Positions 1 to 20,000 of a stretch of 20,000 nt of DNA are shown piece after piece. A model generated the notes under the pieces. That model did not search any database, had not been told where the DNA came from, and worked only from the letters and a program-made list of their open reading frames with translations. The stretch is taken from assembly GCA_014905635.1 (NCBI GenBank), contig JABVCE010000027.1, forward strand, positions 484,319 through 504,318, in the 5' to 3' direction. Numbering within the stretch: position 1 is the stretch's first letter; each line of letters begins with the position of its first letter. Source of the stretch: Scenedesmus sp. PABB004. Lineage: Eukaryota. The position numbers and the translations under genes were made by a program.

Positions 1-42
1 CCCGCGCCGCGCCGCCGCTGACTGCCCGGCCGCCGCCCGCAG

Positions 43-3000
43 GGCGGCGAGGAGACGCGCGACGCGTGGGAGGTGTGCCGCAGCGGTCTGGGGCTGTACC
101 TGGTGCAGCAGGCGCTGGCGGGCATGGGCAGCAGCATCTCCGCCAGCAGCGAGGTGGGGCGGGGGAGCAGCTTTGTGTTTGAGCTGCCGCTCGCGGACAG
201 CGACTGCGAGAGCGAGAGCGAGGCGGACACCGACGTGTTCAGCGAGGCCGGAAGGTGCGCGCCAGCGCGCCGCAGCGCGCCGCAACGCCGGCGGGGCCCC
301 CTGCCGACGCGCGCCGCCGACGCCGCCGGCGCCGCCGCCGCTGCGTCGGCTCGCCGCAGCTTGCGCGCGAGCTTGGAGCTGGCAGACTTGGACGGCACCG
401 CGTGGCGCGGCGGCCCCGGCGGCAGCCTGCTGGCGGCCAGCGAGTCTGCGGCGTCTGTCAGCAGCAGGGGGCGCAACTCCATGGACTTGCTGGCGCCGCC
501 GGGCCAGGGCGCCGCGGCGCCGCCGCAGTCCTCGCTCCCGGGCGGTGCAAGCGGCGCCAACACTGCCGGCAGCAGCGCCTTGGAGCTGGGAGGCCAGGAG
601 CTGCAGGCGCCTACCACGGCGGGCGGCGGCGCCGCCAGGGCAGCGCCGGGCCAGGCAGTGGCCGGCGGCGGCAACGACCCCTCGAGCGGCACCGAGCCCG
701 CGGCCGGCGCCGAGCCGGGCGGTGCCGACGGCGCGCTGGGCGGGCCCTGCGGCGGCGCGGGGCTGGGCCCGCCCAAGCCGAGCCACCGCAGCGTGCGGGG
801 CGGGCGCATCCAGGTGCTGAGCGTCGACGACGACCCGGTGAACCAGCTGGTCGCCGGCACGGCGCTGCGCAGCCACAAGTGGGAGGTCGTCAAGTGCATG
901 AGCGGCGGCGAGGTGCGCCGCCGCGTGCGGGCCGCGCGGCGGGCGCCGCGCGGTGGCGGCGCCGCGCCCGCCCGCCCGCCCGCGCCGCGGCCGCCAGCGC
1001 ACCCGTGCGCCCCCACGGCCGCGCGCGCGCGCGGCGCGCAGGCGCTCGAGTACCTGAGCAGCGGGTGCGATGTGATGCCGGACCTGGTGCTGCTGGACGT
1101 GATGATGCCCAGCATGAGCGGCTACGAGGTCGCGGCGCGCATACGAGCGACATACCCCTCCAGCCTGCTGCCCATCATCATGGTGCGCGCGCCCCGCGCG
1201 CAGCGCGCCGCGCGCGCGCCGCACAGCACAGCACAGCACACAGCGGCGGCGGCGCCGCAGCGGCAGCGGCGCGGCCGCGTGGCGCGCCGAGCCCCCACGC
1301 CCCCGCGCGCGCCCGCGTCGCCGCGTCCCCGCGCCCTGCCGCGGCGCGCAGGTGTCGGCCAAGACTGAGGAGGAGGACATAGTGCAGGGCCTGCGCTGCG
1401 GCGCGGACGACTACATCACCAAGCCCTTCAAGCGCGCGGAGCTGGCGGCCCGCATCCGCGCCCACATCCGCGCGCGAGACGCGTTTGCCGAGGCGCAGGC
1501 CGTCGAGGCGGCGTGGCAGCTCGCACACAACCTGCTGCCCCCCAACGTGCAGCGCAAGCTGCGCGCCGGGGAGACGGTCATCGCGGAGAGCCACCCCGCT
1601 GCGAGCGTGCTCTGGGCGGAGGTCGTCGGCGGCGCGGCGCCCAGCCCCGGCGCGGCGCGAGAGGAGCAGCACGCAGCGCCGCCGCGGCCCGGCGCGGCGC
1701 CGGGCGCCGCGGGCGGCGCCGCCGCCAACGGCGCGGCGCTCGTGGCCCTCGGCGGCGGGCCCGGCCCGGGCGGCGTCGGCGGCGGGCTGACGCCGGCGGA
1801 GGCGGTGGTGACGCTGAACAGCCTGTACACGACGTGGGAGGAGCTGTGCGCGCGGGAGGAGGTGCTGGGCGTCGACTTCAGCGGCAGCACGTTTGTGGTG
1901 GTCAGCGGGCACGATGACGACCCCGGTCACCTGCTCAAGGTGCTGGCCACCGCGGAGGCCATGCTGCGCGCGGCGGCGGGCATGCGCCAGGCCGACGGCA
2001 GCGCGCTCGCGGTGCGGCTGGGCCTGGCCAGCGGGCCGCTGACCACGGGCCTGGTGGGCAGCAAGGTGGTCAAGCTCGTGCTCATGGGCGACACGGTGGA
2101 GGTCGCGCGCGCGCTGGCAGCGAGCGGCAGCACCCTCGGCCTGCACATCAGCGGCGCCGTGCACGCGGCGCTCGGGCCCGCCGCAGCGGCGGCAATGCCC
2201 TGGACGCTGCAGGCGCTGCCGGGCTGCGCTGCGCGCGCACACACCTACCTGCTGCCGCTGGGCGGCGGCGCCGGGGGCGTGCCCGCGCGCGGCGCCGACC
2301 AGGTGGCACGCCTGGACACCGGCCAGCGCCAGCGGCAGGGCAGCGGCAGCGAGCTCGCGGGGCCGAGCAGCGCAGACGGCAGCGTGGGGCGCGCCCCGCG
2401 CTTCGTACCCGCCCCCGGCAGCTGCGGCACCCCGGGCAGCGGCCAGGCGGCCGCCGCTGGCCTGGTGAGCGCGGCGCTGCCGGCCCCGGCCCCTGGCGGC
2501 TCGGTCGGCTTTGGCCGCAGCAGCGTCAGCAGCAGGCCGGGCAGCGCCCGCGCCAGCAGGGACGTGCGGCCGCAGGCCGGCAGCGGCGGCGCGGCGGCGG
2601 CGGCCAACGGCGCCGCTGCGGCCGGCGCCGAGGGCGTCGCGGAGGACTGGCTGCTGGTGAGCCCCGCGCGCGCGGCCGCGGCGGCGCGGGACCCAGCGCA
2701 CATGGTGTCAGCTGCTCCACCCTGCCGCGCGCTCACCCCGCCGACGCGTGCCGCGCCGCCGCAGAGCGACAGCACGCAGCTGCGCGGCGCCTGCAGCAAC
2801 AGCGGCAGCCCCGTTGTGACTCGGCACCAGCTGGCGGCGCTGCCAGCGGCCGTGGCGAGGGCCGCTGCGGCAGCTGCGGGCGGCGCCGGCGGCCAGGACG
2901 CGGACGGGGCGCAGTCTGCCGCGTCGGCGCTGCTGGCACAGCTGGGGACCGAGCGCCAGCAGCTGCAGCAGGCGCTGCTGGAGCGCACCCAGGCTGCGGC

Positions 3001-3661
3001 GGCGTCGCAGGCCGAGCTGGGCTGCGTTCGCGCGCAGCTGGGCGAGGCGCGCGCAGCAGCCGCCAGCCACGCTGGCACGGTCGAGGCGCTGCGCTCGCAG
3101 CTGGGCGCGGCGCTCATGCGGGCGCACCTGGCCGACTGCTGGCGCGCGCTGGCGACGATGCGGGGCCAGATGAGCAGCCTCAGCGCCGCCCTTCCGGGGA
3201 GCCTGGCGGGGCCGCCGCAGACCCTCGCGCTGCTGGGCGCGCCCGCCGGCCGCGCGAGCGGCAGCAGCGTGGGCGGCTCGCTGGCCGGCGGCTCGCTGGC
3301 CGGCGGCGACGCGGCCGGCGCCAGCCCCCTGCCCGGCCTGGACGCGCCGCCGGGCGGCGGCGCCGCGAGCGTCGTGGGCGCCAGCAGCGTCGGCGGCGCG
3401 CCGGGCAGCCCCGGCGCTGCGCAGCCGGCGCTGGCGCAGCTGCTGGCGCAGCAGTCGGCGCAGCTCACCGCGCTGCAGCAGCAGCAGCTGCTGCTGCTGG
3501 CGGGCCTGCAGCAGCAGGGCGCAGGGCTTGGCAGCCAGGCGTGGCCCGGCAGCGCCGGCGGCCTGCAGCCAGCGGGCTCCGCGACCGGCCCCGAGCAGCT
3601 GCCGGCCGCGCGCGCCAGCGGCGCCGGCAGCGCCGGCAGGGCCGGCGGCGCGGCGGGCTGA
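43..3661 (+). CDS. Hybrid histidine kinase - receiver - nucleotide cyclase-like protein, 5'-partial (histidine kinase rhodopsin / 2c-Cyclop-like architecture)
   Basis: Predicted exons 43-254, 360-912, 1042-1182, 1352-2656 and 2765-3661, all GT-AG. Introns 255-359 and 2657-2764 are in-frame and less certain. HATPase_c end: SGLGLYLVQQALAGMGSSISASSEVGRGSSFVFELP. Receiver: VLSVDDDPVNQLVA..PDLVLLDVMMPSMSGYEV..LPIIMVSAK..GADDYITKPF. Class III cyclase homology runs from LLPPNVQRKLRAGETVIAESH to VRLGLASGPLTTGLVG..MGDTV. The tail is coiled-coil and low complexity. The N-terminal sensor lies outside the window. Confidence 0.85.
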
Positions 3662-3963
3662 GAGCCGGCGGCGCGGCGGCGACGAGGGCGGCGTGAATGC
3701 ACGTCTCCCTGGCCGCAGTCACCTAGCGTGCTCTCTCGTGTTTCATGCTTTCTAGGGCTTTGTGAGCAGCAGCAACCCAACCGGTGATCCCGATTCCACA
3801 CTTCTGCTGCTGGGGTTCGGCGCCGGTCTCGGTGCGTTTAGCGGCTGCTGAAACCGAGCTGCCCCCCTCTTCTTGCGTTCGCATCCCGGTCTACTCCCTG
3901 AGCCGATCCAAGTCTCACCGCGCAGCCCGCCTCCAGTCCGGACGGGCAGCGGCAGCAGCAGAG

Positions 3964-5562
3964 ATGGATGCCCAGGGGTGGCTCGGCCTGGGCCTGCACG
4001 GCGGCGGAGATGATGCCGAGGGCGCCGTGGACATCCCGCCCGCAGGCGTGGCGCTCGCAGGCGCCTTGATCTTCGTGCAGATCGCGCTGAGCGCACGGTG
4101 CGCTGCTGCTGCGCCGCTGCCGCGGCGCTCGGGCGGCGGCGGGCGCGGCACGCTCGCGGGCCGCGCGGCGCCAGGACGCGCTGCCAGGCTGCTTTGGGTG
4201 GCAGAGGCGCTGCGCCGGGCTGACCCTTTCCGCCGCCGCCGCCGCCGCCGCCAGGCTCGGCCTCGGCCTGCACTCGCAGCTCGCGATCGGCGGGGTGCGG
4301 TGCGTGGCGCAGCTGTCGCTGCTGGGGCTCATCCTGAAGCCCATCTTCACCTCCAACAGCGCCGCGCTCGTCGCGGCGTACGCGGGGTTTATGATCATGG
4401 TGAGCGCGGCCGAGGCGCTCGGCCGGCCGCCGGTGACGTACCGCTTCATGTTCCTGCACACCCTGCTCATCATCGCGGCGGTCGCGGCGAGCAGCATCGC
4501 CTACGCCCTGCTCGTCATCCTGCGCGTCACGCCCTGGTGGGCGCCGCAGGTGCGGCGCGCGCCGCGGCGCGCGGCCCGGCGCGGCGGCTGCGCCCGCCCC
4601 CGCGCGCGCCCGCCCACGCGCTCGCCTGCACGCCGTTGGCGGCGCCAGTACCTCATCCCGCTGCTGGGCATGCTGCTGGGCAACACCATCAGCGGCATCA
4701 GCGTGGGCCTCACCGCGGTGCTCGACGAGCTCGCCGGCGGCGCGGAGCGCGTGGAGCGCCTGCTCGCGCTCGGCGCGACGCGGCGCGAGGCGAGCGCCGA
4801 CCTGCTGCGCCGCGCGCTGCGCCTGGCCATGACACCGCTGCTGAACCAGATGAGCGTGGTGGGCCTGGTCAGCATCCCCGGCATGATGACCGGCCAGATC
4901 CTCGGCGGCGGCCGCCCAGACACCGCGGCGCGGTGCGGGGCAAGAGCGCCGGGGGGCCTGCCGGCCCACGCGCCGCTGTCCGTCGCCGCGCGGCCGCCCG
5001 CCCGCCGCCTCACGCCCAGCACCCCTGCTCACCCTCGCACCCCCCCTTGTGTACGGGGGTGGTCAGGTACCAGATGATGGTCATGTTCCTGCTCGGCTCC
5101 GCCTCCACCGCCGGCGCGGTCGCGTCCACGCACGCCGCGCTGTTTGCCGTCATCGACGCCCAGCACCGCCTGCACCCGGAGCGCCTGCACCGACGCCCGC
5201 ACGGCGCCGCGGGGGGCGTCAACGGCCTCGTCAACGCGGCGGCCATGGCGGTGTGGGCCGCGCGAGCGCGCGCGCGGCCGAGCGCGCCGCGGCCCGGCGG
5301 GCGCCGCCACACCGCGTGCGCTCAAGCGCGCGCTCGCGGCCCGCCCTCCGCTTGCCGCCCGCAGGTGTGGCGCGCGGTCGCAGGGGCGTGCAGCAGGACC
5401 GCCGCGTGCTGCTGCTGCTGCCTGCGGCGAGCCGAGCCACCAGCGCAGTGCGCCCCCGACGGCGCGGGGCGCGAGGCGACCGGGAGCGGCGCTGGCGCGC
5501 TCGAGGAGGCGAAGCAGCCGCTGCTGGGGGGGCCGGGCGGCAGAGACGGCAGCGACGCGTGA
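3964..5562 (+). CDS. UPF0014-family ABC transporter permease (FetB/YbbM, STAR2/ALS3-like)
   Basis: Exons 3964-4097, 4255-4549, 4649-4932, 5067-5250 and 5365-5562. Family motifs: RCVAQLSLLGLILKPIF, PQYLIPLLGMLLGNTISG, ERLLALGATRREA, MTPLLNQMSVVGLVSIPGMMTGQILGG, RYQMMVMF. Several hydrophobic helices. Confidence 0.9.
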   Translation: MDAQGWLGLGLHGGGDDAEGAVDIPPAGVALAGALIFVQIALSARCAAAAPLPRRSGGGGRGTLAGRAAPGRAARLLWVAEALRRADPFRRRRRRRQARPRPALAARDRRGAVRGAAVAAGAHPEAHLHLQQRRARRGVRGVYDHGERGRGARPAAGDVPLHVPAHPAHHRGGRGEQHRLRPARHPARHALVGAAGAARAAARGPARRLRPPPRAPAHALACTPLAAPVPHPAAGHAAGQHHQRHQRGPHRGARRARRRRGARGAPARARRDAARGERRPAAPRAAPGHDTAAEPDERGGPGQHPRHDDRPDPRRRPPRHRGAVRGKSAGGPAGPRAAVRRRAAARPPPHAQHPCSPSHPPLCTGVVRYQMMVMFLLGSASTAGAVASTHAALFAVIDAQHRLHPERLHRRPHGAAGGVNGLVNAAAMAVWAARARARPSAPRPGGRRHTACAQARARGPPSACRPQVWRAVAGACSRTAACCCCCLRRAEPPAQCAPDGAGREATGSGAGALEEAKQPLLGGPGGRDGSDA

Positions 5563-6420
5563 TGTGCTGCCGGCAGCGGAAACTGTCGGGTGTGACAATC
5601 AGCTCGGCCCTCTGCCCGTGAGCATGCGCGCTGCAGCAGTGAGCTGGGTCCGTTCCTGGGGAGCCGCCACGGTGACGCGCCGCTGACGGCAGCCTGTGCC
5701 AGCGCAGCTCCTGCGGCGCGCGGCTGACTCCCGCTTCGCTGCGCCAAGCGTCACCAGACGAGTGAGCGAGGAAGCCCACGGGTTGGAGGGTTACTCTTGA
5801 GTCCAGCGGCGCGTCAGCCACTGCCATGCCACACAACATTAAATGCTGCGCAGAGGCTGACTGAAGATTCCAGCAGTAAGCCGCTATTACGGGTTAAGAG
5901 GTTTCAGGGTTGATGGAAGCGGCAAGCTGCTTCATCAGCTGCTGCTTCCATGTCGTGTCATGATTGCGCGACGTGTGCAGTGCCAATAGTGCATAGACTG
6001 CAGTGCGCCTACTGCAGAGGAGTGCGCCGTCATCAGCGCACCAGACCTGGTGCCAATGCAGAAGGCATGAAGGGCATGCATGGAAAACCAACTCTCTCTC
6101 GGCGGCGCGGCAAGGATGGGGTGGGGAGTGGGCCCGAATCAAGGGCCCGAAAGGAGCACGCGCCAAAAACTGCGCGCCAAGAACGCAGTCCAAAGCAAAT
6201 CCAAAGCAAACCACTAGGGCGTGGCTGACAGGGCGGTCTGTCCTGCTCCGCACGCGCGCGCACAAACGCACGCGGGGCATGGCTGACCCCCGCAGCTCGG
6301 CAGCAGTGCTGCAGCTGCCGGCGCCGGGCACGCGTGCGCGCACGTGCGCAGCCCTGGGGCGGCGCGCCGCTCCGTGCTGGGGCGCCGTCGGTGGGGCTCA
6401 CCCTAGCCCCGTCACCGGCT

Positions 6421-9400
6421 CTAGAGCTCGTAGAGCGTGAAGCTGAGGTTGTCGATGCCGACCACGTTGTCCGTGTCGCTGCCGGACGACACGAGCACGT
6501 CGTTGACCATGAACACCATCCCGTCGCCGCTCGCCACGCTGCTGGTCGGTGTCACGACAACGTCAAAGGTCTGCTGGTTCGCCGCGTCATCGCCGTCCAC
6601 GGGGCCCGCCGTGACCCCCGTGACCGTGGACGAGACCGTCGTCAGGTGGTTGCTGGCACTGGACGATCCGGGGACGGAGGGCCGGTTGACAACAGCTGAG
6701 GTGCTGCTGTCGATGCTGGAATATGTCGCAGCGAAAAACTTGTAAAACCAGAACTTGAGCTCTGGCTGGGCGGCGGTGGTGGTCCCGCGCCACCACGTCT
6801 TGAACGTGCCCTTGATGCGCAGGCGTGTGCCGGTGAAGCCGGTGTGCTTGACGGCGACGCCGTACTCAGGGGCTGTGCCGTTCCTGCCGCGCGAGCCGAG
6901 CGCGCACTCGGTTGCGTTGTTCGGGTTGCACAGCCGCAGGAAGCCGGTCGGCGGCTGCGCGCGGGGGAAGGGGGTGGGGGGCAGGTGGCAGCAACTCAGG
7001 GGCGTGGTTCGTGGCTCGCCGCGGCGTGCAGCGCGCGCTGGGCGTGCGCGCAGCGCGCGCTGGGCGCAGCCGGCCCCACCTGCGCTGCGGCCGGGTCGTA
7101 CGACAGCAGCGGGAGGTTGGTTGCCCCCGACGTGGTCCACAGGAAGTACCGCACGAACGACGGCGTGGAGGCGGTGGCGGGCAGCCACCGGCCGGACAGG
7201 GAGGCGGTGCTGTTGTCGGGGAGCTCTGAGAGGTCGTTGAAGTCAAGAAAATATGTCGTCTCGCCTGCAGCCGACCGGGGGCGGGCGCGCGTGCGTGTGT
7301 GAGCCCCGCGCGAGCGCGGGCAGCAGACAGGCCCGCAGCCGCCGAGCCCCCACCCCCTCCTCCCGTCCCCTCGCGCGCCGGGCGGCAAGGGCGCGCGTGC
7401 GGCGCTCACAGATGACCCTGATCGTCAGGGTGACGTGGCTGCTCGTGTCGCTGCCGCCGTTGGCGGTGCCGCCGCTGTCGGTGAGGTAGACGTCCAGGAA
7501 CGCACTGCCGCACGTGGTGCCGTCCGTGGTGAAGGTCAGCCTGCCCATGTTGCCTGCGAGCGGGGCGCGTGCGCGAGCGCGCGGTCAGGGGGGTGGCCGC
7601 AGCAGCCGGCCAGGGCAGCCGCGCGCAGCAGTCACGGCCGCCGCGCGCGGCGCAGCACGCACCGACTGCTGAGCTGATGGCGGGCTGCGTGCCAAAGAGG
7701 GCGGTGTTGGAATTGCTCCCAATGACAAACGTAAGCTGCTGCCCGCTCTCGTCGGCCGGACCCGTTTGAATGTTGGTGGCCCACTGCGGCGCGCGCAGAC
7801 AGGCAGCCGGTGGGCACAGGCGGCAGGGGGCGCGCCAGCGCGCGGGGCCTGGGCTGCTCCGGCCACCAGCAGCCGCTGGCTGGGGGCAGCGCGTGCTGCC
7901 CAGCCCGAATCTCACCGCCTGATCGTACTGCACACCCTGGCCGTTGCTGGTGTCGATCTGAGCGACCTGAATGTTGGTGTTCCCCGGCGTGAAGGTCGGG
8001 GGGTCGTTCACTGCGCGTGGCGCGGGCGAGAGCAGCGCGAGCTCGGTCGGCGCCGGGGCGCGCAGCAAGCGCTGGCGTGGCGCGCTGCTCGCACGCGCGC
8101 CAAGAACAGCAGCCCACCTGGCACGACTATGAGCGCGAAGCTCTGCACTGTCAAGGCACTGCCCCCGGACGTGCCACTGGCGTCATCGGTGACTGCGACG
8201 CTGCACGTCGCCACGCCATTGGCGTGTTGGGCGACCACAAAGCTCAGGTCCCAACTGGCCGCCCCGGTCTGGGTAAGCGCAGGCTGCGTCGTGAAGGTGA
8301 GGCCACCTGCGCACGTCACCGTGGCACTCACGATCTGCTGCCCTGCGTCCACAGGGTCTGCGCACGTGATGAACGGGGACACAGTCCAGCTGGAGGGGAG
8401 ATCCTCGTACGCCGTGACCGTTGCGGGGATGGTGAACGTGGGCGGGGTGTTGCCTGAGCCGCTCGCTGCGCGGGAACAGCAACAGGCAGATGTGAGGGCG
8501 GTGTGAGGGCAGGCAGGTGGCGGTCGGTGCTGAACAAGGCGTCCTGCTGCCCCGCTGTGGCGCCTGCGCGGCTGCCCGCACAGAGGGCGCGTGCCCGAGC
8601 ACGGCCGCCGACCGCCACGGCACCGCCACCCCCGCGCAACTCACTGGTGCAGGCCGCGGGTGTGGTCACCGTCCACTGACCGCTCTGGCAGGTCGCCACG
8701 GGCGCCGTGCCGCTGTTGCCGCTGTTGCAGGAGCCCGTGCACGTGCTGCCGTCTGCGGTGGGGCAGGAGCCAGGCCACGCAGCGTTGGTGCCGGCCGACG
8801 AAGCCACAGAGGTGGAACACGTGACAGGGGTCACTGGGCAGGGGCGGCAGCGGCGCAAAGAGGTCAGGCGTCAGGTGGCAGCGGCCTCGGCGGTGCAGCA
8901 GGCCGATGCAACCAGGCAGCCGCGCCCGCTGCGCGCGCAAGCTCACCGGTGCAGGCCGCGGGCGTGGTCACCGTCCACTGACCGCTCTGGCAGGTCGCCA
9001 CGGGCGCCGTGCCGCTGCTGCCGCTGTTGCAGGAGCCCGTGCACGTGCTGCCGTCTGCGGTGGGGCAGGAGCCAGGCCACGCAGCGTTGGTGCCGGCCGA
9101 CGAAGCCACAGAGGTGGAACACGTGACAGGGGTCACTGGGCAGGGGCGGCAGCGGCGCAAAGAGGTCAGGCGTCAGGTGGCAGCGGCCTCGGCGGTGCAG
9201 CAGGCCGATGCAACCAGGCAGCCGCGCCCGCTGCGCGCGCAAGCTCACCGGTGCAGGCCGCGGGCGTGGTCACAGTCCACTGACCGCTCTGGCAGGTCGC
9301 CACGGGCGCCGTGCCGCTGCTGCCGCTGTTGCAGGAGCCCGTGCACGTGCTGCCGTCTGCGGTGGGGCAGGAGCCAGGCCACGCAGCGTTGGTGCCGGCC

Positions 9401-12400
9401 GACGAAGCCACAGAGGTGGAACACGTGACAGGGGTCACTGGGCAGGGGCGGCAGCGGCGCAAAGAGGTCAGGCGTCAGGTGGCAGCGGCCTCGGCGGTGC
9501 AGCAGGCCGATGCAACCAGGCAGCCGCGCCCGCTGCGCGCGCAAGCTCACCGGTGCAGGCCGCGGGCGTGGTCACCGTCCACTGACCGCTCTGGCAGGTC
9601 GCCACGGGCGCCGTGCCGCTGCTGCCGCTGTTGCAGGAGCCCGTGCACGTGCTGCCGTCTGCGGTGGGGCAGGAGCCAGGCCACGCAGCGTTGGTGCCGG
9701 CCGACGCCGCCACAGAGGTGGAACACGTGACAGGGGTCACTGGGCAGGGGCGGCAGCGGCGCAAAGAAGTCAGGCGTCAGGTGGCAAGGGCCTCGGCGGT
9801 GCAGCAGGCCGATGCAACCAGGCAGCCGCGCCCGCTGCGCGCGCAAGCTCACCGGTGCAGGCCGCGGGCGTGGTCACAGTCCACTGACCGCTCTGGCAGG
9901 TCGCCACGGGCGCCGTGCCGCTGCTGCCGCTGTTGCAGGAGCCCGTGCACGTGCTGCCGTCTGCGGTGGGGCAGGAGCCAGGCCACGCAGCGTTGGTGCC
10001 GGCCGACGCAGCCACAGATGCGGAGCATGGCGTCGTCACTGGCGGCCAGGGACAGGGGCCCAGATCGCAGTCCTGCTGCTGCGTGGCACCGTTGGCCTGG
10101 GGGCAGGGCGCGCCGCCGTGCTGCGCCTCAGTCGCGACGGCGTATGTCGCGGTGATGGTGCCCGGGCCGCATGTCATGCTGCAGGTTGCGCCCGCCGTCG
10201 TCCAATCGCCCTTGCAGTCGATGGGACAGGGCACGCCGCAGGCAACGCTGGTCGTGTCGCCGTCGCGCAGCACCCTGCCGTCGGTGCTCAAGCACTCCGC
10301 GCCACCGTTGGACGCGGGGACTATGCGCGCGCGGCGGCGGCGGGGGCGGTGGTCAGGGCTTGGCGCCGCAGCCCGCGCCTGGCCCCTGCACAATCCATGG
10401 CTGCGACGCCACGCCGCTGTGCCAGGCGCCCCCGCACTCACTCGCAATGCGGAAGGTGAGGGTGCGCTCGCCGGCGCCGCACTGCTTGCTGCACGCGCCG
10501 ACCACCCAGGCGCCCACGCACGCCGTGGGGCAGGTGCCATCGACGGAGCAGTCGGCGGGCGCGATGGGCTCGCTGGAGACCAGCCGCTCGGCCGCAAAAA
10601 CAAAACCTACCTGATCGGCTTGTGCCCCTTCCACCGGGGTGCCCTTGCGCAGCCGGCAGTCAAACGTGCCTGAGCTCACGTCGTCACCCTCGCCGCTGAC
10701 GCGGAGCGCGATCACGGCGATGCACGGCACGTAGGCGAGGGCGGCGCACGCGGCCGCGCACTGAGCAAAAGGCACCCCGACAAGCGACGTGTGAACCATC
10801 GCCTCGCCCAGCGTCTGGTCGCCCTCGAGGTTGAAGAGCGCACCGTCCAGCCGCTGCTGCCCGGTGCTCGTGCGGCGCGCGAGGAGGCTGCGGCGGCGGC
10901 TGCCAAAGCGCGAGGGAATGAACAGCTTGTTGGGGCTGCCCGCGTGCGCGGTCTGCGGCGGCCAAGCGCGGCAGCGCGCGCGTGAGCAGGCAGCAGGGCG
11001 CTCGAGCAGGGCGCGCGAGCAGGCAGCAGCAGCGCCAAGCCCGCGGCAGCCCCGCTGCTGCCCACCTCGAGCAGCAGCTCGCACTTGCCGGGCCCGCCAA
11101 ACCTTCGGGCAGGGGCACATACAGGCAGGGACAGGCGTGAGGAGCGCGGCTTGCGCAGGGCTGCCAGTAGCGCATCTCAGCGGGGGCGCGGGGCGTACCT
11201 GTACAGCATGCAGCCAGCGCGTTTGGCGCACGAGGCAGCACACGATGCGGCGGTGTCCGTCCCCGGCACGGGCACTGCTGGAATGTGGGCACTCCCCACA
11301 ACGATGCCGACGGCTGGCTGGGTTGTGCGGACGCACTGCGCGGCACTGGCCGCGCCTGCGGCGTGCGCGGGCGGCGGCAGGGCGGTTGATCGAGGCCAGC
11401 GTTAGCGCACAAGGGCCGTGGCGGCGTGCGCAGCTCGCAAAAGCTGTATCGCCGTGCTGCGCGGCGTGCGCGCTCTGCCAACACACCCGCGGGGGCCGAA
11501 AAGCCGTCAGCGCAGGCCTGGCAGGGCCCCGCTTGCTCGGTATCGCTGAACGTGTCGACCGGGCACGCGGCGCACCCGGCGCCCTGAGCCAGGCTGCCGT
11601 GGCCCACTAGGCACAGCGAGCAGGCGGCCGCGCTGGTTGAGGTGCTGCCCAGCGTGGTTGAGCCAGGCGCGCAAGCGGTGCAGGGGGTTGGCGCGCCGCC
11701 GGCCGACCAGGTGCCGCGCGGGCAGGCCACGATGGCCTCCTCAACGCCGGTGGTGCCGAAGCCAGGTGGCAGCTGGGCGGCCGTGCACTCGTTTGCAGAG
11801 GTCGCGGCGGTCATCGGGGTGGTGCTGCCGGACGGGCAGGGCGTGCAGTGCCGCGTGATGTCGTAGCCGCGGGACCAGCTGCCCGCGGGGCAGGGGGCGG
11901 CCACCGGCACGCCCTTGCGCGAGGTGATGAAAAAGCCGGGCACGGGCACTGCGCGGCGCGCGGGGCAGCACGCGCGGCAGGCAGTGAGCATTGGCGGCGG
12001 CGGCAGCGGCAGCAGCAAAGGCGCGCCGCTCCCCGCGCGCGCCAGAGCGTGCCAGCAACTCACGGCAGGACTTAGGGCCCGCGTTGGCCGTCGCCTTGGT
12101 AGCAGCCGCCCCTGGGATCTGATCCGCGGTCACCATGTTGGCCGGGCTGCAGACGCGGCGGAGAGCGCAGCGCCGGCCATGCTGTCATCGCGCACGCGCA
12201 CCCCGGGCCGCCGCCGCGCCGACAGCAGGCTCGGCAAGTCAGTGAGCGCGCGCGGCGCGCGGCGCGCGGCGCACTCACCAGCGCTGGCACTCGACCAGCA
12301 TGTTGCGGGAGTAGGTCTTGTCGACGCGGCCGTACGTGCCCTGGCCGCAGCTGACCACGGTCAGCACGCCGCCCACGCGCGCGGTGCCGGAGCCGGGGGG

Positions 12401-12956
12401 GAAGAAGCAGAGGTTGTTGTCGTCCGTGGCCGTGCCGTCGGTCAGGAAGCCGGGGCCGCAGCTGCGGCAGGGCTTATTGTTCCAGCCCTCCTTTGTGCTG
12501 CCGATGGGGCAGCGCTTGGGCGTCTCGGCGTCGCTGCCAAGCGTCAGCATCCAGCCAGGCGCGGCCCCTGCGCCGGCAGGCGACGGTTGTCGCGCGGCGC
12601 GGCGCGGCGGCAGGGCGTCGGCGGCTGCGGCTGCGCGCGGCGGCCGCGAGGCCTGGCTGTGCGCGGCAGCGCTCCCACTCACTGCAGGCGTCGACGCCGC
12701 TCGCGGCGCGGTGCTTCACCGCGACGACCTCAGGGCCGAAGGCCTGGGAGCAGCGCTTGGGCGCGGCGGCCCCGCCAGGGCAGTAGAAGGGCGGCCGACA
12801 CGCCACGCAGGCACCGGCCTCCAGAAAGGTCCCGGGTTTGCACGGCTTGCTCATCGCGAAGGTGCCCCGAGCGTGTGCGGGCGGCGCGAGCAGTGCGGCA
12901 GCCAGCGCGGCCGCCAGCACGTACAGCACCGCCCGCCGAGGGGGCATGATGGCCAT
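6421..12956 (-). CDS. Large secreted multidomain protein (~1487 aa): signal peptide, GCC2/GCC3-type Cys repeats, 2 PAN/apple-like, 2 TSP1-like, 5 sushi-like Cys modules, 2 cadherin-like domains, C-terminal beta-sandwich
   Basis: 18 phase-compatible GT-AG exons: 12956-12683, 12567-12279, 12146-12064, 11948-11487, 11355-11199, 11102-11066, 10952-10442, 10320-9853, 9739-9551, 9437-9249, 9135-8947, 8833-8645, 8465-8118, 8010-7916, 7783-7663, 7553-7410, 7264-7080 and 6954-6421. They sum to 4464 nt, which is divisible by 3. Signal peptide MAIMPPRRAVLYVLAAALAAALLAPPAHA. CPxGxW/CxxCPxGSTT repeats. TSP1-like DCKGDW..CSMTCGPG..GGAPCP. No TM or GPI signal visible at the C-terminus. Confidence 0.8.
8645..10020 (-). 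repeat. Tandem array with a 302-bp unit (189-nt phase 1-1 exon + 113-nt intron); 5 copies of the coding module
   Basis: Exon 3' ends recur at 8645, 8947, 9249, 9551 and 9853. The units, including the introns, differ at only a few bases. Each encodes ..CSTSVASSAGTNAAWPGSCPTADGSTCTGSCNSGSSGTAPVATCQSGQWTVTTPAACT. Confidence 0.97.
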
Positions 12957-13952
12957 AGACTGGACAGGCTCGCAGGCACGCGCCGGGAGGGCGCGCGGAG
13001 GCGTGCGGGCGCTTGCGGTCCCCGCTGCGCCGATGGCCGGCCCTGGGCTCTCGCGCAGGCAAGGCACAGGGGTCGCAGGGCCGCTGGATTGGATGCCTCG
13101 TGGGGCTATCAAGCAGGGGGAGCACGCGGAAAGCTGCGCGGATGCGGGACGGGCGCGCATTCTTGCCCGGCGGGGCTCCGCTCTGCCGAGCTTCCCGGCT
13201 TCCCGACCGCGCCGGGGGCGCGCGCACGCTGCCGCAACGCACGCGCCGCGCTGGGTAGGACCTGGCAGACTGACCCGTATTGCGATTGTCGCAACGAACG
13301 CGGCAGCAGGGCGGCGTGCAGCGAGGTCACAGGCACGGCAGCGGGAGCTGCGCAGCGAACGGCGGTGGACACGCGCGATCAAATGCCGGCGGTGTGACCG
13401 GCCCGTCATGCACATACGCGCTCAGCAGCCGGGCACAATTGCAGCTCGCGCCCTCACGCACGCACGGACGGCTGTGTGCCGCTGATTGCCACACGCCGCA
13501 CGAGCGCTGCGCGGCACCGCACACGGCAGCACGCCCCGCCACGCCTTGGCCCCTGCCGCGGCGGCGCAGCCACCCGCGTCAGCCGCGCCGCGCCAGCACG
13601 CGCGCGATGTACTCCACCGCCGGCACGTCGGCGAGCGGTTGAGGCGCCCGCGCTTGGTGAAGCCGCCCCCCGGCCGCTCACACGAGCGTCCGCTTTACAA
13701 AGTTGGCAAACTTGGACGTGCTGCTGTAGCTGTACGCCACGCCCTGCTCCTGCAGCAGCGCCTCCAGCCGCGCGCGCAGCGCCTCGGGCTTGTCCTGCGG
13801 CGGGCGCATGACGCAGCGGCGGCGCGCGGGCCGACTCAGCGGTCATGGCATGGCAGGCCCGTAAGGCAGTGCGCGCAGCCGCGCGCACCGACTCTGCCTC
13901 GAGTTCGTAGAGGCTTCCCCACTCGTAGCGCGTGGCGTCCAGCTCGAGCGTG
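12747..13952. repeat. Internal arm of a ~1.2-kb inverted duplication (partner 18518-19785)
   Basis: The reverse complement matches 18518-19785 apart from a few substitutions and one 62-bp indel. The ORF track shows mirrored proteins, e.g. 13109..13372- versus 19160..19423+. Confidence 0.97.
13418..13633 (-). repeat. Copy of the PNGase last codons and 3' UTR located downstream of the TTM3 stop
   Basis: The reverse complement matches ~18296-18514 (cgccgacg..gccggcggtggagtacatcgcgcgcgtgctggcgcggcgcggctga...). A third copy lies at ~18837-19060. Confidence 0.93.
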
Positions 13953-14861
13953 AAGCCCTCCCACGCGACCTCCTGCCTCGTGTTCTCAAAGCCGCCCAGC
14001 GACACAAGCGCGGTCAGGCCGTACTGCCTGCGCGGCGGCGGGGCGAACCGAGGACGAATCATGCGACCGCTGTGTCGGCGACTCGTGCGGGGTTGCGCAC
14101 GCCGCGGCGGGCGACGCGAGCCTGCAGGCGCGCCACGCCCCTACGCCGGGCGTCGGGCCGGGACGCCCCTTCCACTAGCCCAGCTAGCTGAGCCGCCTGC
14201 CGCGCCGCGCCGCGCCGGCGCCGCGCCGCGCTGGGCGCAAGCGCGCGCGCACCGCGCGAGGCGGCGCATGATGTCGCTGTCGAGGTCCAGCAGCGCCGAG
14301 GGCTGCGCCAGGTACGCGCGCGCCGCGGCGGCGTCCGGCAGCGTCTCCTCCTCCTCGCTCGCGCGCGCGATGCCGTCCACAAGCACTTGCTCACCCTTGA
14401 GCGTCAGCACGGCGCGCCTGTCGGCGTCGTAGAAGCGCAGCCGCAGCACCACGCGCCGGCTGTTGAGCTCGCCGCCCGGGCCGTCAAAGAAGTAGTTCTC
14501 CTGCGGGGCGCAGGGTTCAGGGCCGCTTCCGCAACCCGCCCGCAGCCGCCGCGGCGGTCGCACGGAGCGTGCACGGCGCCCACCCCCCCCCCCCCCATGC
14601 CGCCCGCACACCTGCTGGTGCGTCGCGACCAGGCCCGGCGCCAGCAGCTGCTGCAGCTTGTTGTGGGCCTCTGGCCCCGGCAGGCGCAGCTTCACCTCAA
14701 CCTGGGTCGTGGCGCGCGGCAGCCGCGCGGCGGGCAGCGGGGCAACGAATGAGCGTGTCCCTCCAGCCGCCCCACGTTCACGCGCGCGCCCCTGCGCCTG
14801 AGCGGCCCTGAGCCCCTGCGGCGCGCGCCCGCCGCCGGCGCCGCGTGCGGCTCACCTCCAT
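13678..14861 (-). CDS. TTM3: CYTH-domain triphosphate tunnel metalloenzyme 3 (tripolyphosphatase)
   Basis: Exons 14861-14856, 14701-14612, 14500-14253, 14027-13889 and 13794-13678. Translation: MEVEVKLRL (ExExK motif), QENYFFDG, LRLRFY, LTLK, LGGFENTR, LELDATRYEWGSLYELEAE, SKFANF. Confidence 0.93.
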
Positions 14862-14890
14862 CGCGCCGCTGCCGGCCGCGGCCCCCGCCG

Positions 14891-15288
14891 CTACTTGCAC
14901 AGGCCGATGCGCGCGTCCCGCGCCGCCTTGCTGCCCTGTGCCTTCTGCTGGCCGGTTGGGGGGGGGGGGGCGGGGCGGCGGCGCGCGCCTGACGACGCCG
15001 CTGCAAGGGCCGCCGTGCGCACCGCAGCCGGGGCGGGAGGGCCGCGAGCGGCTGCCGCGGCCGCGCGCACCTGCGGGTCGCCCTGCGCTGCGCCGCCTGG
15101 CTGCTGCTGCGCGAGGGCTTGCTGCCGCCTGAGCGCCTCGTACTGCGGCGGCGGCGGGCAAACGCAAACGGCGTTGGCAGCGGGCAGCGGACCCCCGATC
15201 GGCCTAGCCGGCTGCCCGGCAGGCGGTGCCGCACCTCCTCCTTGTCCTCTGGCTTGAGCTCGATGCGGGTGGGCTTGCGCGGCAGCAT
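14891..15288 (-). CDS. CDC26: Anaphase-promoting complex subunit CDC26 (~60 aa), upstream ORF of TTM3
   Basis: Exons 15288-15235, 15142-15071 and ~14947-14891. Translation: MLPRKPTRIELKPEDKEE-YEALRRQQ...AARDARIGLCK*. The N-terminus matches the CDC26 hallmark ML-R-KPT-IEL--ED--E(Y)E. Its position directly upstream of TTM3 is the same as in plants. Confidence 0.9.
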
Positions 15289-15560
15289 CAGACAGCCGCA
15301 TCAACCGGCCGCGAGCGCGAGCAGCGGCGGCGGCGGCAGCGGGGGCGGCGGGGGCGGCGGCGCAGCGGCGAGCGCCCGGCGCTGCGGCTTCGCGCGAAGA
15401 AAGTCGCGAAGAGCGCCGTGGGCCGGCGCGGTGCGGCAGGCAGAGCATCAGCGCCAGAGAACCGCCGCCGATTTGACGGGCGGCGGCGTCTGCACAGCCT
15501 GCGGCGCACCTCACTGCGCGGTGTTTTTGCCTGTGCACCCGCGCCTGATGCACCTCCAAC
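15289..15560. promoter_or_regulatory. Putative bidirectional promoter between CDC26-TTM3 and PNGase
   Basis: Only 272 bp separate the divergent start codons. The interval contains the palindrome TTCGCGCGAA (15389-15398) followed by GTCGCGAA. Confidence 0.5.
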
Positions 15561-18350
15561 ATGGAGGAGGCTGACCGCCTGCTCGCGGCGGCCCTGCAGG
15601 TGCAGCGCGGTTGGCAGCGGCGCCGCCGCTGCCGCCTGACTCCGCCGCCAGACACCGCCTGCCCTGCCCCTCCCCCCGCAGGCCGAGGAGGACGCGGCGG
15701 CGGCGCGGGAGGCGAGGCGGCCACCGGGGGACGAGCAGGACGAGAAGGCGCGGCTCCTGGCGGAGCTCAACGCCGGCGTGGCCAAGGCGCTGTCTGTGCG
15801 TGCGGCTGCTGCGCGCAGCTGGCTGGCGCTGCCGGCGGCCCGCGCGCTGAGCGCCCAACGCCGGCGCCGCGCGCCACAGGTGGAGGATGCGTCGGCGCGC
15901 GCAGCCGCGCTGGAGCTGATGCCGCTGGCAGAACTGCGCGCCGAGGCGGCCGCCACGGCGGCGCTGCACGCCCGCCTCGGCGAGCCGCTGCGCTGCGGCG
16001 AGGGGGACCTGGTGGTGCAGGGGCTGGCCGCGTGGTTCAAGGCCTCGTTCTTCACCTGGGTGCGCGGGCGGGGCTGGGGCCGCGGCGCGTGGGCCACACA
16101 GCGTGGGGGGCCGCCTGCTGGCGGGGGCCCCGCCGCCGACCCGCCGCCCCCGACGCCAGGTCGACGAGCCGCCGTGCGAGGTGTGCGGCGGCGGCACCAC
16201 GCACGCCGGCATGGCGGCGCCCACGCCGCAAGAGGCGGCGCACGGCGCGGGGCGTGTGGAGACCTACCGCTGCACCGTCTGCTCCCAGGCAGGGCCCAGC
16301 CCGCCGCTGCCGCCCCGCCGGCGCGCCGTGCCGCTGCGGGCTGAGGCTCGTCTCGCTGGCTGACGCGCCAGCGCTGTGCGGCGCGCTGCCCGCAGGTGAC
16401 GCGCTTCCCGCGCTACACACACGCCCTCAAGCTGCTCAGCACGCGCCGCGGCAGGTGCGCGCGGCGTGGCGGCGCGGAGCTGCTGGGTGCGTGGGGACCC
16501 TCGCGGCTCAGCTGCCGTGCCGCGCAGGTGCGGCGAATGGGCGCACACGTTCCTGTTGCTGCTGCGCGCGGCGGACTTTGAGGCGCGGCACGTCTCCGAC
16601 ACCGCTGATCACGTGTGGTGTGAGTACTGGAGCGACGGGCTCGGGCGCTGGGTGCACGTGGATGCGTGCGAGCGCTCGTGGGATCAGCCGCTGCTCTATG
16701 AGGCGGGCTGGGGCAAGCGCATCGCGCACGCCTTTGCCGCGGGCAGGCACGGCGTCGCGGACGTCACGCGGTGCGCGCCGGCTGCCAGGGGGCGCGGCTG
16801 GGCAGCCGCCGGCCGTGCGCTGCGTAGGTCGCCGCCGCTCGCTGCCTTGCTGACTCAACCGCTGCGTCGCCGCACGCAGGCGCTACGCGGCGGAGCCGGC
16901 GGCCCTGGCCGCGCGCCGCAGCCGCGTGCCAGAGGCCTGGCTGGCCTCCGCGCTCGCCAGCGTGACCCGCCCGCTGCGCGCGCCGCTGGACGCCGCCGCG
17001 CGGCGCAGCCTCGCGCTGCGCGACGCTGCCGAGGCGCTGGAGCTCATGGGCCTGGAGGACGCGCGGGCGGGCGGGGCGCGGCAGGCAGGCCCGGACCTGC
17101 CCGGCCGACACTCGGGCGCGCAGGCGTGGCGCGCTGCGCGTGGCGAGGCGGGTGCGTCGAGCGCGCGGCCGCGACGCGTGTGGTTGGCTCGCCGCGCAGC
17201 TGCCTCGTTCTCACCTGTGCTGCCACCGCACCGCTGCACAGGTGCCGGGGGCAGCGGCAGCGGCAGCGGCAGCGGCGGCGGCAGTGGCACGCAGTACAGC
17301 AGCCCTGGCGACGACGCGTTGCCGAGCTTGTTTGCCGCCGCGGGGCGTCTGAGCGGGGGCGTGTGCCGCGCGTCCGGCCAGCACGGCGCCGAGGTGCCCC
17401 GCAACCTCTTTGACGGCGCGCTCGGCAGCAAGTGGCTGGATTTCGGCGGCGGCGGCGTCGGCGGCAGCGCTTGGGTTGAGTACCGCCTGCTGCCCGGCGC
17501 ACACGCGGTGGTCACGCACTACAGCCTGCTCAGCGCCAACGACAGCCCAGAGCGAGACCCGAGCGACTGGGTGCTGGAGTGCAGGCCGGCGGCCGCGCTC
17601 GGCGGCAGCGGCCAGCAGTGGGTGGCGGTCGACGCGCAGAGCGCGCAGACGTTCAGCCGGCGGCACGCGCTGCGGAGCTTCGCGGTGCCCGCTACGGCTC
17701 GCATCGCAAGCAGCCAGTGGCGCCTGCGCATCACGCGCACAGCCGACCCGCGCGCCGCCAACAGCGTTCAGCTGGCAGGCTGGTGTCTGTACGACGCCGC
17801 CGCGAGCGGCGTGCTGCGCGACCTGGCGCGCGATGAGGATGCGCGGGCGCGGCGGTCGGAGCGGCCATCGGCAGAGCTGCCGCCGCCGGAGCGCCAGCCG
17901 CCTGAGCAGGAGCTGGCGGGTCAGCAGCCGGCGGCGGAGCAGCCGGCGGGTCAGCAGCCGGCAGCGGAGCAAGCGCCGCCGCCGGCGGAGCAGGCGCCGC
18001 CGGCGGAGCATGCGCCGCCGGAGCTGCTCTTCCTCGGCAACGGCCGCTGGCGCGGCCTGCTGCGCGGCGCGGCGCAGCCGGGCGGCGACGCGGGCGGTGA
18101 GGCGCTCGCCACGCTCGCGCGGGTGCTGGACAACATGCGGGCCCACCCTGGCGCGCCCAAGTTCCGGCAGCTGTCCGCCGCCAGCAGCAGGCTGGCCGGC
18201 GCGCTGCAGCGCCCGCTGCTGCTGGCGACGCTGCTCGAAGTGGGCTTCAGGCCCGTCATCGACGAGCAGCGCCAGCTCAAGCTGCTAGCTGACGACGCCG
18301 ACGCGCCGGCGGTGGAGTACATCGCGCGCGTGCTGGCGCGGCGCGGCTGA
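15561..18350 (+). CDS. PNG1: Peptide:N-glycanase (transglutaminase-like core, F5/8 galactose-binding-like domain, C-terminal PUB-like domain)
   Basis: Exons 15561-15599, 15682-15795, 15880-16059, 16160-16288, 16396-16454, 16528-16770, 16880-17151 and 17242-18350. Motifs: WFKASFFTWVDEPPCEVC, YRCTVC, TRFPRY, TRRGRCGEWA, DHVWCEYWS, RWVHVDACE, DQPLLYEAGWGK, DVTRRY. The Cys-His-Asp triad and both CxxC zinc pairs are intact. Confidence 0.93.
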
Positions 18351-18517
18351 CGCGGGTGGCTGCGCCGCCGCGGCAGGGCCAAGGCGTGGCGGGGCGTGCT
18401 GCCGTGTGCGGTGCCGCACAGCGCTCGTGCGGCGTGTGGCAATCAGCGAGCGGCACACAGCCGTCCGTGCGTGCGTGAGGGCGCGAGCTGCAATTGTGCC
18501 CGGCTGCTTAGCGCATG

Positions 18518-18792
18518 CACGCTCGAGCTGGACGCCACGCGCTACGAGTGGGGAAGCCTCTACGAACTCGAGGCAGAGTCGGTGCGCGCGGCTGCGCGCA
18601 CTGCCTTACGGGCCTGCCATGCCATGACCGCTGAGTCGGCCCGCGCGCCGCCGCTGCGTCATGCGCCCGCCGCAGGACAAGCCCGAGGCGCTGCGCGCGC
18701 GGCTGGAGGCGCTGCTGCAGGAGCAGGGCGTGGCGTACAGCTACAGCAGCACGTCCAAGTTTGCCAACTTTGTAAAGCGGACGCTCGTGTGA
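18518..18792 (+). pseudogene. Duplicated 3' fragment of TTM3 (part of exon 4, last intron, last exon)
   Basis: TLELDATRYEWGSLYELEAES / intron / DKPEALRARLE..KRTLV*. It has no start codon or 5' exons. Confidence 0.9.
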
Positions 18793-19785
18793 GCGGCCGG
18801 GGGGCGGCTTCACCAAGCGCGGGCGCCTCAACCGCTCGCCGACGTGCCGGCGGTGGAGTACATCGCGCGCGTGCTGGCGCGGCGCGGCTGACGCGGGTGG
18901 CTGCGCCGCCGCGGCAGGGGCCAAGGCGTGGCGGGGCGTGCTGCCGTGTGCGGTGCCGCGCAGCGCTCGTGCGGCGTGTGGCAATCAGCGGCACACAGCC
19001 GTCCGTGCGTGCGTGAGGGCGCGAGCTGCAATTGTGCCCGGCTGCTGAGCGCATGCACGCGCACGCCTCTCCGCCCGCTGGCCAACGCGGGGCTCGCAGC
19101 GGCCGCGCGGGCGCGTATGTGCATGACGGGCCGGTCACACCGCCGGCATTTGATCGCGCGTGTCCACCGCCGTTCGCTGCGCAGCTCCCGCTGCCGTGCC
19201 TGCGACCTCGCTGCACGCCGCCCTGCTGCCGCGTTCGTTGCGACAATCGCAATACGGGTCAGTCTGCCAGGTCCTACCCAGCGCGGCGCGTGCGTTGCGG
19301 CAGCGTGCGCGCGCCCCCGGCGCGGTCGGGAAGCCGGGAAGCTCGGCAGAGCGGAGCCCCGCCGGGCAAGAATGCGCGCCCGTCCCGCATCCGCGCAGCT
19401 TTCCGCGTGCTCCCCCTGCTTGATAGCCCCACGAGGCATCCAATCCAGCGGCCCTGCGACCCCTGTGCCGTGCCTGCGCGAGAGCCCAGGGCCGGCCGTC
19501 GGCGCAGCGGGGACCGCAAGCGCCCGCACGCCTCCGCGCGCCCTCCCGGCGCGTGCCTGCGAGCCTGTCCAGTCTATGGCCATCATGCCCCCTCGGCGGG
19601 CGGTGCTGTACGTGCTGGCGGCCGCGCTGGCTGCCGCACTGCTCGCGCCGCCCGCACACGCTCGGGGCACCTTCGCGATGAGCAAGCCGTGCAAACCCGG
19701 GACCTTTCTAGAGGCCGGTGCCTGCGTGGCGTGTCGGCCGCCCTTCTACTGCCCTGGCGGGGCCGCCGCGCCCAAGCGCTGCTCC
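18518..19785. repeat. Telomere-proximal arm of the inverted duplication of 12747-13952
   Basis: Direct reverse-complement match. The left junction shares a CACGC microhomology and the right end abuts the telomere. Confidence 0.97.
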
Positions 19786-19794
19786 AGGGTTTAG
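19576..19794 (+). pseudogene. Telomere-truncated copy of exon 1 of the secreted mosaic gene (72-aa ORF, stop codon supplied by the telomere repeat)
   Basis: Same protein as the N-terminus starting at 12956- up to ..APKRCS, then RV* read from AGG GTT TAG. Confidence 0.85.
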
Positions 19795-20000
19795 GGTTTA
19801 GGTTTTAGGGTTTAGGTTTTAGGGTTTAGGGTTTAGGGTTTAGGTTTAGGGTTTAGGGTTTTAGGTTTAGGGTTTAGGGTTTAGGGTTTAGGGTTTAGGG
19901 TTTAGGGTTTAGGGTTTAGGGTTTAGGGTTTAGGGTTTAGGGTTTAGGGTTTAGGGTTTAGGGTTTAGGGTTTAGGGTTTAGGGTTTAGGGTTTAGGGTT
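19786..20000 (+). repeat. Telomere, (TTTAGGG)n
   Basis: About 30 tandem heptamers running to the window end, G-rich strand pointing outward. TTTAGG and TTTTAGG(G) variants are confined to the proximal ~80 bp. Confidence 0.99.

Follow-up and report, generated by a model that had tools for sequence, protein, structure and literature searches.

Two adjacent domains encoded by a nuclear gene of the green alga Scenedesmus sp. PABB004 belong by descent, as judged by comparison of their sequences, to the bacterial tandem-95 / Big_9 / Cadherin_5 superfamily, and the best reading of their origin is that they came from bacteria by horizontal transfer, to which we assign a probability of about 65%. The gene lies in a 20,000-nucleotide stretch of contig JABVCE010000027.1 (the window, which denotes the whole stretch analysed), and its features are given below in window coordinates, in the order of transcription. 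Residue numbers refer to the NCBI protein 'TTM3 [Scenedesmus sp. PABB004]' (P0032).

10353..12959 (approximate), minus strand: upstream exons of the same gene, with a signal-peptide-like start, Ephrin_rec_like Cys-rich repeats and a TSP1-like exon (tblastn, domain scans)
8640..10147, minus strand: five tandem 302-nt units, each with one exon and one intron, for the 6-Cys module copies that immediately precede domain 1 in the gene; relative to the reference copy, the others show 99, 99, 97 and 72% identity
8466..8644, minus strand: intron of 179 nt, phase 1, separating domain 1 from the final exon of the 6-Cys modules (sequence and P0032 junction ...AACT|TSGSG)
8118..8465, minus strand: domain 1 exon, 348 nt, residues 980-1094, a degenerate cadherin-like repeat with phase-1 introns on either side (splicing, phmmer, BLASTP)
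8011..8117, minus strand: intron of 107 nt, GT..AG, phase 1, exactly at the repeat boundary ...IVVP|VNDPP... (sequence; its GC content is 0.79, that of the exons beside it 0.61-0.67)
7916..8010, minus strand: domain 2, exon 1 (VNDPPTFTPG...YDQA) (splicing, alignment)
7784..7915, minus strand: intron of 132 nt within domain 2, phase 0 (sequence; the bacterial rows have no insertion here)
7663..7783, minus strand: domain 2, exon 2 (WATNIQTGPADESGQQLTF...ISSAV) (splicing, alignment)
7554..7662, minus strand: intron of 109 nt within domain 2, phase 1, with an alga-specific 4-residue insertion, VGNM, at the junction (sequence, alignment)
7410..7553, minus strand: domain 2, exon 3 (GNMGRLTFT...DSGGTANGGSDTS...LTIRVI) (splicing, tblastn, alignment)
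7265..7409, minus strand: intron of 145 nt, phase 1, separating domain 2 from the C-terminal domain (sequence)
7080..7264, minus strand: first exon of the C-terminal domain, residues 1216-1276 (tblastn)
6421..6954, minus strand: last exon of the C-terminal beta-rich domain, 177 codons plus stop, following a 125-nt intron (tblastn)

The spliced minus-strand exons of 7410-8465 encode residues 980-1215 of P0032 letter for letter, and a tblastn comparison of P0032 with the window gave 100% identity in the exons that it resolved. All of the spliced peptides quoted in the original prediction were found on the minus strand, the interval it had named ends exactly at the outer exon ends (7410 and 8465), and its claim that introns split the second domain is borne out: domain 1 is carried on a single exon and domain 2 on three, separated by two GT-AG introns. 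The splice donors are gtgggc, gtgaga, gtgcgt and gtgagc, and all acceptors end in ...gcag. The predicted splice junctions of the two domains are supported by their canonical GT-AG sites, by the reading frame that they restore, and by the alignment of the spliced product with 45 bacterial repeats without intron-sized insertions. The 107- and 109-nt introns are not multiples of three, so that their removal restores the frame, while the 132-nt intron is stop-free and in frame, so that its retention would be read through.

The modules of the protein follow one another in the order signal-peptide-like start, Ephrin-receptor-like Cys-rich repeats, TSP1-like exon, five 6-Cys modules, repeat 1, repeat 2 and C-terminal beta-rich domain. 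The signal-peptide-like start, judged by eye, lies at residue 195 of P0032 (near position 12956), from which we consider the protein to be putatively secreted. The database model P0032 probably fuses a CYTH gene with the mosaic gene and skips the TSP1-like exon. A tblastn comparison of P0032 with the window revealed no further repeat copies, so the gene has two copies only and no long array. The window also carries, at 12747-13952 and 18518-19785, a 1.2-kb inverted duplication, 99-100% complementary, which is possibly an assembly artefact.

Sequence comparison connects both domains to bacterial repeats. Domain 2 scores 70-83 bits against single bacterial repeats (phmmer, residues 1-120) and is 49-53% identical to them by BLASTP, far above chance, and this confirms the likeness to bacterial cadherin-like repeats that the original prediction had put forward. 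Against 45 repeats translated from named bacterial genomes (alignment A1) its identity is 46-55%, and none of the 13 invariant or 19 nearly invariant residues of that alignment has been lost from it; the acidic positions D4, E45, D99 and D109, which are conserved in the family, are kept as well. Domain 2 opens with PVNDPPTF, and domain 1 opens with NTPPTF and keeps the family motifs only in part. Scores of domain 1 against bacterial repeats are 25-36 bits over residues 5-113 (phmmer), at 30-35% identity by BLASTP. When both domains were used together as query, most of the best 120 of 1063 matches were collinear with two successive bacterial repeats over 97% of the length, at 36-43% identity. 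The unspliced reading from exon 2 through the intron to exon 3 recovered 77 proteins at E <= 1e-3 from a 5.8-billion-protein database (407 candidates, all scored). The matched sequences include bona fide members of the superfamily, such as the bacterial repeat at residues 241-348 of P0068, which scores 73 bits against domain 2 and itself passes Cadherin_5 (45.2 versus 26.5) and Big_9 (45.5 versus 23.6), and the proteins P0059 and P0148, which pass NF012211.

Curated models miss both algal domains, and superfamily membership therefore rests on pairwise homology to such bona fide members. Domain 2 alone matched no Pfam family at E <= 10, and the models PF17963, PF17892, PF17803 and NCBIfam NF012211 (tand_rpt_95, whose cut-off of 90 bits needs several repeats) are absent from the whole of P0032 at E <= 0.1. 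A sub-threshold Big_13 match at domain 1 is the only Pfam match of the whole protein at the repeats. Exon by exon, Pfam and NCBIfam likewise yielded matches below threshold only, on domain 1. The domain 1 exon alone reaches E 0.44 with Big_9 (11.9 bits, cut-off 23.6, profile positions 1-84 of 89), and this domain has lost the WAT and GPADESGQ motifs. Language-model features group residues 980-1215 with Big_9/Cadherin_5/Cadherin_4 clusters (score 0.97).

The predicted structure of domain 2 is a cadherin-like beta-sandwich. AlphaFold2 returned an all-beta model of 8 strands (pLDDT 89, pTM 0.81), and in a structure search independent of Foldseek the top 10 and altogether 38 of the 50 entries shown were EC domains of the cadherin superfamily, which likewise headed the Foldseek results. 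The best structural match is Cadherin-23 EC6-8 (PDB 5tfm), with Z 9.4 and an rmsd of 2.6 A over 96 residues, to be read against best Z values of 7-8 that are common for unrelated beta-sandwiches. Metazoan cadherin EC domains (Cadherin-23 EC6-8, protocadherins) resemble domain 2 in fold but share 11-24% identity with it in structural alignment and have no sequence-level match: the classical cadherin HMM PF00028 matched neither P0032 nor domain 2, and a sequence search of the PDB with domain 2 gave no match (best E 0.12, to an unrelated protein). The N-terminal linker of domain 2, N-D-P-P-x-F, recalls the DxNDNxPxF linker of cadherins.

The gene is nuclear and host-integrated, and is not contamination, as indicated by its algal-type introns, host-like GC3, eukaryotic flanking exons and genes, and its location on a contig of 504 kb. 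The host alga is very GC-rich; the introns of the gene are all GT-AG, 107-179 nt long, with a GC content of 0.79-0.83, and the exons have 0.61-0.67. GC3 is 0.75-0.98 in the repeat exons and 0.88-0.89 in other exons of the gene, and the neighbouring genes are ordinary eukaryotic ones (cyclase, UPF0014, CYTH, PNGase-like). All three module boundaries are phase-1 introns, which is a signature of exon shuffling. With regard to an introner-type origin, the six introns compared share short GC-rich matches only, and no repeated element was found in the window. The original prediction had taken the stretch to be genuine nuclear sequence, in agreement with a multi-exon gene in which Ephrin_rec_like repeats, a TSP1-like exon and the 6-Cys module adjoin the repeats. 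It is accordingly very improbable that the repeats stem from contaminating bacterial DNA or a chimaeric assembly, or that gene prediction has pieced together a pseudogene in decay. Such an error could be suspected from the imperfections of P0032 elsewhere (the probable CYTH fusion and the skipped TSP1-like exon) and from the inverted duplication, but it would have to account for four canonical GT-AG introns that resemble those of the host in length and composition, host-like exon GC3, a frame that is open through all exons, the retention of 32/32 conserved family positions, a confidently folding domain 2 model (pLDDT 89), and eukaryote-type flanking exons that obey the same phase rule, each module boundary being of phase 1.

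Outside this gene, the best matches were overwhelmingly bacterial. A scan of prokaryote genomes showed that 151 of the 591 pattern-matching stretches encode relatives, and 80 loci from at least 11 named phyla were kept (L002-L081). Among matches with a named organism, 10 of the 11 obtained with the unspliced query and 22 of the 24 obtained with the two-domain query (within its best 120 of 1063) are bacterial, the non-bacterial ones being the protein itself and one diplonemid transcript. The best matches are bacterial and not eukaryotic, which agrees with the predicted transfer. No other green-algal protein was present among the 77 matches of the unspliced query or among the best 120 of 1063 of the two-domain query, a ranking in which an algal protein carrying only a copy or two would come after the multi-repeat bacterial ones. 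No close relative of the domain 1 exon was detected in JGI metagenomes, where 1 of 576 stretches matched; this match (L001) covers 22 residues only and was taken as spurious. A literature search found no report of a tandem-95, Big_9, Cadherin_5 or cadherin-like domain in green algae, and term searches of the main text and supplementary files, possibly incomplete, of PMC13315243 and PMC12757656 returned no mention of the domain.

Other eukaryotes do carry the family: it occurs in the transcript of the diplonemid Sulcionema (P0148), in an Atlas cluster labelled Eukaryota/Haptophyta, for which the phylum is known for one member, and in Vermamoeba vermiformis, whose tandem-95 repeat gene g6416 is reported, with its best hit and a read count, as an expressed gene gained by transfer (PMC7125106). 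This raises the alternative that the domain is an ancient eukaryotic or old algal one, inherited vertically and lost or unrecognised in most lineages, the bacterial matches reflecting the abundance of the family in bacteria. We regard vertical descent as unlikely. An identity of 46-55% to repeats of 11 bacterial phyla is high for a split of eukaryote age, and the Sulcionema repeats are far more distant, scoring 13-45 bits against domain 2 compared with 70-83 bits for bacterial repeats, and are placed apart from the algal domains in the repeat tree. It also counts against this alternative that no other green-algal protein appeared among the 77 matches, with all 407 candidates scored, and that domain 1 is without a close relative in the JGI metagenomes. 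Vertical descent does draw support from the failure of curated HMMs on the algal domains, since similar algal copies could be unannotated, and from the possibility that low-copy matches fall outside the best 120 of 1063. A further point in its favour is that no other row of A1 diverges as much as domain 2, whose mean identity is 50.0% versus 58.5% among bacterial rows that were themselves selected for likeness to domain 2; none of the 45 bacterial rows is lower. This divergence fits an old event, yet it weakens any inference of the donor.

Less probable again is an indirect route, via a giant virus or another eukaryote that took the repeats from bacteria. A recent survey reports endogenous elements of giant viruses from 18 Scenedesmaceae genomes (PMC13315243), and the relatives in other eukaryotes named above would offer a second vehicle; on the other hand, none of the 11 pattern matches in a scan of IMG/VR with domain 2 proved to be related, viral hallmark genes are absent among the 10 ORFs scanned in the window, and the nearest sequences by score are all bacterial.

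The phylogeny that had been suggested as a check on the transfer places domain 2 amid bacterial repeats, but in no strongly supported set. In this tree of 105 repeats and 110 columns, 58 of the 101 inner branches are unresolved and 7 are starred; domain 2 falls in a bacterial polytomy (SH-aLRT 87, not starred), and domain 1 is paired with one bacterial repeat (95, starred) on a long branch. Since the tree is unresolved, it does not establish nesting within bacteria or the donor, and we rejected it as a basis for naming one. A single clade of domain 1 and domain 2 was not rejected by the AU test (p 0.857), and the tree constrained to this clade surpassed the quick free tree by 57 log-likelihood units, so that the pair may stem either from duplication after transfer or from transfer of two repeats.

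If the repeats came from bacteria by horizontal transfer, as we favour, a piece of a bacterial surface-protein gene comprising one or two repeats would have entered the algal lineage and then been ameliorated to host codon usage. Spliceosomal introns, including the two that split repeat 2, would have been added, and the repeats would have become phase 1-1 exon modules of an extracellular protein. There is ample documentation of whole bacterial genes passing into algae; the 2026 survey, whose genomes include 115 of Chlorophyta and 38 of Scenedesmaceae, reports 261 such families in Scenedesmaceae (PMC13315243). What moved here would be a fragment of a surface-protein repeat array and not an enzyme gene, incorporated into a eukaryotic extracellular mosaic by way of exon-shuffling modules. 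The domain that would have acquired introns is known without interruption from thousands of bacterial copies, so that at least three intron gains can be placed cleanly by comparing the states before and after, and the case can serve to test how foreign domains are made to fit phase-1 exon shuffling. Because curated domain models can miss captured domains of this kind, domain-based surveys of algal surface proteins may undercount them.

The closest counterparts are bacterial proteins of the tandem-95 / Big_9 (PF17963) / Cadherin_5 (PF17892) / Cadherin_4 (PF17803) type, for example P0058 (Chloroflexi bacterium AL-W, NOK63541.1), P0149 (Dokdonella immobilis) and the loci L002-L081. Their repeats share with domain 2 a unit of ~110 residues (about 115-120 in the algal repeats), the start VND(A/P)P.F and the motifs WAT.I..GP.DESGQ, N.N.ALF..QPA, G.L.FT and D.GGTANGG.DTS. 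Bacterial loci contain many repeats (a median of 4 domain-2-like matches per ~6-kb locus), whereas the algal gene has two, and unlike the bacterial repeats these carry spliceosomal introns, are joined to eukaryote-type Cys-rich modules and have two alga-specific insertions of 4 and 4-6 residues. Vermamoeba g6416 (PMC7125106) likewise brings this bacterial repeat family into the nuclear genome of a eukaryote; the algal gene differs from it in having two repeats as 1-1 exon modules in a green-algal mosaic protein.

The original prediction of a horizontally acquired adhesin module has in its favour, as to acquisition, the bacterial-type repeats and their bacterial best matches; the adhesin role was drawn from the repeat family, and by the same analogy it can be suggested for the algal protein. 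In BapP of Pseudoalteromonas tunicata and in RTX/Bap-type Ca2+-dependent adhesins, Big_9 beta-sandwich repeats are reported to serve as extender or stalk modules (PMC12153261), which provides a working stalk model for the algal repeats. BapP-type adhesins are bacterial outer-membrane/T1SS proteins that carry many repeats together with RTX or retention modules, and the algal protein has no such features. By comparison with bacterial adhesin repeats, the two algal repeats may act as a short, rigid spacer or stalk, which Ca2+ might stiffen and which would keep the C-terminal domain at a distance from the remainder of the protein within the cell wall or matrix, with the C-terminal domain as a possible ligand- or carbohydrate-binding head.

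A bolder reading, which we offer tentatively and consider rather doubtful, is that the entire C-terminal third is a bacterial cassette (two repeats plus a head of ~240 residues) captured as phase-1 exon modules in an animal-style mosaic in one colony-forming algal lineage, as a lineage-specific adhesion device. If so, it could mediate adhesion of cell to cell in the coenobium or of alga to bacterium, and its introns would all be younger than the transfer, providing a datable intron gain in an extremely GC-rich genome. An HMM of the C-terminal domain and its two relatives detected nothing in 200 other proteins or 81 loci, and thus there is no sign of this domain travelling with tandem-95 repeats in bacteria. 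A word-based protein search with the domain returned itself alone (1 of 5276 candidates), and the AlphaFold2 model of its last exon is poor (pLDDT 54). Across 1.84 billion representatives, this beta-rich domain of ~240 residues has two bacterial proteins as its only detectable relatives, one of them named Bacteroidia, and in the Atlas the domain is linked to unnamed clusters, with sub-0.9 leads to galactose-binding-like and CBM_4_9 families.

We recovered all peptides quoted in the original prediction from the minus strand of window positions 7410-8465, and these two positions are the exact outer exon ends of our splice model, which was limited to canonical sites. Downstream of the two cadherin-like repeats (domains 1 and 2), the joined frame stays open through two more exons, which encode the C-terminal domain (6421-7264):

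8465-8118, minus strand: predicted exon, domain 1
8010-7916, minus strand: predicted exon 1 of domain 2
7783-7663, minus strand: predicted exon 2 of domain 2
7553-7410, minus strand: predicted exon 3 of domain 2
7264-7080, minus strand: predicted further exon, C-terminal domain
6954-6424, minus strand: predicted last exon, C-terminal domain, with the stop at 6421-6423

The predicted spliced product of 7410-8465 equals, letter for letter, residues 980-1215 of the NCBI protein of this mosaic gene (P0032, 1453 aa, 'TTM3 [Scenedesmus sp. PABB004]', encoded on the 504-kb contig), which is 100% identical to the window for the exons resolved by tblastn. The introns separating the four repeat exons are 107, 132 and 109 nt long in the model, and because two of the three are not multiples of three, their removal is needed to keep the frame. 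The first intron within domain 2 (7784-7915, 132 nt) is in frame and free of stops, so a transcript retaining it would encode 44 extra residues instead of a truncated protein. An alga-specific insertion of four residues (VGNM) lies exactly at the third junction; the junction may have slid, or the predicted splice site may be slightly off.

The proposed identity of the domains as cadherin-like repeats of bacterial type is borne out, as domain 2 (P0032 residues 1094-1215, on three exons) aligns along its full length with individual repeats from large bacterial proteins, at 70-83 bits and, in BLASTP, 49-53% identity. Relatives of domain 2 are encoded by 151 of 591 pattern-matching stretches in prokaryote genomes; the 80 loci kept come from 11 named phyla and are 41-53% identical to it over the full length, with one partial match reaching 58%. 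Aligned with 45 bacterial repeats (75 were eligible), domain 2 retains all 13 invariant and all 19 nearly invariant positions, including VND.P.F, WAT, GP.DE..Q, N.N..LF..QP, G.L and D.GGT.NGG.D.S. Domain 1 (residues 980-1093, a single exon) reaches 25-36 bits and 30-35% identity against bacterial repeats and is 27% identical to domain 2; judged by its sequence, it is a degenerate copy of the repeat. In most of the 120 matches listed, a query of both domains aligns collinearly, over 97% of its length, with a pair of consecutive bacterial repeats.

Pfam returned no family for domain 2 alone, even at E <= 10, and Big_9 matched the domain 1 exon alone at E 0.44 only; in scans of the whole of P0032, the sole Pfam match at the repeats was a sub-threshold one to Big_13 at domain 1, and NCBIfam matched neither repeat. 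Since curated models miss both domains, we base family membership on homology to proteins that are recognized members. Residues 241-348 of the bacterial protein P0068, a repeat that matches domain 2 with 73 bits, pass Cadherin_5 and Big_9, and two other proteins matched in our searches (P0059 and P0148) pass the NCBIfam model 'tandem-95 repeat'. Language-model features gave a score of 0.97 to the Big_9, Cadherin_5 and Cadherin_4 clusters.

The claim that domain 2 is interrupted by spliceosomal introns also holds, in that it is divided among three predicted exons with GT-AG sites. All introns of the repeat stretch are GT-AG, 107-179 nt long and of higher GC than the exons (0.79-0.83 vs 0.61-0.67), and the bacterial rows of the alignment have no insertion at the intron positions. 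GC3 of the repeat exons (0.75-0.98) is similar to that of the gene's other exons (0.88-0.89). Phase-1 introns occur at all three boundaries, namely between the six-cysteine module and domain 1, between the two domains, and between domain 2 and the C-terminal domain, so that each module is flanked symmetrically (1-1), as is typical of extracellular proteins assembled by exon shuffling. The GC content of the window is very high (0.67-0.80 per kb), which fits the 78.5% reported for the genome of strain PABB004 (39.8 Mb, 77 contigs; PMC12571836). A domain scan of 10 ORFs found CYTH and the following among the neighboring genes:

1118-3661, plus strand: Guanylate_cyc and Response_reg ORF (adenylate/guanylate cyclase with receiver domain)
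4091-5077, plus strand: UPF0014 ORF (184 bits)
16400-18350, plus strand: Transglut_core ORF with a weak PUB match (PNGase-like)

The gene content around the repeats, in the 10 ORFs scanned, is ordinary for a nuclear, eukaryotic region.

With exon 2, intron and exon 3 of domain 2 as query, 77 matches were obtained from 407 candidates, all scored, and the 11 with a named organism comprise 10 bacteria and P0032 itself. Among the best 120 of 1063 significant matches to the two-domain query (8000 scored), where multi-repeat bacterial proteins would push an algal protein of one or two copies off the list, the 24 with a named organism comprise 22 bacteria, P0032 and the diplonemid Sulcionema specki. 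No close relative of the domain 1 exon was found in JGI metagenomes, nor any relative of domain 2 in IMG/VR. These search results fit a transfer of the repeats from bacteria, while falling short of a full test of it. The Sulcionema protein (P0148, a EukProt transcript, 1835 aa) has at least 12 repeats of the tandem-95 family, with 100 bits to the NCBIfam tandem-95 model; it could be the product of a true eukaryotic gene or of bacterial prey or contaminant RNA.

We reconstructed a repeat tree from 105 rows and 110 columns, in which the two algal domains were combined with 78 of the 80 loci, the 15 repeats most like domain 1 and 10 of the 12 Sulcionema repeats. Most of this tree lacks resolution (58 of 101 branches open). 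Domain 2 falls within a polytomy of bacterial repeats, domain 1 is the long-branched partner of a single bacterial repeat, and the Sulcionema repeats scatter elsewhere, away from the algal domains. A sister grouping of the two algal domains was not rejected by an AU test (p 0.857), so the repeats may have arrived as one that later duplicated or as two. No row of its alignment is more divergent than domain 2 (mean identity 50.0%, vs 58.5% among bacterial rows), and this divergence, the host-like GC3 and the gained introns point to an old rather than a recent transfer event.

The C-terminal domain (P0032 residues 1216-1453, about 240) matched no Pfam or NCBIfam family, and a word-based search returned P0032 only. 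When its last exon was run with HMMER against all 1.84 billion representatives, three matches resulted, one of them a low-complexity match to a 5994-aa protein. The two real matches (35-37% identity, E 1.8e-5 and 9.1e-5) are 'MAG: Ig domain-containing protein [Bacteroidia bacterium]' and a protein that we take to be bacterial because of its close kinship to the former and its signal-peptide-like start. Both are collinear with the algal sequence from one end of the domain to the other, and the alignment takes in the Y..DFN.LP motif at the N-terminus and the IDD/IDN motif at the C-terminus. Thus the domain adjoining the repeats likewise has bacterial relatives only among these representatives and may be of bacterial origin as well; a profile of the three sequences, run on 200 other proteins and 81 loci, found no bacterial protein joining it to tandem-95 repeats. 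An AlphaFold2 model of the last exon was too poor for use (pLDDT 54), and galactose-binding-like and CBM_4_9 leads were below the tool's trust level.

The AlphaFold2 model of domain 2, built with its alignment, is an eight-stranded beta-sandwich (pLDDT 89, pTM 0.81). In a Foldseek-independent search of 48,161 PDB representatives, cadherin-superfamily EC domains made up all of the top 10 matches and 38 of the 50 entries shown, the closest being Cadherin-23 EC6-8 (Z 9.4, rmsd 2.6 A over 96 residues). Foldseek gave the same picture (E about 1e-3), and a sequence search matched no PDB chain. Since Z of 7-8 is common even for unrelated sandwiches in the search used, we call the modeled fold cadherin-like and do not take it as proof of kinship with animal cadherins.

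Inspected by eye, P0032 shows a signal-peptide-like start at residue 195 and a C-terminus that is not hydrophobic; the tandem repeats sit between the five six-cysteine modules and the beta-rich C-terminal domain. In bacterial adhesins, repeats of the tandem-95/Big_9 family are described as extender or stalk modules, stiffened in some cases by Ca2+ (PMC12153261; PMC8877628). By analogy, the algal pair would probably be a short rigid spacer presenting the C-terminal domain in wall or matrix.

The same bacterial repeat family is reported in another eukaryote, as an expressed Vermamoeba gene has a Solitalea tandem-95 repeat protein as its best match (PMC7125106). For Scenedesmaceae, bacterial transfer is documented for 261 gene families (PMC13315243), and the available text and six supplementary files of that study mention no cadherin, Ig-like, Big_9, tandem-95 or VCBS. 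The term 'cadherin-like domains' occurs in a study surveying receptor kinases of chlorophytes (PMC12757656); the sole entry found in its available supplements is a short language-model annotation on a Chlamydomonas protein of a different family. Our literature search found no report of a tandem-95/Big_9-type domain in green algae.

Outside 7410-8465, the gene model of P0032 is imperfect, and the following features bear on the gene or its surroundings:

8640-10147, minus strand: tandem array of five 302-nt units (one exon and one intron per unit), copies 99, 99, 97 and 72% identical to the reference
9770-10606, minus strand: ORF with TSP1-like stretch (TSP1_spondin, E 9.5e-7, 29.4 bits, cut-off 41)
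12747-13952 and 18518-19785: inverted repeat (~1.2 kb; complementarity 99-100%), arms 4.6 kb apart
19758-20000: 14-nt tandem repeat after the inverted repeat, reaching the window end

The TSP1-like stretch is skipped by P0032, and the true protein may therefore exceed the annotated length. Residues 2-180 form a CYTH domain joined to the remainder across a 739-nt 'intron' (12959-13699; 107-179 nt elsewhere), and a methionine at residue 195 leads into a hydrophobic segment resembling a signal peptide; 'TTM3' is probably a fusion of two genes (aa 1-194 and 195-1453). The 302-nt units encode a repeated six-cysteine module, about 63 residues long, for which Pfam gave no match. That the copies are nearly identical even in their introns suggests duplication in the very recent past, gene conversion or a collapsed assembly. 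P0032 includes only the last ~36 residues of each unit, and an AG at 8834-8835 would yield a 189-nt phase 1-1 exon. Through the inverted repeat, the final CYTH exon and exon 1 of the mosaic gene, with its signal-peptide-like start, are duplicated on the plus strand; this is either an artefact of assembly or another, diverging copy of the gene that extends beyond the window.
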